Source: Candidatus Thorarchaeota archaeon (GTDB lineage Archaea > Asgardarchaeota > Thorarchaeia > Thorarchaeales > Thorarchaeaceae). From it: a DNA stretch of 64,000 nucleotides. The stretch is taken from positions 32,001 through 96,000 of the forward strand of contig JBHLQH010000006.1 in the NCBI GenBank assembly GCA_048884965.1, given 5' to 3'. The first letter of the stretch is position 1, and each line of letters begins with the position of its first letter. The notes below the pieces were generated by a model. That model saw nothing but the letters and a program-made list of their open reading frames with translations. It ran no database searches and was not told the origin of the DNA. Shown piece by piece: positions 1 through 64,000 of the stretch. Position numbers and translations under genes: made by a program.

Positions 1-1016
1 CAGAACAGGAAATTGGTTTTCCGTCCAGGTGCGAATAGCAAAATGGCAGTGTTGCTATCTGAGGGAAGTGCTTTGAGGGTTTGTTTCAAATCCTTTGCCT
101 CGAACCCTGGTAAATAGAATGTGTGAAGAGTTTGGTCATTAACTACATACGGTTGAGGTGTTTGAGTAAGAAGTGTTCTAATTAGTTCGATCATCTCATT
201 CCTTTCTTCCTGACTCCTTTTTGATTTGTCAAGAACAGAACCTATCTGTTCCATCTCAAATGGAAAGTGAGTCTTTCTGCTGAGAACCTCATTGTAGATA
301 GATCCCACATGACTAACTGCCTTCAGGTGTGTTAGGAATTGGATTCTGGTAATCTTCCCCTCCTTTTTCATCTCGGTAATCTTGAAGTAGCCAATATCTC
401 CTGTTGAAATTACATGAATCCCAGAGCATGCAGAATCATCTATGCCATCTATGGTCACCACACGCAATCTCTCATATTTCGAGTCAAGCCCTTCTCTAGC
501 TCGAGTTAAATCTGACAGTTCGGATGACGCAACCATTGAAGAACGAACCTGCTTGTCTGAGAAGATGATTTCTTGTACATGTTTCTCAGCTTGGAATATC
601 ATCTCCTCATTCAATTGTCCTTCAATATCCACAGTACCCTGATCACCGTCTATCCAGATGTAACCCAACCTAAGATTCTCATCCTGTTGCTTCAGCTGCT
701 TCACAAGAATGTGTTCAGCTGTATGATTTCGCATTGATGCTCTTCGCCACTCCATATCAATCATGAGTGTGGTGGTCGATCCTTCCTCAAGAGATCTATC
801 AACTAGCAAGAAAATGTGGTTGTCTAAAAGTATTGTATTGGATATTCTAGCTTCACCAATTGATCCTCTATCTCCAGCTTGTCCTCCTCCCTCAGCTCTG
901 ATGACATCCTTATCTATTGAAACTCGATATCCATCTTCGTTCCTCTCCACACTTAGCACTGTAACCTCAAATCTGTCTACTAGAGGTTCATCCCAATACG
1001 GTTTTGACGACAACAT
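1..1016 (-). CDS. AlaX-type alanyl-tRNA editing protein (long form), 3' end runs off window
   Basis: Not in ORF track. Manual translation from ATG at 1016: MLSSKPYWDEPLVDRF...AEGGGQAGDRG...MRNHTAEH...DSACSGIHV, i.e. GGGQxxDxG plus HxxxH/CxGxH zinc editing motifs. Confidence 0.85.
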   Translation of the reverse strand, partial: MLSSKPYWDEPLVDRFEVTVLSVERNEDGYRVSIDKDVIRAEGGGQAGDRGSIGEARISNTILLDNHIFLLVDRSLEEGSTTTLMIDMEWRRASMRNHTAEHILVKQLKQQDENLRLGYIWIDGDQGTVDIEGQLNEEMIFQAEKHVQEIIFSDKQVRSSMVASSELSDLTRAREGLDSKYERLRVVTIDGIDDSACSGIHVISTGDIGYFKITEMKKEGKITRIQFLTHLKAVSHVGSIYNEVLSRKTHFPFEMEQIGSVLDKSKRSQEERNEMIELIRTLLTQTPQPYVVNDQTLHTFYLPGFEAKDLKQTLKALPSDSNTAILLFAPGRKTNFLF

Positions 1017-1090
1017 TTTCAAACCATCCTAGCCGAAAGCAATATAGCACCTACATTATGCTCACATATCATCCAACTTATCTTTGAGGT

Positions 1091-2350
1091 TTGAGGCGGA
1101 TGTTTAAGTTCCTAAATAAGGACCCAATTGACAAGGCCAAGCGCCATGTTGAGAAAGCATTGAAAGAGATAGAAGAAGGCTATCTTGATTATGCGAGTAC
1201 AGAATACGAAAAGGCCGCAAACTTGTTCATTGAGGCAGGGTCTTCTGATTTTGCTGTCAAGTATTTCCGAGAAGCTGCATACTGTGCGTTAGAGCATGAG
1301 GATCATTCCCGCGCAGCTCAAATGAAGCTTTGCGCTGCAGAAGCTCTTCTCAACGACACTCTTTTTGATGAGGCAGGAGGTCTGTATCAAGAAGCATCCG
1401 ATCATCTTTTCAGAGCCAAGAAGATTGCTGAATCTTTGAGAGCTCTCGCATTGTCAGTAATGTCACATCTTGGTTCGAGGAATTTTGACACCGCTGTGAA
1501 CTTGCTTCGAAAGATGGAGAAGCGCTTTCCAGACAAGAACCCTCCGAAGGTTCCCGCGTGTGATGTCGCAAAGGAATTTGTTGAAGTTCTGATTGAAGGT
1601 TATGAAACGACTAAAGATAATCTTACCAATTGTATACAAAAATACAAACCCAAAGATAGTGAGTTGGAGCTGATCGAGTTCTTGACTAATAGTGCTAGTA
1701 TTGCCATTGCTACTGATGTACGGATTGAATGGGCTGGAAAAGAAATGCCTGAAGTGAGTGCGAAGACTCCTCTTGAATTCGAATTGCTTCTCAGATGTCC
1801 GGTCCCTATAAGAATTATTGACTACAAGCTTGACACATCAAATAGTCTTACATTCATCAAAGAACCCGCTATCACAAATGTACCACAAACTGATGCTTCT
1901 TTCCTCCTAACTGTAAATCCAGTTTTGAGCGGAGAAGGAACGATAGGTCCTTTCAAGCTAACAATTTCAGGCGAGAGAATTCTTGCGCACAAGCACAGCA
2001 ATCAAATAAAATTCAAGATTGCAAAGGCACCTGCACAGCTTGCTGTAGATTTCACTCCTGAGAGAATATCATGTGGCATTGGAGATGAGGTCGTCTTTGA
2101 TGTAACCCTCTCCAATGAAGGAGAAGGCCCTGCAGATAACATTCTAGTGAAGCTTGCACTGTCTGACGGCATTGAATTATCTCTCGGAGGCAACGAGAGG
2201 TCTATACAATTTCTGGGTGCTAATGAGAAGATGCGCTTGCAAGTGTATGTTAGAGGAATTTCGATGGGCGATCAGGTTGTTATGTTATCAGTTAAAGATG
2301 GACGTTCCAGTCAAGAGATAGTTAAGAATGCGTATATTCGAGTTGGATGA
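1091..2350 (+). CDS. SNAP-like helical-repeat (TPR) protein with C-terminal Ig-like/CARDB-like domains
   Basis: N-terminal ~200 aa of A/Y/E-rich repeats (YEKAANLF, YFREAA, YQEAS). C-terminal beta-rich region with VTLSNEGEGPADNI (CARDB-like). Start may be ATG 1100. Confidence 0.7.
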   Translation: MRRMFKFLNKDPIDKAKRHVEKALKEIEEGYLDYASTEYEKAANLFIEAGSSDFAVKYFREAAYCALEHEDHSRAAQMKLCAAEALLNDTLFDEAGGLYQEASDHLFRAKKIAESLRALALSVMSHLGSRNFDTAVNLLRKMEKRFPDKNPPKVPACDVAKEFVEVLIEGYETTKDNLTNCIQKYKPKDSELELIEFLTNSASIAIATDVRIEWAGKEMPEVSAKTPLEFELLLRCPVPIRIIDYKLDTSNSLTFIKEPAITNVPQTDASFLLTVNPVLSGEGTIGPFKLTISGERILAHKHSNQIKFKIAKAPAQLAVDFTPERISCGIGDEVVFDVTLSNEGEGPADNILVKLALSDGIELSLGGNERSIQFLGANEKMRLQVYVRGISMGDQVVMLSVKDGRSSQEIVKNAYIRVG

Positions 2351-2356
2351 ATTGGA

Positions 2357-3091
2357 TTACTTTCTTTTCCTAGCTACATCCTCTCTGATATCCAAACAGG
2401 CCCCCATAACCTGTTGAATGGTTTCTTCTTCCTTGAAGCCCTTCAGAAGGTCGTCAGCTCTATCAAGATTATCCTCAGTCAAAGCCTCACTGAAGGCTAG
2501 TAGTGTACCTAACCACTCCCATCTGGTTTTATCTACAACCCTCTTTGCCTTACTGATGAGTTCTTTTGCTTTGTCCATTTCATCGATTGTGGCAAACCCC
2601 ATAGCAGCCAAAGAGAGGTCTATAACTGCTCTTTCAGCCTTGCCATCTTCTAAAGCCTTCTCTGAGGCTTTTTCATAGAGATTTCCCATATTCTTTGCAG
2701 CTGTGAGGAAATACTCTGAATTACCAAGTTTATGACATGAGAAGGCTGCCCAGAGGTACGCCTGTGCTGCAGTTTCAGTCATACGCTCAAGAAGTGCTTC
2801 TTTAGCAGCATTTTCATATAATGTGAGTGCGGTACCAAAATCACTAACCTGTCTGTATTGTGTCGCAGCTTCGAAGTATCCATTTGCTGCGGCTTTGTGG
2901 TCGTCCTTTTCGACACTGGCTTCCGCATAGATATGATAGTACTCGGCAGATTTTCGAGTCATTTCAATTACTCGGTCAAGATAGCAAGCAGCTGCTTGCT
3001 TATAGCGCATCGCAGCTTGATTGTATTTCTCAACCTCGGCATACTCGCCAGCCAGACGTTCCCACTGAGAGCATTCATCCTCCATTGACAT
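2357..3091 (-). CDS. SNAP-like tetratricopeptide/helical-repeat protein
   Basis: 244 aa of repeated AAxxY..AA motifs (AAMRYKQAAACY, AANGYFEAA, LYENAA, AAQAYLWAA). Confidence 0.7.
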   Translation of the reverse strand: MSMEDECSQWERLAGEYAEVEKYNQAAMRYKQAAACYLDRVIEMTRKSAEYYHIYAEASVEKDDHKAAANGYFEAATQYRQVSDFGTALTLYENAAKEALLERMTETAAQAYLWAAFSCHKLGNSEYFLTAAKNMGNLYEKASEKALEDGKAERAVIDLSLAAMGFATIDEMDKAKELISKAKRVVDKTRWEWLGTLLAFSEALTEDNLDRADDLLKGFKEEETIQQVMGACLDIREDVARKRK

Positions 3092-3172
3092 ACAGACTCC
3101 TTAGATTGATACCTAGCATTAAGTAGGTCAATACATCAGCAGGATACTTTTTGTGAGTACAAATATGTTGTG

Positions 3173-3201
3173 TGTTCGAATCTCCCGCGATTTTTCGAAC
3201 A
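3173..3201 (-). terminator. Hairpin just downstream of HMG-CoA reductase gene
   Basis: Perfect 8-bp inverted repeat TGTTCGAA...TTCGAACA, 9 nt past the stop. Confidence 0.35.
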
Positions 3202-3210
3202 GAAGCAAGG

Positions 3211-4548
3211 TTATTTTCCTTGCGTTAACTCATCCAGCAGTTCCTTAGCTCTCTCGACTTTCACATTTTTCTCCTTTACAAGAATTTCCGCAATCTTCTC
3301 GACAAGATCACCACGAGCTCCTGCAGTGGCAGCTACGTTCCGAGCATGTAGGGACATATGCCCTCGCTGAATACCTTCTGAGGCTAATGCTCGAAGAGCA
3401 GCTAGATTCTGAGCAAGCCCTACTGATGCGATAACATGACCGAGTTCCACTGCGGTCTTCACATTTAGTATCTTGACTGCTGCCCGTGCGACTGGGTGAA
3501 TCTTGGTCGCACCTCCAACAAGTCCCACTGCCATGGGAATCTCGATTGACCCAACAAGATTACCGTCCATGTCTTTCTCGTACTTTGTGAGAGAGCTATA
3601 TCCACCTACCGATGCATAACTATGGGCTCCAGCTTCGATTGCTCGAAAGTCATTTCCCGTTGCAACTACAACTGCATCGATACCATTCATGATTCCTTTG
3701 TTATGAGTAGCACATCTGAAAGGATCTGCTTCTGCGAATGCCCAAGCTGCGATAATGCCATCAACGACATCATCACCACCTAGGAGATCTTTTTCAAAAG
3801 TAGCACGAACACGGACTAATCTCTTTTCAGCGAGATTTGACAGGATTCTGAGAAGAACTACCCCCCCAGTTATCTTCTCTATCTCTGGTGCGAGCGCTTC
3901 AGCCATTGTATTCACAGCATTTGCTCCCATCGCATCGCGAGTATCAACCAAGAGTTCACAGATAACCATCGGTCCAACCTGAGTGTCAATCACTTTGACA
4001 CGGATATCTCTCGCGCCTCCACCAAACTTCACAAGGATAGGGTCTTGTTCATTTGCCAGTGCTAATAGCCTGTCCTTTTCCTCAAGAACCTTCATCTTCG
4101 CGAAGAAAGGGTTCGGTACCTTGATGGTCTGGATTTGGGCAATCATTATCGGTCCTGTATCAGTTGCTTTGAACCCTCCTGATGCTCTGGTCATTCGGGC
4201 TGCATTGCTTGCTGCCGCAACAACGGATGGCTCTTCAATTGCCATTGGGATCAAGTAATCCTGATCATTGACTCGAAAGTTTGTGGCAATTCCTAGGGGG
4301 AGAGTCATTGCGCCAATAACATTCTCAATCATGTGGTCTAGAATTTCCATGTCCACTTTTCCTGGGTCTGCGAGAGGTTCTAGTTCCTCGAACGCAATCC
4401 CCGTCAGGTCGGCAATCTTCTTCACACGATCTTCCCGCGTGAGCTTATACAATCCGGATATTCTGGAGTCCTCTACCAAGCCATCCACCGAAATCAACCC
4501 CTCAGATTTTCCTAATAAGAATGATGGAGTGGCAGATATTTTATACAT
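3211..4548 (-). CDS. mvaA: Hydroxymethylglutaryl-CoA reductase, class II
   Basis: ENVIG, EEPSVVAA, DAMGAN, HNKGIMNG and HMSLH motifs. True start probably ~20 codons downstream of 4548. Confidence 0.93.
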   Translation of the reverse strand: MYKISATPSFLLGKSEGLISVDGLVEDSRISGLYKLTREDRVKKIADLTGIAFEELEPLADPGKVDMEILDHMIENVIGAMTLPLGIATNFRVNDQDYLIPMAIEEPSVVAAASNAARMTRASGGFKATDTGPIMIAQIQTIKVPNPFFAKMKVLEEKDRLLALANEQDPILVKFGGGARDIRVKVIDTQVGPMVICELLVDTRDAMGANAVNTMAEALAPEIEKITGGVVLLRILSNLAEKRLVRVRATFEKDLLGGDDVVDGIIAAWAFAEADPFRCATHNKGIMNGIDAVVVATGNDFRAIEAGAHSYASVGGYSSLTKYEKDMDGNLVGSIEIPMAVGLVGGATKIHPVARAAVKILNVKTAVELGHVIASVGLAQNLAALRALASEGIQRGHMSLHARNVAATAGARGDLVEKIAEILVKEKNVKVERAKELLDELTQGK

Positions 4549-4615
4549 CCTTGATTTTCCACTAGACCATAGAGTTTAAGTCTGAAGCAATCTTGCTTGC
4601 GCGAGAGGTTACAAA

Positions 4616-6130
4616 ATGACTTCAGAAAGAGACTTTAGCGAAGTAATCAGTGGTCTGGCCAAGAAGAGAGGATTCTATTGGGGTCCATCCCCCGAGATTT
4701 ATGGAGGCAGTGCTGGATTCTTTGATCTTGGACCACTTGGGAAACTTCTGAAGAATCGACTTGAGAATGTCATTCGTTCCTCATTTGTTAAAGCGAACTT
4801 TTGGGAAGTCGAGTGCCCTACCGCATCACCTGAAATCGTATGGAAAGCATCCGGGCATCTAGATGGTTTCATTGATCCGCTGACTAAATGTACAAAATGC
4901 GAACAAGTTTTTCGAGCTGACAATATCATTGAGGAGCATATTGGTGAGGGTGCACCAAAAGGACTTACCTTAGAACAGATGACTAACAAGATACAGGAAC
5001 TTGGTATTCGGTGCTCTCAATGCAAAGGCGAGCTGGGTCCAGTCGAGCAATACAATCTGATGCTTAAAACGACCCTTGGACTTGATCAACCCGCTTTCAT
5101 GCGTCCAGAAACAGCAACTACTACCTACCTTCTCTTTCGAAGGTTTCTAACATTTTTCCGTGATAAGTTGCCCGCATTAGTCTTTCAGATCGGTAAGGCC
5201 TATAGAAATGAGATATCCCCTCGTCAAGGAATGCTACGTTTGAGAGAGTTCACTCAAGTTGAAGGACAGATGTTTATCCTCGATGAAGACGAGAGGAATT
5301 GGCCTCCCTTTGAAGATGTGAAAGGTGACGATTTACCTCTTCTAACGCATCAAGCACAAGAGAAGGGTAGAGAGGAAGTACAAATGGTGAGTATGTCAGA
5401 CGCAGTAAAGAATGGCTACTTCCAGAAACCCGCATATGCTTGGTGTGTTTGGCTTGCATACAAGATTTTTAGTGGGATGGGCTTTACAACGGCAAATATG
5501 CGACTTCGCCAGCATCTACCGACTGAGCGAGCACATTATGCAAATGATGCTTGGGATGTCGAGCTGCACACACGGAGCTTTGGATGGGTCGAATGCTGTG
5601 GTATTCATGATCGAGGCAACTACGATCTAACTAGACATCAAGAATACTCGAAAGAAAAACTTAGCGTAAAGGTCGAAGGAAAACCTGTTGTACCAAATGT
5701 CCTAGAGATTGCTTTTGGTGTTGAACGTCCTTTATTCTGTTTAATCGATAATTGCTATGATGAGAATGAGCAAGAAGAAGTCTTTCTTAGGTTTCCACCT
5801 CACTTAGCACCAATCCAAGTCGCAGTCTTCCCTCTAATGGGGAAGGAGGAACTTGTGTGTCCAGCAACTGAAATCTACAATGAGATATTGGAAAGCGGAC
5901 TTGTGACACAATTTGATCAAGGTGGTTCAATTGGACGTCGCTATAGGAGGCAAGATGAGGTTGGCACGCCCTTCTGTGTGACGATTGATTATGATACACT
6001 TGAAAATGACACTGTTACCCTGCGAGAGCGTGATTCAATGAACCAGGTTCTCATAAAGCGCTCTGAGCTAGTTTCGATTCTTCATAGCCTAGTAAAGACC
6101 AGATTTACCTTTGAATCGTTGATGCAATAA
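4616..6130 (+). CDS. glyS: Glycine--tRNA ligase (alpha2 archaeal/eukaryotic type)
   Basis: MRPETA, YRNEISPRQG..RLREF, RAHYA and SIGRRYRRQDEVGTPF anticodon domain. Confidence 0.96.
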   Translation: MTSERDFSEVISGLAKKRGFYWGPSPEIYGGSAGFFDLGPLGKLLKNRLENVIRSSFVKANFWEVECPTASPEIVWKASGHLDGFIDPLTKCTKCEQVFRADNIIEEHIGEGAPKGLTLEQMTNKIQELGIRCSQCKGELGPVEQYNLMLKTTLGLDQPAFMRPETATTTYLLFRRFLTFFRDKLPALVFQIGKAYRNEISPRQGMLRLREFTQVEGQMFILDEDERNWPPFEDVKGDDLPLLTHQAQEKGREEVQMVSMSDAVKNGYFQKPAYAWCVWLAYKIFSGMGFTTANMRLRQHLPTERAHYANDAWDVELHTRSFGWVECCGIHDRGNYDLTRHQEYSKEKLSVKVEGKPVVPNVLEIAFGVERPLFCLIDNCYDENEQEEVFLRFPPHLAPIQVAVFPLMGKEELVCPATEIYNEILESGLVTQFDQGGSIGRRYRRQDEVGTPFCVTIDYDTLENDTVTLRERDSMNQVLIKRSELVSILHSLVKTRFTFESLMQ

Positions 6131-6201
6131 AGGGAATAGTTTTTCTACATGGGGAAACAAGTATAAGTCTGATAGTAAATGTAGATGATAGAGGCTAGGT
6201 A

Positions 6202-6648
6202 ATGAGTGAGGTCGAGAATACAGCAGTTCAGATAAAAACCATATTGGTTGCAGTAGATGGATCTGAATTCTCAGAGAAAGCAGTGAGATATGGATGTGCC
6301 ATGGGTCCACCTCTTAATGCTGAGGTGATTCTCTTGCATGTTGTCCCAATGCTTGTATCGGCAACACCCTATCATGATACGGTATCCGATCAACCTTTCC
6401 TTGCTCTTCAGAAGGTAGGAGAGGATATTCTCGCAAAAGCCAAGAAGATTGCTGGTTCTGTTCCAGTATCGGATTTGATTGATCATGGAGACCCTGCTGC
6501 AAGAATCATCGAGATTGCTGAGGAGCGACAAGTTGATCTTATCATAATGGGTTCAAGAGGACTAAGTGGCATTCGTCGTCTCTTCACAGGTTCTATCAGT
6601 GATAAGGTCGCGAACCAAGCGAACTGTCCTGTTATGATTGTAAGATGA
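6202..6648 (+). CDS. Universal stress protein
   Basis: ILVAVDGS, GDPA, MGSRG..GS motifs. Confidence 0.93.
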   Translation: MSEVENTAVQIKTILVAVDGSEFSEKAVRYGCAMGPPLNAEVILLHVVPMLVSATPYHDTVSDQPFLALQKVGEDILAKAKKIAGSVPVSDLIDHGDPAARIIEIAEERQVDLIIMGSRGLSGIRRLFTGSISDKVANQANCPVMIVR

Positions 6649-6663
6649 TATCATTGACCCCTC

Positions 6664-7932
6664 ATGGTTGGGTATCTCCTCATGGCCAATAATGGGATAG
6701 CAATTGACATCGGAACCAGTACAATTTCTCTTAGTATTCTTGATATATCCGAACGAAGAAGAATAGGAGCACTGAGTATTCCTAATCCCCAGTTGGACTA
6801 TGGCGAAGATGTCATCACTCGACTTGAATACGAGATGAATAGGACACATACTCAACCCTCACTTACTGAAGTGGTTCGTAGAGGTCTCTCACAATCCTTG
6901 GAGACCATGCTGATTTCCTATGGTATTCGGCACGAAGATGTATCTGAGATTGTGATCGTGGGGAATACACCAATGCACCATCTTCTGTTTGGACTTCCTT
7001 TCACTTCTCTTCTTGAAGAACCATTTAGATCAGAGTATACTTCGGCTATCGAGCTAGATGCACGTGATATCGGACTGAACGTGGATGCAACATGCTATTC
7101 TCCTCCGGTAATTCAGTCATTCGTTGGCTCTGATGCCCTCGGTGTAGTTCTTGGTTTTGGTGTGTCTTCTGATATCTACCCATCCCTTGCATTGGACATC
7201 GGCACCAATACAGAGATTATCATCCAATACTACAACAAGCTGTGGGTCGCATCTGCAGCTTCTGGTCCTGCCTTTGAAGGCATGTCCTTGAAAGATGGAA
7301 TGCCAGCTATTGCTGGAGCAATCTCAAAGGTAGCGATTGATCCCGCTGACCATACTTTGTCATTTGAAACGATTGGGAATATCTCACCATTAGGAATTTG
7401 TGGAGTAGGAGCCATTTCTGCACTTGGATCTTTGAGATCTCTCATGCTAATTGATGCGAATGGTTCTATCAATCGGAACTCGAACTCTGAATATGTGAAG
7501 AGGGATGGAGACATCTATCGAATAGAACTAGTGCAGCCTCATCAATCAGCAAATGGGAAGAGTATCTCCCTTGATCAGATGGATATTAGAATGCTTCAGC
7601 AATCAAAAGCCTCAATACGAGCAGTTATTGAAGTGCTCTTGCTGGAGTCAAATTGCTCTTCAGAAGAAATTCAGAATCTTTACATCACTGGAGCTTTTGG
7701 TGGCGGACTTGATATAGATAATGCGATTAGGATTGATATGTTCCCAGAATTCCCAATACTGAGGAATGTGCATCAACAGGCAGGAGGTGCTCTCCTTGGT
7801 GCAGAATTACTGCTATGGCATACTACAACTAGAAACAAAGTTGGAGAACTACTCGAATCGGTCAAATATGTAGAGATGATGGATAATCCTCTGTACCAAG
7901 AACTACATTCCAAGCACTTGTTCATTCCGTGA
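6664..7932 (+). CDS. ASKHA-domain RACo-like corrinoid reductive activator lacking N-terminal 2Fe-2S domain
   Basis: AIDIGTST, NPQ..YGEDVITR, GNTPMHH, DIGTNTE, GPAFEG, GICG and GAFG motifs. No CxxxxxCxxC ferredoxin. Confidence 0.85.
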   Translation: MVGYLLMANNGIAIDIGTSTISLSILDISERRRIGALSIPNPQLDYGEDVITRLEYEMNRTHTQPSLTEVVRRGLSQSLETMLISYGIRHEDVSEIVIVGNTPMHHLLFGLPFTSLLEEPFRSEYTSAIELDARDIGLNVDATCYSPPVIQSFVGSDALGVVLGFGVSSDIYPSLALDIGTNTEIIIQYYNKLWVASAASGPAFEGMSLKDGMPAIAGAISKVAIDPADHTLSFETIGNISPLGICGVGAISALGSLRSLMLIDANGSINRNSNSEYVKRDGDIYRIELVQPHQSANGKSISLDQMDIRMLQQSKASIRAVIEVLLLESNCSSEEIQNLYITGAFGGGLDIDNAIRIDMFPEFPILRNVHQQAGGALLGAELLLWHTTTRNKVGELLESVKYVEMMDNPLYQELHSKHLFIP

Positions 7933-7933
7933 A

Positions 7934-8416
7934 TCATATCTTAAAATCCATTCCATCGAAATCTTCCCCTTCTCGTATTCTTGATGATGACAGAGGTCTG
8001 TCATCCTCAGAACGGACACGAGGAATTACAATGATGTGATAACGAGGAAGCCCATTCATTGCTCTCATTTCATTGATTGCGAATGCGTTATTGACAACCG
8101 AAATCTCGTCAGATACGACTAAAGCTTCCAGATCGATCATTGTATCTGCTCCCCCTTCTTTAGAATCTATGGGAAAAATCTCGTATGCTGTTCCCTTTGA
8201 TTCAGATTGAAGGAACTCGTATAGGGCATGATATCTTTCCTGATATGGTTGAATCTTTTCCCTGTTCTTCTTATGCTTCAGAAGTTCGTCAGTAGTCAAT
8301 CCAACTGCAAGGAACTCCCCTAGCTTCAGAGCTGTCCTGAGGAGGTATTTGTGCCCCTCATGAAGGTGATCAAAGGTTCCTGCAAAGACCACCTTCTTGT
8401 AGAGACGCTCTATCAT
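7934..8416 (-). CDS. coaD: Archaeal phosphopantetheine adenylyltransferase
   Basis: GTFDHLHEGH, VGLTTD, LVVSDE, INEMR..NGL and SSSRIR motifs. Confidence 0.88.
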   Translation of the reverse strand: MIERLYKKVVFAGTFDHLHEGHKYLLRTALKLGEFLAVGLTTDELLKHKKNREKIQPYQERYHALYEFLQSESKGTAYEIFPIDSKEGGADTMIDLEALVVSDEISVVNNAFAINEMRAMNGLPRYHIIVIPRVRSEDDRPLSSSRIREGEDFDGMDFKI

Positions 8417-8421
8417 GCTAT

Positions 8422-10419
8422 TTACTCAACCTCTCTGTAATCAATCACTCCCATATCCCTTAGGTCCTTGACAATATCCTCAAGAAGTTCAAGTTTCATT
8501 TTACCAAATTGAAAACACAATCTATCCCAAATCTCCCCAAGTGGAGTCCATTTCTCACAGAGGTTTAGAAGTTCATCAATCCTGCTTGTTAGATCATGAT
8601 GTTCTTGCATAAGCAAGATGTATTTCTCATATCGTTCAGTATCCAGTTGTTTGAACGCACCTGGAGGCAATGCATATTCTAGCTTGCGCTTGATCTCAAT
8701 GACTGATTCAAAGGAATGCAAATCGAAGTGCGTTTCATCCTTTGCTTCTAATCCGACTTCAGCACAAGCACCAAGGTATGCCTTCCGTGTTAGTGCCATT
8801 TCAGTTGTATAATACATCTCAATACTTGTCTTTAGAGCGTTCCTAATCTCTCGATGCTCTGAGATCAAATGCCATTCCTTCTCAGCAATGTCTAGTGTGG
8901 CGAAACCAAGCTCCTTTGCATAGCGGAGCCACTTCATAGTTCGAGGATAGACTATCTCAGGATTCTCAGTACATCTACCAAGAACAGTCACTGCTTCGAT
9001 GCTAATTCTGTTCATGAGTTCCACAATCTCATTTCTGCAGATTGTAAGGAGCCGCTCCTTGCATGTGTATCTTGGATGAGCAAGTGTTAGTGCTGAAAGA
9101 GTCACGATTCGAGAAGCTCTAGCCATCTGTCCGAGATCGATCTTATCTATGGTGTCTGTTGATGTGTGATAGAACTTGTCAGGAAACTGATTCAACATTA
9201 TAGCAGGAATCGAAAGCGTCGAATCTGTGAACAAGAAATGGTCACTTCCTGCCGAATAGGGTCTGTACTTCCATGAAAGGGGTGCCATTGACCCTCCCTT
9301 TGAAGGGTTATGACTTCCGTCAGATTCGTTGCATATCCAATGAGATACAACATTGTTCAACGTGCTTGGCAATGAATAGGGCGTTCTGAATAGATTCATC
9401 ATTGAACCTGATTTGCAGGGGTCTGCACCAACCATATCTGCATTGATGACAAAGGCACACTTCCCTACTGCATCCTTTTCGTTGTGAATATACTCTATTG
9501 TTCCATGCCATTCTGGCATCCATATGAATCGTATTGAGAGATCTGGTTGCTCTATCTTACCTTCTTTGATTAGAGCACTGATTACTCGCAGAGCCTCAAG
9601 AATAGCAGCGCTTCCGGATGCGTTGTCATTTGCACCTGGGTGTGGATGGCAGATATGTGCCACAATCCAGACTTCTTTGCTGGTATCTTTTCCCTGCAAA
9701 AGTGCAGAGAGAACTCCCTGCGCACCCTTTCCTAGGTCTGCTTTAATCTTTGCTTGTATCTTGACGTCCTTCCCAGCTTCAAGCCACTCCTTCATCTTGA
9801 GACCATCCGCCTGTGTGAGGGCAAATCCAAATGTTGTCTTGTCTGCCTCGCCAGGATCTGGCCAGACGGCTTCATATCGACGGATATTAGCAATCTCGTC
9901 TTTCCCAGAAGGAGGAATGAACGTCAGAATTCCAATTGCTCCTCTTTCAATACATGCGGGTCGGTGAACTTGCGTTGCTCGAGATGTTGTCAAGACAAAT
10001 TTTCCCTTAACATCCTTACCTTCGTAGTCTTCCTTCAGGATACCTCTCCCGATATACACAACATCTCCAGCGATGTCAGCACTTCGAGAATGAGCGGCCA
10101 GTGAGATTGGTTCAGATGAGAAATCTGCTAGGGTCTTCTTCTCAGGCTCTAGTAAAACAAGCTTGCCGGATTCAGGAGTCCATCCATACAACTGGTCCCA
10201 TTTTCCTATGCCTCCTACTCCGTTCGCATCATATCTGTGTAGAGTTGCTTTCGCATCTGATACTCTCTCGACTTCTTCTTTCACGAAATTAAGTGCATCA
10301 ATCAGACCGGGACTTGCTTGGATGCGATGAAATCTTGAAATCTCAATTACATAGTCAAGCGCCTTCAAACCAGACACTGTATCAGCAACTGCTTCGACCA
10401 TATCATCGGGTAACAGCAT
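8422..10419 (-). CDS. M28-family aminopeptidase-like protein with PA domain (DUF4910-like)
   Basis: AHICH, GANDNASG, PEWHG, NADMVG, GSDH and YHTSTD motifs. Confidence 0.85.
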   Translation of the reverse strand: MLLPDDMVEAVADTVSGLKALDYVIEISRFHRIQASPGLIDALNFVKEEVERVSDAKATLHRYDANGVGGIGKWDQLYGWTPESGKLVLLEPEKKTLADFSSEPISLAAHSRSADIAGDVVYIGRGILKEDYEGKDVKGKFVLTTSRATQVHRPACIERGAIGILTFIPPSGKDEIANIRRYEAVWPDPGEADKTTFGFALTQADGLKMKEWLEAGKDVKIQAKIKADLGKGAQGVLSALLQGKDTSKEVWIVAHICHPHPGANDNASGSAAILEALRVISALIKEGKIEQPDLSIRFIWMPEWHGTIEYIHNEKDAVGKCAFVINADMVGADPCKSGSMMNLFRTPYSLPSTLNNVVSHWICNESDGSHNPSKGGSMAPLSWKYRPYSAGSDHFLFTDSTLSIPAIMLNQFPDKFYHTSTDTIDKIDLGQMARASRIVTLSALTLAHPRYTCKERLLTICRNEIVELMNRISIEAVTVLGRCTENPEIVYPRTMKWLRYAKELGFATLDIAEKEWHLISEHREIRNALKTSIEMYYTTEMALTRKAYLGACAEVGLEAKDETHFDLHSFESVIEIKRKLEYALPPGAFKQLDTERYEKYILLMQEHHDLTSRIDELLNLCEKWTPLGEIWDRLCFQFGKMKLELLEDIVKDLRDMGVIDYREVE

Positions 10420-10476
10420 TGTAATTCACAAAAGATTGCACTACAATACTACCATAAGTACTCTGCTGAAAGCGTG

Positions 10477-10523
10477 AAAAAAGAAGATTCACCGGCTCCC
10501 TCTGTATGCGGAACCGGATCTCT
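10477..10523 (-). terminator. Intrinsic terminator-like hairpin after ferritin
   Basis: Minus strand CCGGTTCC-loop-GGAGCCGG followed by TCTTCTTTTTT. Confidence 0.6.
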
Positions 10524-10536
10524 ATTCATACACCAA

Positions 10537-11064
10537 CTATGGTGCCATTGAATCAGCTGGAGGGGCAGGCGCAGGTGGTCTCGCACCAAGCTCCTTATCA
10601 AGCATGTAAAGGGCTTGAGCTGAGTCCCCCATTCTCTTCAAGTTGTCACGAATCTCACTAGTGTTCTTCTCTTCTTCAACCTGTTCGTTATAGAACCATT
10701 GAAGCAATCCTTGAGCACCTCTGTCCTTCTCCTCATCGGCTATATCTCCGATTCTGTAGATTCTTGCCGTGACCTTTCTCTCATGCTCATAGGCATCAGC
10801 AAACACCTCATGTGGTGAGGTCCATTCAGTTTTGGGTGCTTCGATCTCTTTGAAGATTACTCTTCCCCCGCGTTCGGTTACATGACGGTAGAATCTTATA
10901 GCATGGGCAAACTCCTCTTGGTATTGCACCTCCAACCAATGTGCGAATCCCGGTAAGTTTTGCTCTTGGCACCAGGATGCCATTGAAAGGTAGATGAACC
11001 CTGAATAGAGTTCATAGTTTATTTGATCGTTTATTGCATCGGTTAGTTTCTTACTAATCTCCAT
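10537..11064 (-). CDS. ftnA: Ferritin (non-haem)
   Basis: QINYELYS, EEFAH, EHERKVT and EQVEEE ferroxidase residues. Start set to ATG 11064 (MEISKK) behind AGGAG-like site. Confidence 0.92.
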   Translation of the reverse strand: MEISKKLTDAINDQINYELYSGFIYLSMASWCQEQNLPGFAHWLEVQYQEEFAHAIRFYRHVTERGGRVIFKEIEAPKTEWTSPHEVFADAYEHERKVTARIYRIGDIADEEKDRGAQGLLQWFYNEQVEEEKNTSEIRDNLKRMGDSAQALYMLDKELGARPPAPAPPADSMAP

Positions 11065-11225
11065 TGCATCTCGCCTTTCCTTTTTGTGTACTTCACTATC
11101 GTTATTTATCATATATTATAACTTTCGGTCTAACGCTTCATTTTGTAAGTATTCACTCAGTCCCACGAAGCTTTTTTACTGTCTCTCAATACAGATTCGA
11201 TATTACTGCATCCGGAGTAATGATC

Positions 11226-13967
11226 ATGGCAGATATCACCCTCTTTACCATAATCGTGAGTTTTATTCCGACACTCGTTGTAACATTGGTGTATACACTT
11301 CTGTTCGGAGAGAAGAGGAATCAATTCATTGAAGCATTCATTGGCATTTTGCTTGTCAATGCTATTGGATTCACTCTTCTGAATGTCTATCTCTCCACTG
11401 TATTCGTTCCCCCAGGGTTTAACCCTCAGACTTTTGGCGGCGAATTGAGTTGGGTCATTCTTTTGGAATTCTTGTTTCAAATCGGAAATGGACTCCAGAC
11501 ATTCTTCATTTGGATTACAATTTCCTTCGTTGCAGTTCTCTTTGGTCAGCTAGTAGTCATGCTCAAGATGTCACTGCAAGATCCTCTAAAGATGAAATTC
11601 AGTAACGTGATCAAACGAATTGTTGGGAAGGAGCCAGTTTCAGATGGATACTCAGGTCTGCGAGATCGTCTTCGGAATATCAAATTTGAAGGCGTTGAGC
11701 CCCAGCCGCTAAATCCAGAGGTCATCAGTAGGGCATGGAAAGAGTCATGGAGGGATTATCTACTCATCGGACTAGTTACAATTGTTCCATCGATATCCAT
11801 CTACATAAACCCTGTATCTGATGCATATGTGTATGGTATTCTCGTTTTTGCCATCTGGATTTACCGATTTGGCTACCCTGCATCAAATCGTATTGCCAAG
11901 GGTGCTGGATTGACACTAGGCAATCGTGATGTCGGTTCTGAGATGATGCGCGGGGTACTTGGTTGGTTCTTCAGATTGAACCTCCTTCTTTCTATCTTCA
12001 CAATTGGGATTGATGTGATTGGTGCCTTTAGTAATGGAACGATCAACCTAATGGCATATAATTATGCCATTGGTCTTGCTCTTGCCGGGGTGCCTATAGT
12101 TTATGCAATCATCATGCTCCCTCTTGTAGAGGACTTCTCTGTGGTGCTCTATAAGAAGGTCTTCGAATCAATATCCAGTCCAAAGCAGAAACTCCGTAGT
12201 CTGGATATAGTGGGGGCCCTCAGGAATATCGGATCTAGTGCAATAACGAGTCTTCTCGTTCTAGGTGCCTTTATTGGAACTGTTTTCGCAGTATGCATAA
12301 ACTATGCCGTTTATCATACAGGCGGCAATTTGTTTCTCTATCCAAGTCAAGTTGATGAATATGTATTGAATGCGATTTGGGGATCAACCAATATCGCTGG
12401 TATGATACCTGCTGTTACTTGGACAATAATGATGCTATTGATTCCCTTGGGAATGATTCTTCTGCTTGGAGTATTAGGATCGTACATCAAGAACTTCTTT
12501 GGAGGTCAGAATGAGGGATTTGCCTTCTTTGCAGGACTGATTGTATCAGTGGTGATTTGGTTCGTTCTACCCGGTATGGACTATGCACTTGGACTATATG
12601 CGACTCCTGTAGGTACGGGAGCTACTCGATTCTTCTGGTTACCTCCCTTTACGAATATTCCCAGTGATGCTGTTACCCTATACCGAATCATATCGCAATT
12701 CGTCATCAACCTACCAATGTATATCTCAGTGGTTCTCTTCATCCTATACTACTTTGAGTTCAAAGGCTCTTGGGAAGATGAAACTGGTGTTGAAGTTTCG
12801 CCCTTGGTCCATGTCACTCGAAGGGATATGTCCGATGTTGTGGTCCTGTTCACAGCTGGAATATTGGGGTCCATACTTGGTGTGATAATACTGAGCATCT
12901 TCATAGCTCCTCTGGATTTGTATTATTTGATGTGGTCACTGATTTCAGAGATAGGGAATCCTGACGGTTTGGAGCTGGTACTAGCGGAAAATGTAAGTTA
13001 TTTCATGATTGTTGCCGAGCACAATATTATTCGTACATTCCTTATGCTTGTGGCTGGGCCACTCTTCTGGATGCTCGTACTTTGGTTTGTTGCAGCTCAA
13101 AAGAAATCAAAGAGCAACAAGATGATAGGATTTACTGCTTTGCTACTAGTTCTTATTACTGGTGCAGCATCAGTCATCTGGACGATGGCGGACCTTGCCG
13201 CTGGAGTGTTCATCCCTGCAATGGAACCCCTCAACCCATCATGGCCTTGGACCTATGCGGCTCAGTTGGGATTACGAGCTGGATTCCTCTATGGTATCGT
13301 ATTTGGCGCATATCTTGTGATATTTCTAATCAATAGGTACGTGAGAGGGTCTGCAGGAGGTTGGTGGTTACCACCAATCCTGACATTCTTCGCGATAGAG
13401 TATTTTGTCTATGATGATCAATTCACGATCATTGCTGTAGTGATACTTCCGATGATACTCGCTGCATTTTCGAATCTTGGCTTCAAGAAGTCTGCCAATC
13501 CAGAATCATCAACCTCCTCAAGTTCTGAGGGTGACGATGAAAGATATGAGCTGACTTCAGAGCCAAAAGAAGAGGATTTCATCTTGACCTACATACGCTA
13601 TGGTCTGATGTCACTGGCAATAGCTGAGATTCTTTCAACCGCATTGTGGGTTGCAGGTATGGGCACAGCTGAGGCTCTCCTAGGATATGATGCATTTCTA
13701 TATGTCCTAGGGCTACTTCCTCATGGTCTAGTTGAAATCCCGACATTCCTATTTGCGGGAGCAGTGTCAATTAGAATCGCAAGAGACTTGGGTGAATACA
13801 TAAGCAACGAAGATTGGGACACCTATATTGAGAAGACAAAGAGTTTGCTAACAGATAGGAAGATCTGGCGTACTTTCGTCTTCATCATGTTCTTCTTGTT
13901 GATCGCAGCTTTGATTGAAGAGCACATTACAGATATTGTCGTGTTTATTGTACAGTATCTGCTGTAA
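11226..13967 (+). CDS. Large polytopic membrane protein with C-terminal SpoIIM/DUF95-like domain
   Basis: Roughly 20 hydrophobic segments. C-terminal LLPHGLVEIP...IAALIE motif. Start set to MADITL. Confidence 0.7.
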   Translation: MADITLFTIIVSFIPTLVVTLVYTLLFGEKRNQFIEAFIGILLVNAIGFTLLNVYLSTVFVPPGFNPQTFGGELSWVILLEFLFQIGNGLQTFFIWITISFVAVLFGQLVVMLKMSLQDPLKMKFSNVIKRIVGKEPVSDGYSGLRDRLRNIKFEGVEPQPLNPEVISRAWKESWRDYLLIGLVTIVPSISIYINPVSDAYVYGILVFAIWIYRFGYPASNRIAKGAGLTLGNRDVGSEMMRGVLGWFFRLNLLLSIFTIGIDVIGAFSNGTINLMAYNYAIGLALAGVPIVYAIIMLPLVEDFSVVLYKKVFESISSPKQKLRSLDIVGALRNIGSSAITSLLVLGAFIGTVFAVCINYAVYHTGGNLFLYPSQVDEYVLNAIWGSTNIAGMIPAVTWTIMMLLIPLGMILLLGVLGSYIKNFFGGQNEGFAFFAGLIVSVVIWFVLPGMDYALGLYATPVGTGATRFFWLPPFTNIPSDAVTLYRIISQFVINLPMYISVVLFILYYFEFKGSWEDETGVEVSPLVHVTRRDMSDVVVLFTAGILGSILGVIILSIFIAPLDLYYLMWSLISEIGNPDGLELVLAENVSYFMIVAEHNIIRTFLMLVAGPLFWMLVLWFVAAQKKSKSNKMIGFTALLLVLITGAASVIWTMADLAAGVFIPAMEPLNPSWPWTYAAQLGLRAGFLYGIVFGAYLVIFLINRYVRGSAGGWWLPPILTFFAIEYFVYDDQFTIIAVVILPMILAAFSNLGFKKSANPESSTSSSSEGDDERYELTSEPKEEDFILTYIRYGLMSLAIAEILSTALWVAGMGTAEALLGYDAFLYVLGLLPHGLVEIPTFLFAGAVSIRIARDLGEYISNEDWDTYIEKTKSLLTDRKIWRTFVFIMFFLLIAALIEEHITDIVVFIVQYLL

Positions 13968-13975
13968 GAAAATCG

Positions 13976-14010
13976 CACGGTCAAAATGGCCGTGCTTCTA
14001 TTTCTTTTTC
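13976..14010 (+). terminator. Intrinsic terminator-like hairpin
   Basis: GCACGGTCA-AAA-TGGCCGTGC followed by TTCTATTTCTTTTTC. Confidence 0.65.
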
Positions 14011-14108
14011 TAATAAATGATTTCGCGGTCTTATTCTATAAATCGTACAAGGTACATCAGCTAATAGCTTATATTCAAATCTTAATCAACTTAGTATGCA
14101 ATTCAAGA

Positions 14109-14191
14109 CAGCGCGCCGGCTGGTTTAGACTTGTATGTTTAGGCCGCCACATATCTAATAGACTACGACAAGTCAGACCTAGCTGCGCCTG
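14109..14191 (+). promoter_or_regulatory. Long stem-loop in 5' leader of giant surface protein gene
   Basis: Nested pairings CAG/CTG, GCGC/GCGC, GGCT/AGCT, GGTTT/AGACC and GACTTGT/ACAAGTC, ending at the GAGGAG RBS. Confidence 0.55.
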
Positions 14192-14205
14192 AGGAGACAA
14201 TTAAA

Positions 14206-17200
14206 ATGCGACTACGAGAAAAAAGACGTTCATTCTACTCGCTAGTTGCTGTTGGGATTTTTCTATTTTCCATGATTTACTCAGGAATGGCGACGCCAAT
14301 TCCTGAAGCAGGAACAGATTCTACAGTTATTTATTCTTATACTCAAACTTTGCCGGCGCAAAGCGGTGGAGAATCTGGCACATGGGTAAATTGGGAACAG
14401 GATTCTGACACAACAAGTGATGAGTGGACGTGGGAGAGTAAGAACTGGCTCTTTGGACCAAGTCCAAGCTTTGAGATATTCCATGAAAACGGATCTCCTT
14501 TGACCTCCGAAAGCTACGCTGAGATAAACGAGATTATTGATGTAGTAGTGACAGTACCTAAGGATATCCTACAAGGTGCAGATATTGGAGCAGTGAGATT
14601 CTACGGATGGTACAGAACCGCAGATTGGAACTTCTCAGCTGGTTTCGACTTCAGTTACGACAATTGGGAATATACATATCAAGCATGGAATGCTTGGAGC
14701 TATCAGTACAATAGGACTGATGAGGGAGGACCTCCACTGCCAAGCTTCGTAGATATCATTCCTACAAGTTGTTCTAACACAACTGATACACATAATTACT
14801 ACTTCACTTTTGCAGTTCGATTCACAGAATACACTCCACTGGGGCTATATGAACTGAACATGAATATTGAGGATAGTAATCACAACTACATTGGCTCATA
14901 CAACTTTGGCTCGGGATACCAGTTTCAAGGCATTGCCGTAGGAATGGACCCCGATGATGCTTGGAGCTACTCCTATGGAGGTAGCTATACGCTCCAAAAG
15001 TTGGATATGTCAGGTGATTTGCTATATTCAGTAAGTCGGGAAACTGACTTCAAGATGAGGTACAACATCACAGGAGACAATCCGGAATGGGCTATGCTTA
15101 GCTTCAATATGCCTGGTGGTATGCAAGTTCCTGTCACTCGAACTGGTTGGCATCAAATGCTTCAGACCTCTTTAGGAGGTTGGGTCTTTGATGAATCTCT
15201 TCAGACTTATGTTTGGGATGCTGGAGTAGAAGTCACGACTATGGTTGAAGTATATGGTCAGTACGATTCCTACGAATGGACAGACATAGGCCTATACTCT
15301 GAAGTCAATGTGACTCAACTTCGAGAGGAGTGGGACGGATCTACTTGGGTTAAATACCTCGAGAATTATACATACTGGGTAGAGAAGAAGATGTTCTTCC
15401 TGTACAACTTTACCTCTGGATTGTTTGAGGAATACTTCGGGTACCAGTACTATGGATATCCATATGATACTATTCTACCTGATACCTGGAACGAGGAGAT
15501 AACAGTCTTCGAACCTATCCCAGCTGACTTCCCAATCTTCTATGAAATGAATATTGGCGCATCTTCAGCGCAAACGATTGGCAATGAGATTGTCGTCGAT
15601 TTTGTTGGGCATTTCACAGAAATTATGCCTAAGACAGATCAATATTCATACTTTAGTTTCCAGACCCGTGTGATGGGTCCAGACTATGAGTTCTATCCAG
15701 ACACCTATGGTGAAAGACCAAGGCAAACACAACAAGACTTCGAGCTAGCAAGGAGCATAACAATTGAAAGCCCTGTTACTATTGCAAAGATTCTGAATTC
15801 CGATGGAACAGCACCTAATGGTTGGATGTTCCAAGTTGACCAAGAAGAAGAATTCAGAGTCCGAGGAAGACTTCAGGGAGGAAGTGCGATTGCAGACGAT
15901 ATCGATGGAGTTTCATTCTACCTAGAGGCATATGATAGCTTCTGGAGTGAAGATTACTACCGATGGTCAAACCTGCAATTTGTCATTGAAATTGAAAATG
16001 ATGGCACAGAAACACTGAAAGCTTTCAATATGACTCAGATGAACAACTACACCTTTGGTACATACATGGACTATGTTCTTATGAACCAAACAGGCTGGTA
16101 CTATTCCTACAACTCAACTACAAACTCTTGGCAGTGGGTCTATGGTGAGTACCAAGAATGGCAATGGGGTGAAGTAGAAGGCTGGCATTGGCAGGACTGG
16201 TACTTCAACCAAATAACCCAAAAATGGCAGAAAGAATGGATTCAGTATAGATCCGCAGAAACTGTTGTTTCAGCAAACTTTGGTACTGTATCATCGTATA
16301 CGAATTGGACAGATGGTGGTGATTTCTTCGCGACCTTCCTATTTACTCCTAGCACGAACATGCCCGAAACCAACTACTGGTGGGACTTCGCGTTCATGAA
16401 CCGAACTTGGTTTGAGGACTATTCTACAGGTTGGGGCGAGCATGAGGTCTTGAGCTGGGGTGAAGAATGGACACATAGCTTCGACTATAATACTGACCGA
16501 GTATATGTTGATGCTATTGTCGATAACCAGCTCGGTTATGAAGTTGTCAATGGAACAGCAAGTCCAACTACTCCTGATACTGGTGAGATGCTTCTTGGTA
16601 AAGAACGTCCATACATCATGATTGATGGAGTAAAGTACCCAATCAAAATACGTGAGAACTATGATCCTTGGAGTGGTTATACTTGGGAAACCCTGTATTT
16701 CTATGATCACTATGATCCAGCAACAGGACAAGATGTATACTACTACGAGCTATTGAATGGCACAAAGGTATGGGTATCATCTGTGGAAACATACTATATC
16801 TATAACGTTACTACAACAACCGGAGATAGTTTCCTAACTGCAATGGATTATGCGAACTCATACAATACTGGGTCAACATACGAATACTTCTGGATTGACA
16901 TTGATGGAGTTGTGCATCATGGCGACTATAGTATATATGGAACATACAACCTTGCATACTTTGGTTTCCATGACCAAGTTGAGAGAACCCCAAATCCAAC
17001 ATTCAAAGGATTTGTTCTGTATGGTACTGGACTTACCATGCTAAAAATCATTGATTTCTGGTGGAACAGTGCTACTCAGCAATATTACATGACCACTGAA
17101 GGCGGTGTTCTTGTACCGATGAAGTACAATTCGGCGACCTATCGATATGAGATATACTACGGTGGCTCTTGGCAACCATGCTCCTGGCCTCAGGAGTTCT

Positions 17201-20067
17201 TTACTGAGAACTATGATGGATCAGACCGGATGCTAGTCACTTACAACATCAATCGATATTACTTCACTGAAATTGGCGGGGTTGAGTACGAGATGCCATA
17301 CGAGGGTGCGAATGCAAATTGGCACTCTGACCTTGCACAGACAGAATCTGACGGTGGCTTAGTCCCTGTTACAACTTCTGTGTTCTATAACGGAAATGCA
17401 TACCCCGTGTTCAATGTAAGCACTACTGATTATGTGAAGATCGGTGGATTGGTCTACGAACTTATCGAAACATATTCTACCTATCTAAAGGCGAATGATA
17501 CAGAAGTATGGAATCCCACACTTGTTGGCTACAGTGGACGAATTGGAACCTATGATGGCGATCTCGTCTTTACTGAAGTTGATACGGTTCTCTATGGACC
17601 CAATGACTATCCATACTACTATTCCGGAAATGCCGACTATATTGATTTGCTAAATGGATCCACATGGATCATGAATGAAACCTATGTCATGACAATCTTC
17701 GAATATGATCTTGATGGTAAGGCATTCTTCTCAACACAAGAATGGCCTGCGTACCATGAGATTGGTAATGACAGCTGGTATCAGTACATTGCATTGAATA
17801 AGACGAACTACATTTTCGAAGAGTGGTATCGACCGCCGGTCGTAGACACATTTGCCGTACCTGTCTTCTATAATTATACATCCTATGAGTATGAGTTCTC
17901 CTTTGACGGAACTGATTATTCGGTTCCGAGCAGTGAATTCGGTGGCCGTTACGTGCGTGCCTATTTGATTCATAATGCAAACTATTCAGCAGGAGATATC
18001 TACTTCTATTGGGAGAACTATGGCTCTTCAGTGAAACCCGTCTATGAATTCGAATATCATTCTACCATTGTACAGGCATCTGCCGCCAAAGAGATGGTCG
18101 AAAGAGTTCGACTTCGCTGGGGATATGCTCTTGTGAACGGTCTCAAGAAGATTGATGGCGCTGTTTACAGGAACTTCTATGACTTTGTCCTAGGCACTCC
18201 TCAGTGGGGAATGTGGGGAATCAAGAATTGGGCCATCAATGAAGACAACGGTGCTCTTGACCTAGACGGTAACTTGGACACGACCAATGATCAATACTAT
18301 ATCCAAGAGGAATACAACTCGAAAGATAGCTGGACACACGAGTACAGCAAGATGTGGGTCAACCTAATGTGGGATCCAAACACTACTCTCTATGGAGATG
18401 ACATGAATGTTTGGTCTTGGATGGGCCTCGATACCTACACTTGGTCATATGAATGGAACCAGACATTCTATTGGTACGACGCCAACGATTTCACACAACT
18501 AACCTCTGCCGAGATGCAAGCTGTCATTGACACATTGATCTCTCCTGAGGGAGATCCAATGCCCGGTTATTGGGACATCTCTTGGATGGCCCAAAATGTG
18601 ACCTGGCAGGACATACTCGATGATGCGATTGCGAATGGCTGGGATTGGATAACCTCCAATGAACAGACTTGGACTTGGCTTAGCTTCGGCATAAGCCAGA
18701 ACTATGGTACAAGTTACGTCGAGGAGGATGTCGATCACTGGCTAAGTATCGGAATGCACTATGAGTTCAGCGGTCTAATGGTTTGGGAAGATGAGAATGC
18801 TGATGGTTTGATGCAGGTCGACCTCATTAACCCTGGTACAGCAGAACTGTCTCATTACCTAATGCCTGACTCCGTCGACTCAGTGTCTTTCGTGACTCCT
18901 GGAGAAGCATATGGTCAGTTTAGCGATAGTGGCAACATGGTCCGAGATATCGAAGATGAGATCACATGGGGCGTAGAGTTCCATGATGTCAATGGTACAG
19001 TATTCCCATTCACCACCTATGGTTACTGGGGATGGTACGATGGAGTAGTCTCTGGTTCTGACCTCAGAACATTCGATGAGCGTCCAACTAAGATCACTAT
19101 CGACGAGCTATCTTTCCTGGTACACTTCCAAGGATATCTGAACACCACTGAAGGTGCTGTGAACAACTATGCAGAGATCAAGGTTGACAACTATGTTGGC
19201 AACTGGAATGTTGATATGACCGGAGGTCGCAGCAATCTGGAGAACAGGTCGCTTGCGTTGAACTACTTCGCAGATGTACAGATGAATGACTTTGCCTTCA
19301 AGGCTAATGGTAGCTTTGCTGATGGCGAATCAACTGTGGCTGCTGATGTTTTCGGCTTCGAAACAGCAGGCGCCCAATTTGCGGAGATGATTATGGGTGG
19401 CGTGACCTATGATTGGGGTAAGAACACTACTGCACCTTATGATGTAGTAAGCATGACTACTCCAGTAGGAACCTTCCGACAAGCATTCGAGTCCGAGAGC
19501 GGACAGAGCGCTGTTGGATGGTCATCCACTTCAAGCATGTTCTATGTCACAATTGGCTTCCCACAGTGGGAGGGCTACAGTGTGATGCAAGACCCAGTCT
19601 TTGTCAGCTATACCTCAAGTCGTGGTACTTCAGCTCCGATCGGAACTGTTACCTTTGGAACCTTTGCGATTTCGCCAACAGTACCAGAAGATGGTGAACC
19701 AGTTACAGTCAGTGTTGACATAGTGTCTCAGATGCCCATTGACCAGGTCTATCTCGAGTATTCGACAGACATGGCTTCGTGGGATGAGAATTCTATGTGG
19801 AATAGCGGTGGAAGCACCTATTCAGGTGAGATACCTGGCTATCCCGATAACACTATCGTGTACTTCAGAGTACAAGTTGAAACTGGCGGACAGTGGACAA
19901 CCTCCCAACTTGGTTCGTATCGAGTTGGACAAGGTATCATCACTACACCAACTGGTCCAACTCCACCAACTGGTGGTGGCGATATCCCAGTAGAGCTAAT
20001 AGTCATGGTCGCTGGTATCGCAGTCGTTCTCGTAATCGTCTTGATGCTTGTGAAGCGACGAAAATAG
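14206..20067 (+). CDS. Giant secreted, C-terminally anchored surface (S-layer-like) glycoprotein
   Basis: N-terminal signal peptide. W/Y/T/D/E-rich body, many NxS/T sequons, Pro/Thr/Gly linker, then TM helix + KRRK. Confidence 0.8.
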   Translation: MRLREKRRSFYSLVAVGIFLFSMIYSGMATPIPEAGTDSTVIYSYTQTLPAQSGGESGTWVNWEQDSDTTSDEWTWESKNWLFGPSPSFEIFHENGSPLTSESYAEINEIIDVVVTVPKDILQGADIGAVRFYGWYRTADWNFSAGFDFSYDNWEYTYQAWNAWSYQYNRTDEGGPPLPSFVDIIPTSCSNTTDTHNYYFTFAVRFTEYTPLGLYELNMNIEDSNHNYIGSYNFGSGYQFQGIAVGMDPDDAWSYSYGGSYTLQKLDMSGDLLYSVSRETDFKMRYNITGDNPEWAMLSFNMPGGMQVPVTRTGWHQMLQTSLGGWVFDESLQTYVWDAGVEVTTMVEVYGQYDSYEWTDIGLYSEVNVTQLREEWDGSTWVKYLENYTYWVEKKMFFLYNFTSGLFEEYFGYQYYGYPYDTILPDTWNEEITVFEPIPADFPIFYEMNIGASSAQTIGNEIVVDFVGHFTEIMPKTDQYSYFSFQTRVMGPDYEFYPDTYGERPRQTQQDFELARSITIESPVTIAKILNSDGTAPNGWMFQVDQEEEFRVRGRLQGGSAIADDIDGVSFYLEAYDSFWSEDYYRWSNLQFVIEIENDGTETLKAFNMTQMNNYTFGTYMDYVLMNQTGWYYSYNSTTNSWQWVYGEYQEWQWGEVEGWHWQDWYFNQITQKWQKEWIQYRSAETVVSANFGTVSSYTNWTDGGDFFATFLFTPSTNMPETNYWWDFAFMNRTWFEDYSTGWGEHEVLSWGEEWTHSFDYNTDRVYVDAIVDNQLGYEVVNGTASPTTPDTGEMLLGKERPYIMIDGVKYPIKIRENYDPWSGYTWETLYFYDHYDPATGQDVYYYELLNGTKVWVSSVETYYIYNVTTTTGDSFLTAMDYANSYNTGSTYEYFWIDIDGVVHHGDYSIYGTYNLAYFGFHDQVERTPNPTFKGFVLYGTGLTMLKIIDFWWNSATQQYYMTTEGGVLVPMKYNSATYRYEIYYGGSWQPCSWPQEFFTENYDGSDRMLVTYNINRYYFTEIGGVEYEMPYEGANANWHSDLAQTESDGGLVPVTTSVFYNGNAYPVFNVSTTDYVKIGGLVYELIETYSTYLKANDTEVWNPTLVGYSGRIGTYDGDLVFTEVDTVLYGPNDYPYYYSGNADYIDLLNGSTWIMNETYVMTIFEYDLDGKAFFSTQEWPAYHEIGNDSWYQYIALNKTNYIFEEWYRPPVVDTFAVPVFYNYTSYEYEFSFDGTDYSVPSSEFGGRYVRAYLIHNANYSAGDIYFYWENYGSSVKPVYEFEYHSTIVQASAAKEMVERVRLRWGYALVNGLKKIDGAVYRNFYDFVLGTPQWGMWGIKNWAINEDNGALDLDGNLDTTNDQYYIQEEYNSKDSWTHEYSKMWVNLMWDPNTTLYGDDMNVWSWMGLDTYTWSYEWNQTFYWYDANDFTQLTSAEMQAVIDTLISPEGDPMPGYWDISWMAQNVTWQDILDDAIANGWDWITSNEQTWTWLSFGISQNYGTSYVEEDVDHWLSIGMHYEFSGLMVWEDENADGLMQVDLINPGTAELSHYLMPDSVDSVSFVTPGEAYGQFSDSGNMVRDIEDEITWGVEFHDVNGTVFPFTTYGYWGWYDGVVSGSDLRTFDERPTKITIDELSFLVHFQGYLNTTEGAVNNYAEIKVDNYVGNWNVDMTGGRSNLENRSLALNYFADVQMNDFAFKANGSFADGESTVAADVFGFETAGAQFAEMIMGGVTYDWGKNTTAPYDVVSMTTPVGTFRQAFESESGQSAVGWSSTSSMFYVTIGFPQWEGYSVMQDPVFVSYTSSRGTSAPIGTVTFGTFAISPTVPEDGEPVTVSVDIVSQMPIDQVYLEYSTDMASWDENSMWNSGGSTYSGEIPGYPDNTIVYFRVQVETGGQWTTSQLGSYRVGQGIITTPTGPTPPTGGGDIPVELIVMVAGIAVVLVIVLMLVKRRK

Positions 20068-20073
20068 TATAGT

Positions 20074-20107
20074 GAGGGGGTTTTCCCCCTCTACTCCTTT
20101 TCTTTTT
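20074..20107 (+). terminator. Intrinsic terminator
   Basis: GAGGGGG-TTTT-CCCCCTC followed by T-rich tract. Confidence 0.75.
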
Positions 20108-20173
20108 AATTCTTGAAAAATGGTTCAGAACTATCATTGCTATTTCTATATGAAATCTCTTCGATATAGAAGA

Positions 20174-20578
20174 TTATTCCTTGAGAATCAATGGTTTCAT
20201 CTTTGAATAGAAGAATTCTAATCCTGCGATATGAGCTTCATAGATGCTATTGAAGGCATCATACGATATGCCTATGACGGGAAGCGCGTTTCGTAAAATG
20301 ATACAGTCCTTCTTGTCTAATCCAAAGGAAATCTCGACTAACTTCGCATTAGCTTTCAGGAGCTGCTCATAGGCTATTCTCTTCTGCTTTGCAGAAAGAC
20401 CATCAAGAGACATCAATCGTGTCGTGAGAGTTATCCAATTCTCTCCAGGGAATACTTCGATCTCCTCAGTCTTTGGAGGGCCATAGGGGGTCAAACTGAA
20501 TGTCTTTCTTCCTTTCTCTTCAAATGTGATCTCAAGTCTCTTAAGATACTCTTTCGTGATGTACCAAGTGGTACTCAT
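20174..20578 (-). CDS. YbjN/CesT-like chaperone-fold protein
   Basis: YEQLLKANAKL..SFGLDK pattern typical of YbjN/type III chaperone-fold proteins. Confidence 0.55.
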   Translation of the reverse strand: MSTTWYITKEYLKRLEITFEEKGRKTFSLTPYGPPKTEEIEVFPGENWITLTTRLMSLDGLSAKQKRIAYEQLLKANAKLVEISFGLDKKDCIILRNALPVIGISYDAFNSIYEAHIAGLEFFYSKMKPLILKE

Positions 20579-20724
20579 TCTGTCGTTTGCTCCTTAAGCA
20601 AGTCATAGGCTAATTATCAATGAACCTATTTCACTCTCTCGGTATAATAATATAACAAAAGCTAGTAAAAGTCTTCGTTTTCATATGAATTCCTGAAAAA
20701 GTATAGCTTCAGCTTCTCACGTCA

Positions 20725-21228
20725 TTACTCAAGTTGAACTCTACGTAGTTTTCCGACTTCCATGGGATCTTCATCTTGGTATTTACCATGCTGGTCACGA
20801 ATGACCAAGAGACCATCTTCATTGAAGCCCTCGATATATGATCCTTCGTGCACTCCCCATGCTCCGGCATCGGTATTCTCACGGACATACTTGAATGATT
20901 GGATTGCCCACTCGTTCAAATCTTCGGGTGATTTAGCTTCAGATGGTGCGGTATCTATCAGTCCGATCCAATCATATCGCACAACGCAATAATAGGGGTC
21001 CCCACTTAGTCTATCAGTTGATTGATCCATTGTTGTTCCTTCCCAACGAAAGACTACTGTGACGACTAGCCACTTTCCAATTTCCTGAGAGTTAGGCGCA
21101 CCGACAGGAGAACCATCTGGTCTAAAGCTACCAAAATCGGTATAATCGCTAAGCCAAGGAAGTTCCGCATGACTTTCTATTCTGCTCTCAAGTTCTTTCA
21201 TGAGTGCATCGGTCTTCATCTCTACCAT
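20725..21228 (-). CDS. Hypothetical acidic protein
   Basis: 167-aa ORF with GGAG upstream. No recognised motif. Confidence 0.6.
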   Translation of the reverse strand: MVEMKTDALMKELESRIESHAELPWLSDYTDFGSFRPDGSPVGAPNSQEIGKWLVVTVVFRWEGTTMDQSTDRLSGDPYYCVVRYDWIGLIDTAPSEAKSPEDLNEWAIQSFKYVRENTDAGAWGVHEGSYIEGFNEDGLLVIRDQHGKYQDEDPMEVGKLRRVQLE

Positions 21229-21327
21229 TTCTCCAGCTGGTCATGTATCCTGCATACCTGCTTATAGTTTGTATTATCCATTGCCATTTCCGATCGGCTG
21301 ACATTTCCCTATCAAAGAATACAATAC

Positions 21328-21789
21328 TTAGTTTAATTCCAATTCCTCAAGCGCCTGCTTCAAGTAATCCTTTGTTTCTTGGACAAATATGCGTTGGAAT
21401 AGCTCTTCCTTTGCTACAAACTCAACTCTATCGATTTCTTCATCATTTGGTACTAGGTCATCGAATGTTCCTATGTATTCTACGAAGAACACTGTTGTTT
21501 CCTGCCTTTCGAATCCAGTCTTCTCTCTTATGTCCGAAGGGAATCTGAAGCAGAGCTTATCTTCCAGTTCCCTAATTATCCTAAATTTCTGTGAACCTGT
21601 TTCTTCTTTGAGCTCTCTCTTTATTGCTTCGAGATTCGATTCATCGTTATCCTTGATTTCCCCTCCTGGAATATACCATGCAAGTGGAACATCTACTGGT
21701 CCATTAGGTAAGTTCATCACCTTCACCTTGCCTACGAGGAGGTATTTGCTCTCTTTGTAGACTATTGCTCCGACTGCTTTCCTAATCAT
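21328..21789 (-). CDS. NUDIX hydrolase
   Basis: Nudix box GGEIKDNDESNLEAIKRELKEETG. Confidence 0.92.
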   Translation of the reverse strand: MIRKAVGAIVYKESKYLLVGKVKVMNLPNGPVDVPLAWYIPGGEIKDNDESNLEAIKRELKEETGSQKFRIIRELEDKLCFRFPSDIREKTGFERQETTVFFVEYIGTFDDLVPNDEEIDRVEFVAKEELFQRIFVQETKDYLKQALEELELN

Positions 21790-21928
21790 AAATCTCTCTT
21801 CTCCAACTCCTCAGTAACTGACACTCAGATGAATTATTCTCTGATATTGAATGCCATAAACAAGCATTGTAGGAAAATCCAGAGGCAAAAAAGAGGAGGA
21901 ATTACTACGATTCCTCCATTCGCTATAG

Positions 21929-23755
21929 TTAGATCAGCATACCAGCTGTCATGATCCAAACAACGAGTAATGTGGCCATTATTGACCCTAAGTATATCCT
22001 CCCTGTTTGCTGATAGAATGCTGTCATCAAGAAGAACAAACCTGCAAACAAAGGAAGATATGCCATGAGGAAGATACCATAGAGACCCATATTCAGTATC
22101 GGTCCAGTTCCCAACAGGAACATGGGGAGATAGTTCACAAGGATCATCAGTAGCAGTACAGACTCCATTGCAATTACGATCTTGGCCCACCAAATCAATA
22201 GTGTCTTCAATTGTGACTCATATTCTGGTTGACGAATCATTCCATAGGCGAATACACCTCCGTTAATGAGAAAGAACGGGAATACCGGAATGATGTTCAC
22301 AAGAAATTGCATGAACTTCTCTGGTGTGAATCCTTTGAACACAGGCCACATGTACCTCAACTCTATATTCCAGAAGAATTGGGTCGACACCGCCACTAGG
22401 TATAGATACGTGAAAAGAAAGACCGACAGCAAAATTGAGCGGAAGATCACATCCCAATTCTCGGGATCTCTGATACTCTTAAATCTGCCAACATCTTCGT
22501 ATGTTATGCCACCTTCTCCCTGAGAGTTCTTCTTGAACCATGATCTGAAGAAGATATACCCGATCAAAGCGTTGACCAAGAACCACACGATAAGTCCGTT
22601 TCCTGTTACCAAGAGGAAAACAGGTAGAACTGATGCAAGGACAGCTCCTCCAAACAATCCAAGCATTGGTAGAAATAGAAAGGTGACTCCTCCTATCACC
22701 GCATTGAGTAAAGCGAACATCCACCACTGTTTCCCTGTAGTAGGTATTCTTTGAGGAAGTGGTCTAACGATTTTGCTAAAGTAAGGGATCTCCAAGAGAA
22801 TACTAGCAAGTGGGATCAATGAAAGAAATGACACAATTAGTGCAAACAGTGTAGCACCTTCTCTAATCATGTATGTTTGCGTTTCAATTCCTGAGATTTC
22901 CCAAGCTGCTGACTCAGTATATCCTGCTAGGGCTTGGAGCATCCATGCTGTGGTTTCAGCAACTCCCTTCTGATTCCAAGTTGCACCTGGATGTGTACAG
23001 GGGCATTGAGCATATCTATGGGCCGATCCATTCGCAAAATTACCATAGGTGTAGTCAACTTGAGATACTTCTGGACCTGATAGTCCTTCATTCTGCGCAA
23101 TCATCGCTAGGCTATCTGCAAGGAAATCCGCACGTGTTTGGCTAGTAAATAGTTCCTCATAGAATGACCAGACTGCAAGGTAGTTGTTCATGTAGTTGTT
23201 CTCAGTCAAGTTGTAGGGACCATCTGCCTGAATTGCAATGGCTCTATGATCTGGGTTCATCGCAGCTATTGCACTTGCAGTACCGGCACCCATTGAGTGA
23301 CCTACAAGTCCTAGTTGTGTGGCATCGACAAACGAGAGAGTCTTTAGCCACAGATAAGCCGCGTTCCCTCCAAGTGTAGCGGCTCCCATCCCGGTTAGAG
23401 CTTCTAGGAAGTTAATGACACGGTCAGAATCCCCATGGCTAAGCTCATCCAGAGCTAATGCTACGATTCCTCTTTTCGCTAGCTCAAGAGCTGCTGGTCC
23501 CTCGGTGTCCTTGTCATTATTCATTCCATGAAGAAGCAGGACTGCTGGAGCCGGATTATCCTCTGTAGCTGTCAGCGGTCGATATAACTTGCCTGTAACA
23601 ACTAGTCCATTCTCTTCAATTATTCTGATATTGTCTACATCTATTGTTCCAAAATTGATTTGTATAGCAAAGCCTACAAATGCGGACGAACCAATTAGAA
23701 TCAGACAAAGAAGAAAGAGTTGTCTTTTCTTATCTAGTCCCTTTATCCGTTGCAT
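21929..23755 (-). CDS. Membrane-integral alpha/beta hydrolase
   Basis: N-terminal TM, LLHG oxyanion motif, GHSMG nucleophile elbow, ~8 C-terminal TM segments. Confidence 0.85.
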   Translation of the reverse strand: MQRIKGLDKKRQLFLLCLILIGSSAFVGFAIQINFGTIDVDNIRIIEENGLVVTGKLYRPLTATEDNPAPAVLLLHGMNNDKDTEGPAALELAKRGIVALALDELSHGDSDRVINFLEALTGMGAATLGGNAAYLWLKTLSFVDATQLGLVGHSMGAGTASAIAAMNPDHRAIAIQADGPYNLTENNYMNNYLAVWSFYEELFTSQTRADFLADSLAMIAQNEGLSGPEVSQVDYTYGNFANGSAHRYAQCPCTHPGATWNQKGVAETTAWMLQALAGYTESAAWEISGIETQTYMIREGATLFALIVSFLSLIPLASILLEIPYFSKIVRPLPQRIPTTGKQWWMFALLNAVIGGVTFLFLPMLGLFGGAVLASVLPVFLLVTGNGLIVWFLVNALIGYIFFRSWFKKNSQGEGGITYEDVGRFKSIRDPENWDVIFRSILLSVFLFTYLYLVAVSTQFFWNIELRYMWPVFKGFTPEKFMQFLVNIIPVFPFFLINGGVFAYGMIRQPEYESQLKTLLIWWAKIVIAMESVLLLMILVNYLPMFLLGTGPILNMGLYGIFLMAYLPLFAGLFFLMTAFYQQTGRIYLGSIMATLLVVWIMTAGMLI

Positions 23756-23838
23756 GATTCTCTTCTCCTATATAGAGCCTTGAAACGGATTCATACAAAC
23801 AGCAATCCACGAGAATAATCTTCCGATTCAAAGAAGAC

Positions 23839-24633
23839 TCATTCCAACCAGAAATGCGTTTGATACACATCAGGATCAGTAAATCCTAGCTTGGTTGCCA
23901 GCTTTGCTGAAGGCGGATTGTCAGCATCCCAATGAGGAACAAGTCCCATCTCTAGACTGTGTTTGATCAGTTTTGCTGCCGGTATCATTGCTAGTCCTCT
24001 CTTCTGGTACTCGGGATCGGTTTCTATGTGGATTTCGAAGTTACCCTCTTCAAATGGTGTTGCAGCCAAAGTCAAGGATATTATTCTATCATCTTTCCTT
24101 AGACAATATCCAAAATTCGTCTTCATGAAGCTATCTAGATCTGGAAATAGTAGTTTGACGATTCCTTTGGCTTGCTGTGAAATAAGATGGATCGTGTCCC
24201 GGGTTAATGGTTCCAAATGCATGCTCTCAGGTATTTCTTCTAAAATATTGTTCATATGCTCGATGGTAAGATTCTTGGAAGAGAACTTTGTTCTTTCTCT
24301 TGATTTGAGTTTCTCTCCCCAATGTTCCTTCATCTTAGCAGTCCATGTATCATCAGGTACAACCAACAGGAATCTTTGAGGCACACGTTCTAATAATTCA
24401 GGTACCAATGGATAATTTGCATCTCCGGTAACAAAGATTAGAAATTTATAGCTCAGCATCGCGACCTTTGGCTCATCCAAGTCATCTACATACACAACTC
24501 CTAATCTCTGTCTAAGAAGCGATTTCGAAAGAAGGCCAAGGTACTGATTTCCTTCAAAGAGCGCAATGAGATTCGGGTGCTTATCTGAGGGTATCTCAAT
24601 GATCATCGTATCTACCAGCATCAGTTTAGTCAT
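23839..24633 (-). CDS. GNAT-family acetyltransferase
   Basis: IETDPEYQKRGLA acetyl-CoA motif, WDADNPPSAKLATKLGF. Confidence 0.88.
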   Translation of the reverse strand: MTKLMLVDTMIIEIPSDKHPNLIALFEGNQYLGLLSKSLLRQRLGVVYVDDLDEPKVAMLSYKFLIFVTGDANYPLVPELLERVPQRFLLVVPDDTWTAKMKEHWGEKLKSRERTKFSSKNLTIEHMNNILEEIPESMHLEPLTRDTIHLISQQAKGIVKLLFPDLDSFMKTNFGYCLRKDDRIISLTLAATPFEEGNFEIHIETDPEYQKRGLAMIPAAKLIKHSLEMGLVPHWDADNPPSAKLATKLGFTDPDVYQTHFWLE

Positions 24634-24648
24634 TTAATGATATATGAA

Positions 24649-25113
24649 TTAGATTGAGCTAGCAATGGTTCTCCATGCAGTACCGTCTTCAAGTGAATGA
24701 TATGCAATGTATGATAAACAGATACCGATGCTTGAGTATGTCGTGATGACTATCGACGATATTAAGCCACTTGCGTGTATTGAAGCTTCCCCAAAGATGT
24801 AGAATGTTGATAGATACGTGGTTATGGTGATTACAAGATATCCAAATAGGATTGCGATCAGATTAGAATATGCAAAGCGATGTAGTAGATATCCAAGTGT
24901 GTTCGATTTGTCTACCATATTGATGATGAGGAATATCTCTCCGAAGGACACGAGCAGACCGATTAGAACACATATTCCTGCAAGTGATTGAATGAAGTGG
25001 TTTCCGGATGCTCCTAGAATTAGAAGTATGATACTAATTGAGAGAATCAAACTGCATACAATTGCATACCCTTTTCGAACCGCTGCATTCTCCAGTATCT
25101 TGTTAAATCGCAT
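24649..25113 (-). CDS. Hypothetical 4-TM membrane protein
   Basis: Four hydrophobic segments. 5 nt from upstream esterase gene. Confidence 0.65.
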   Translation of the reverse strand: MRFNKILENAAVRKGYAIVCSLILSISIILLILGASGNHFIQSLAGICVLIGLLVSFGEIFLIINMVDKSNTLGYLLHRFAYSNLIAILFGYLVITITTYLSTFYIFGEASIHASGLISSIVITTYSSIGICLSYIAYHSLEDGTAWRTIASSI

Positions 25114-25118
25114 CTATG

Positions 25119-26420
25119 TCAACCTCCTATCAACTCCAAAGCGATGAAACGTTCAACGTAATATGTTGATAGTTGTCCACCAAACCCAGAAAAATCATAG
25201 TCAAAACCATGTCCAGCATTTGGAATAGTTATGAAAAGGCATTTCCTTCCCAAACTAGATGCGAGATTATAAAATCCCAATCCTTGAATCGAATATGTAG
25301 CCAGACCATCTTTACTCCCATGAAGGATCAAGATTGGCGGAACAATCGTGCTGTTGGTGATTAGATTCGCTGCGAAGAGTTTCTTGTATTGCTCTTCAAT
25401 AGGTAGGTTTCCTTCAACAAATGAATCGAATGATCCTGCATCGTCACGAGTGATATTGGTCACAGGATAGAACCAGACACCTCCCCTTACAGTCATTCCT
25501 GATGAGAAGTTCCCTTCAAATAACGGGTTCTTGTATCCGAGAGTGACGAGTGATGCTAGATTCCCACCAGCTGATCTACCGATGATGAAAACATTGTCAA
25601 TATCTGCTTTGAACTTCGTACTATTAAGCTCCATCATCTTAGTGAAGTAACCAACGTTCTCTATCTGATCTTGGATATTATAGCTTCTATTGTAGTTTGG
25701 CAGTAGTCCTCCACCCATCGTAGCAAAAGCTGCAAAAGTGTTGAATTGATCATTTGGCAGTGTTGATAGGTCAAAGAGACCATATTGGATGTCAAAGACA
25801 ACGAACCCCTTTGACGCGAAATAATGATTGAACAACGGGATATTCATTGGTCCCTTGTTTCCAATGACCCATGCGCCTCCATGAATCGCGATGATAACTG
25901 GAAACGGTCCTTCACCAGCTGGACAGTACCAGTCAAAGAACATCTTGTCTTGGCCATTGTCAAGGTATTCAATATCATACTCTACTGAATATCCGGTTTG
26001 GTCGATCGTTATTCCAAGGAGATCATCGTAGAGCGAGTACGGTACTGGTCTCATTGCCGATGTATCTAAATCGCTATAGAGAGAACCATATGTGTTTAGC
26101 ATTTGGTTCTCGGCCTCAGCTATTCCAAAGGGAATGGTTGCGTAAGGCAATGCAGTGCCAATGAAGATGAAGGTACAAATCCCAACAACAAGAAGCATCT
26201 CTCGCTGCCTTCTAAGAAATGAGAAACGAATGACTATGAAACCGCTAGTAAGTACTAGAATGAATAGCATTGGAGCAATACTCGGATAGAATATTGCTAA
26301 TAGCCATCCAATCGTTGATGCGTCCATGAACAGATACAGGAATGTAATAAGTGAGAATGTCCCTATGCAGATATAGCATAGAAGCAAAAGGATGTATCTA
26401 AGTAACTTCTTTCTCGTCAA
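25119..26420 (-). CDS. Membrane-anchored alpha/beta hydrolase (HSL-like esterase)
   Basis: Three N-terminal TMs, HGGAW, GRSAGG, HGSKD, AGHGF catalytic motifs. Confidence 0.88.
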   Translation of the reverse strand: MTRKKLLRYILLLLCYICIGTFSLITFLYLFMDASTIGWLLAIFYPSIAPMLFILVLTSGFIVIRFSFLRRQREMLLVVGICTFIFIGTALPYATIPFGIAEAENQMLNTYGSLYSDLDTSAMRPVPYSLYDDLLGITIDQTGYSVEYDIEYLDNGQDKMFFDWYCPAGEGPFPVIIAIHGGAWVIGNKGPMNIPLFNHYFASKGFVVFDIQYGLFDLSTLPNDQFNTFAAFATMGGGLLPNYNRSYNIQDQIENVGYFTKMMELNSTKFKADIDNVFIIGRSAGGNLASLVTLGYKNPLFEGNFSSGMTVRGGVWFYPVTNITRDDAGSFDSFVEGNLPIEEQYKKLFAANLITNSTIVPPILILHGSKDGLATYSIQGLGFYNLASSLGRKCLFITIPNAGHGFDYDFSGFGGQLSTYYVERFIALELIGG

Positions 26421-26582
26421 TTTAGAGGCACCTCAGAACCAATTGAGTAATCCCTTATTTCTCATCTTTTCTCTCTCTTTATTTCTGTTCTGTAGACTCC
26501 CGCCAGATAGTTACTGATGTCCAATTGCCACAATGATTAATATCAAAGTATAGCTTTGTGTACCATCGTAAGGTGGTATCTC

Positions 26583-28208
26583 GTGGCCAAAGACTTTGAG
26601 ATTGATGACGATTCAGAGGTGGTCATTGGTCGAGGGACTTGGATCGACAAGCTTGCCCTTGACGTTATTGAACGTAAGGATTCTATTCAAGGCGATACTT
26701 CTGCAGTTATTCGCACTGAGAGTGGTCTTGGCGCATCAGGTTTCCCGCACATTGGTTCGTTTGCAGATGCATCAAGGGCATACGTCTTCAAACTCGCTCT
26801 AGAGGATATGGGGCGTGATGCGGAGTTCATAGCTTTTGCGGATAGTATGGATGGACTTCGGAAAGTGCCTATTGGGACTCCTACTTCACTCAAGGAGCAT
26901 CTAGGAAAACCCGTTTCAATTATTCCGGATCCGTGGGAATGCCATCAAAGCTATGGTGAGCATATGTCTTCATTGCTAATGGAATCCCTTGATGCTGCTG
27001 GGATAGAATATACGCCAGTTTCTGCCTTCGATTTGTATAGTACTGGAAAATTGGTTGACCAAGTCAGGATGGTATTACTTCAAGCACAGCTCGCGGGTAG
27101 GATCATTCATGAAACAACAGGTCAGGAGAAATATCTGACAACACTTCCTTATCATGCGATCTGCGAAAACTGTCAGAAGATCTATACTACTAGAGCTATC
27201 TCTTTCGATGAAAAAAGAAATCTTGTTGAATACCTCTGCGAAGGTGATGACATAGGCGGGAAAGCGCTTGGAGGATGCAATCATCACGGTTTTTCCTATA
27301 TCTCCAAAGGTGAAGGAAAGCTCACTTGGAAGGTCGAATTCGCTGCTCGATGGCATTTTCTACATATTGACTTCGAAGCGTTTGGCAAGGACATCTTTGA
27401 ATCAGTAATCTGCAATGACAGAGTGTCCAAGGAGATATTCAATTATGAACCACCTACTCATGCTAGATATGAGGTCTTCTTGGATGATGAGGGGCGGAAA
27501 ATCTCAAAATCAAAAGGGAATGTCATTGAACCCAAGACCTGGTTCAAATATGGTTCATCTCAGTCGCTTGCACTGCTGACATACAAACGGATGACTGGTA
27601 GTAGGAGGTTGACTGTGAAAGATATCCCTATCTACATGAAAGAGCTCGATGATTTGGAGGATATCTATTTTGGAATAACAAAGGAAAGCAATCCCTCCCG
27701 GATGAGAAAGCTAAAAGGTCTCTATGAATACTGCTTGTATCTAAGACCTCCCAAGGAGGCTCCAATACATATTCCGTATAGCCTCCTCGTCAATCTTGTT
27801 TCCGTTGCACCGGATGTGAACCGTGATGAATTCCTTGATTCGCGGCTGAGAGAATATGGATATCTACAAGAAGGTAATGAGTTGAATGATATCATCGACC
27901 GTGTAGAATATGCGGAGAACTGGGTTGCAGACTTCGAACAGATTGAGGGAACCAAGATCGATCTATCCCCATCAGAGAGAACCGCGATAGAAGGACTCAT
28001 CAATTGTCTGAAGTCCGGAATGACCGCAGATGAAATTCAAACTGCTATATTTGAAACATCTCGCGAAAGCAATATCAAACCCAACAGCTTCTTCAAGTTG
28101 CTCTATCAACTCTTACTGAATGATATAAAGGGACCTAGACTTGGTCCTTATATCCATACCATTGGAGTAGATGTAATATCAAGGGCTCTTCGTGCTCGAC
28201 TATCTTAA
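26583..28208 (+). CDS. lysS: Lysine--tRNA ligase, class I
   Basis: GASGFPHIGS, DSMDGLRKVP, WKVEFAARW, KISKSKGN and GPRLG motifs. GTG start chosen. Confidence 0.95.
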   Translation: MAKDFEIDDDSEVVIGRGTWIDKLALDVIERKDSIQGDTSAVIRTESGLGASGFPHIGSFADASRAYVFKLALEDMGRDAEFIAFADSMDGLRKVPIGTPTSLKEHLGKPVSIIPDPWECHQSYGEHMSSLLMESLDAAGIEYTPVSAFDLYSTGKLVDQVRMVLLQAQLAGRIIHETTGQEKYLTTLPYHAICENCQKIYTTRAISFDEKRNLVEYLCEGDDIGGKALGGCNHHGFSYISKGEGKLTWKVEFAARWHFLHIDFEAFGKDIFESVICNDRVSKEIFNYEPPTHARYEVFLDDEGRKISKSKGNVIEPKTWFKYGSSQSLALLTYKRMTGSRRLTVKDIPIYMKELDDLEDIYFGITKESNPSRMRKLKGLYEYCLYLRPPKEAPIHIPYSLLVNLVSVAPDVNRDEFLDSRLREYGYLQEGNELNDIIDRVEYAENWVADFEQIEGTKIDLSPSERTAIEGLINCLKSGMTADEIQTAIFETSRESNIKPNSFFKLLYQLLLNDIKGPRLGPYIHTIGVDVISRALRARLS

Positions 28209-28300
28209 ATTTCCTTCAATCATCATTTGTACTTACTCAAAATTAAGTGAGGTATACATTACGATAGTATATTTAAGTATACTATTTGATATTAGGAAGA

Positions 28301-28897
28301 ATGGAGAGGCATCTATTGAGTGCGCCGTCGTTTATTTACAAGGTATGTGTCATTGGGAACGGTGGAGTAGGAAAAAGCAGTGCAGTTCGTCGATACTCTC
28401 AGGGTGTGTTCACTGAAGATTACCAAGTTACGGTTGGAGTGCAACACTCATCCCAATCAGTTAATATCAACGGTCCAGAGGGTCCAACTGAGGTGAAACT
28501 AATCGTCTGGGATCTTGGGGGTCAAGACAAGTTCAAGTTCGTACGTCCGATGTTCTATAAAGCCGCGAAAGCACTAGTACTGATGTTTGATATCACCAGC
28601 AAGGAATCCTTTGAATCACTACCGAAGTGGATCAAGGAAGCAGAAGACAATATTGGCCGTAGTGTTCCTATGGTGATTGCTGCTAACAAGACAGATCTCC
28701 CTGGACATGAGATAGAACTTGAGGAGATTGAGCGATATGCGAATCACATTGGTGCTGAATTCATTCTTACCTCCGTCAAGACCGGGGATAATGTAGTCAA
28801 TATGTTCGAGAAGCTAGGTGAAGCCGTATATAACTCACGAAGTGAGTTCTCTCCCATGAGTAGCTCCGCCAATCCTGTGCAGGCAAGCTGTAAATAG
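28301..28897 (+). CDS. Rab-like small GTPase
   Basis: G1 GNGGVGKS, G2 TVG, G3 WDLGGQ, G4 NKTD, G5 TSVK. Confidence 0.93.
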   Translation: MERHLLSAPSFIYKVCVIGNGGVGKSSAVRRYSQGVFTEDYQVTVGVQHSSQSVNINGPEGPTEVKLIVWDLGGQDKFKFVRPMFYKAAKALVLMFDITSKESFESLPKWIKEAEDNIGRSVPMVIAANKTDLPGHEIELEEIERYANHIGAEFILTSVKTGDNVVNMFEKLGEAVYNSRSEFSPMSSSANPVQASCK

Positions 28898-29006
28898 ATA
28901 AAATGATTATTTTTCTTTCAGCCATACCTTAATACCGGTTTGATACTTCAATTCTCTACTATAAGCATGGCTGTACCTGCCAGACTACCACCGAGGGACC
29001 TAGAAC

Positions 29007-29870
29007 TTGACAGATTTCGAAGAGATGCGTATACTTGACAATTTCTATCAGACAAGCTCATTCTTTCCTATGCCTGTTGTCCTTGTGGGAACCCTATCAG
29101 AATCCGGTCAGACCAATCTTGGACCGTACTCTCTTTGCTTTCCACATATTATTGCTGAAGACAATGAATGGGCGATGATGCTAATCACAAGGAAAGATAG
29201 CAATACAGCGGAGAATATCAAACGTACAAAGGTTTGCTCAATTAACTTCATTCCCGATGATCAAAAATTCATGGAAAACTGTGTTCTTCTTGGATTTCCA
29301 GGAGAAACTACTGAAGAGAAGATGAATGATAGCATATTCACTCTTGTTCCATCGCGGAGGAATGGGAATGGAGGCATGAAGTATCCTGATCTAGTGGGAG
29401 AAGCACTCCAAGTCTTTGAGTGCACTTGGGATGATTCCTTTAATCATCGGTTAGTAGAACCCTCTGATAACTTTGTTCTGCGAATTGAGAAGATTCTATT
29501 GAAGAAACCATATCGCGATGCTATCATTCAGGGTGTGAATAAGAAGAGCTTCCCACCACTCCCAATAGACTATGGCTTTCGAGATAACTATCAATTCTGG
29601 TTCACGAAATCCGCAAAACCGTATAGTATACCAATTCCTGCATCAAAGGGCGTCGAAGCACAACATGTGCTTTTTGCAGCCCGAAGAATCGAACCGGACA
29701 TAATCTGGGAGGAAGCTGCCGCTGCGAAGATAGCCGGAGTTCCTCGCATCTTTCTGAACCGGGTCATCAAAGGAGTCATTGATGCAGCGAAGGAAGATGG
29801 TCTAACAGTGATCACTCCTGAGTTCATGGACAAGGTTCGAGACAAACGAAATCAAGAGAAAACCAATTAG
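29007..29870 (+). CDS. Flavin reductase-like (flavoredoxin) protein with C-terminal PCP-reductase-like helical domain
   Basis: PMPVVLVGT..NLGPYS..TAENIKRT..INF flavin-reductase motifs. C-terminal WEEAA...VP.IF...ITPE. Confidence 0.75.
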   Translation: MTDFEEMRILDNFYQTSSFFPMPVVLVGTLSESGQTNLGPYSLCFPHIIAEDNEWAMMLITRKDSNTAENIKRTKVCSINFIPDDQKFMENCVLLGFPGETTEEKMNDSIFTLVPSRRNGNGGMKYPDLVGEALQVFECTWDDSFNHRLVEPSDNFVLRIEKILLKKPYRDAIIQGVNKKSFPPLPIDYGFRDNYQFWFTKSAKPYSIPIPASKGVEAQHVLFAARRIEPDIIWEEAAAAKIAGVPRIFLNRVIKGVIDAAKEDGLTVITPEFMDKVRDKRNQEKTN

Positions 29871-29876
29871 AGGTTT

Positions 29877-30137
29877 CTAGTCGCTCTCTCTCCAATTAGG
29901 CTCAGCTTCACCAAGATAGGTCCATCGAAGAAGACCTAACTTATTTCGCACCAAGGCTGGAATGAAATCTGAGACATAGCCATTGGCTACTGTGAATTCT
30001 CTCTGCCATGCGATCTCAAGCTCCTCGGTTGGAAACGAGTCAGAATCCATAAGCAGCTTGGCTTCAGTTACTGAGATTCCCAGATGCTTATCGATCCACA
30101 ATTGCCATTCAATAGGATTAGTAGGATAAGATGTCAT
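29877..30137 (-). CDS. Small hypothetical protein
   Basis: 86-aa ORF tightly packed behind DMT gene. Confidence 0.55.
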   Translation of the reverse strand: MTSYPTNPIEWQLWIDKHLGISVTEAKLLMDSDSFPTEELEIAWQREFTVANGYVSDFIPALVRNKLGLLRWTYLGEAEPNWRESD

Positions 30138-30140
30138 TGC

Positions 30141-31049
30141 TTATTCTTCAAGCCTAGAGTAATCTTCCTTCATATGTTTTTCACTGTCGATTTCCTCAGT
30201 ATGTTCTTGGTACTTACTGAGTAGGATAACTCCTATTACTCCAAACACAAGGCCAATCCCATAGAACAAAGCATTTGACATTGCTTGTGAATAGATAATG
30301 GTTCCTCCAAGGATAACTGCAAACATGCTTACCGTACCAACAATCGCGTTGAATCTTGCTGCGGGATTCTTCTGAAGACCAATTGAAACCGCATAGACAC
30401 CTGCCGCGAAAGTGAAGGCTCCCATTAATACAAGCGGGATAAATCCAGCAATGAATCCCTGAACGAGATCCTCCTCGCCAAAAAGGGATAGTGTGAACCA
30501 TTGTGTAAAGATTGAGGCTAGTGCTTGAAGAAATGAAGTGATCGGGGCCCATAGTAGGGGTATCCTTCTCGAAGATGGGATCATTATACCAATCCCTATG
30601 ATCAGTAAGGCACAGAAAGATACGATTGGTAGATAATCCTCAAACAACACTGGCTCTGTTACTCCTCCAAATGCAATGAATACTGGTGTTAGAATAAGGA
30701 GAGCAATTCCTGCAATCGCTTGAGCATCTATTGCTTCACCAAGTCTTCGAGACGAAAGGATGACGAGAGCGATTAGACCAACGTTCATGAGGGGTTGCAC
30801 AACAACAATACCAGCAAGCTGAGTCGCGACAAGATAGGTAATGCCTCCAAGCAGAGACATCAAGAATCCAGTTGTCCATCGTTTGTTCGTGAAGAGACCT
30901 CTAGTGTGTTTGGCAGCCCCTGCAGCTTCTATCTTTTCCATTGTTTCAAGAGCTTCTTTTTGAATCACTGGTGCAATATTCCATAGCAATGATGTGATGA
31001 TTGCTAGTACTAATCCTAGGAACACGCCAGGGATGAGAAATTGTAGCAT
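30141..31049 (-). CDS. DMT-superfamily transporter
   Basis: About 9 TMs. QK..A, VVQPL and LGE motifs. Confidence 0.75.
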   Translation of the reverse strand: MLQFLIPGVFLGLVLAIITSLLWNIAPVIQKEALETMEKIEAAGAAKHTRGLFTNKRWTTGFLMSLLGGITYLVATQLAGIVVVQPLMNVGLIALVILSSRRLGEAIDAQAIAGIALLILTPVFIAFGGVTEPVLFEDYLPIVSFCALLIIGIGIMIPSSRRIPLLWAPITSFLQALASIFTQWFTLSLFGEEDLVQGFIAGFIPLVLMGAFTFAAGVYAVSIGLQKNPAARFNAIVGTVSMFAVILGGTIIYSQAMSNALFYGIGLVFGVIGVILLSKYQEHTEEIDSEKHMKEDYSRLEE

Positions 31050-31101
31050 TCGAGGTCAATGGGTCGCAGTAGCATCTACTAATAAGATGGACTATACGAC
31101 A

Positions 31102-32049
31102 TCAATTCAATGCATAGACCAACTTCTCTTCTATCCATGACTTGAGCTCATCACTTGCAACCATTCTCGATTTCCAATCCCGATCCTTGTAGAATCCTTC
31201 GTGTCGTATCGTAGTGCATTGGTCCATCATCTGAGGCTTTGAATCAGTCACATCTTCGCCGTGGAGATGTGAAGGATAGTTGTATGAAGAGGGAAGCTCA
31301 AGCATATTGCTTCGTTCCAAAGATGATAAAACAACTCCAGTGAATAGAGCTTGATGGATAAAGATGGCATATCTATCATCCTGTTGATAAAGTGCTTGAA
31401 GTCTTGGGTCCTGATATCCTTGCGTGAAAGCATCTCTCCATCTCTCTAGAATTCCTTCTTCAGGTCGCAATGAGAAAGACCCTGCATTGAAGTAAGGTTT
31501 GATCTTTTCTCCGTCAATATGACTAGTCATGGGGAATATTTGACTCTCCTCGATACCGCAGTATTTGTAAACCCAAGACCAGAATTCATCCAAGGGTTCT
31601 CCCCATCTTGATCCTACCAATTTGTGATGCACAGGTCGATAGCCAAATGCGTATCTCTCTGGAAGAAGAAAGGCAGATGGCTCCTTCAAAATCAGTGTGT
31701 TTGTGGTGAGCCAGATGAGGATATCATGCTCTCGTTTTGCAAGTTTCTCTGCAGTCCCTGCTGCATTGGCTTCAGCTATGAATGGGAATTTCATCATCTC
31801 AGTATCGAGTTTGAATTCAGTGATAGATGCGTTGAGCGATTCTAGCTTCTCTTTTGCATATGGAGATATCTCCTTGTCGTTATTCGGAGTAAAGAACCAT
31901 ACAGGTGCCTTAGATAAATGTCCTGCATTTTCTCGTATGCTCTCAAGAAACAAAATTGCATTCACTTCTGACCACTTATTGGGTAGTAGGGTGGACGCAA
32001 ATACTGAAGATTCCATTTCAACCATCGGTATCGATTTTTTCCAACACAA
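31102..32049 (-). CDS. GT8-like glycosyltransferase-fold protein
   Basis: ESIRENAG, YFNAG, HQA and LPSSYNYP motifs. Canonical DxD absent. Confidence 0.55.
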   Translation of the reverse strand: MCWKKSIPMVEMESSVFASTLLPNKWSEVNAILFLESIRENAGHLSKAPVWFFTPNNDKEISPYAKEKLESLNASITEFKLDTEMMKFPFIAEANAAGTAEKLAKREHDILIWLTTNTLILKEPSAFLLPERYAFGYRPVHHKLVGSRWGEPLDEFWSWVYKYCGIEESQIFPMTSHIDGEKIKPYFNAGSFSLRPEEGILERWRDAFTQGYQDPRLQALYQQDDRYAIFIHQALFTGVVLSSLERSNMLELPSSYNYPSHLHGEDVTDSKPQMMDQCTTIRHEGFYKDRDWKSRMVASDELKSWIEEKLVYALN

Positions 32050-32137
32050 TGGCCTTCTTAAGAATCACTTCGACGCAAGAAAAGAGAGAAGGTTTCTTCC
32101 CTGATGCTTGACAACAGAGAAGATCTCTTCTAGCCGG

Positions 32138-32356
32138 TTAGACGAAATGAGGTCCACCATCTCTTCTATACTCAAGGCTCTTTGATTCTAAGTGCAGGAG
32201 TGCACGAGTATCAAGGACTGTATACAGATGTTGCTGAGTGGTTTGGTCCTGATTCCTACCTGGAAGTGTGTAGGACCTCTTCTCAGCTACATACTTGACA
32301 CATGTTGTCCCTCTGCATTTTCTTGTTTGTTCCTTAACTGGGATTAACTTTGACAC
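32138..32356 (-). CDS. Possible small basic protein
   Basis: 72-codon ORF in an otherwise empty gap. GGAGGTG at the start and hairpin+T-tract downstream. Confidence 0.35.
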   Translation of the reverse strand: MSKLIPVKEQTRKCRGTTCVKYVAEKRSYTLPGRNQDQTTQQHLYTVLDTRALLHLESKSLEYRRDGGPHFV

Positions 32357-32723
32357 CTCCGAAAATCACTTATTGATTGTGAAATAAGGCAGATTCTTGA
32401 TATTCTTTGAGAATTGATAATGTAGATTAGATGCTATCCCTCGCAGTAGCCGAGCTGTCCAACCACGCTACGGTAATTCATCCATTCAGTCTGATCAATA
32501 CTCCCCACCAGACATGAATGGAAAAAGTCCTTCATGCTGATGTGAGCAGAATCATCTTTTTCTGCATAATCAACACAATCCTAGTGATAGCCAGATTCCG
32601 TATCTTTCCTGTTATAATAGTGCCGACCAACGCCAATTCACATTGCACACTTGGGTGGTTTCATTCACCGAAGTCTTATATCATTACATATCTCCGGAAT
32701 CAGGATGCTTAGAGGCTACAAAT

Positions 32724-33947
32724 ATGAAACGCACGCTATCGATAGTACTACTGCTTTCTTTGTTTCTATGCAACGCAGCTTATCCCGTTGTTGCGGAAAC
32801 AAGTCAAGGATTCGGTTGGAGCTATTCTGGGTATAATCGATATCACTTCTATCTTGACTATTGGACCGCAGCGGATGCTTTCGACTTTGGATTCTATGCG
32901 GATGTGAATACTACTGGCATTGAGATTCCAGACCCTCTAACAAGCTGGGATATAATGCCTGATATACCAGTAGAGTACAATCTAACCGTGCCTGGAGATG
33001 GCGAATTAGATATCGTCGAAGCAATACTCGGTATATACGCATGGTCAATAGTTGTTCCAATAGGAAATTGGACTCATATGACTAACATTACAGAGAGTAG
33101 AACTCATACACAATTTGGAGAGGGTGTTATCTCTATACAGCCATTTGTGGATGTTGATGATGAGTACTACTGGGGATTCAACTATACATTTTCTAATTCG
33201 CAATATGACTATGAGGTTTATTCCAGATATTTCAAATCGGATGGAGTACTCTCTTCATGGTTGTTCATTGGATATGATGGATCTGATGGAAGTCTATTCG
33301 GTCTCATTGATGTCAGACGTGATGGAACACCACCAACGACGACCTATCCAACAGACATGATCATCGAGTCAGGCTCGGTAGGAAACGAGCTGACATGGAG
33401 TGTATATGATGACAGTTCAGGTTACTATATGGTCTATCTCGATGATGTCAGTTTTCTCAATGGCACTTTGAATGGTGGTGACGTGAATGTCACAATTACT
33501 CTAGACGATCTTGAATTAGGTGTCCATCGATTCAATGCTACCTTCTATGATGCTGGCGGGAACAGTACATTCGACATTGTCTTGGTAGAGGTCGTGGATA
33601 CAACTGCACCGTCGATTGACTCACCTGATGACGTATCATATCAGGAAGGAACTGAAGGTCATACTATTCAATGGAGTCCATCTGATGTCAATCCTCTCAA
33701 CTATGAGATATATCTCGATGGTGTACTCATATTGGAATCTGCTTGGGATGGAGGTCAAATTACCTTCGATATCGATGGATTGACGATGGGTGCATACACA
33801 TACACTATCGTGGTCTATGATGTTAAAGGCCATTCAGTAACTGATGACGTTATTGTTGAAGTGACAATATCGACACTGACCTTAGGCGTTATTGGTGGAG
33901 GAACTATCGTTCTTCTTGGAGTCGCAGTAACGTTGAAGCGAAGATAA
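32724..33947 (+). CDS. Secreted, C-terminally anchored protein with tandem Ig-like repeats
   Basis: Signal peptide MKRTLS. Two repeats (DGTPP..LTWSVYD..Y..YLD / DTTAP..IQWSPSD..YEIYLDG). TM + KRR. Confidence 0.8.
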   Translation: MKRTLSIVLLLSLFLCNAAYPVVAETSQGFGWSYSGYNRYHFYLDYWTAADAFDFGFYADVNTTGIEIPDPLTSWDIMPDIPVEYNLTVPGDGELDIVEAILGIYAWSIVVPIGNWTHMTNITESRTHTQFGEGVISIQPFVDVDDEYYWGFNYTFSNSQYDYEVYSRYFKSDGVLSSWLFIGYDGSDGSLFGLIDVRRDGTPPTTTYPTDMIIESGSVGNELTWSVYDDSSGYYMVYLDDVSFLNGTLNGGDVNVTITLDDLELGVHRFNATFYDAGGNSTFDIVLVEVVDTTAPSIDSPDDVSYQEGTEGHTIQWSPSDVNPLNYEIYLDGVLILESAWDGGQITFDIDGLTMGAYTYTIVVYDVKGHSVTDDVIVEVTISTLTLGVIGGGTIVLLGVAVTLKRR

Positions 33948-33975
33948 GTCACTTGATGATTACAAAAAAGCTGGA

Positions 33976-33998
33976 AGGGAGTGTTCGAAGCACTCCCT
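33976..33998. terminator. Probable bidirectional terminator between convergent genes
   Basis: AGGGAGTG-loop-CACTCCCT, with an A-tract upstream and a T-rich tract downstream. Confidence 0.7.
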
Positions 33999-34106
33999 AT
34001 CGAGATATTCTTTTCTTCTTCTTATTGTGGATTAAGGAACAAAGAAAGAGCCATAGCGTTGAAATTCAGAGTATATATTCCTTGGTAGTTTGCGGATATG
34101 ATATAC

Positions 34107-35918
34107 CTATGCACCCAATCTATGTCTAGCTCGAAATCTCTCGATTGCTTCAGGACCTGTTCGCCCAAATCGCTGATCCAGTTCTTCCTTTGCTATACGA
34201 ACAATGGTTGGTCTTCCATGAGCACAGTTATGCTTGCCTTCTGTTTCCCATAGTTCAGCAATGAGCCTGCGTGCTTGCTCATGACCTATCTTCTGTCCGG
34301 AACGGATGGCAGCATGACAAGCTGTCACTTTGACAAGCTCATCCATGAACTGCTCAACGGCAACACTCTTCCCAAGATCGAGGATCCTATCAACAAGAGC
34401 TATCAGTTCATCCTCTGTGGCTCTCTTGCCAAGAATTTCAGGAAGCGTGGATACTAGGACTTCGTTCCCCCCAAAGCTCCCGATTGTGTATCCGAGCTTC
34501 TCAAGAGTTTCATCAAGAGCGAGAATCCTTTCTGCTTCATTGAGCCCAAGCTTCAGTACAATAGGCTCAAGTAGCTCTTGAACAACAGCATTGCCTTCAT
34601 TTACTTGATTTCGAAGCTTCTCATAGAGAATACGCTCATGTGCGGCATGCTGGTCTACAAGGACAAGTCCATTTTCAGTGGCAATCACTATGTATACCAT
34701 ACTGACTTGTCCAAGGATATTGAAGATCTTCCCGATTTCCTCTATATCCAATTCAGCGACATTTGATGGGACAGGTTCTACTAACATAGTTTCCTCTAGA
34801 AGTAATGCTCTTCCTTCAGACCTTGCACTCGCTGCATCTGGAAAGATGCTTGCTTCTTTGTTTGCGATCTCCTCAGACTCAACAAGGTCTTCTAGTGATT
34901 CTGAGAGAACTGCTGGTTCCACATTCTTCAATGATTCCTTGATGACTGAGCCAAGGATATCGCGAACTTTCTCGAAATCCTGAATCCGCACCTCTCTCTT
35001 TGTTGGATGCACATTTGCATCTACCTTCTTGACATCTAATTCGATGTCCAATACAAAAATGGGATATCTTCCTTTCATCAATAATGTAGAATATGCGGAT
35101 TCGACCGCCTTACTTAGCATGTAGTCCTCGATTGGTCGTCGTCTTACTGAGAAGAACTCTCTCCCTCGGTTACCTCGTGAAATGGATGGGTCCGCAATGA
35201 ACCCCTTGATGGTGACTCCATTCGTGTAATTGATTTCTATAAGGCTGGCCGCAGTATCAGGTCCCCATAATGCTAGAACGCGATCATGGGCTGATTGGTT
35301 ACTAGGACAATCAAGAATCACATTCCCATCTCTAGAGAACATGAATCCAATATCATTACGAATGATTGCATGCTTCATCACTACATCAAGGACTCTCTGA
35401 CTCTCAATTCTAGGATCCGAGAGGTGTTTCCTCCTAGCTGGGATTCTCTCAAAGAGCTCTCTGACTTCCACCCTTGTTCCTGGAGGTCTTGCTGCATCTG
35501 TAACATCAGGTATCTGACCCGCTCGTGATTTTATTCGTGCACCCATATCCTGGTTTTTATGTCGCGTAATAATTTCCAAATCCGCGACAGCCGCGATACT
35601 TGCAAGGGCTTCCCCTCTGAACCCATAGGTGAGTATCTTGTCGATATCCTCTCGTCGAGAGATCTTGCTTGTAGAATGTCGAATAGTAACGACTGGAGTA
35701 TCTTCCTTCAGGATGCCTTCTCCGTTATCAGAAACTATGATTGACTCAATGCCACCCTTAGCTATTTGAATCTCAATATTGGTTGCGCCTGCATCCAAAG
35801 CATTCTCGATGAGTTCCTTCACGATTGAAGAGGGATTCTCGATTACTTCTCCTGCAGAGATTAACGTCACCAGTGAATCATCGAGAACTTTAATTCTTCC
35901 CATCTGCAGGTCCCTCAT
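34107..35918 (-). CDS. mutL: DNA mismatch repair endonuclease MutL
   Basis: ISAGEVIE, KELIENALDAG, GFRGEAL, DANVHPTK, DQHAAHERILYE, ACH and CAHGRP motifs. Confidence 0.96.
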   Translation of the reverse strand: MRDLQMGRIKVLDDSLVTLISAGEVIENPSSIVKELIENALDAGATNIEIQIAKGGIESIIVSDNGEGILKEDTPVVTIRHSTSKISRREDIDKILTYGFRGEALASIAAVADLEIITRHKNQDMGARIKSRAGQIPDVTDAARPPGTRVEVRELFERIPARRKHLSDPRIESQRVLDVVMKHAIIRNDIGFMFSRDGNVILDCPSNQSAHDRVLALWGPDTAASLIEINYTNGVTIKGFIADPSISRGNRGREFFSVRRRPIEDYMLSKAVESAYSTLLMKGRYPIFVLDIELDVKKVDANVHPTKREVRIQDFEKVRDILGSVIKESLKNVEPAVLSESLEDLVESEEIANKEASIFPDAASARSEGRALLLEETMLVEPVPSNVAELDIEEIGKIFNILGQVSMVYIVIATENGLVLVDQHAAHERILYEKLRNQVNEGNAVVQELLEPIVLKLGLNEAERILALDETLEKLGYTIGSFGGNEVLVSTLPEILGKRATEDELIALVDRILDLGKSVAVEQFMDELVKVTACHAAIRSGQKIGHEQARRLIAELWETEGKHNCAHGRPTIVRIAKEELDQRFGRTGPEAIERFRARHRLGA

Positions 35919-37510
35919 AGAGTTCCTGAGGAGTAGACAACCTCTCCTCCCATCATGGTCATCTCGATTTCTATCTCGTTTATTCTCTGTGGAGGGGTAG
36001 ACAGAATATCGCTGGAAAGTACGACAAAATCCGCTCGATTACCAACTTTGAGACTGCCAACAGTATTCTCTAAGAACGAAGCGTACGCACTCTCAGTAGT
36101 ATAACACCTCAGGGCTTCTTCGACAGTTATTCGAACATTTGGATTTGGATGTGTCGTAGCCGCATATATCCCGTATAGTGGGCCAAGAGGCATTCCATCT
36201 GATCCAAAGCACATCCTTGCACCATTATCTAGAGCAATTCGAAACATATTCATACTCTCGACTCTTTCAGCATCAAATCTTTGATCATAGAGTCCTCCTT
36301 CCATTTGCCAGTTGGCAACGAAATTTGGTTGCATGGAGAGAATGATGCCAAGGGAAGCAGCTCTTCGTATCTGATCTTCTGATATCATTTCAGCATGCTC
36401 GATCCGATGTCTCTGTGTTTTTACAAGTTCCTTTTCTGTTGGAGGCAGATCCTCGAAGGCGGTAAGGATCATCTCTATCGCTCTATCGCCAATGGCATGT
36501 GTCACAGTCTGAAGTCTGCCATCTATTGCTTTCTTGAGGATTGACAACATCTTCTTCTTTGCTACAAGAAGCATTCCCAAGTTTTCCTTCTGACGATTAT
36601 ATGGCTTGGATACAGCTGCAGTCCCCGCACCGATTGAACCATCAGTGAATATCTTGACTCCCCCGATACGTGTTAGAGGCGTCCCCATTCCTGTTGTTAT
36701 CCCAAGCTTCAAGAGATGATTCATTTGCTCAAGTGGAATATTCACTACGATGCGAGAATAGAGTCTGTCATGATGCTCTACCTCACGAATCTCTCGCAGG
36801 TACCCATCTGCAACATTATCTATTGCTGTCGTGATTCCGAAAGATGCTGCGATCTTTGTTCCCGCAATGACACCGTCCTGTATTTCTTTGGATGTGACAC
36901 GTAGATTATCGTACATACCATCCACGTCTTTCAGAACGCCTGTTGGAGTTCCTTTCTTATCACGCTCAACACCCTCGTGCTTCAAATCGACTCCGATTTT
37001 CTCCAGTCCAATTGTGTTCACTGAGATGAGATGCCCATCAATTCGAATAGCCGCTACGGGTTGCTCCTTGCGAACTTTATCAAGGTCCTTTGATGTTAGA
37101 TAACGTTTCGTTTCCCAGTTGCTCTCATCAAATCCCCAACCAATGACCCAACCCTCAGGGTTCTTATCGTCAGCAAATGACTTCAGCAGATTGACAGTAT
37201 CTTCTGGTGATGTCGCCGAAGTAAGGTCTGCCTGAATAGACCGAATACCTGTACTAGTGAGATGGGTGTGCGCATCTACAAAACCTGGTATGATAGTCTT
37301 TCCGCCTAGATCCATCACTCTCTTAGCTGTTGGTAGGAGGTCCATCACATCATCATTATCCCCAACAGCAATTAGCTTGAAGCTCTTCACAGCTAACGCA
37401 GATGCATTTGGCTTTTCAGGATCCATTGTATGAATGTTGGCATTGACAACAACTAGATCTGCCTCGACCTTCACCTCGATTCCTTCCCCGTTGTATCCTT
37501 CATTACTCAC
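35915..37510 (-). CDS. Amidohydrolase 3 family (YtcJ-like)
   Basis: PGFVDAHTH, KIFTDGS, HAIGDRA, HRIEHAE and FGSD motifs. Confidence 0.9.
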   Translation of the reverse strand: MSNEGYNGEGIEVKVEADLVVVNANIHTMDPEKPNASALAVKSFKLIAVGDNDDVMDLLPTAKRVMDLGGKTIIPGFVDAHTHLTSTGIRSIQADLTSATSPEDTVNLLKSFADDKNPEGWVIGWGFDESNWETKRYLTSKDLDKVRKEQPVAAIRIDGHLISVNTIGLEKIGVDLKHEGVERDKKGTPTGVLKDVDGMYDNLRVTSKEIQDGVIAGTKIAASFGITTAIDNVADGYLREIREVEHHDRLYSRIVVNIPLEQMNHLLKLGITTGMGTPLTRIGGVKIFTDGSIGAGTAAVSKPYNRQKENLGMLLVAKKKMLSILKKAIDGRLQTVTHAIGDRAIEMILTAFEDLPPTEKELVKTQRHRIEHAEMISEDQIRRAASLGIILSMQPNFVANWQMEGGLYDQRFDAERVESMNMFRIALDNGARMCFGSDGMPLGPLYGIYAATTHPNPNVRITVEEALRCYTTESAYASFLENTVGSLKVGNRADFVVLSSDILSTPPQRINEIEIEMTMMGGEVVYSSGTL

Positions 37511-37538
37511 ATATCATTCTTGCTGTAGAAATACCCGC

Positions 37539-38186
37539 CTATTTGCTCTTAACCTTCTCCCAATCCTTGAGGAACTTCTGGATTCCGATATCCGTCAGTG
37601 GATGGTTGACCATCTTGTCAAGGACTTCTGGAGGGATAGTAGCGATATCTGCACCAAGGAGCGCAGCCTCGTAGACATGGATAGGATGACGAATGCTTGC
37701 GACGATGATTTCCGTGGCGTATCCATAGTTTGTGTATATCTCTGCAGTATCCGCAATCAGTTGCATACCAGTCTGCCCAATGTCATCGAGCCTCCCGATG
37801 AAGGGGGACACAAAGGTAGCACCTGCCTTTGCAGCAAGCAATGCTTGGTTAGCGCTGAAGCATAAAGTGACGTTTGTCTTGATTCCCTCGTCTGCCAGCA
37901 CTTTCACTGCCTTCAAACCTTCCCAAGTCAATGGAATCTTGATTGCTGCATTGTCAATCCAGCCATTCAATTCACGTGCTTCTTTTAACATCCCTTCAGC
38001 ATCCTCGGAGATGACCTCTAGGCTGATTGGACCTCTAACGAAAGATGCGATTTCATTGATGACTTCTCTGAAATCACGTCCTTCCTTTGCTACGAGGGAG
38101 GGATTAGTTGTAACTCCATCCACCATTCCTCTCTCATGTGCTTTCCTGATTGCATCAACATTAGCTGTATCTATGAAGAATTTCAT
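37539..38186 (-). CDS. tal: Transaldolase / fructose-6-phosphate aldolase family
   Basis: [34 protein letters not shown] and ASIR motifs. Confidence 0.93.
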
Positions 38187-38270
38187 ATTGATTTCCTCAG
38201 ACTGTGTTATGACTCTTGGTCAGATGCTGGGGAGTTATATATTACGTTGTCTATCTGGCTGATGCGGCAG

Positions 38271-38927
38271 TCATTTGCATGATTCTCGTAGGTCTCTTAT
38301 TGCTTGAGCAATATCAGTGGCTTTGAAGACCGCTGATCCTGCCACAAAGAAATTCGCTCCCTCTGACCAAAGTTTTCCTATGGTTGCTTTGTCAACACCA
38401 CCATCTACTGCGATATGTACACTAGGTTTGTATTCGTCAAGAATCTCTCTAAGTCGTCTTACCTTTCGTAATGATGACTTGATGAACTTCTGTCCTCCAA
38501 ATCCAGGACAGACACTCATTAGCATGACTGCATCGAGTTTGTCAAGTAGCGGGATTACCCAATCCACTGGTGTCCCGGGATTCAAAGTGATTCCTGCCTT
38601 AACTCCGAGATCAGTGATTAGTTGAAGACTACGATATACATCATATGGAGCTTCGATATGGGGATAGATAAGATCGACTCCTGCTTCAACGAATGCTGGG
38701 ATATATTTGTCAGGATTCGTGATCATGAGGTGGGCATCAAGAGGTACCTTTGTTATTTTCTTCATAACGGATGCGATCATAGGTCCGTATGAGATGTTTG
38801 GTACGAAATGTCCATCCATTATATCCAGATGGAAGTAGTCCGGCTCTCCTTTCTCTGCCTTTTTAATGTCCTCTTCAAGTCTAGCAAAATTCGCAGAAAG
38901 AATCGAAGGTGCGATTATCGGATCCAT
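38271..38927 (-). CDS. rpe: Ribulose-phosphate 3-epimerase
   Basis: APSILSA, HLDIMDGHFVPN, DAHLM, PGFGGQ and VDGG motifs. Start set to MDPII. Confidence 0.95.
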   Translation of the reverse strand: MDPIIAPSILSANFARLEEDIKKAEKGEPDYFHLDIMDGHFVPNISYGPMIASVMKKITKVPLDAHLMITNPDKYIPAFVEAGVDLIYPHIEAPYDVYRSLQLITDLGVKAGITLNPGTPVDWVIPLLDKLDAVMLMSVCPGFGGQKFIKSSLRKVRRLREILDEYKPSVHIAVDGGVDKATIGKLWSEGANFFVAGSAVFKATDIAQAIRDLRESCK

Positions 38928-39007
38928 GTATTGAACCTCTTGGTACACAATCATGTTCCACAGATATGATGTGTTATTTAAGGTTCTCTCAAAGATTGTC
39001 TGAATCC

Positions 39008-39042
39008 AAAAGAAAAGGAAAGGAGCCATTCAATAGGCTCCT
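39008..39042 (-). terminator. Intrinsic terminator after ABC permease
   Basis: AGGAGCC-loop-GGCTCCT followed on the minus strand by TTCCTTTTCTTTT. Confidence 0.7.
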
Positions 39043-39048
39043 ATCTGC

Positions 39049-40686
39049 TTAATCCTGTAGCAGCCTACCAACCGTCCTATAAGCAATCCCTACTAACCCA
39101 ATAGCCACTAGGAATTGAACTATTAGACATAGGACATGCCATCCTGTAAGGATCATCGTAAGTCCATATGCGATAAGAGGAACGATACCCACAATTCCGG
39201 CTATTGCTCCAGACATCATAACCATTGCAGTATCCGAAGTCATGTTGATAGCAACCGCTCGTCCTCCACCCCGCTTCCAGTATGTAACTCCTCCAACAAA
39301 GAGACTGATTGCATACCCTGCTGGTATCTGAGCAAGTGGTATCAAGATTAGGAGAGGTGTGAAGAGAGGCTGAGCAGCAATTATGATAGCCATCATCACT
39401 AAGCTAAATATGTAGATAGGGAATGCAATAGCCGTCTTTGCTGTCAAAGTCTTCTTTGTACTCTGAGGGAGGCCTTCCTGTATGGATGCGCCTTGAGAAT
39501 CGAACATCAGGATTGAAACGACAGAGATTCCTGCAAATAGATTGGCGTATTCAGACGCTACTAGAGCAGTCATGCTTCGTACACCTCCACCCCACATCGC
39601 GATCATTGGGTACATCATAAATGCTAGGAAGAGCGGAATTATAAAGACGAATGCAGAACCAACATTTTTCGATGCAAGCTTCAGATCCTTTTTCACAAGT
39701 GCTTTAATTGGACTGCTGACCTCGAGCTTGACTGCACGAAGCAGTCCGACACGACCTTCTGTAGAACCACCGACACTGACTTCTCGGAGCACCGAGCCAG
39801 CACTACGAAATGACCTGATTGCGAGGAAAGTGTAGGCTCCTATAGCAATTGTGCCGATCACGAGAGTTTCTATTCCCAATAGATTTCCATAAGTGGTGAA
39901 TGATGATACGAATCCAAACGAGAAGGGATAGATTAGTGATAGTAACCAATATGCAGCTGGACCGATTGAGGTAGCTACTGAGATTATGATGGCCACAACT
40001 TCGATCATTATATTGCTAATCATATATACACTGAGAAATCCTAGGACCAGACCAAAGGTTGCTGCCAGTCTGATAAATGTCGATGAACGCGATTCATCTG
40101 CTGAATGAGTTTTTTTATGGAACCATTTTGCAAAGCCCAGCAGAGCTCCCATTGATATTCCTACGGTTGCTGTACATCCAATCAATGCAACGAGGGCAGT
40201 TACTGGTCCAAATAAAATCAATGCGAAAACTGGATACATCGTGATAAGCAATACTGCTGGTGCTACAAAAACGCGTGCGAATGAGAGGATCGATAGTTCC
40301 TCAAGTGCAGATTTAGATAGGGGCAAGTTGGCAGGTAAACGCATCGCTCCTGAAACAAAGAATCCTGTGGTCGTAGTTAGATTGAGAAAGAAGAGGATTA
40401 CAAAGCTCATTAAAAGGTAAATCCCATAACCTATAGCCATTCGCACTTCCGGATTCCCAACCTCAGTATCAAAACCAACGACTCCAATTGTGAGTGCCGT
40501 AAGAGTCACCACAAGAAATGCCGAGATTATGACATTGAATCTCGATGAAGATCTGATTTGCTTAGCAATCTTCTCAGGATTCTCTTTAATCCTAGCAAGA
40601 TTTGTTGGATTTGTTTCCAAGAATCCTTTGAACCTGACCTCAGTTGCGATGATACCTGCTAACCGCCATCGCTCTGAGAACTTCAA
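39049..40686 (-). CDS. ABC-2-type permease (archaeal large membrane protein)
   Basis: About 12-14 TMs, KKDLK motif, 4-nt overlap with ATPase gene. Confidence 0.75.
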   Translation of the reverse strand: MKFSERWRLAGIIATEVRFKGFLETNPTNLARIKENPEKIAKQIRSSSRFNVIISAFLVVTLTALTIGVVGFDTEVGNPEVRMAIGYGIYLLMSFVILFFLNLTTTTGFFVSGAMRLPANLPLSKSALEELSILSFARVFVAPAVLLITMYPVFALILFGPVTALVALIGCTATVGISMGALLGFAKWFHKKTHSADESRSSTFIRLAATFGLVLGFLSVYMISNIMIEVVAIIISVATSIGPAAYWLLSLIYPFSFGFVSSFTTYGNLLGIETLVIGTIAIGAYTFLAIRSFRSAGSVLREVSVGGSTEGRVGLLRAVKLEVSSPIKALVKKDLKLASKNVGSAFVFIIPLFLAFMMYPMIAMWGGGVRSMTALVASEYANLFAGISVVSILMFDSQGASIQEGLPQSTKKTLTAKTAIAFPIYIFSLVMMAIIIAAQPLFTPLLILIPLAQIPAGYAISLFVGGVTYWKRGGGRAVAINMTSDTAMVMMSGAIAGIVGIVPLIAYGLTMILTGWHVLCLIVQFLVAIGLVGIAYRTVGRLLQD

Positions 40687-41462
40687 TCTGATAACGCCCT
40701 CCTGAGGGTATCAACACCGATTGTTACATCCTGCTCCTCATCTGTGAGTCGTAGGAAGATATTCTCAAGAGTTTCACTCTCATCCTGTGATTGTGACCGT
40801 AGTTCTGCTAGTGTACCCATTCCAACAAGGATGCCATCATCAATGATAGCTACTCTATCAACTAATCCCTCCGCCACCTCCATGATATGTGTAGAGAGCA
40901 GAACCGCTCCACTATTCTCTACATGGATCTTAATGACATCTTTCATGATCTTAGTTGTGCGAACATCGAGACCTGAGAAAGGCTCATCGAGAATCAGAAG
41001 CTTTGGCGCATGCATCATCGCTGCAATCAACATTGTCTTCTGCTTGTTCCCTTGACTCAGTGTAGCTATCAGGGTATCATAGTATTTCTCAAAATCAAGA
41101 GCTCTGACCATCTCAGATATTCGCTTTGACATCCTTTCATCATCCAGCTCACGAATGCTGGCAATGAAATTGAACAACTCACGCGGAGTGAGCGAATCAT
41201 AGAGCTGTACATCTTCAGGCACATAGCCAACAACTCTCTTTACGCCAATTGGATCTTCCTTCGATGAGATCGAGAACACTTCAGCGCTTCCGCTATCTGC
41301 ATCGAGCAAACCCATTATGACCTTGATTGTTGTAGATTTCCCAGCACCATTGGGCCCTAAGAGAGCGAAAATCTCGCCTTCTCTAACCTCGAAGGATACA
41401 TCGTTTACTGCGACCAGATCGCCATATGACTTGGTCAGATTCTTTACATCAACAGCAGTCAA
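40683..41462 (-). CDS. ABC transporter ATP-binding protein
   Basis: GPNGAGKST, LSQG, ILDEP and STH motifs. Confidence 0.95.
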   Translation of the reverse strand: MTAVDVKNLTKSYGDLVAVNDVSFEVREGEIFALLGPNGAGKSTTIKVIMGLLDADSGSAEVFSISSKEDPIGVKRVVGYVPEDVQLYDSLTPRELFNFIASIRELDDERMSKRISEMVRALDFEKYYDTLIATLSQGNKQKTMLIAAMMHAPKLLILDEPFSGLDVRTTKIMKDVIKIHVENSGAVLLSTHIMEVAEGLVDRVAIIDDGILVGMGTLAELRSQSQDESETLENIFLRLTDEEQDVTIGVDTLRRALSD

Positions 41463-41610
41463 CTTTCTTAAACCTCATATTTCTGTATCTAATCATGTTA
41501 CTCTGTGTTGCAAAGTGCTTTGCAATCATATAAACCTTGTAACCAGCGCAACATTAAGACATACCCTACTAGGGGCCAAACCGATATTATTCCTTCAACC
41601 TTGACCAAGC

Positions 41611-41628
41611 TGTCAATGATTGTTGACA
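41611..41628. promoter_or_regulatory. Palindromic operator candidate TGTCAA-N6-TTGACA
   Basis: Perfect inverted repeat in a divergent intergenic region. Extra TTGAC half-sites nearby. Confidence 0.4.
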
Positions 41629-41715
41629 TGATTATTTCATCTGATTGACACAAATGTTATCTTAGTTCGAAAGGATTCTAATCTTGGTTATGATGGGTAG
41701 CGGAGATGTATTTCC

Positions 41716-42345
41716 TTGAATGACGATGAGCGATACGCAATATATTACGGACTTCTCCTGCAAGGAGGTATATCTTCGATTTTCGGATTCATCGGATTCC
41801 TTCAAGGACAACCCTACGTTTCGGATGAATTGGCTCAGTTGTATTTCACCGTTCCTCTCGCAATTGGATTGACTTCTTTCATACTGGGGATACTCCTTTT
41901 CATCCTCGTGAGGATTAGAGAGGAACCCTTGATTCCTAGATTTCCTAGAGATATCGGAGAGTATCTTCTTGTCTGTGGAATTGGAGGAGAGCTGTATCTA
42001 TCCCTAGCACAGATGACTCCTGAATGGTTCTCATTAGTCCTATATGTTCCAATAGTGGCAGTGTTTCTTTCAAGTTTGATACTCCTACTAAGGGCTGACG
42101 TTTTTCGAATTGTTTCTGGATCTACGGATTATACAAAACTACTTTTCAACATGGGATTAGTCATAATTGTATGTTCTATACTCCTGGATATAGGCTCCAT
42201 TGGAGGATTCATTCTGGGCTTACCCAATCAGACCACCATGACCTTTGCATATCTAAATGGTATTCTATTCCTGACTCTGGGATTTCTTACAAGAATCCAC
42301 AGAGACAGGTATTCCAAGGAGCAGGCTAAGTTACAGCTAGACTAA
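41716..42345 (+). CDS. Hypothetical 6-TM membrane protein
   Basis: Six hydrophobic segments. Confidence 0.65.
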   Translation: MNDDERYAIYYGLLLQGGISSIFGFIGFLQGQPYVSDELAQLYFTVPLAIGLTSFILGILLFILVRIREEPLIPRFPRDIGEYLLVCGIGGELYLSLAQMTPEWFSLVLYVPIVAVFLSSLILLLRADVFRIVSGSTDYTKLLFNMGLVIIVCSILLDIGSIGGFILGLPNQTTMTFAYLNGILFLTLGFLTRIHRDRYSKEQAKLQLD

Positions 42346-42361
42346 CACCTGCATAAGTGAA

Positions 42362-43948
42362 TCAGACTGGAAACCACGTAGACTCAATGAATACCTTTTC
42401 GAATTCCCTTCTATCAACCAGTTCGACATGCGTTATTCCCTTGACTACCTTCTCAGATAGATGACGCATCTCTGACGATAGTAACATCATCTTCGCTCCT
42501 AGGCCTGCTGTATTGCCAACTTGAAATACTGCTTCAATCGGTACCTCTGGAATTAGTCCAATTCGCAGAGCTGCTAGTGGATTGATGTAATTACCAAATG
42601 CTCCAGCAAGTAAAACTCGATCAATTTCATCAATTCTTATTCCATTCATATCTAGAAGGATCTTGACACCACTAAGAATTGCGGCTTTGGCAGTCTGCAC
42701 CTGTCGGATGTCTCTTTGTGAGAAGATAATTTTTCCATATTTCGAACTATCTACAACAATATATGATAATCCTGAAACTGAATCTTGTGTTGTTCTGCTT
42801 GACTCAGATAGTCTGCCATTTCGTGATATTATACCTACCTTCAAGAGCTCTGCAACTAGATCAACTATTCCTGAACCACACAGTCCTCTTGGTATTTCTG
42901 AACCAATAACTGAGATTACTGGTTGATCCTCACGACTAGCAATCGAAACATGCTCGATAGCTCCAAGTTGACCTCTCATCCCATGAGTGATTACCGCTCC
43001 TTCGAATGCTGAGCCAGCTGCTGTTGAACATACAAAGAGATCACCTCTATTTGATAGAACAACCTCACCATTCGTTCCGATGTCAATCGCTATTACAATA
43101 TCTTTGGCGGCATGCAATCTCTCAGCAAGAATTAGGGCAGTGATATCGCTTCCAACATAACCTCCAATGAGTGGGCCAAAGTACATTTTCGAGCGAATCT
43201 TTCTGAATCCAATTCTAGATGAAACCACATTTTGCTTTTCAAGCGATTCAGGTGCATAGGGTGCCACTCCTAATCTAGAAATATCGAGACCTAGAAGGAG
43301 ATGATGCATAACTGTGTTTCCAACAACTGAGATATCTTTTATATCCGGCATCCGAATTCCTTGGTCAATGCACAGTTCCCCCACCATCTTCTCTATGCAT
43401 TCTATTACGACCTTCTGTAGTCTATATCGATTATCTTCCTTAGTTGATGCAAACGCTAATCGCGTGATGATATCCTCGCCATAGAGTACCTGCGGATTCA
43501 ATTCAGAGATTTGATGCATCTGAAGTCCTGTAAATAGGTCCATCAGGTACGTGACTATTGTTGTCGTTCCCAAGTCAATGGCTATTCCATATTTCCCTTC
43601 TCTAGTTTGATCGGAAATCAGATACTCCTCAGCTGATCGACTTTCAGAGAGGATCTTTGGATCAGACCCTACTCCTAGTACCACAATTCGTGTATCCCGC
43701 TCGGCCAAATGTCTGCACGCAAGTCGGATGCCTTGGTCTTTCTCATCAAGTGGCAGAATTCTTTCCTCTTCTTGAGTGATTCGTGGTACAGGTTCGATGT
43801 GAACTCTACATTTTCCACATGTTCCTTTTCCGCCACATTCTGAAGAAATATAGAGTCCCGATTTCCGTATCGCATCAAGATAGGTTGTGTCTGCAATCGC
43901 AAGTACCCTCTGACCTGATGGTTCGATAATGATACGAAACCTATCCAT
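42362..43948 (-). CDS. RACo-type reductive activator of corrinoid proteins (2Fe-2S + ASKHA)
   Basis: CGGKGTCGKC...RLAC ferredoxin. DLGTTT, GNTVMHH, DIGTNGE, AFEG and GLCGSG motifs. Confidence 0.92.
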   Translation of the reverse strand: MDRFRIIIEPSGQRVLAIADTTYLDAIRKSGLYISSECGGKGTCGKCRVHIEPVPRITQEEERILPLDEKDQGIRLACRHLAERDTRIVVLGVGSDPKILSESRSAEEYLISDQTREGKYGIAIDLGTTTIVTYLMDLFTGLQMHQISELNPQVLYGEDIITRLAFASTKEDNRYRLQKVVIECIEKMVGELCIDQGIRMPDIKDISVVGNTVMHHLLLGLDISRLGVAPYAPESLEKQNVVSSRIGFRKIRSKMYFGPLIGGYVGSDITALILAERLHAAKDIVIAIDIGTNGEVVLSNRGDLFVCSTAAGSAFEGAVITHGMRGQLGAIEHVSIASREDQPVISVIGSEIPRGLCGSGIVDLVAELLKVGIISRNGRLSESSRTTQDSVSGLSYIVVDSSKYGKIIFSQRDIRQVQTAKAAILSGVKILLDMNGIRIDEIDRVLLAGAFGNYINPLAALRIGLIPEVPIEAVFQVGNTAGLGAKMMLLSSEMRHLSEKVVKGITHVELVDRREFEKVFIESTWFPV

Positions 43949-43959
43949 TAGATTCTCAC

Positions 43960-44865
43960 CTAGCTAATCAGGAATCTTGGATGTGGTTTCTCAGGCTGAA
44001 TGCGCTTCTCCATGAGTACTCCTGATAGAGCAACATCGACCATGGCTATTGCTGGATAGATAATCGGTGCGTGCTTTGCTGGTCCAATCAGGATGAAGTC
44101 CGCTCCTAGTGAAGCTGAGAGGACATTAGCTCCGACTAGAGCTGGAGGCTTGGCATCCTTACCGAATTTTGGCACCAGACCATTCCATGTGCTAATTGCA
44201 TTGTGAGCACCATTCCCAACAGGATATCCATACTTGTCCTTCAGGAGCTGCTGTGTCTTGCAGGCAATTCCTAATGTTGGTATGTCAAGTACACCAGTAT
44301 CAATCATGATGTTATCTATTCCCACACTCAGAGACTTCTCAATCAATGAATCCGCAAGTTCAACGCGCCTTGAACAGGAAATCATTGCTTTCGTATTGAA
44401 GGTAAGATGCAATCCATTTTTCAAATTAGCATCCGCAATCACCGTGTATAGATCTTCTTCAGTTGTTGGTGTCAAGGAATTGATGATGACTCTGTCCAAG
44501 AATCCTGCTTCCTTTGCTGTCATTATTCCAGTTGCGTTCACCTCTGCTGAGTCTGAGCCATCAATTAGGAGTGGAAATGCAGTCGAGTCTGCGAGATATC
44601 TGAGATATTCGTCAATCGCAATACAGCTAGTCGCAACAACATCCAGCATTGTTGGGAGGCCAGTTTTGTCTGTCAATTCCGAAAGCATATTGAGTGTCGC
44701 TTCTGTTTGACTCTTGTCAAACTCACCTTTTTCTGAGTTTGTCACAAGCTTGTCTTTTGTATAGAATATCGATGGAATAAGTACAGTGGGATTCAGTCCA
44801 GGGATTCCTCCAATCTTCACGCCACCGATCTCTAGGTTTTTTTGCTTGGTCGAGTAATCAAACAT
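43960..44865 (-). CDS. MtrH/MtgA-like methylcorrinoid:tetrahydropterin methyltransferase
   Basis: IGGVKIGG.PG.NPTVL..SIFY, INSL, GYPVGNGAHN and GADFIL.GP motifs. Confidence 0.88.
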   Translation of the reverse strand: MFDYSTKQKNLEIGGVKIGGIPGLNPTVLIPSIFYTKDKLVTNSEKGEFDKSQTEATLNMLSELTDKTGLPTMLDVVATSCIAIDEYLRYLADSTAFPLLIDGSDSAEVNATGIMTAKEAGFLDRVIINSLTPTTEEDLYTVIADANLKNGLHLTFNTKAMISCSRRVELADSLIEKSLSVGIDNIMIDTGVLDIPTLGIACKTQQLLKDKYGYPVGNGAHNAISTWNGLVPKFGKDAKPPALVGANVLSASLGADFILIGPAKHAPIIYPAIAMVDVALSGVLMEKRIQPEKPHPRFLIS

Positions 44866-45033
44866 GAAAGACCTCTCCGAGCCTACATCATTATTGGAGT
44901 TCCTCATAAGAGTAGTTGTTCATTGATATGCTTCAGCGGGAACCCTTTTTTATCATTGAGAGTCCTAGTTTCATTTGAAATGATTAGCGAGGAATAAATA
45001 AAATCAGCGAAACAATAGTAATTCAGTGATTTA

Positions 45034-47631
45034 CTATTCTCTCTTCTTTGCTTCATCTTGAAGTTCTTTCAAGCGAACTAGTGCGTCAATTGGAGTTAAT
45101 CTATCCAAATCCATGTGTCGAATCAACTCAACAATGGGGTCATCAAGTGTGAGTGCTTCAAGACTTGTCTGGACCTTTTCACCATCCGACTCCGAATAGT
45201 CAAGGGTTACGGAATTCTCCTGCTCCAGCTTGAGTAGCATCTCTTTGGCTCGATTGACGACTTGCTCAGGTACTCCAGCAAGAGCAGCTACATGGACACC
45301 ATAACTCCTGTCTGTTCCTCCGTCGACGACCTTATGAAGGAACACAATAGTATCGCCTGTTTCTCTTGCAAGAGTATGAACGTTCTTCACTCCATGGTAC
45401 ATCTTAGCCATATCGGTAAGATGATGGAAGTGTGTCGCAAAGAGGGCACGTGATTTCATCTGAACGATCCTCTCAGCTACAGCCCACGCAAGTGCCATGC
45501 CATCAAACGTTGAGGTTCCTCGTCCAATCTCATCCAAGATCACAAGGCTCCTATTCGTAGCATTGTTCAGGATGTTCGCTGTTTCTATCATCTCAACCAT
45601 GAAAGTGCTTTGTCTTGCCGTCAGGTCGTCGAATGCTCCAACACGCGTGAAAATCCTATCAACTATTCCAATCTCTGCATTCTTTGCAGGAACGAAGGAT
45701 CCCATCTGTGCCATAAGAACGATGAGTGCAGCTTGACGCATGTACGTACTCTTGCCTGCCATATTGGGTCCTGTCACGATGATGAGTGTAGAGCCCCCAT
45801 CGCCTATCTCAAGACTATTAGGGACAAACTCATTGGGTCCCAATATCATCTCAAGTGAAGGATGACGTCCGTCGACGATCTTTATTCTAGTGCTCTCAGT
45901 CAGTCTTGGTCGAGTGTATTTCCTAGTTACAGCTACTTCGGCTAATGAGCAGAGAACATCAATGGTTGCGATAGCTGAGGAATTCGCACGTAGTTGATTG
46001 AGGTTTGCTTGGACTTGCTTTCTAATTCGTTCGAAGATTTCAAACTCCAGCTTGTTGATTCTGTCTTCCCCTGCCAGGACTGCAGCTTCTTTCTCCTTGA
46101 GCTCCGGAGTGATGAATCTTTCAGCGTTGGCTAGTGTTTGCTTTCGCTCGTAATCTTCAGGAACCAGATTGAGATTTGACTTTGTGATTTCAATATAATA
46201 CCCGAAGACCTTGTTGTATCCGACCTTCAATGACTTGATGCCTGTGCGTCGTCTCTCACGTGCCTGAAGTGAAGCAATCCACTTCTTATCATCACTAATT
46301 CCGCCCTTCAGAGCATCTAGCTCCTTCTCGTATCCTTCCTTGATCATTCCTCCATCACGCACAGAAACTGGAGGTTCATCTACAATTGCTTTCTGAAGAT
46401 TGTCAAGTAACACCTGAAGAGGGTCAATGATTCCCTCTGCTTCCTTCAGAATAATCGACTCACATATTGAAAGGGTCTTCTTGACTGATGGTAACCTCAG
46501 GAGTGCATTTCGAAGAGCGACAAGATCTCTTGCATTTCCTGAACCAAATACTATTCGACTGACTATTCTCTCAAGGTCTCCAAGGTTTTTCTGACCGTCT
46601 GAAAGATTTCTTCGCAACAAAGCCGTACGAGCTAGCTCCTCTACTCCATCAAGACGTTCCTCTATCTTTGATATATCCTGCAAAGGTTGAAGCATCCATT
46701 GCCTGAGTTTTCTTTTACCCATGGGTGTGACAGTCTTCGCCATAACCTCAAAGAGTGTCCCTCGTGTACTACCCTCCCGAGCATTTCTTACTAACTCGAG
46801 ATTTCTTTGTGTTGTCGAGTCGACTATCATGTGTGAAGCTGTAGAGTATGTGCTAAGACTCGTTATCGTCGTAACATTGCCTTTGTGCATTTCCTCAATG
46901 TAGGCTAGGATCGATCCCGCGGCACCAACAGCTACTCTCTTCTCCGAGAGTCCAAATCCTTCAAGTGTAGTCACTTTAAGCTCTTTCTTGATTTTGTCTT
47001 CTCCTGCTCGAGCAGAGAAATCAACATCTGATCTATAGGTGAGATGGGCTCCACAAGTTTCTAGATCCTTAACAACTCCACTTTTCTTTCGAAGAGAATC
47101 AGGGATGATTATCTCTGAGGGCTTTAGTCTCGCAATCTCGTTGAGAACGTCATCGTCATTCAGCCTTCCAGCAATCTCAGTAGCCATGAATTCTCCTGTT
47201 GATACATCGACAGCAGCAATCCCGACTACATCTTCATGTTCGACAAGAGCCACCAGATAATTGTTGGAAGTATCCTCGAGCATATTTGATTCAAGGATAG
47301 TTCCTGGTGTAATCACTCGGACGACATCACGCCTGACGAGCCCCTTTGCCTGCGAAGCATCCTCTACTTGATCTGCTAATGCAACATTGTATCCCGCTTG
47401 AAGGAGCTTTGCGATGTATCCATCAACTGCATGATGCGGGACTCCACACATTGGCCATCTATCTATTCCCTCTCCGCGCGATGTCAATATGATATCTAAA
47501 GCCTCACTTGCCTTCTTTGCATCCTCATTGAACATCTCAAAGAAGTCACCAAGTCTGAACATCAGAATGCATTCTGGATATTGCCTCTTCAATTCCAAGT
47601 ACTGGCGTTGCATAGGAGTCTGTTTCTTCAT
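45034..47631 (-). CDS. mutS: DNA mismatch repair protein MutS1
   Basis: TPMQRQY, FRLGDFFEMF, TGPNMAGKSTY, STFMVEM, DEIGRGTS and SYG motifs. Confidence 0.97.
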   Translation of the reverse strand: MKKQTPMQRQYLELKRQYPECILMFRLGDFFEMFNEDAKKASEALDIILTSRGEGIDRWPMCGVPHHAVDGYIAKLLQAGYNVALADQVEDASQAKGLVRRDVVRVITPGTILESNMLEDTSNNYLVALVEHEDVVGIAAVDVSTGEFMATEIAGRLNDDDVLNEIARLKPSEIIIPDSLRKKSGVVKDLETCGAHLTYRSDVDFSARAGEDKIKKELKVTTLEGFGLSEKRVAVGAAGSILAYIEEMHKGNVTTITSLSTYSTASHMIVDSTTQRNLELVRNAREGSTRGTLFEVMAKTVTPMGKRKLRQWMLQPLQDISKIEERLDGVEELARTALLRRNLSDGQKNLGDLERIVSRIVFGSGNARDLVALRNALLRLPSVKKTLSICESIILKEAEGIIDPLQVLLDNLQKAIVDEPPVSVRDGGMIKEGYEKELDALKGGISDDKKWIASLQARERRRTGIKSLKVGYNKVFGYYIEITKSNLNLVPEDYERKQTLANAERFITPELKEKEAAVLAGEDRINKLEFEIFERIRKQVQANLNQLRANSSAIATIDVLCSLAEVAVTRKYTRPRLTESTRIKIVDGRHPSLEMILGPNEFVPNSLEIGDGGSTLIIVTGPNMAGKSTYMRQAALIVLMAQMGSFVPAKNAEIGIVDRIFTRVGAFDDLTARQSTFMVEMIETANILNNATNRSLVILDEIGRGTSTFDGMALAWAVAERIVQMKSRALFATHFHHLTDMAKMYHGVKNVHTLARETGDTIVFLHKVVDGGTDRSYGVHVAALAGVPEQVVNRAKEMLLKLEQENSVTLDYSESDGEKVQTSLEALTLDDPIVELIRHMDLDRLTPIDALVRLKELQDEAKKRE

Positions 47632-47728
47632 GCTTCTCCCTACACATATCTCTGGACTAGGTGACCCTAATAATCGATTCGCCATTTATGCCTGATGGGC
47701 TGTCATTCAATATGGTCTAGGAATCGGA

Positions 47729-48604
47729 CTACATACCTCTAACTGGCCACATATTGTCCCAGAAATCCTTGGGAGGATGCCCAAGATCATAATCGATTCG
47801 TGTATCATGCAGCACCCTTGAGCAGTAGGGGTCTCCATTAGCAATAGTATGCTCCATCGTCAGCACAATGCTGTCATGATAGTTCCTTGCTGCCTCATAA
47901 TCTCCGTAGCAACACACATAGTACTTGATTTCTGAGTCAGGTAAATCTTCAAGAGAATCGACCCACAGACAATTATCATTTCGATAGGCGTATTTGCCAT
48001 CTGCGATCATACCCTTAATCACAACCCAGTCTGAAGGTTCCTCCTCTGGAGTCATACGCTCCTGGAGAAGAGTTTCAAGATCAACAAAGGGAGGCTCTCG
48101 AGGTGTACGATTATCAATAATATACTGGGTGACGAATCGTTTCCAGAGTTTTATTGCTTCCTTACGCCCCATTATATTGATTAGTGATAGTAAGCTATAG
48201 TAACGTGGATGCAGGAAAGCTTGATGGTAATTCCGGTTAGGAACTTCCATTACAGTATCCCATGACATATCACTTTGTATATTTAGAGTTTGTAGATAGT
48301 AATTCGTGGCGTTCTTCAGCAATGAAGGATATTCTCTTAGATTCTTGGTCATCTTCTCCAATTCACCAAAATCAATGTCTTTTTCTGAGGTCTGATCTGT
48401 ATTCAATAATGCCTGATACTGCGCATCAAGTTCCTCAACGAAGGCAATCAGATAGTCTGGATGATTCTCTAAAAATCCAAGTAGGTAATCCAATCTAGAA
48501 AGAAGAAATTGACGGGCTTGCATTTTCGGATTGATTTCGACAAGCTTGTTCAGAATGTCTTCCTTAAATTCGCCTGACCTATAGAATTTCACATTGTTCA
48601 CCAA
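47729..48604 (-). CDS. ATC-hydrolase-like (L-2-amino-thiazoline-4-carboxylate hydrolase family) protein
   Basis: C-terminal CLW...CYGDY...LTMEHTIANGDPYC pattern. Confidence 0.6.
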   Translation of the reverse strand: MVNNVKFYRSGEFKEDILNKLVEINPKMQARQFLLSRLDYLLGFLENHPDYLIAFVEELDAQYQALLNTDQTSEKDIDFGELEKMTKNLREYPSLLKNATNYYLQTLNIQSDMSWDTVMEVPNRNYHQAFLHPRYYSLLSLINIMGRKEAIKLWKRFVTQYIIDNRTPREPPFVDLETLLQERMTPEEEPSDWVVIKGMIADGKYAYRNDNCLWVDSLEDLPDSEIKYYVCCYGDYEAARNYHDSIVLTMEHTIANGDPYCSRVLHDTRIDYDLGHPPKDFWDNMWPVRGM

Positions 48605-48716
48605 ATCCCAATAGACTTTGCATGCCTCTGCTTTACTATAAGTCTTTCAACCAACGTAATCCTCAACTCCTCCTTTGCAGCAAAGATTGATATTCATTCA
48701 ATAGAGAACCAATGAT

Positions 48717-49268
48717 GTGGTTTGGATGAACTGGAGGTTCATACTAGTACTATCAATCTTTTCTGCATCCGTTGTGTTCCCTCTTCAAGTTACTCCTGAA
48801 ACTCAGTTTCTGAATGCATGGATCAACGAAGGGGAATACTACGACCGCTCACTGGGTTCATCAGCAGGTTTGAGAATGTTAGGCAACTTTACCGTGAATA
48901 AAGGTGAATACGTTGAATTCTTCATTTGTGATGACGGCAATCTTAGTGAGTGGCTAGATGGAAATCCCGTTCAAGTGCATGACTACCAAGAAGTCTATAG
49001 CTTCTATTCATTTGATTTTACAGTGCCATATGCTGACACGTGGCATCTGATATTCTCAAACGTGAATTTGACCTCAACAGGTCAGCGACAGATTACTGGA
49101 TATCTTACTATAGAGATTCCCTCATATTCTCTTCCCAGCAGCATGATTGATGAGATCAATAGAATTACCTTGATGTATTATGCATTCATTGTCATAGGAA
49201 TCTCAGTTGCAATTATTGCAGCTGTCTTTGTGTTTAGAAATCGTGAGAAAATGATGGGAAATATGTGA
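48717..49268 (+). CDS. Type I membrane protein with GOLD/p24-like beta-sandwich
   Basis: Signal peptide, GNFTV..VEFFI..F.FTVP...WHLIFSN, single C-terminal TM and short tail. Confidence 0.55.
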   Translation: MVWMNWRFILVLSIFSASVVFPLQVTPETQFLNAWINEGEYYDRSLGSSAGLRMLGNFTVNKGEYVEFFICDDGNLSEWLDGNPVQVHDYQEVYSFYSFDFTVPYADTWHLIFSNVNLTSTGQRQITGYLTIEIPSYSLPSSMIDEINRITLMYYAFIVIGISVAIIAAVFVFRNREKMMGNM

Positions 49269-49338
49269 AAAGAAAGGTATTTGATTAATATCTATTTGTA
49301 GACTAGCTATCTCTTTACAACTTGGTGTTGGCTCCATA

Positions 49339-50532
49339 GTGCAAGCGAAATATGATGTAGTAGTTGTCGGTGCAGGTCCAGCAGGCAGTGTTGCCGCTCA
49401 GAAGGTGGCATCAAGTGGATACAAGACCCTGCTTCTTGATCGCCGCCGAGAAATTGGTGTACCTGTCCAATGTGGAGAATATCTACCTTCGATTCGAGAG
49501 ATGCATGAGATGTTCCCAAAATGCGAGCGGCTACAGAAGTTAGGAAGGATTCCTCGGAGCGTTGTAACAAACAAGACAACTGAGATGCGCCTTTATTCTC
49601 CAAGACTCCATGAGTACGTTTTTCCTCTCGAATCTCGTGTCATTGACCGTGCTCTATTTGACAAGCATCTCGCTACCAAGGCACAAGATGCAGGAGCATA
49701 TCTGAGCACAAACTCGAGGGTGTTAGAGAAGTTCCGTAAAAATAGACTCAAGGTTCGAACCTCAAAAGGAATCGAAGAGGTATCGGGGAAGGTAATCATC
49801 GGTGCCGATGGTCCTCGTTCTACCATCGCACAGTATCTTGGATTTTCCTACAGAAATACGATGAAGGATATCAGTCAATCACTACAATATGTGATTGGAG
49901 ATATTCCTATTGCAATGAAGGAGCCTATGATGTTCTTTGGACATAAGGTAGCGCCTGGTGGTTATGCATGGATCATTCCAAAGACTGATCGTGTTGTCAA
50001 TGTTGGCTTTGGCCTTCGAAACTCCTTCATGCGCCCAGGTACTACTCTGGTGTCATACCTTGACAATCTCATCAGCAATAAGGGGATATTTGGAGGAGCA
50101 TTGAAAGAAGGAAGGATTTTGTCTAGAGTCGGAGCAAGTATCCCAGTAGGTGGTCCTTTGAAACGGACCTACAATGAGAATACCATTTTGATTGGCGATG
50201 CAGCAGGGCATGTCATGGCGTCTAATGGTGGCGGTATCCCTACAGCTCTTGCAGGCGGCTCAATTGCAGGAGAAATAGTGGCTCAACATCTCGAGAATGG
50301 CCTAAGTCTTTCAGCATACGAAACACTCTGGAAACGCGAGTTTGGCACTCAACTATACTCAGCGCTTGCAACTCTGCGGATAGCAGATGTGATGATGAGG
50401 GATGACACTCTGACAGAGATTGCCATGCGTATTTCTGGAGCAAGATTTCTTGAGGATGTCATAAAATGCAGGGTTCCATCGCCGCTATCTTTTGGAACTC
50501 CTTTGTTAGCGTCACTGATGCAGCTGCTTTGA
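49339..50532 (+). CDS. Geranylgeranyl reductase family FAD oxidoreductase
   Basis: VVGAGPAG, PVQCGE, IDRALFD, GADG, GYAWIIP and GDAAG..GGGI motifs. Confidence 0.9.
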   Translation: MQAKYDVVVVGAGPAGSVAAQKVASSGYKTLLLDRRREIGVPVQCGEYLPSIREMHEMFPKCERLQKLGRIPRSVVTNKTTEMRLYSPRLHEYVFPLESRVIDRALFDKHLATKAQDAGAYLSTNSRVLEKFRKNRLKVRTSKGIEEVSGKVIIGADGPRSTIAQYLGFSYRNTMKDISQSLQYVIGDIPIAMKEPMMFFGHKVAPGGYAWIIPKTDRVVNVGFGLRNSFMRPGTTLVSYLDNLISNKGIFGGALKEGRILSRVGASIPVGGPLKRTYNENTILIGDAAGHVMASNGGGIPTALAGGSIAGEIVAQHLENGLSLSAYETLWKREFGTQLYSALATLRIADVMMRDDTLTEIAMRISGARFLEDVIKCRVPSPLSFGTPLLASLMQLL

Positions 50533-50608
50533 ATTCATGCAAGTTAGTCCTATATAGGGATAGGCGGCATAGTACAACTGGACCGATGCAGAAGACTTTG
50601 AATGCGAG

Positions 50609-51730
50609 ATGCCAGAAATGAGCTATTCCTCCAAATTCCTAGAAAGCGGCGATGCAGCCCGTGATTTATTGCTTGAAGCAGGATATGCAAGTGCTGCAGC
50701 CATTGAAGCTGTAACAAAACTAAGTGAGCTATGTATCTATGTTAGTTTGGTGGCAACGGTTGCCGCTGAACATGAAAAAGGTACTCCCTTGCCTGCACAC
50801 TTTGAGTCAGAGGTACATGTCAACCCAATCAAGTTGCGAGGGTCATCAACCATTAATCTAGTTGAAGAACTTGAGAATAGAAATGTACTCGTTCCCCGAG
50901 GGAACAAATATCGGGTGATGCTTAGCAACATGATGAATCGTGTATTCTCTCTAACAGCTAATAATGGACCTGATTCTATAAGAGTCGTTATTTCCAACCT
51001 TCATGATGTTGCAAAGTTTTCCAATGCTTTGGAAACCATCGAGTGGGAGCTTGTCACAGCTATCCATGAAAATGTGGATGTTAAGTATCTAGACATCCCT
51101 TCACTTGAGGCGAACAAGGTCCCAAAGGATCTTCTTGACAATGTGCAATCCATAAATGAGCTTGCTAGGCTGATGAGCGAAAATGAGATTGACTTGAATG
51201 AGTCTTCTGATTACCTCATCAAACATATGACGAAGGGACCTCAGGGATCAACAAATATGGAGATTCTTGAAAGATATCTCACCTCTATTCATACCCTCTC
51301 AAATCAGATCGAGATAGAAGGAAAGGAGAGATGGAAGATTATCCAAGGGGCGACCAAGTATCCAGTGTCGATTCTCAATAGAAGCGGGCCGCCTCTAATT
51401 AAGAGCTCTTGGCATCTAAAACCCGATTTCAGAAATCATCCTCTCATTGAGAAATTTAAGAATCTAATGAATACCAACCTTGAATTCATTATTGGAATCA
51501 TCACTATGTATGATGGATTCATTTCGGATGTGACAGAAAATGTATCTAGACTTCCTCGTGGTACAAGCTTAGTCGATGCCCTGAGAGAAAAGAATCCTGC
51601 ACTTCCCACATCTGGTGATATGGATGAGTGGTGGACTTGCATAGGTAAGCAATCGCTTGGATTGAAAGCTCAGCTAAAGCTACTGAGCAACTTGATTACA
51701 AATGTGGATTCACTTTTCCAGAATGCGTGA
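50609..51730 (+). CDS. Hypothetical soluble protein
   Basis: 373-aa ORF. No motif recognised. Confidence 0.7.
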   Translation: MPEMSYSSKFLESGDAARDLLLEAGYASAAAIEAVTKLSELCIYVSLVATVAAEHEKGTPLPAHFESEVHVNPIKLRGSSTINLVEELENRNVLVPRGNKYRVMLSNMMNRVFSLTANNGPDSIRVVISNLHDVAKFSNALETIEWELVTAIHENVDVKYLDIPSLEANKVPKDLLDNVQSINELARLMSENEIDLNESSDYLIKHMTKGPQGSTNMEILERYLTSIHTLSNQIEIEGKERWKIIQGATKYPVSILNRSGPPLIKSSWHLKPDFRNHPLIEKFKNLMNTNLEFIIGIITMYDGFISDVTENVSRLPRGTSLVDALREKNPALPTSGDMDEWWTCIGKQSLGLKAQLKLLSNLITNVDSLFQNA

Positions 51731-52798
51731 TCAATGAAGTCGCTGAAGCACGAAGTCCGCGATTCTTTCAAGCAATGTTGCAGTTACAAAGTATTGACCT
51801 ACCAACGCGCTCTTTGCCTTGGTCACATACTCCTTTGTTAATTCAATTGCCGTTGATATCGCGTCTGTCTGCTTGATGAGGATAAGCGCTTCAGAAACAT
51901 CTCCTTCAGACAGTGCCTGCAAGCAACTCTCTCTTTCTTTCATTGAAGAGGCTTCAAGAGCATGTACCAGAGGATATGTACACCTCTTCGACAACAGATC
52001 ACTATGGACTGCTTTGCCTGCAATCTCAGTCGAGGAAATGATATTCAAGATATCATCTCGGATCTGAAAGGCAAAGCCCAAGTTCTCGCCAAATATCCCT
52101 AACAGCTTAATTTGATCGTCAGTCCCTTCGCCTATTGTAGCTCCCATAGTTGCAGCAGCTTTGATGAAAGACACAGTCTTTTTGTTTACCATATCGAGAT
52201 AGTTATCCTTGGTCATCACTTCTGGATTGTCTGCTTGCATGAGCATGTCAGCAGCTTCGCCCTCACACATGCGAATACCTCCTTCTGCTATCTGTACCAT
52301 AAGGTCCGCAGTCGCATATTTTCCAATCATCTTCACCGCTTGTGCGACAAGTAGGTCTCCAGCTAGTATTGCCATTTTGTGACCGAACTTCTCATGAGCG
52401 GATTCCACACCTCGTCTTAACGCATCTTCATCTATCACATCATCATGAATTAGGCTTGCAGTCTGTGCGAATTCTGTCGCAACTGCGTATGGAAGGGCTT
52501 TTTCAATATCTCCTCCAACGGCCTCGCAACAAAGGACTACTAAGAGTGATCGTAGTCTCTTACCTCCTGCCTTCAGAAGATGCTTTGCAGTATCATAAAG
52601 AATCTTTGGCTCTCCATCAGTTCCAAGGTATGATTCAATTTCTTGATTGATTCTCTCAAGTCTTCTTTTCACTTTCTCATCCTGAAGTAGGTCGTTAAGA
52701 AAAGTCACTTCCCCATTCTGAATTGTGCTTTCTGGGAATAGACCATATGTATCTGCATCAGCGATAGCGTCTTTCTCGTTCAACACTTCATCCTTCAA
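51731..52798 (-). CDS. trans-polyprenyl diphosphate synthase (probably long-chain)
   Basis: GGKRLR, FARM ASLIHDDVIDED..RRG, GD, KT, SARM FQIRDD. Ala at position -5 of FARM. Confidence 0.92.
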   Translation of the reverse strand: MKDEVLNEKDAIADADTYGLFPESTIQNGEVTFLNDLLQDEKVKRRLERINQEIESYLGTDGEPKILYDTAKHLLKAGGKRLRSLLVVLCCEAVGGDIEKALPYAVATEFAQTASLIHDDVIDEDALRRGVESAHEKFGHKMAILAGDLLVAQAVKMIGKYATADLMVQIAEGGIRMCEGEAADMLMQADNPEVMTKDNYLDMVNKKTVSFIKAAATMGATIGEGTDDQIKLLGIFGENLGFAFQIRDDILNIISSTEIAGKAVHSDLLSKRCTYPLVHALEASSMKERESCLQALSEGDVSEALILIKQTDAISTAIELTKEYVTKAKSALVGQYFVTATLLERIADFVLQRLH

Positions 52799-52929
52799 GA
52801 TGTTTGGTAATTCGGGAGATAGAGTATCCCCTATTAAGGAATTCTGAAACCAGAAATATTAGTTTTAGTTTCAGGAAGAGTTTTCTGTGAAACTGACTTT
52901 CGATTCCTATCGAAACAGGAGTCACGACG

Positions 52930-53964
52930 ATGAATAGTGAAGAGAGAGAAGTTAGCAAGCTCAAAGCGTATTTCTTGGAACTACGTGCACCTTTTCTTAC
53001 GGCATCAATTTCACCTGTGTTACTTGGGACGGCAATAGCTTGGGCATTGACAGGTATCTTTCTAATTGATGTGTTTCTCCTGACATTGATCGCAGGCGTA
53101 TGCCTTCACATTGGTGCAAATGTATCAAATGACTACTTCGATCACACCACAGATAATACGGGCTCAGACGACATTAACACGGAGTTCGTTCGGCCCTTTA
53201 CAGGTGGAAGCAGGATGATACAGTTGGGGTATCTCTCACCTAGGGAGGTCTTGATTGAAGCATTCGTTTTCTTCGGTATTGCAGGAGCTATTGGTGTCTA
53301 CCTTGCGTTTACACGAGGATTCCTGATTTTGGTTCTTGGAATCATAGGTGCTGGCTCCGGATTCTTCTATACCGCCCCACCTTTCAGATTTGTAAAGAGG
53401 GGTATTGGAGAAGTCTTCATAGGTCTGAATTTTGGAGTTCTCATGACTTTTGGTTCATACTATGTTCAGGCATTGGATATTGCTTTGGAACCCATTCTTG
53501 CATCGGTGCCCACTGCACTTCTTATTGCAGCTGTCCTGTATATCAATGAGTTTCCTGATTTTATTGCAGATCGGGACTCTGGCAAAAGAACCATTGTTGT
53601 AAGACTTGGACGGGCTAGGGCCGCTAAAGGATATGCATTGATCATCGCCATTACTTTTTCATGGATAGTTATTTGTGTGCTTATGCAACTTATTTCATAT
53701 GAGTCCCTTCTTGCTCTTACACTTCTACCCATTGGATATGTTGGGGTGCGTACTGCCCTAAAAGAATATGAAACGCCTAATCGGATGGTCCCAGCAAATG
53801 CTGCGACCGTGTTACTACACCTCTTGATAACGTTGTATCTCACGTCTGCATACATCTTGAAGGGATTCATGGTGGATTTTCTCATACTCATTGTTGCTGG
53901 AGTCATCATGCTACTAATCTGCTTCACCCAATACAGGACACTTATTCGCCCGCCTCCAGCTTAG
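52930..53964 (+). CDS. menA: MenA-like 1,4-dihydroxy-2-naphthoate polyprenyltransferase (UbiA superfamily)
   Basis: LRAPFL, NDYFD....GSD, GGSR, YTAPPF..K.RG.GE and INEFPD..AD..SGKRT motifs. Confidence 0.85.
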   Translation: MNSEEREVSKLKAYFLELRAPFLTASISPVLLGTAIAWALTGIFLIDVFLLTLIAGVCLHIGANVSNDYFDHTTDNTGSDDINTEFVRPFTGGSRMIQLGYLSPREVLIEAFVFFGIAGAIGVYLAFTRGFLILVLGIIGAGSGFFYTAPPFRFVKRGIGEVFIGLNFGVLMTFGSYYVQALDIALEPILASVPTALLIAAVLYINEFPDFIADRDSGKRTIVVRLGRARAAKGYALIIAITFSWIVICVLMQLISYESLLALTLLPIGYVGVRTALKEYETPNRMVPANAATVLLHLLITLYLTSAYILKGFMVDFLILIVAGVIMLLICFTQYRTLIRPPPA

Positions 53965-54430
53965 AGGACGACTTTTTTGGGCTCATCCATTTTTGAAACT
54001 TGATGCCTTTCCAATAGTGGATGATCTTTGGAACTACTTCAATGGCGACTCTTGAACCCATGGGAAATCCATATCCCAAAAAATCAAGATATTTGCTTAG
54101 ATATCTGTTTAATATAATATCTCCCATTTCGGGTATGCTAATCACCCTAGCCTTCCCTCTGAGAAGAACGCCTCTATTGCCTGCAGGAGAGTCAGGGTCT
54201 CTTTCATCAACGGTTATAGCTATGTTCGGGTTCGTCTTTATGTTCTTTAGCTTCTTGGTCTTCTCATTGGTGATAAGGTAGACCTTCTCTTCCTTCTCAT
54301 CCCAGAGATAGAACATGGTTGTGATATGCGGTTGACAACCTGGTTCTGCTGAAGAAAGATATGCGAAGAAGCCTTCATTCAAAATCCTATGTACTTCATC
54401 GGGGATATTGGGATGCAATGAATGACTCAT
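53942..54430 (-). CDS. Pyridoxamine 5'-phosphate oxidase-like (PPOX, flavin/F420-binding split barrel) protein
   Basis: PHITTMFY, TKKLKNIKTNPNIAITVD and GVLLRGKA motifs. Confidence 0.85.
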   Translation of the reverse strand: MSHSLHPNIPDEVHRILNEGFFAYLSSAEPGCQPHITTMFYLWDEKEEKVYLITNEKTKKLKNIKTNPNIAITVDERDPDSPAGNRGVLLRGKARVISIPEMGDIILNRYLSKYLDFLGYGFPMGSRVAIEVVPKIIHYWKGIKFQKWMSPKKSSSKLEAGE

Positions 54431-54437
54431 CTTTCTA

Positions 54438-55694
54438 TCACACCCTAAGTGATGTTGGACGGGCTTCACGCCAATAGGTGACGCTCTGAGGTTCCAATCT
54501 CACAAGAACTCTTGAAATCAATGGTTTGCTCTGCCATGCAAGAGGTAGATTCTGTGATTCTTCTTTGTAATATTTCGTATACTTGGGGTATTTTCGTGTG
54601 AACATTGAACGTACTCGTAGCATCGATAAACCATAGAGAAACATCCTAAATACACCAATAGGAGAAATCTCTCCGAGGATGGTTCCAGTTCCTTGCATCA
54701 ATAATGTTCTGTTGTTCATCACATTCTTTCTATCTCGCATGTCGACAAGAACTGCCATCCTATTATTTCTCCTCAGATATCGGTATTTCGCAGACTTCAC
54801 ACTGGTAGCAAAGTAAAGATTCCTTCCGTCATAAACGAAGATGACTGGAGTAGTATGAGGATCTGTTTTTGTACACACGGATGCATACGCGAACTTCTCA
54901 TTGTATAGTATGCTTTCAACATCGGGTGGAAACCATGGAATAGTTTCCATTGCGAGGAAACTAATGACGGATAAGAGGAGAACCCCTCCAAGGAATGCGA
55001 TGATTCCAAGAGTCAATAAAGGAGAGGATGTGGCGATTGGTAATAGTAGTACAGCTGATGCCACCCACAGCAGATTGACCCAATCAATTGACTTCAAAGT
55101 TTGCAATTCTGAATATGCAGTATACTCAAGACCACGTCTTCCTCTTGCTGCTCTGGCCAGACTGATGGAACGCTTGGCTGCAAAGGAAGTCGTTAGGAAT
55201 GAAAGCCACAAACGATATGCGATATCCCAAGTTAGGATTAGGATGAGAAGCACAAGGATTGGGTTTCCATAACCTATGCCAAGAAATCTTGCCAAGATAG
55301 AAGGTTCAAGTATGAATAGATAGAATGAAACTCCAATGAATGCTGCAACACTTCCAGCCAGCTCATATTTCCTATCACATAGGAGTCGATTTTTGTATGA
55401 AGCTAGAACATCAAGCTCTTCTTCGTTGGTGGGGTTCTTTAATCTGCGCAGCCAAGGAATTACGAACAGGCAGCCAGATGACCAAACTACTGTATAGATG
55501 ATGGCAAGTGTGCCAAACACAACTGAATCCAGTGGCATCTGAAAATAGAGGAATGCCAGAATACCGACAGTTTCCACTAGGAGAAGCTGCGCAAGGACCT
55601 GAAAATCTGGACGTAGCCATTTGAAGGGTGGAACGTGCTCCACGATTTCTTCATAGAGCCACTTCTTTTCTTCAAGATCCACATTTTGACACAT
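54438..55694 (-). CDS. Membrane protein fused to C-terminal PPOX-like domain
   Basis: About 6 TMs in the first ~250 aa, then PHTTPVIF..SAKYRYLRRNNRMAVLVD..MQGTG. Confidence 0.75.
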   Translation of the reverse strand: MCQNVDLEEKKWLYEEIVEHVPPFKWLRPDFQVLAQLLLVETVGILAFLYFQMPLDSVVFGTLAIIYTVVWSSGCLFVIPWLRRLKNPTNEEELDVLASYKNRLLCDRKYELAGSVAAFIGVSFYLFILEPSILARFLGIGYGNPILVLLILILTWDIAYRLWLSFLTTSFAAKRSISLARAARGRRGLEYTAYSELQTLKSIDWVNLLWVASAVLLLPIATSSPLLTLGIIAFLGGVLLLSVISFLAMETIPWFPPDVESILYNEKFAYASVCTKTDPHTTPVIFVYDGRNLYFATSVKSAKYRYLRRNNRMAVLVDMRDRKNVMNNRTLLMQGTGTILGEISPIGVFRMFLYGLSMLRVRSMFTRKYPKYTKYYKEESQNLPLAWQSKPLISRVLVRLEPQSVTYWREARPTSLRV

Positions 55695-55743
55695 TAGCAG
55701 ACATATTCCGGATATGCCTTATGTGAGTTGCGAAATGGAGGAA

Positions 55744-56967
55744 TTATTCATAGATTTCTTCGAGACCATCCCATTCGAAACCCATTGCTTGAGCTACTAA
55801 TACGACCAAGTCCTTGGATAACTTGTTTGACCCTGCACCAGGTAATTGATTGTGCATGAAGTCGACACAAGAGGGACAATGTGACGCTACAACATTCGCA
55901 TTCGTAGCCTCGATGTCCTTGACCTTCAGATCGTTGATCTTAACGGCAAAGTCATTGTCTATTGCTCGGAGAACACCGCCTGAACCACAGCAATAGCTGT
56001 TTCCCTTGTTGTGAGGCAACTCCTCAAATACAACTCCAGGTAGATGTTCGAGAACCTTTCTAGGCTCCTCATAGAAGCCTGCGTTTCGACCTGCATCACA
56101 ACCATCATGATAGGTGACTGTCAAACCAAGGGGAGTGGTGAATTCCAACTTGTTGGCATCAAGGAGTTCCAACAGATACTCGGCACCATATACGATATCA
56201 AAGTCGTGCTCGATACCTAGGAACTCATGATACTCATGTGCCCACATCTTGTAGCATCCGGGGCAATTGGTAACAATCCTCTCAACGCCAAGTTCCTTGT
56301 ATTTCTCGATATTGTGAAGCGCGAATTTCCTTGCTGTTTCAAAATCTCCAGTCATGATCATCGGAGCACCGCAGCACCATTCTTCTTCACCAAGTAGAGT
56401 GAAGTCGACTCCTGCTTTGTCATAGATGAGAGTAGATGCTATTGTTCCCTGTATTGATACACCTTTGAAGGAGGAAGCACAGCCCATGAACAATGCTGTC
56501 TTTGCCTCTTTTCCCTGTAGGTCAAGTACCATGTCCTCGTCAGGGTGCCAGTATGACCAACCCTCAATCCTATCCATCTGAGATTGGCCCTGAATATTGT
56601 TAGTCTTCAGGAGAGTGTCCTTTGCCATCTGCAGCTCCTCTGGCCACATTCCTCTCTTTAGGAAATCATGACGCAGAAGCTGGTAGATCTTGACAAATGG
56701 GATGTCTACTTGACAGATCTCCTCACAACCTCCACATAGAGTACAACCAAAGATGGCGTCCCTGAGACCTTCTAGTCCTTGAGATGGTTTGAGTCGTCCC
56801 TGGATTAGATTCCTGGCAATGACCATCTTGCCCTTGCCAGAGTAACTATCACGCCGCTTGACCTTGTATGTCGGACAAGCTCCATTGCCTACTTGGCAGA
56901 AACTGCATTGAGCGCATGTATAAGGGATATCATGGAGTCCATGTGCTTCGAGTGTTGGGAATCGCAT
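55744..56967 (-). CDS. GlcF/HdrD-like Fe-S protein (2x[4Fe-4S] + 2 CCG domains)
   Basis: CAQCSFC...CP and CTLCGGCEEIC ferredoxin motifs. GC..WCCG..CPGC and HDGC..YCCG..CPSC CCG domains. Confidence 0.92.
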   Translation of the reverse strand: MRFPTLEAHGLHDIPYTCAQCSFCQVGNGACPTYKVKRRDSYSGKGKMVIARNLIQGRLKPSQGLEGLRDAIFGCTLCGGCEEICQVDIPFVKIYQLLRHDFLKRGMWPEELQMAKDTLLKTNNIQGQSQMDRIEGWSYWHPDEDMVLDLQGKEAKTALFMGCASSFKGVSIQGTIASTLIYDKAGVDFTLLGEEEWCCGAPMIMTGDFETARKFALHNIEKYKELGVERIVTNCPGCYKMWAHEYHEFLGIEHDFDIVYGAEYLLELLDANKLEFTTPLGLTVTYHDGCDAGRNAGFYEEPRKVLEHLPGVVFEELPHNKGNSYCCGSGGVLRAIDNDFAVKINDLKVKDIEATNANVVASHCPSCVDFMHNQLPGAGSNKLSKDLVVLVAQAMGFEWDGLEEIYE

Positions 56968-57194
56968 GTTCGTTACCTCGTCATTCCTGTTGAAATGTCT
57001 ATCGAAAGCATCTTACTGCGTTACACTTCGGAATACAATACTCCACAAATACCTTTCCACACCTTTCATCACTTACATCATGTAAACAAAAAATCGTCCG
57101 AGAGGAAAAAAACTCTCTCTCGCTAGGTTTTTATGTTAGCGAGGTTTCATTCGCTGCGTAAGGGTATCCGGACCAGTATACGGAGACGCCTCTC

Positions 57195-59135
57195 ATGGGA
57201 CTTAAGAAACGACAAATCGAGAAGCTTGCGGAACTCTTCGGAGATCGGCTCATTACTGAGAAGCACGAGTTAGTCATATTCAACACTGATGTTGGCGCCT
57301 TGCCAAAGCAAGTAGGATATATGATGAACAACAAACCTGATGCGGCAGTACAACCATTGACTCCGGAGGAGATTCAAGCTCTCTACGAAATTGCCAATAA
57401 AGAGAAGATACCTCTCGTTCCACGAGGAGCTGGGACAAGTGGGTATGGTGGTGCCATTCCACGAAAAGGTGGAATCATTGTAGACATTCGCAGGATGAAC
57501 AACATCATCGAGGTGGACAAGGAGAACCTGTCTGTTCTGGTAGAACCTGGACTCTCGTGGTCCAACCTACAGTTCGAGTTGAACCGTCAAGACTTGGATC
57601 TGCGATGCTATCCCTCATCAGGATTGGCTGCAACGATTGGAGGTTGGGTCGCTCAGGGTGGCGATGGTATTGGGTCTCTAAAGTATGGCAACATCAATGA
57701 GAATGTCCTTGAGTTTGAGGTCGTCCTACCAGATGGCAAGATAATCAAGAGTCGCGATACAGATCTCTTCTGTGACACTGAGGGAATACTGGGAATTATC
57801 ACCAAGGTCCGTTTGAAGATCAAGCCCCTTATGCCGCTAAAGGTCATCGTAGCAAGCTTCCCTGAGAACTACCAGATGGTTCTCGCAATGGAGAAGATGC
57901 TTGAGGATGGCCCATTACCTTATACTATCAAGTTTGAAGAATCAAAGTACACAGATCTCAAGAAGAAGGTCTGGGATGCTGATGAGCCCTTCCCGTTCCC
58001 CGTGCACCATGGAACAGTCATGGTCGCATACGAGGGAACAGATGAGGAGATTGAGGAAGGATTCGAGGTAGTTCGACATGTGACTGCAGAGTACAATGGT
58101 GTCGTCTACGATGAGCACGTAGCAGCGCACGAATGGCATGATCGATTCTATCCTATGCGTGTAAAGAAGGCTGGTCCTACCCTAGTTGTCGGACAGGCAT
58201 TCGCACCCCTTGAGAACCTTGAGGCTATTCTCTCTGATTTCCAGTTCGAGCAAGCCTCTGCCCAAGCGGGTATCGATGGATATGTGACCTCAAGATCAGG
58301 GGTAACTATCATGGGCTACTTCCTTGAAGACGAACGCAGAATGTTCTTCATGCTCTCCTGGTCACAAAGCTTTGTCATATTCAAGATCGCTCAACGACAT
58401 GGCGGACATCCCCACGGAATAGGGATCTGGTTCGCCAACTATGCGCCACAATACTTTGGCACACGACGACTGGCAAAGATTAGGGCTGCCAAGCTTCAGT
58501 ATGATAAGAATGAGATCTCGAATCCTGGGAAGATATTCGCATACTGGCTTCCCTTCATTCTTCGTATTGGCAAGTATTTCATGTGGATCGGTTATGACCT
58601 CTTCCGGAATGGATGGGGACGAATCGCTCCAGTGCTTTTGAAATGGCTACAGAATGTACCTCCTCTGAAGTGGATGCTCCGCTGGGGTCGTGGCCATAGT
58701 CCATGGCCTGTACAGTTCGGTCTTGGATGTTGTATGATGGACGGTGCGGCAGCTGTTGCCTCACGTTGGGACATTGAACGATTTGGAATGCTTCCACTCT
58801 TCGGTCCACGTCAGGCTGATGTGCTGTGGGTATCAGGGTCTCTGACCAAGAAGATGGCTCCACGACTTCGCAGAATCTATGAGCAGATGCCTGAGCCCAA
58901 GTATGTCATTAGCTTCGGTCAATGCGCCGCAAGTGGTGGCATGTTCTGGGATGGCTATTCTCTGATGACCCCGCCAGACAAGGTAGTGCCCGTTGATGTG
59001 TATCTGCCCGGTTGCCCACCAAAACCTGTAGATTTCGTACGAGCGCATTTGATATTACAAAACAAGATTCGCGCCGGTACAACGCACTGGCAGAGGAAGT
59101 ACGAGAATCAAGATGCAATGGGGATGATGCAATGA
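57195..59135 (+). CDS. Fusion of GlcD/D-lactate-dehydrogenase-like FAD oxidoreductase and NuoB (complex I N2 subunit)
   Basis: N-terminal PRGAGTS..GG, VEPG, ATIGG, LKYG, TEGILGIITK, HGIG, NPGK. C-terminal GLGCC, PRQADVL, GSLTKKMAP, QMPEPKYVI, GQCAASGG, PVDVYLPGCPP. Single uninterrupted ORF. Confidence 0.93.
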   Translation: MGLKKRQIEKLAELFGDRLITEKHELVIFNTDVGALPKQVGYMMNNKPDAAVQPLTPEEIQALYEIANKEKIPLVPRGAGTSGYGGAIPRKGGIIVDIRRMNNIIEVDKENLSVLVEPGLSWSNLQFELNRQDLDLRCYPSSGLAATIGGWVAQGGDGIGSLKYGNINENVLEFEVVLPDGKIIKSRDTDLFCDTEGILGIITKVRLKIKPLMPLKVIVASFPENYQMVLAMEKMLEDGPLPYTIKFEESKYTDLKKKVWDADEPFPFPVHHGTVMVAYEGTDEEIEEGFEVVRHVTAEYNGVVYDEHVAAHEWHDRFYPMRVKKAGPTLVVGQAFAPLENLEAILSDFQFEQASAQAGIDGYVTSRSGVTIMGYFLEDERRMFFMLSWSQSFVIFKIAQRHGGHPHGIGIWFANYAPQYFGTRRLAKIRAAKLQYDKNEISNPGKIFAYWLPFILRIGKYFMWIGYDLFRNGWGRIAPVLLKWLQNVPPLKWMLRWGRGHSPWPVQFGLGCCMMDGAAAVASRWDIERFGMLPLFGPRQADVLWVSGSLTKKMAPRLRRIYEQMPEPKYVISFGQCAASGGMFWDGYSLMTPPDKVVPVDVYLPGCPPKPVDFVRAHLILQNKIRAGTTHWQRKYENQDAMGMMQ

Positions 59136-59692
59136 GTCGACGGTTGAACGAGGACGCAGACAGGTACTGCATGTTCTGGCTTGGTATCATGATGATGACT
59201 GCCTACTATGCAGAGTTCATCATCAAGCCCACAGTTGGGTTGATTACCTTGGGATTTGGCAACCTCGTACCTCTCCTTGGTGGTCCACTAATCATTGTTG
59301 CCGCATTCTTTGGGTATTTCGCCCCTGAGGCAAGGAGTAGGAGAGAAAAAATGCGAAAGAATACATCTTTGGCTGTAGCGATTTTCGTTGCTCTCATGTA
59401 CATGATTTTCTCATTTGTTGTATATCCTTGGGAGATGGCTGATGTTGTGTGGTATTCATTTTGGGGTATTGGCTCTGCTATCGTAACCGCAGGTGGAGCC
59501 GCGATGATCCGAATAACCACCGCTGATGAAGCATACACACCTGGTATCATGGATGTCAGTAAGCTGCATTACGGACCTCCACCCGCAGAACCTGAGGTCG
59601 AGATCGAAGCTATAACTGCAGAATCTTCTGACGAATCCAAAGAAAAATCTGAAGAGGAAATATCAGTAGCTCCAACTGAAGCTACTGAGTGA
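59132..59692 (+). CDS. Hypothetical 4-TM membrane protein with acidic tail, translationally coupled to the fusion gene
   Basis: ATGA overlap at 59132-59135. Hydrophobic segments and E/S-rich C-terminus. Confidence 0.7.
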   Translation: MSRRLNEDADRYCMFWLGIMMMTAYYAEFIIKPTVGLITLGFGNLVPLLGGPLIIVAAFFGYFAPEARSRREKMRKNTSLAVAIFVALMYMIFSFVVYPWEMADVVWYSFWGIGSAIVTAGGAAMIRITTADEAYTPGIMDVSKLHYGPPPAEPEVEIEAITAESSDESKEKSEEEISVAPTEATE

Positions 59693-59699
59693 TTCCCTC

Positions 59700-60065
59700 T
59701 CACTCTAGCAGCCAATTGAATGCTGCGAATGCCAACAACAGTCCAAATGCTATCCATGCGAACAAGATTATTCCTGGAAAGACATCATACATGGAAATAT
59801 CCAAGAAGAAATGAACACCGCCAGTGACGCCACAGATGGCAGTCATAGCAACTCTCGATGTGCGCGTCTTAGTATAGACAAAGAGAAATGCCGATATCAG
59901 TAAAACGATACCACTCATGAATAGGATGAATTGGTAGTATGTACTGAAATGGAATGCCTCAATTGTTGCAGGTGTGGTAAGTATATACCACAAATAGGCT
60001 CCGACAAGACTCATACCTATCAGGAGCGCAAGATAATAGAAGAATCCTCCTTCTTCTCGACTCAA
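59700..60065 (-). CDS. Hypothetical 4-TM membrane protein
   Basis: Four hydrophobic segments. AGGAG upstream. Confidence 0.65.
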   Translation of the reverse strand: MSREEGGFFYYLALLIGMSLVGAYLWYILTTPATIEAFHFSTYYQFILFMSGIVLLISAFLFVYTKTRTSRVAMTAICGVTGGVHFFLDISMYDVFPGIILFAWIAFGLLLAFAAFNWLLE

Positions 60066-60186
60066 TGTTATCGGTTCTCCTTTAGTTGTACAACCGACTT
60101 TCTAGGTAGCAACTACAATATTTAACTTCTCCGAGATTCTTGCGAAGCGTTTTTAATACGGCTGTACATTCCGCCCTTCTCAAGTT

Positions 60187-60391
60187 ACAGGTTTACGATA
60201 CACGAAGAATCCAGAGTGTCACTACGTAAACAAGCGTGATGTTTATCACTTGGTTGTATCGTCCTGTTGCTAAGCATTGATGTCAAATGAACACCACGAG
60301 AATGATTGAAGATGGTTCAGGAACAACACTTTTACCTTACCATTTGTCAGGATTGCGTCAGTCTTGTCGAAGCTGACAGACTTCTCGGGTG
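60187..60391 (+). promoter_or_regulatory. Structured 5' leader candidate upstream of nuoA
   Basis: TATA-like TTTTAATA near 60151 and several complementary blocks (see findings). Confidence 0.35.
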
Positions 60392-60418
60392 TCGTGAAAC
60401 AGAGGACGGTATCAGAGC

Positions 60419-60853
60419 ATGAGGTTATTCGTGGACTTCGTACCGGTATTAGTATGGGCACTACTTGCCATTGTGCTTGTAGTTGTGATGCTTTTGGCTT
60501 CATGGGTCTTGCGACCGCATGTTCTCCAGAATTCGGAGAAGCTATCATCATATGAGTGTGGTGAGGATCCAATTGGAGTAGCAAGGATATCTTACCCGTA
60601 CAACTACCTGGTATACACCATTCTATTTGTTGTGATTGATGTGATGGGTGCATTCCTATGGTTGCTGGCGGCATCTACACTAAGACTGGAAGCGATGATA
60701 GTTTGGCAGACTCTGATATTTGTCTTGATCATCATGGGCGGAATAGGTTTCGCGATGAAGCTGTTGCCACAAGCATCTCTCGATGGCAAAGAGACACTCG
60801 AGTTGTATCGTGAAACCAAGAAAGCTCGGGAGGCGACTCAATCCCATCATTAA
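60419..60853 (+). CDS. nuoA: Complex I-like subunit A
   Basis: EKLSSYECGEDP loop, 3 TMs. Confidence 0.92.
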   Translation: MRLFVDFVPVLVWALLAIVLVVVMLLASWVLRPHVLQNSEKLSSYECGEDPIGVARISYPYNYLVYTILFVVIDVMGAFLWLLAASTLRLEAMIVWQTLIFVLIIMGGIGFAMKLLPQASLDGKETLELYRETKKAREATQSHH

Positions 60854-60860
60854 GAGGTGA

Positions 60861-61502
60861 ATGATCATGCAAGAATTAGATCCATTCCTCCAACTCTTTG
60901 AGCAAGTAGAATTCTTACTCATTGCAGGCATAGTAATTGTTCTTGGCTACCTTGCACTAGAACACAAGGACATAGTCTACGCTGCTTTCTTCTTTGGTTT
61001 CATGGCAAGTATTGTTGCGGGTTTCTTCTTACTACTTGACGCACCTTACATTGCCGGTATGCAGATTGCTGTTTATACAGGTGGCATCAGTGCATTGATT
61101 ATCTTTGGCGTTCTGCTACTTCCTCGTGCGCAAGACACAAGCCTAGAGATTTTCGCATCTCCCAGTAAACGACGAATCGGTATGCTTGCAGCTGCATTCG
61201 TGATGGCATTCTCTGGTGGCCTTGCGCTTGCATTCCCATGGCCTTCTGTGATACCTGAAGGTATACCGGAGTTCTCTCAGAGCCTACAAGGTCTAGCAGA
61301 ATGGCTTTGGCAAGAACATGGTCTCTATGTGCAGATTATTGCATTGATTATCCTTACTACCCTCGTTGGTTCACTTGCCCTCCTTCAGATGGATAAGGGA
61401 GAGGCATTGAAGGGAGTCACCGCTGAATTCGGGATTGAAGCAGAGCCGGAGCCTGAGACCGATGAATACTCTGATGAAGAAATAAAGGAGGCTTCGAACT
61501 AA
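60861..61502 (+). CDS. nuoJ: Complex I-like subunit J
   Basis: LLDAPYIAGMQIAVYTGGI motif, 5 TMs. Confidence 0.9.
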   Translation: MIMQELDPFLQLFEQVEFLLIAGIVIVLGYLALEHKDIVYAAFFFGFMASIVAGFFLLLDAPYIAGMQIAVYTGGISALIIFGVLLLPRAQDTSLEIFASPSKRRIGMLAAAFVMAFSGGLALAFPWPSVIPEGIPEFSQSLQGLAEWLWQEHGLYVQIIALIILTTLVGSLALLQMDKGEALKGVTAEFGIEAEPEPETDEYSDEEIKEASN

Positions 61503-61813
61503 TGGTCCCGCTAACATGGTATCTTGTCGTCGCCTTCATCCTGATTGGTCTTGGAGCGTATGGGATGATGGTCAAGCGGAACCTCATCCGAATTCTGATA
61601 GCTGCTGAGATTATGGGCAATGGCGTTAATGTTGCGCTCGTTTCGTTGGCTGTCTATGGCGGGTACTTCTCATACACCCCACAGGGTCTCATTATGTTGA
61701 TTATCTCGGTAGCGGCTGCTCATACCGCTTTAGCCCTTGTTCTAATGCTAATGTACAACCGTCGCTATGGTACGGTTGACTTAGGAACACCACTACAACA
61801 GGAGGTGTCCTAG
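61502..61813 (+). CDS. nuoK: Complex I-like subunit K
   Basis: LGAYG..KRNLIRILIAAEIM, VAAA motifs. Confidence 0.9.
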   Translation: MVPLTWYLVVAFILIGLGAYGMMVKRNLIRILIAAEIMGNGVNVALVSLAVYGGYFSYTPQGLIMLIISVAAAHTALALVLMLMYNRRYGTVDLGTPLQQEVS

Positions 61814-61814
61814 A

Positions 61815-62324
61815 ATGGGTCCGGAAGATCTAGTTCGGAAGTTCAATTCGAAGTTTCCTGAGATAGAAGCCAATGTCCAGGACAGTACTCATGTCGAGTT
61901 CACTGTGCCAAAAGGTAAGATACGTGATCTAGTAAATCTTGTAGATGAGACGTTTCCTATGGTTCTTCCTGAAACAGTCTTTGGTGTTGATCTTGGTGAT
62001 GATAAATATCAGATCAACTATATGTTCTGGTCTAGAGATAGTCGTTTGATAACTCAACTAAGAGTCAATCTGGATGGTCCAACACCATCTGTTGATTCTG
62101 TAAGCGATATCTTCCCAGCATTCGAATGGCATGAGCGTGAAACACATGAGATGTTTGGGATTATGTTCAATGGTCATCCTGACCTTCGACCACTTCTTTT
62201 ACCTGATGAGTTGGTTGGTCAGTACCCACTCCGTAAAAGTTTCCAAACAGATCGAAGTCGAGAAGACGAATCAGGTCTCGTGGTCAAAAAGCCACGCCCT
62301 GATGCTGGAGGTGGCAGTGAATGA
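61815..62324 (+). CDS. nuoC: Complex I-like subunit C
   Basis: WHERETHEMFGIMFNGHPDLRPLLLP..YPLRK motif. Confidence 0.93.
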   Translation: MGPEDLVRKFNSKFPEIEANVQDSTHVEFTVPKGKIRDLVNLVDETFPMVLPETVFGVDLGDDKYQINYMFWSRDSRLITQLRVNLDGPTPSVDSVSDIFPAFEWHERETHEMFGIMFNGHPDLRPLLLPDELVGQYPLRKSFQTDRSREDESGLVVKKPRPDAGGGSE

Positions 62325-63457
62325 GCCCTGACATTGTTGATGAATCAGTAGATATCTGGTTTGGGCCACAGCATGTATCCGCACATGGATGGGCTGCAAA
62401 ACTCAAGCTAGTTGGCGACTTTATCGTAGAATGCGATCCACATGCAGGATATTTCCACAGGTCTGCAGAGAAGTGTTTGGAGTATCGAAACTTCCGCCAA
62501 GGCTCACTGATCCTTGAGCGACTGTGTATGCTTGAAGCATTCCTTTCCGAATATCCCTACCTTAGTGCAGTCGAGCAAATTGCTGGTCTTGAAGTCCCTG
62601 AACGTGCTAAGGTCATCCGGACCATCATGATGGAGGCGAGCAGGATTCACTCCTTCCAGTTCTGGTGGGGTCAGTTCTCAGCTGAGATGGGATTCTTTGC
62701 TATGACCCTTTGGCCATGGGTGGACCGAGAATACTTCCTGGATGCCTTTGAGGAACTGACTGGTTCCCGTCACGCTCCAAGCTTTGGGACTCCTGGCGGC
62801 GTCAGATTTGACTTTACTGAGAAATCTGTGAAGAAATTGGAGAAAGCAATTGATGTGTTGGAGAGCAATCTGCCAAAGTTCGAGGACATGCTTCTGGGAA
62901 GTCCAATCTTTAGGATGCGAACAGAAGGAGTCGCCCGTTATAGTGGCAAACAGGCGCTTCGATGGGGATTCTCAGGGCCAAACATTAAGGCTTGCGGAAT
63001 ACCCATGGATTTGAGGAAGGATTTCCCTGATCCAAATCTCGCTTACAATATGGCTGATTGGGAAGTTCCTATTGTGGAGAATCCTGAGTATCCCGGTGAA
63101 AGCGATGCATTCGACAGGATGCTCCAGAGATTCAAAGAGGTCAAGACCTCTGTCAGCATCATTAAGCAGCTGTTGCCCCAGGTACCTGAGGGCGAGATCG
63201 TAGATCCAAAGGCTAGAGCAAAAGCCAATCGCCTCCCTGAAGGAGAAGCCTATGGCCGAGTTGAGGGAACTCGTGGAATCATTTCTCTCTGGTTGAAGAC
63301 ACTGGATAAAGCACAGACCCCCTATCGGGCGAAGATACGCGGACCGTGCCTACAATCATACTATTCACTCAAGCATCTGGTACCTAGTGCCAGATTCGCT
63401 GATTTCATTGTAATATTTGGAAGCCTTGATCCATATCCAGGATGGTGGGATAGATGA
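62321..63457 (+). CDS. nuoD: Complex I/MBS-like subunit D (no NiFe CxxC pairs)
   Basis: GPQHVSAHG, GYFHRSAEK, VPERA, PGGV, GEAYGRVE..RG, PYRAKIRGP and SLDPYPGWWDR motifs. Confidence 0.9.
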   Translation: MSPDIVDESVDIWFGPQHVSAHGWAAKLKLVGDFIVECDPHAGYFHRSAEKCLEYRNFRQGSLILERLCMLEAFLSEYPYLSAVEQIAGLEVPERAKVIRTIMMEASRIHSFQFWWGQFSAEMGFFAMTLWPWVDREYFLDAFEELTGSRHAPSFGTPGGVRFDFTEKSVKKLEKAIDVLESNLPKFEDMLLGSPIFRMRTEGVARYSGKQALRWGFSGPNIKACGIPMDLRKDFPDPNLAYNMADWEVPIVENPEYPGESDAFDRMLQRFKEVKTSVSIIKQLLPQVPEGEIVDPKARAKANRLPEGEAYGRVEGTRGIISLWLKTLDKAQTPYRAKIRGPCLQSYYSLKHLVPSARFADFIVIFGSLDPYPGWWDR

Positions 63458-64000
63458 TAGGAGGTGCAGTGACATTGCAATTCGAATGGTTCTTTGACTG
63501 GCTTGCTGGAATTCCTACGTGGCTTTTCGATGTTATATATTGGATAATTGACATCATAATGGGAATCATCTTTTGGATAGAGGATCTAGTCAGATTTCTC
63601 TGGATTCTCATTGTCGACAACTTCTTCTTCCTACTCAAGGCAGTCCTATTCCCAGGATTGATTTTCGTTGTAATGGGACTCATCTATTTCGTTTGGTTTA
63701 CACGAAAACTCTGGGGTCGCATTCAGATGCGAAGAGGTCCAATGCACTTGGGTAAGTATGGTGGCGTGCAACTCTTTGCTGATGCTATCAAGCTCATCTC
63801 AAAGGAAACCATTATCCCCACCAACGCTCGAAGATGGATGTACCGCTTCCTTCCTTCGCTACTACTCATAGTCGTACTCATTCCATTTGCATTCATTCCA
63901 TGGGATACGACATGGTTCATCGCTGACCTTTCAGTAAGCCTTGTACTGGTGTTCGCATTCCTTGCTGCAGTGCCTGTCATTGCTCTTCTAGCGGGTTGGA
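63454..64000 (+). CDS. nuoH: Complex I-like subunit H, runs off window
   Basis: Not in ORF track. Manual translation gives ...WFTRKLWGRIQMRRGPMHLGKYGGVQLFADAIKLISKETIIP... ATG overlaps the nuoD stop (GTG 63469 is an alternative start). Confidence 0.9.
   Translation, partial: MIGGAVTLQFEWFFDWLAGIPTWLFDVIYWIIDIIMGIIFWIEDLVRFLWILIVDNFFFLLKAVLFPGLIFVVMGLIYFVWFTRKLWGRIQMRRGPMHLGKYGGVQLFADAIKLISKETIIPTNARRWMYRFLPSLLLIVVLIPFAFIPWDTTWFIADLSVSLVLVFAFLAAVPVIALLAGW

Follow-up and report, generated by a model that had tools for sequence, protein, structure and literature searches.

Why would a complex I-like pump carry its NuoB, the subunit with the ligands of iron-sulfur cluster N2, as the tail end of a flavoprotein? 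The question is raised by a 64,000-nucleotide stretch of archaeal DNA (hereafter the window), in which a single gene encodes both, and it brings two others with it. What kind of enzyme is the flavin domain, and do its electrons drive the pump, draw from it, or meet it at a shared membrane carrier?

Architecture of the fusion gene

The gene is made up of three parts and overlaps the next gene downstream:

57195..59135, + strand: fusion gene, 646 aa; LDHD/LctD-fold flavoprotein, conserved amphipathic tail and NuoB (Pfam, NCBIfam)
57195..58535, + strand: flavin domain, residues 1-447, without the D-2-hydroxyacid dehydrogenase metal triad (Pfam, AF2, Foldseek)
58536..58664, + strand: conserved amphipathic tail (conservation, hydrophobic moment, AF2 helices)
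58665..59135, + strand: NuoB domain, residues 491-646 (profiles, N2 cysteines, Nqo6 alignment)
59132..59692, + strand: membrane protein, 186 aa, no family match; its ATG overlaps the TGA of the fusion (ATGA)

An earlier note on this DNA had described one 646-residue open reading frame in which a flavoenzyme is joined, through an amphipathic linker rich in W, R, K and L, to a complete NuoB with all four N2 ligands; it took the fusion to be the likely NuoB of an Asgard archaeon and knew of no comparable fusion to the N2 subunit. It had also proposed profile searches of the frame, a check across the linker, a search for the same architecture in other genomes and a look further downstream. All of these were carried out, and the anatomy that it described is borne out. 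The frame contains no internal stops and matches the three Pfam families expected, namely FAD_binding_4 (residues 48-185, E 4e-38), FAD-oxidase_C (216-447, E 1e-10) and Oxidored_q6 (513-617, E 7e-25).

The NuoB part is recognised by the family profiles TIGR01957 (nuoB_fam; 173.9 bits against a cut-off of 142.7, residues 493-627) and NF005012 (182.1 against 116), and its best solved match is Nqo6 of Thermus thermophilus (153 bits), with which it aligns over Nqo6 residues 24-161 such that residue 491 of the fusion corresponds to residue 24. The four N2 ligands, C512, C513, C577 and C607, align with the Nqo6 cysteines and are invariant in 44 fused homologues. The domain thereby shares with NuoB, Nqo6, PSST (NDUFS7) and NdhK the tandem Cys-Cys and the two further cysteines for N2, and, as for NuoB/Nqo6, NuoA, C, D, H, I, J, K, L, M and N are encoded alongside it. 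Unlike those proteins, which stand alone at about 150-250 aa, it begins at around residue 491 of a 646-aa protein, and some 490 residues of flavoprotein and tail stand where Nqo6 has its first 23 or so. No other gene of the 96%-complete genome matches the NuoB family above cut-off; five further Oxidored_q6 matches are frames of 272-327 aa with extra cysteine clusters and are read as hydrogenase-type small subunits.

Between the two domains, residues ~448-492 form a tail rich in Trp, Arg, Lys and Leu, with a hydrophobic moment of 0.4-0.57, no transmembrane window and predicted AF2 helices at 451-472 and 474-486. It is conserved at 85% identity, against 77% for the flavin domain, and unfused relatives of the flavoprotein (P0058, P0059) bear the same tail at their C-terminus. 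For the fusion as a whole AF2 gives a poor model (pLDDT 62.6, pTM 0.57), which does not place the flavin domain relative to NuoB.

That a frameshift or misassembly has joined two genes, or that an internal start yields the parts separately, is barely credible: one genome (G333) does have the flavin and NuoB parts in different frames and a methionine does lie near the start of the NuoB part, but the two are in a single frame in 52 genomes, independently assembled contigs from the runs of one study (57558-59125 and 58029-58807) cross the junction without indels, nuoD is split as well in G333, which suggests an error-prone assembly, the tail is better conserved than the flavin domain, and the consensus of 44 sequences does not keep the methionine at its position. 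The fusion is real and not an assembly artefact.

Distribution

The single-frame fusion, at 614-719 aa, occurs in 52 species-level genomes from 12 genera (g1-g12), all of one family, and a search of 1.84 billion representative proteins confines the architecture to one 50%-identity cluster. The near-identical homologues that bear a source name are labelled Thorarchaeota, in agreement with the Asgard host named earlier. Almost every genome with the fusion keeps the gene for the 186-aa membrane protein downstream of it. In g1-g12 of this Thor-type Asgard family, the pump's only NuoB is the C-terminal domain of a flavoprotein of the LDHD/LctD/AGPS fold, and no description of a flavoenzyme-NuoB fusion was found in the literature searched.

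The flavin domain and its iron-sulfur partner

What, then, is the flavoprotein? The AF2 model of fusion residues 1-492 is confident (pLDDT 92.3), and the top Foldseek matches of the flavin domain are mouse LDHD, LctD and AGPS, with TM scores of 0.78-0.86 and a probability of 1.00 against LDHD. The fold is nearly as near to AGPS, the alkyl-DHAP synthase, as to LDHD (TM 0.76 versus 0.78), and the AGPS sequence alignment spans flavin residues 40-255 only, so that the catalytic Tyr and the His-His-His loop of AGPS cannot be placed from it. The constant Fe-S/CCG partner described below argues against membership of the AGPS family, which has no Fe-S partner.

The metal and substrate site of mouse LDHD consists of His398, His405 and Glu442. 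At these positions the fusion has Tyr363, Thr/Ile371-372 and Pro406. The position of Glu442 is Pro in 47 of the 72 nearest representatives, with Glu outside the six commonest residues there, and the His-His-Glu site is missing from the nearest flavoprotein family as a whole. The domain reaches 143.7 bits with the glcD equivalog TIGR00387, whose cut-off is 567.9, and 95.2 with NF008408 (cut-off 897). Its site is not a canonical D-lactate or glycolate site; the metal triad is absent and the equivalogs lie far below cut-off. The fusion thus resembles the D-2-hydroxyacid dehydrogenases (GlcDEF, Dld-II/YdiJ, LDHD, LctD) in its two Pfam domains, its fold and the GlcF/HdrD-like partner adjacent or fused to it, and differs from them in the missing His-His-Glu site and in its low glcD score, as well as in the low GlcF score of the partner. 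Of the '2-hydroxyacid dehydrogenase' label that the earlier note had applied, the fold and the two domains stand, whereas the metal triad and the glcD equivalog do not.

The partner is encoded on the other strand, divergently from the fusion:

55744..56967, - strand: HdrD/GlcF-like iron-sulfur protein, 407 aa (Pfam, invariant cysteines, predicted complex, synteny)

Its Pfam domains are two CCG domains and Fer4_8 (a 4Fe-4S dicluster), and its 18 invariant cysteines fit two ferredoxin-type CxxCxxC...CP motifs and two complete CCG motifs (CXnCCGXmCxxC). HdrB chains and 9ojn_A are its sequence matches in the PDB. It falls below the cut-offs of the named equivalogs TfrB (154.5/385), GlpC (105.3/278), GlcF (62.1/333) and HdrD; JGI labels its homologues heterodisulfide reductase subunit D. 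The CCG protein is a predicted partner of the flavin domain: three predictions of the complex gave ipSAE values of 0.89, 0.89 and 0.88, against 0.01 for the best of three controls. The pass mark of the method is attained by 58 of 80 solved complexes, as opposed to 2 of 110 mismatched pairs. Contacts agree between runs to at least 97%, the partner has a pLDDT of 90-91, and the amphipathic tail lies outside the predicted interface. No comparable flavoprotein-CCG pair came up in PDB sequence searches.

The pump

Some 1.3 kb downstream of the fusion gene, which lies outside it, begins the nuo operon, the part of which within the window is:

60419..60853, + strand: nuoA
60861..61502, + strand: nuoJ
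61502..61813, + strand: nuoK
61815..62324, + strand: nuoC
62321..63457, + strand: nuoD, non-canonical type
63454..64000, + strand: nuoH, 5' part; the gene continues past the window

The run nuoA-J-K-C-D-H (60419-64000) had been described before as lacking nuoB, and this is so for the whole operon, A-J-K-C-D-H-I-M'-L-M-N, which past the window goes on with the remainder of nuoH, then nuoI and four antiporter-like genes. The latter are Proton_antipo_M genes in the order M'-L-M-N, with a long NuoL of 767 aa. NuoI is kept, with two 4Fe-4S motifs, and NuoF (PF01512) was not found in the 96%-complete genome.

NuoD retains the equivalent of His38 of Nqo4, but that of Tyr87 is Met, within the motif RLCMLE; the position is Met in the Thor clade and Met or Leu after a Ser in the sister clade, and the canonical DRxDY motif is confined to homologues of no more than 38% identity. 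Without the quinone-binding tyrosine, the acceptor of the pump is perhaps not a quinone. The genus range of this NuoD type is that of the fusion, both being present in g1-g12 and neither in g13-g16.

How does this pump compare with known ones? Its antiporter order and its 767-aa NuoL recall the '2M' complex I, reportedly described by Chadwick et al. in 2018 as a complex I with a second NuoM, from which it differs in being archaeal, in having no NADH module and in its fused NuoB. Among solved structures the best match of NuoD is MbsL of the membrane-bound sulfane reductase (MBS) of Pyrococcus furiosus (PDB 6U8Y), at 209.9 bits against 188.3 for Nqo4, and the cysteine of RLCMLE aligns with that of MbsL RICVPE, one of the two former NiFe ligands kept by MBS. 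Unlike in MBS, however, the NuoB part follows complex I, with a Cys-Cys pair among its four ligands, and N2 retains all four cysteines where the MBS catalytic cluster does not; NuoD has the His38 equivalent and a Tyr in place of the second MbsL cysteine; and the membrane arm is Nuo-type, with NuoA/J/K/L/M/N.

With the cyanobacterial NDH-1 and Fpo-like complexes the pump shares the eleven core subunit types, NuoI for ferredoxin and the absence of an NADH module, as judged by NuoF. Like the Fpo-like complex of the Methanomassiliicoccales, which is proposed to work with HdrD, the pump has a genetic link to an HdrD-like protein (PMC8407382; PMC9723677). Here, unlike there, the link is a covalent one that runs by way of the flavoprotein joined to NuoB, and the host is, by name, a thorarchaeon and not a member of a known methanogen lineage. 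The fourth antiporter-like subunit, the NuoD without Tyr87 and the presence in the same locus of prenylated-carrier genes and a multihaem cytochrome gene are further differences from the NDH-1 and Fpo-like complexes.

Carrier genes and related fusions

The carrier genes, and two PNPOx-type genes, lie on the other side of the CCG gene:

49339..50532, + strand: geranylgeranyl-reductase-family (GGR-type) flavoprotein (same conserved neighbourhood)
51731..52798, - strand: polyprenyl diphosphate synthase, IdsA-like (same conserved neighbourhood)
52930..53964, + strand: MenA-like UbiA-family prenyltransferase (TIGR00751, 108.8 bits, cut-off 102.15)
53942..54469, - strand: PNPOx-type split barrel
54438..55694, - strand: PNPOx-type split barrel with DUF7530 membrane domain

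The two PNPOx-type genes are co-oriented behind the CCG gene; some fused genomes lack them. The association of the CCG and flavoprotein genes with the IdsA, MenA-like and GGR-type genes spans three Asgard lineages: the fused genomes, the unfused genus g14 and family f30. For instance, in f30 the flavoprotein, CCG, amine-oxidase, MenA-like, GGR and IdsA genes are tightly packed on one strand, about 2 kb downstream of nuoL-M-N, and in family f4 nuoN is followed by two flavoprotein and CCG gene pairs. Elsewhere the flavoprotein family is fused to FeS and CCG domains (P0073, P0127), to an NrfD-type membrane subunit (P0130), or to three GcvH domains together with FeS and CCG domains (P0262). No match above cut-off to MqnA/D, MqnC or MenB was found in the genome. 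Synteny and these other fusions point to a module working at the level of the membrane carrier.

Possible routes of the electrons

The earlier note had proposed that oxidation of an organic acid is coupled directly to the ion-translocating arm. The retained NuoI, the attachment of the flavin domain to the N-terminus of NuoB and the unfavourable energetics speak against this, and synteny and the other fusions of the family favour a module at carrier level over the direct passage of electrons from flavin to N2. The reading that we prefer, whose chances we put slightly short of even, is that a second redox enzyme is tethered to the carrier end of a pump driven by ferredoxin. In complex I structures the N-terminus of NuoB lies at the foot of the peripheral arm, on the membrane surface, beside NuoH/NuoA and the entrance to the carrier tunnel, and far from the top of the arm. 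The flavin domain would bind the HdrD/GlcF-like protein, with the FAD-binding loops as the predicted docking site for the ferredoxin-like 2x[4Fe-4S] domain of the latter, and the tail runs straight on into NuoB, entering it where Nqo6 has residue 24; with that end placed as in complex I, the flavo-iron-sulfur enzyme would be moored permanently at the membrane-side base of the arm. Electrons from ferredoxin would still enter through NuoI and pass to N2, driving the pump, and the moored enzyme would exchange electrons with the same prenylated membrane carrier, which the products of the neighbouring genes for polyprenyl synthase, MenA-like prenyltransferase and GGR-type reductase would make. The moored enzyme might feed the carrier as a second donor that does not pump, or else re-oxidise it. 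No paper on the covalent mooring of a second redox enzyme to a respiratory pump was found in the literature searched.

A further proposal, possible but doubtful, is that the flavoprotein and its HdrD-like partner form a new electron port at the N2 end, for input or output, of a pump that uses a novel prenylated carrier and not a classical quinone. Asgard is the archaeal phylum that includes the closest known relatives of eukaryotes, and if this were true it would hold a new class of energy-converting oxidoreductase, as well as the first hard evidence of HdrD-type modules docking on such pumps.

Could the module instead be an outlet? Electrons from ferredoxin would then enter at NuoI, drive the pump and leave at its NuoB/NuoD end, where the HdrD-like/flavin module would reduce a soluble disulfide or an oxo-acid, the hand-over being direct or through a locally cycled carrier, by analogy with Fpo-like and HdrD in the Methanomassiliicoccales. 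The Fpo-like and HdrD idea, and HdrD/GlcD pairs, have been discussed for other archaea (PMC8407382), and the partner's pair of complete CCG motifs, shared with HdrB and HdrD, its JGI label, the NuoD without a quinone tyrosine and nearest to MbsL among solved structures, and the lipoyl-carrier H-protein domains of P0262, which hint at dithiol/disulfide chemistry, are in keeping with it. Set against these, the prenylated-carrier genes and the multihaem cytochrome at the locus suggest an ordinary carrier pool with other outlets, and N2 has its full set of cysteines, unlike the MBS catalytic cluster. We regard an outlet, by either form of hand-over, as improbable, if worth keeping in mind.

Input from the flavin substrate through the HdrD-like clusters to NuoI or N2 and on to the acceptor, such that the oxidation itself drives pumping, is again unlikely, and a shade more so. 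The covalent link to the N2 subunit, the failure to find NuoF and the shared genera of fusion and pump type speak for it, and the dicluster domain predicted on the flavin domain would be a ready-made wire; a tether of about 45 residues and two proteins of 45-50 kDa could reach NuoI, which makes a direct wire possible. Textbook midpoint potentials are about -190 mV for a lactate-type donor and -75 mV for a menaquinone-type acceptor, a step of some 22 kJ per electron pair, which falls short of four or five ions and is too small to drive a pump with four antiporter modules. In addition, the flavin site is without the dehydrogenase metal triad, NuoI, the usual entry for ferredoxin, is retained, the flavin domain sits on an N-terminus distant from the top of the arm, and of the unfused relatives some occur where this pump is absent (g14) and others have an NrfD anchor.

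Least probable of the functional alternatives, and hardly to be expected, is that the flavoprotein has no net redox role, being an AGPS-like or prenyl-lipid or carrier-biosynthesis enzyme, or an assembly or regulatory appendage, that is merely anchored to the pump. The fold similarity to alkyl-DHAP synthase, the close linkage to the three carrier genes and the missing known pathways to the menaquinone head group would suit such a role, but the constant and sometimes fused partner is a 2x[4Fe-4S] and CCG electron-transfer protein, predicted to sit at the FAD loops, and the fusions to NrfD and to NuoB both involve respiratory electron-transfer subunits.

The flavoprotein-NuoB fusion

A single open reading frame of 646 codons encodes a flavin domain (residues 1-447), a tail (about 448-490) and a NuoB domain (about 491-646), and it lies among the genes listed here (L007 is the same contig beyond the window end, counted from that end; L033 is a further locus).

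49339-53964, GGR-family reductase, IdsA-like polyprenyl synthase and MenA-like prenyltransferase
53942-55694 (-), two PNPOx/F420-type split-barrel genes located behind the CCG gene; one also encodes a DUF7530 membrane domain
55744-56967 (-), CCG gene, head to head with the fusion, with two ferredoxin-type cluster motifs and two complete CCG motifs
57195-59135 (+), fusion gene
59132-59692, membrane protein of 186 aa with an acidic tail, downstream of the fusion, its ATG overlapping the fusion TGA (ATGA)
59693-60418, about 730 bp separating nuoA from the membrane-protein gene; short ORFs only
62321-63457, NuoD, with RLCMLE where canonical NuoD has DRxDY and the C-terminus SLDPYPGWWDR
L007:5036-11962, four antiporter-like genes in the order M'-L-M-N, NuoL being of 767 aa
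L007:12275-18000 and L033:12227-17925, multihaem cytochrome c, 759-aa protein and cytochrome c assembly (CcsA-like) protein, after nuoN

The Pfam domains FAD_binding_4 (48-185), FAD-oxidase_C (216-447) and Oxidored_q6 (513-617) are all present in the fusion, residues 493-627 score 173.9 bits against the NCBIfam NuoB family model (cut-off 142.7), and the N2 ligands C512, C513, C577 and C607 are invariant among 44 fused homologues. Among solved structures the C-terminal part comes closest to Nqo6 of T. thermophilus, in which residue 24 corresponds to residue 491 of the fusion. Domain models and alignment bear out the earlier note, which had read the frame as an FAD oxidoreductase, a linker and a NuoB with all four N2 ligands, and at the level of sequence the product is shown to be a covalent flavoprotein-NuoB protein. 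Public annotation treats it as plain NuoB: near-identical proteins are named at source 'NADH-quinone oxidoreductase subunit NuoB [Candidatus Thorarchaeota archaeon]', and an ESM Atlas search returned generic names only, such as 'FAD linked oxidase' and 'D-lactate dehydrogenase family'. Full-text literature searches, with most subscription journals outside their coverage, found no description of a flavoprotein-NuoB fusion, and none is mentioned in the Asgard respiration preprint 10.1101/2024.07.04.601786 or in PMC6737245.

The tail between the domains is amphipathic, contains no transmembrane window, exceeds the flavin domain in conservation (85% versus 77% identity) and is also carried at the end of the flavin domain by unfused relatives. 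The AlphaFold2 model of the whole protein (pLDDT 62.6, pTM 0.57, residues 440-541 below 50) is too poor to support any reading of how the domains pack. Is the junction itself genuine? Contigs assembled independently from the sediment runs of one study cross it without indels, so the linker holds no break of the kind that the earlier note had thought might undo the fusion. Production of NuoB as a separate polypeptide from an internal start is unlikely, since the methionine close to where the NuoB part begins is not kept across homologues. Genome G333, the sole split case, also has a split nuoD in that contig, for which reason its break was ascribed to an assembly frameshift. The fusion is genuine and occurs in a single lineage only.

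Distribution

Of the genomes searched, 400 from the phylum and the complete set of 86 from the family, 52 species-level genomes have the single-frame fusion (614-719 aa), all within genera g1-g12 of the family. Among 1.84 billion representative proteins, an exhaustive HMMER search returned the full architecture as one cluster, all other matches covering one part only. The remaining genera, g13-g16, have stand-alone NuoB genes only, in clearly different B-C-D-H-I clusters; these genes and the second copies in some fused genomes were rejected as split forms because the clusters are about 30% identical to the present subunits. NuoD of the window type (at least 69% identity) is present in g1-g12 and absent from g13-g16, an identical genus range to that of the fusion.

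Three minor cases touch on this distribution. Beside the unfused nuoB of G397 no neighbouring flavoprotein gene, as a possible pre-fusion state, was found on a contig of only 3.9 kb. The 533-aa protein P0179 was rejected as a further NuoB fusion, having two Oxidored_q6 stretches and no flavin domain. The g16 contigs G391:C30, G392:C6, G394:C106 and G396:C141 have one in-frame TAG within the NuoB-family match of their other, non-orthologous complex, which could represent an upstream stop inside the match or recoding.

The flavin domain and its CCG partner

Residues 1-492 are modelled well by AlphaFold2 from a deep alignment (pLDDT 92.3, pTM 0.90), and Foldseek matches the model to mouse D-lactate dehydrogenase (TM 0.78-0.86), LctD of the Ldh-EtfAB complex and alkyl-DHAP synthase (TM 0.76). 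The domain thus has the fold of the D-2-hydroxyacid dehydrogenases but is missing their catalytic metal site: on alignment with mouse LDHD, both His of GHVGDGNFH and the Glu of GEHGIG become Tyr, Thr/Ile and Pro. The site is likewise absent from the unfused relatives, from flavoprotein-FeS-CCG fusions of 870-1030 aa and from the 72 nearest representative sequences, which have the motif GG(R/K/H)P(Y/H)G. The description as a 2-hydroxyacid-dehydrogenase-type enzyme therefore stands for the fold alone; the domain reaches one quarter of the cut-off of the glcD equivalog model.

The divergent CCG gene, encoding a protein whose homologues JGI names heterodisulfide reductase subunit D, lies next to the fusion in every fused genome examined. 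Prediction of a complex between fusion residues 1-492 and the CCG protein gave ipSAE values of 0.89, 0.89 and 0.88 versus 0.01 for the best of three controls, with a contact agreement between runs of at least 97% and a partner pLDDT of 90-91; in the benchmark as the tool reports it, the pass mark is reached by 58 of 80 solved complexes and 2 of 110 mismatched pairs. The predicted interface sets the FAD-binding loops (79-81, 142-145, 318-330, 379-381) against the ferredoxin-like N-terminal domain of the CCG protein (13-28, 38-68, 84-88), with the tail outside. These models support, short of proof, binding of the CCG protein by the flavin domain; PDB sequence searches found no solved flavoprotein-CCG pair of such a kind. 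The pair of split-barrel genes occurs in some fused genera (L027, L028, L029, L036) and is absent from others (L030-L035).

The nuo operon and the acceptor site

After the gap of about 730 bp the operon runs nuoA-J-K-C-D-H, and past the window end the contig continues with the remainder of nuoH, nuoI, four antiporter-like genes, the multihaem cytochrome c, the 759-aa protein and the cytochrome c assembly protein. There is no nuoB in the operon, within the window or in the downstream contig, and across the 99 contigs of the genome (96% complete) no NuoB-family match but the fusion passes the cut-off, so that it is the only NuoB of the complex. Five further Oxidored_q6 matches are frames of 272-327 aa with extra cysteine clusters and are read as hydrogenase-type small subunits. 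No NuoF was found in this 96%-complete genome. The M'-L-M-N order with four antiporter-like genes likens the membrane arm to the '2M' type, here in an archaeon; the sister clade (L044, L046) has A / J-K-C-D-H-I-M'-L-M-N, also with four antiporter-like genes, and an unfused NuoB.

By its overlapping start, the 186-aa membrane protein is translationally coupled to the fusion. It has no family match, is 29-56% identical across fused genomes, gave no hit as a query in the unfused lineages examined, and could be a lineage-specific subunit. Between its gene and nuoA the genera of L030 and L031 have several kb, and an Rfam scan of 55000-61000 gave no match.

The DRxDY motif of canonical NuoD holds Tyr87, a quinone ligand. 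In the present NuoD the equivalent of His38 is kept and the Tyr87 position is Met: the D-Y of the motif is C-M in the Thor clade and S-M or S-L in the sister clade (about 50% identity), and canonical DRxDY appears only in homologues of at most 38% identity. The best solved match is MbsL of the Pyrococcus MBS sulfane reductase (209.9 bits versus 188.3 for Nqo4). MBS keeps two former NiFe ligands, and the cysteine of RLCMLE falls on one of them in the alignment; at the C-terminus, Tyr takes the place of a former NiFe cysteine. The pump may have an acceptor other than a classical quinone. If the reading of the fusion given below holds, an MbsL-like NuoD with one former NiFe cysteine and without the quinone tyrosine would put the enzyme between the sulfane reductases and true complex I, an intermediate place that bears on complex I evolution.

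Carrier genes

The MenA-like prenyltransferase scores 108.8 bits against TIGR00751 (cut-off 102.15). Genes for the flavoprotein and CCG protein are linked to those for polyprenyl diphosphate synthase, MenA-like and geranylgeranyl-reductase-family proteins in three Asgard lineages (L023, L026, L030-L035). The first setting is the fused genomes. The second is the unfused genus g14, with the order GGR / IdsA / MenA-like - CCG - flavoprotein and no pump of the window type. In the third, the Asgard family f30, flavoprotein, CCG, amine oxidase, MenA-like, GGR and IdsA genes form one tight same-strand run about 2 kb downstream of nuoL-M-N. Another family, f4, has two flavoprotein and CCG pairs after nuoN. 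No MqnA/D, MqnC or MenB scores above cut-off in the genome.

The flavoprotein family is also fused to FeS and CCG domains. P0130 (867 aa) joins a flavin-domain relative to an NrfD/PsrC-type membrane subunit; it is the only such fusion among homologues of about 900 aa with a C-terminal flavin domain, the rest being tandem FAD_binding_4 proteins. P0262 (1391 aa) combines a relative with three glycine-cleavage H-protein domains, FeS and CCG, which suggests a lipoyl dithiol/disulfide as the CCG substrate in that lineage. The neighbours and fusions of the family all belong to electron transfer at, or close to, the membrane carrier.

Position of the module and direction of electron flow

Complex I-type pumps receive electrons via NuoEFG, via FpoF or from ferredoxin at NuoI, and a redox enzyme held covalently on the N2 subunit is a different design from these. 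What might the attachment achieve? Going by complex I structures, the N-terminus of NuoB should lie where the peripheral arm meets the membrane, near the entrance of the carrier tunnel. Given this position and the conserved amphipathic tail, the fusion most likely moors a flavo-Fe-S enzyme on the membrane surface beside the carrier entrance, where it would trade electrons with the pump's own carrier, ferredoxin electrons entering at NuoI to power the pump. The conserved linkage of the fusion with the CCG gene and with the prenyl-carrier genes is shown by the gene neighbourhoods.

A serious rival is that electrons would leave the pump to the CCG/flavin module, by analogy with what has been proposed for HdrD and Fpo-like complexes; such an output is favoured by CCG chemistry as well as by the altered NuoD site. 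Direct oxidation of an organic acid into the pump, from flavin to N2, as the earlier note had proposed, is less likely, because the active site departs from the canonical form, NuoI has been kept, the attachment point is far from the top of the arm and, on textbook potentials, electron transfer from a lactate-type donor to a menaquinone-type acceptor would release too little energy to run four pump modules. The pieces involved are small enough for expression and assay. To our knowledge, a GlcD/HdrD-type module on such a pump has so far been a proposal only, made for HdrD and the Fpo-like complexes of methanogens and other archaea; if the mooring beside the carrier entrance holds, the fusion would be genetic proof of such a module sitting on a complex I-type pump.

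A possible cytochrome outlet

Thor-type Asgard archaea are usually described as fermenters. The multihaem cytochrome c, 759-aa protein and assembly gene after nuoN hint at a cytochrome outlet for the chain in these organisms, and were the reading to hold, the locus would be a clade-specific respiratory gene cluster combining carrier biosynthesis, a four-antiporter pump, a flavo-Fe-S module and a multihaem cytochrome. In genome G317 the multihaem cytochrome, 759-aa protein and assembly genes come immediately after the fusion.

Follow-up and report, generated by a model that had tools for sequence, protein, structure and literature searches.

A complex I-like NuoD subunit of Thorarchaeia with a mosaic pocket and a tyrosine at a former NiFe-ligand position

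The nuo operon and its neighbours

The window, which is the whole stretch of DNA analysed here (64,000 nucleotides of contig JBHLQH010000006.1, assembly GCA_048884965.1, Candidatus Thorarchaeota), ends within a nuo operon that contains the nuoD-like gene (Table 1). This gene is a single open frame whose ATG overlaps the nuoC stop codon and whose stop overlaps the nuoH start, and it is the only PF00346 gene of the genome. Past the window end follow the rest of nuoH, then nuoI and four antiporter-like genes, so the gene order is nuoA-J-K-C-D-H-I-M'-L-M-N, with nuoB displaced upstream and fused to an FAD oxidase. No nuoE, nuoF or nuoG was found in the nuo cluster. A divergent gene for an HdrD/GlcF-like CCG protein with 2x[4Fe-4S] lies beside the operon, and after it come a multihaem cytochrome c and a cytochrome c assembly protein (PF01578), which imply a membrane electron-transport chain.

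Table 1. Features of the window that bear on the NuoD-like subunit and its partners
Feature	Coordinates	Strand	Basis or remark
MenA-like aromatic prenyltransferase, possible maker of a membrane carrier	52930..53964	+	TIGR00751
NuoB domain, C-terminus of the FAD-oxidase::NuoB fusion gene (57195-59135)	58665..59135	+	best PDB match Nqo6
Tandem Cys of FGLGCC	58728-58733	+	complex I-type N2 ligand set, with GQC and GCPP
nuoA	60419-60853	+	upstream of the nuoD-like gene, same operon
nuoJ	60861-61502	+	upstream of the nuoD-like gene, same operon
nuoK	61502-61813	+	upstream of the nuoD-like gene, same operon
nuoC	61815-62324	+	upstream of the nuoD-like gene, same operon
nuoD-like gene (378 aa, P0001; 49-kDa/NuoD-family subunit)	62321..63457	+	PF00346 match, 198 bits
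beta1-beta2 loop GPQHVSAHG (residues 15-23); His22 = Nqo4 His38	62363..62389	+	PDB-chain alignment
RLCMLE (residues 67-72)	62519..62536	+	PDB-chain alignment
Glu122 = Nqo4 Asp139, partner of His38	62684..62686	+	alignment, register counted by hand
C-terminal SLDPYPGWWDR (residues 368-378)	63422..63454	+	PDB-chain alignment
nuoH, cut by the window end	63454..64000	+	best PDB match E. coli NuoH

Among complex I/NDH-1 chains the partner subunits NuoH, NuoK and NuoB find much closer matches than among MBS/MBH chains, with values of 1e-43 for Nqo6 vs 3.5e-31 for MbsJ in the case of the NuoB domain, and 1.4e-48 for E. coli NuoH vs 1.7e-12 for MbsM in the case of NuoH. The FGLGCC motif of the NuoB domain aligns with FGLACC of Nqo6 (C45/C46) and, with GQC and GCPP also present, all four ligands of the N2 cluster are in place. 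This tandem-Cys signature has been linked to quinone or phenazine reduction (PMC8165549; PMC4758237). The membrane arm is made of NuoA/J/K/H and four NuoL/M/N-like subunits, and the Mrp-type module (MbsA-E, G, H, H') is not matched. The second conserved Glu of NuoK is His in this operon.

Class assignment of the NuoD-like protein

The protein covers positions 2-271 of the 271 in the Complex1_49kDa profile (PF00346; 198.3 bits vs a cut-off of 24). Its best NCBIfam match is NuoD, at scores below every NuoD equivalog cut-off tried (NF004739, 313/360; TIGR01962, 261/459; NF008974, 260/522), and the FpoD model NF040602 gives 238 bits vs a cut-off of 600. Foldseek confirmed the 49-kDa fold for its AF2 model (pLDDT 94.7) with a TM of about 0.9, and among PDB chains its sequence is matched best by MbsL (6u8y_L; E 5e-61, 35% identity; rmsd 2.0 Å). 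The protein represents the NuoD/49-kDa subunit in a complex I-like ion pump of Thorarchaeia, which is the main membrane redox pump in the family sampled.

Identity as a NiFe enzyme, which a weak PF00374 match (residues 47-119, 26.7 bits) and the true group 4 enzymes in other genera of the same family might suggest, is refuted by the sequence. Among the Cys residues of the protein (38, 52, 69, 225 and 343), which form no CxxC pair, Cys69 is the sole representative of the four NiFe ligands (RxCGxC ... DPCxxC), and Gly23 stands where the loop has a Glu in 96% of NiFe forms. The earlier note, which was made from the DNA letters, had already excluded a NiFe hydrogenase, and judging from these residues the protein cannot bind NiFe.

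Residues of the pocket

The register of the pocket residues was obtained from HMMER alignments to PDB chains, which confirmed the one set by eye in the earlier note. The frame, when re-read, contains both His of GPQHxxxHG and the C-terminus SLDPYPGWWDR, as had been reported, and the segment proposed to stand for R-x-D-Y does read RLCMLE. RLCMLE is aligned to RMDYLH of T. thermophilus Nqo4 and RICVPE of P. furiosus MbsL, and SLDPYPGWWDR to SLDPVMGDVDR and SLDNCPPD of the same two proteins. Arg67 corresponds to Nqo4 Arg84, Cys69 to Nqo4 Asp86, the first NiFe Cys and MbsL Cys85, Met70 to the quinone-binding Tyr87 of Nqo4, and Glu72 to the second NiFe Cys. Tyr372 takes the place of Nqo4 Val403, mouse NDUFS2 Val424, R. 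capsulatus Val407, MbsL Cys385 and the third NiFe Cys, which puts it on an active-site position and not outside the pocket, while Trp375, next to Trp376, stands at the fourth NiFe Cys. The first Cys of MBS is therefore kept and the second is Tyr, as had been claimed. The two Cys named in the same claim for MbxL do occur in MbsL, but the catalytic role given to them does not hold, since the C85A/C385A enzyme is fully active at the wild-type level and it is the proximal cluster of MbsJ, with its three Cys, that is assigned the catalytic role (Yu 2020; PMC7684303).

The conservation of these residues was read from about 60 Thorarchaeia homologues, which are 68-93% identical; the 56 full-length ones have a minimum pairwise identity of 68.5% and share 144 invariant positions of 378. 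His18, His22, Arg67, Cys69, Glu72 and Tyr372 are invariant in all sequences that cover the site (59 of 59 for Tyr372), and Met70 (97%), Glu122 (98%) and Trp375 with Trp376 (97-98%) are nearly so. This invariance across the 56 full-length homologues makes the motif more than chance. A sister clade from another Asgard lineage, 49% identical to the Thorarchaeia clade, keeps His22, Met70, Glu72, Glu122 and Tyr372 (the last in 5/5 sequences), but has Ser for Cys69 and Glu for Trp375 and lacks both Trp, so the shared core is reduced to the five residues kept. In the sister clade nuoB is also missing from the nuo operon, and in genome G025, which is of this type, NuoB-like frames are at most 347 aa long and lie on contigs other than that of the nuo operon.

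Among the wider family, His22 is found in 100% of the Thorarchaeia and sister clades and 97% of canonical NuoD, and is mostly missing from Mbs-like and NiFe forms. Glu122 is 98-100% conserved; its position has Glu in the Thorarchaeia and sister clades and also in the Asgard two-Cys forms, whereas 90% of canonical NuoD have Asp and Mbs-like forms have Lys or Ser. In the canonical sample Tyr87 occurs in 123/123 sequences and a Tyr at position 372 in 0/123. By its residue states the Thorarchaeia pocket is a real mosaic of complex I characters and MBS/hydrogenase-relic characters, and together with that of the sister clade it is, as far as alignments tell, unlike the pocket of every characterised relative. 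No publication on it was found in a literature search.

In NiFe enzymes, as is established from hydrogenase structures, the residues at positions 69 and 372 serve as the two terminal Ni ligands, and by homology only a few angstroms should separate the side chains of Cys69 and Tyr372. This predicted closeness, and the invariance listed for Cys, Tyr and both Trp in the Thorarchaeia clade (97-98% for Trp), would fit a redox cofactor formed from the protein's own side chains, for example a Cys-Tyr thioether, possibly with Trp375, which would serve as an internal acceptor or relay instead of a diffusible quinone. Such a cofactor is hardly to be expected: the sister clade has Ser69 and Glu375 and yet Tyr372, so a Cys-dependent cofactor cannot be the shared function, and no maturation gene or metal site suggests a cross-link, which leaves the idea entirely inferential.

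Phylogenetic position

In two quick maximum-likelihood trees with SH-aLRT branch support, the Thorarchaeia and sister sequences form one clade (SH-aLRT 100) that adjoins the Asgard two-Cys forms P0123 and P0067 (SH-aLRT 89-90), on a long stem branch of 0.55-0.6. In both trees the clade falls outside the Fpo-type and Nuo clade and apart from the NiFe hydrogenases, and the protein is not nested in an ordinary NuoD clade with the same substitutions; such nesting would have told against the earlier note. Its placement outside canonical NuoD is not statistically secured, and forcing the clade into canonical NuoD costs 9.5 lnL units and is not rejected by the AU test (p 0.33). The Cys-to-Tyr change at position 372 is probably a derived one on an Asgard side branch, because the nearest relatives are Asgard two-Cys NuoD forms. 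The suggestion of an evolutionary intermediate between MBS and complex I survives for character states only, since NuoB, NuoH, NuoK and the A/J/K/L/M/N arm are already of complex I type and the nearest relatives are the Asgard two-Cys forms.

Another sequence, P0159, was considered as an independent second lineage with the Cys-Met-x-Glu / Tyr combination and was rejected as such, being a lone variant inside an ordinary two-Cys Mbx-like family with the motifs DR[ILV]C[VI]xE ... SLN[IV]CPAD[ML]DR. As a second case, it shows that Cys-to-Tyr at position 372 arose more than once.

The AU result, the Pfam family and the top NCBIfam match would all allow an ordinary menaquinone-reducing NuoD in which the substitutions arose by neutral drift and nothing particular depends on Tyr372, and Tyr144 variants of Y. 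lipolytica still reduce short-chain quinones (cited in PMC7567858). This is nevertheless unlikely, as the score lies under every NuoD and FpoD equivalog cut-off, none of the 123 canonical sequences loses Tyr87 likewise or has Tyr at 372, and the stem branch is long; moreover, the substituted residues are among the most conserved of the clade, which drift would not leave.

It is very unlikely that the protein serves an MBS/Mbx-type sulfane-sulfur (polysulfide) reductase in which Cys69 acts on sulfur. The top PDB match to MbsL, the R-x-C-x-x-E motif common to both proteins and the position in the trees among two-Cys non-hydrogenase forms point that way, but catalysis in MBS depends on a proximal cluster in which a shortened MbsJ motif leaves one iron without a Cys ligand, and neither of the two Cys of MbsL is catalytic (PMC7684303). 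The NuoB domain has instead four ligands with tandem Cys and a much better match to Nqo6 than to MbsJ, the equivalents of His38 and Asp139 are present in the Thorarchaeia protein and missing from MbsL, the membrane arm is NuoA/J/K/H/L/M/N and not Mrp-type, and Cys69 is replaced by Ser in the sister clade.

Electron acceptor of the complex

Beside a MenA-like prenyltransferase gene (TIGR00751, 108.8 bits vs a cut-off of 102.15) are genes for a GGR-family reductase and a polyprenyl synthase; in at least 19 genomes of the family the MenA-like gene shares a contig with nuoD, at a distance of 7-34 kb. MqnA/MqnD, MqnC and MenB were looked for in the 95.7%-complete genome and none was found, so no known naphthoquinone head-group pathway is evident, and the NrfD and NapC/NirT quinol dehydrogenase families, also looked for, were not found either. 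The MenA-like gene and the Thorarchaeia type of NuoD were considered as an exclusive pair, which was rejected: most sister genera whose only enzyme of this kind is a NiFe group 4 one have the gene as well, and it is therefore not specific to this NuoD type. A literature search that combined Thorarchaeota, menaquinone and cytochromes gave nothing relevant.

The reading preferred here, with a probability of about 0.4, places the protein on a derived side branch in Asgard archaea, whose members would reduce a lipophilic carrier by means of the His22/Glu122 pair and a relocated Tyr372. Electrons would reach N2 through the Fe-S clusters of NuoI and NuoB, and N2 would reduce a lipophilic two-electron carrier held in the NuoD/NuoB/NuoH cavity. 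One proton would come from His22/Glu122, as in complex I, while Tyr372 would give, from the opposite wall, the hydrogen bond and the proton that Tyr87 provides in canonical enzymes, and turnover would power ion translocation through the NuoH/A/J/K channel and the four antiporter-like subunits. The carrier, which need not be menaquinone, may be a prenylated aromatic compound to whose synthesis the linked MenA-like prenyltransferase contributes. The branch would derive from Asgard two-Cys NuoD forms and would not be a stage from MBS to complex I. Position 372 is placed at the head-group site because its equivalents, mouse NDUFS2 Val424 and R. capsulatus Val407, adjoin the head group of piericidin and affect piericidin binding (PMC7567858), and in NiFe enzymes the residue at this position, C531 of HycE, pairs with a residue of the beta1-beta2 loop for proton transfer (PMC9474812).

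Several observations count against the reduction of such a carrier. It is weakened by the failure to find a known naphthoquinone head-group pathway, NrfD or NapC/NirT, and the Glu-to-His change in NuoK and the presence of the MenA-like gene in NiFe-only genera also tell against it, while the AU value counts against the placement outside canonical NuoD. The flavoenzyme fused to NuoB and the CCG protein nearby offer a non-quinone electron route, and Tyr372, Trp375, Trp376 and Met70 could fill the deep pocket instead.

It is possible, though doubtful, that the pocket is no substrate site at all, but a relic, like the Cys of MBS, or an aromatic plug built by these four residues, in an enzyme that keeps the fold and the N2-linked conformational coupling while ferredoxin, via NuoI, exchanges electrons with the NuoB-fused flavoenzyme, the CCG protein or both. 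In addition to the two genes that adjoin the operon and the failure to find a known quinone head-group pathway or an NrfD or NapC family, the bulky Trp375 and Trp376 specific to the Thorarchaeia clade, at and beside the fourth NiFe-ligand position, are consistent with it. Precedents are the conserved relic Cys that are dispensable in MBS (PMC7684303) and the Fpo-like complex of Methanoplasma, with tandem-Cys NuoB, His38 and Asp139, which is postulated to reduce a disulfide reductase directly (PMC4758237). On the other hand, His22, Glu122 and Tyr372, a proton-donor-like set with no obvious role in a plugged pocket, are strict across two clades that are 49% identical, the sister clade lacks both Trp and has no nuoB in its nuo operon, and the linkage of the MenA-like gene to the operon is maintained.

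A bolder proposal, which is rather unlikely, takes the pocket as an acceptor site of a type new to the complex I superfamily. Here the Tyr at the former NiFe-ligand position and the His/Glu pair would serve an Asgard membrane carrier or, more radically, a fixed Cys/Tyr/Trp redox or proton relay without diffusible substrate would let electron transfer from ferredoxin to the flavoenzyme (or the CCG protein) drive ion pumping.

Significance

How quinone chemistry at the junction of NuoD, NuoB and NuoH drives ion pumping is the central open question for complex I, and the origin of the quinone site from a NiFe centre is the central evolutionary one. The Thorarchaeia clade is a natural experiment in both, since it has kept the membrane arm, the complex I-type N2 cluster and the His/acid pair, but has another residue for the canonical Tyr and a new Tyr at a position that formerly held a metal ligand. 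Should the proposed role of Tyr372 hold, the geometry of the proton donor would have arisen two times, each from a different wall; should the pocket take no substrate, coupling would proceed without quinone, and a fixed relay would separate complex I-type coupling from quinone chemistry. Thorarchaeia are a widespread Asgard lineage that is usually described as fermentative, and either outcome bears on their energy metabolism.

Comparison with known systems

Complex I—In canonical enzymes Tyr87 (Thermus numbering) hydrogen-bonds the quinone carbonyl. The NuoD/Nqo4/NDUFS2 subunits of complex I (T. thermophilus 4HEA, E. coli 7P7J, mouse) share with the Thorarchaeia protein the fold (TM about 0.9), the residues His34, His38, Arg84 and Asp139 (as Glu), the tandem-Cys N2 motif of the partner NuoB, and the type of NuoH, A, J, K, L, M and N. 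The Thorarchaeia protein differs in having Met for Tyr87, Cys for Asp86, Tyr for Val403 and Trp-Trp for Asp406/Val407, and its cluster lacks NuoEFG, has the order A-J-K-C-D-H and carries nuoB displaced and fused to a flavoenzyme gene.

MBS—MbsL of P. furiosus (PDB 6U8Y) resembles the protein by the first NiFe Cys in R-x-C-x-x-E and by the loss of Tyr87 in both, but it has C385 where Tyr372 stands, lacks His38 and has Lys at the position of Asp139 (counted by hand in the alignment). MBS also has a three-Cys catalytic proximal cluster and an Mrp-type arm, and the Thorarchaeia complex is of complex I type in both.

Fpo and Fpo-like complexes—The Fpo complex, which is the F420H2:phenazine oxidoreductase of methanogens, and the Fpo-like complex of Methanomassiliicoccales are archaeal as well, lack NuoEFG, and have a tandem-Cys NuoB and the relic Cys86. 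Fpo keeps Tyr87 and the third Cys and lacks His38 and Asp139, while the Fpo-like NuoD of Methanoplasma, whose acceptor is not known, has His38 and Asp139 (PMC4758237). The Thorarchaeia protein reverses the Fpo pattern, as it keeps His22/Glu122 and has Met70 and Tyr372.

Other Asgard forms—The Asgard two-Cys NuoD proteins P0123 and P0067 (genomes G112 and G026), on which no publication was found in a literature search, are the closest relatives beyond the clade, with 38-39% identity. They share the operon order J-K-(B)-C-D-H-I-M'-L-M-N and keep His22 and Glu122, but have the motifs E-R-x-C-F-x-[ED] and L-D-V-C-P-A-D-L-D-R, in which Phe stands in place of Tyr87 and Cys in place of Tyr372, and a free-standing NuoB with a C-x-x-C-C motif. 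Complex I-like group 4 [NiFe] hydrogenases of Heimdallarchaeia, Freyarchaeia and Atabeyarchaeia are also Asgard enzymes without NuoEFG (bioRxiv 10.1101/2024.07.04.601786; PMC11291895); their NuoD homologues are described as proton-reducing, which sets them apart from the Thorarchaeia protein with its predicted inability to hold a NiFe centre.

The nuoD gene and its pocket

The nuoD-like gene P0001 is translationally coupled to nuoC upstream and nuoH downstream, and the 4.09-Mb genome (95.7% complete) has no other PF00346 gene. Its product has five Cys, matches the Pfam Complex1_49kDa model (198 bits) and scores under every curated NCBIfam equivalog cut-off (NuoD, FpoD, NdhH). Translation gives the motifs that the earlier note had read, namely the His pair of GPQHxxxHG, RLCMLE and SLDPYPGWWDR, with no CxxC.

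Features of the nuo locus and of NuoD (window coordinates unless stated)
Feature	Coordinates	Strand	Remarks
MenA-like gene cluster	49339-53964		with polyprenyl synthase and GGR-family reductase
FAD-oxidase::NuoB fusion	57195-59135		646 aa; NuoB domain C-terminal
Stretch between fusion gene and nuoA	59136-60418		1.3 kb
ORF scanned in this stretch	59012-59692	+	no Pfam match
ORF scanned in this stretch	59700-60065	-	no Pfam match
nuoK	61502-61813
nuoC	61815-62324
nuoD	62321-63457	+	single open frame, 378 aa
GPQHVSAHG	NuoD residues 15-23
RLCMLE	NuoD residues 67-72
Cys225	62993-62995
Cys343	63347-63349
SLDPYPGWWDR	NuoD residues 368-378		C-terminus
nuoH	63454 onward
Multihaem cytochrome c	L003:8876-10267		463 aa; c554/c552/NrfB-like Pfam hits; G000:C6, just past window end
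Cytochrome c assembly protein	L003:12637-14601		PF01578

The top PDB sequence match of NuoD is MbsL from MBS, the P. furiosus sulfane reductase (6u8y_L, E 5e-61), followed by T. thermophilus Nqo4 (E 2e-54), and residue equivalences were read from the printed PDB-chain alignments. RLCMLE corresponds to RMDYLH of Nqo4 and RICVPE of MbsL; Cys69, at the first NiFe-ligand position, matches Asp86 and Cys85, respectively, and Met70 matches the quinone ligand Tyr87 of Nqo4. SLDPYPGWWDR corresponds to SLDPVMGDVDR of Nqo4 and SLDNCPPD of MbsL, Tyr372 being at the third NiFe-ligand position (Nqo4 Val403, MbsL Cys385) and Trp375 at the fourth. His22 is equivalent to Nqo4 His38 and is absent in MbsL, and Glu122 is equivalent to Nqo4 Asp139, which is Lys in MbsL.

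Tyr372 also matches Val424 of mouse NDUFS2, as read from the aligned ranges (query 375 pairs with residue 427 in mammalian chains of 430 residues). Val424 (Val407 in R. capsulatus) lies near the head group of piericidin, at its 3' methoxy, and adds to the binding energy beside Tyr108 and His59 (Bridges et al., PMC7567858). In NiFe enzymes the same position is that of HycE C531, a Cys that exchanges protons with a residue of the beta1-beta2 loop (PMC9474812). Because Tyr372 takes the position of these two residues, homology would place it within the active-site shell, adjoining the loop that bears His22, and the alignment agrees with the earlier proposal of a C-terminal Tyr at an active-site position. 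An AF2 model of NuoD (pLDDT 94.7) confirms the fold.

Conservation and distribution

About 60 homologues with 68-93% identity, the named ones mostly Thorarchaeota MAGs, share the pocket residues and make up the Thor clade. Wherever the homologues cover them, His18, His22, Arg67, Cys69, Glu72 and Tyr372 are invariant, and Met70 (97%), Glu122 (98%), Trp375 and Trp376 (97-98%) nearly so, when only 144 of the 378 positions are invariant overall. The mosaic pocket is genuine, strongly conserved and clade-defining. Cys225 and Cys343 are also invariant in this clade; they align with Ser in Nqo4, and the sister clade has Ala and Ser there. Thor-type NuoD is found in about 40 of the 59 genomes sampled from the organism's family, and a group 4 NiFe hydrogenase (ERICGICS or [AS]RICGICS) in all four genomes checked from the four genera without it.

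Below the Thor clade, identity falls abruptly to 49%, the level of a sister clade (ER[LI]S[ML]xEA ... S.D.Y.AE.DR), in which the members that have names bear the label Heimdallarchaeota. It has Ser at Cys69 and Glu at Trp375, yet keeps His22, Met70, Glu72, Glu122 and Tyr372, so that the element common to both clades is the His/Glu pair with the relocated Tyr, and not the Cys. Sister-clade operons (loci L004 and L009) have nuoA, then J-K-C-D-H-(I)-M'-L-M-N, and a DUF2284 gene upstream at both; as in the Thor type, nuoB is not between K and C, and therefore their NuoB must be encoded at another site.

Phylogenetic position

In two trees (157 rows, LG+G4; 68 rows, LG+C20 PMSF), Thor and sister types form one clade (SH-aLRT 100), and its stem is long (0.55-0.6). 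The closest neighbours are the Asgard two-Cys forms P0123/P0067 (ER.CF.[ED] ... LDVCPADLDR; support 89-90), and all three types fall outside the clade (support 89) of canonical Asp-Tyr...Val NuoD and Cys-Tyr...Cys forms, the latter pattern being described for Fpo (PMC4758237). NiFe group 4 enzymes stand apart (support 99). The placement outside canonical NuoD is favoured, not proven, since a constraint that joins Thor and sister types to it is not rejected by the AU test (delta lnL 9.5, p 0.33).

The two-Cys type is found in G112 (same order) and G026 (another family), in operons with nuoA, then J-K-B-C-D-H-I-M'-L-M-N, and already retains His22 and Glu122. Its free-standing NuoB reads C-x-x-C-C, which combines the hydrogenase-type CxxC spacing with the tandem Cys of complex I. 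Loci with this two-Cys NuoD in a Nuo-type operon are L005:5514-16824, L011 and L013. By parsimony, Cys372 to Tyr and Phe70 to Met would both be derived and belong to a side branch within the Asgard archaea. P0159 is a lone Tyr372 variant in an otherwise two-Cys Mbx-like family, and therefore the Cys-to-Tyr change arose elsewhere too. This protein (DRICMYEA / SLDIYPGAIDR, GPQH loop absent) belongs to an Mrp/Mbh-type cluster (L007:3-10290), in which NuoC and a GltD/SudA-like Fer4_20 + Pyr_redox_2 flavoprotein form a fusion and a second NuoB-C-D set follows.

Candidate electron acceptor

In the favoured reading (probability about 0.4), a lipophilic carrier would be reduced in this pocket and would receive protons from His22/Glu122 and Tyr372. 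The enzyme has the tandem-Cys N2 motif and the His/acid pair, signatures tied to quinone or phenazine reduction (PMC8165549; PMC4758237). A MenA-like prenyltransferase scores above the TIGR00751 cut-off and is adjoined by polyprenyl synthase and reductase genes; in at least 19 genomes of the family its gene shares a contig with nuoD, at a distance of 7-34 kb. Directly after the nuo operon come two genes, one for a multihaem cytochrome c and one for a cytochrome c assembly protein. Thorarchaeia are usually described as fermentative, and these cytochrome c genes are unexpected for the lineage.

Against a carrier, the MenA-like gene is present also in genera with the NiFe enzyme only. The main rival, which we consider somewhat less likely, is a pocket without diffusible substrate, electrons being handled by the flavoenzyme fused to NuoB or by the adjoining CCG/Fe-S protein, which give a possible quinone-free route. 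It agrees with searches of the 95.7%-complete genome, likewise evidence against a carrier, that found neither MqnA/MqnD, MqnC and MenB of the naphthoquinone head-group pathway nor NrfD- and NapC/NirT-type quinol dehydrogenases. A similar route was proposed for the Fpo-like complex of Methanomassiliicoccales, where His38 and Asp139 are likewise present in NuoD (PMC4758237).

Comparison with MBS and complex I

The remainder of the enzyme is, by its sequences, of complex I type. The NuoB domain carries FGLGCC, GQC and GCPP and matches Nqo6 at 1e-43 versus 3.5e-31 for MbsJ; NuoH, which retains most TM5-6 loop acids, matches E. coli NuoH at 1.4e-48 versus 1.7e-12 for MbsM. NuoA, NuoJ and NuoK are all Nuo-type, and nuoI and four antiporter-like genes lie downstream of nuoH. 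NuoK retains its first conserved membrane Glu (E. coli E36), within AAEIM; opposite the second (E72, AAAEA) the alignment shows the His of AAAHTA, an E-channel change in the pump.

No description of the Thor-type pocket was found in the literature, and the Asgard complex I-like enzymes published so far are NiFe types. The earlier note had placed the protein between MBS and complex I and had ascribed two catalytic Cys to MbxL. The latter is wrong, because MbsL C85A/C385A has wild-type activity (Yu et al., PMC7684303), and the Cys analogy with MBS fails. The same authors assigned polysulfide reduction to a proximal cluster in which one iron has no Cys ligand, owing to a shortened MbsJ motif (PMC7684303), and this chemistry-defining feature of MBS is absent in the Thor enzyme. 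Thor NuoD is a side branch, derived within the Asgard archaea, of an enzyme that was complex I-type already, and not a way-station from MBS to complex I.
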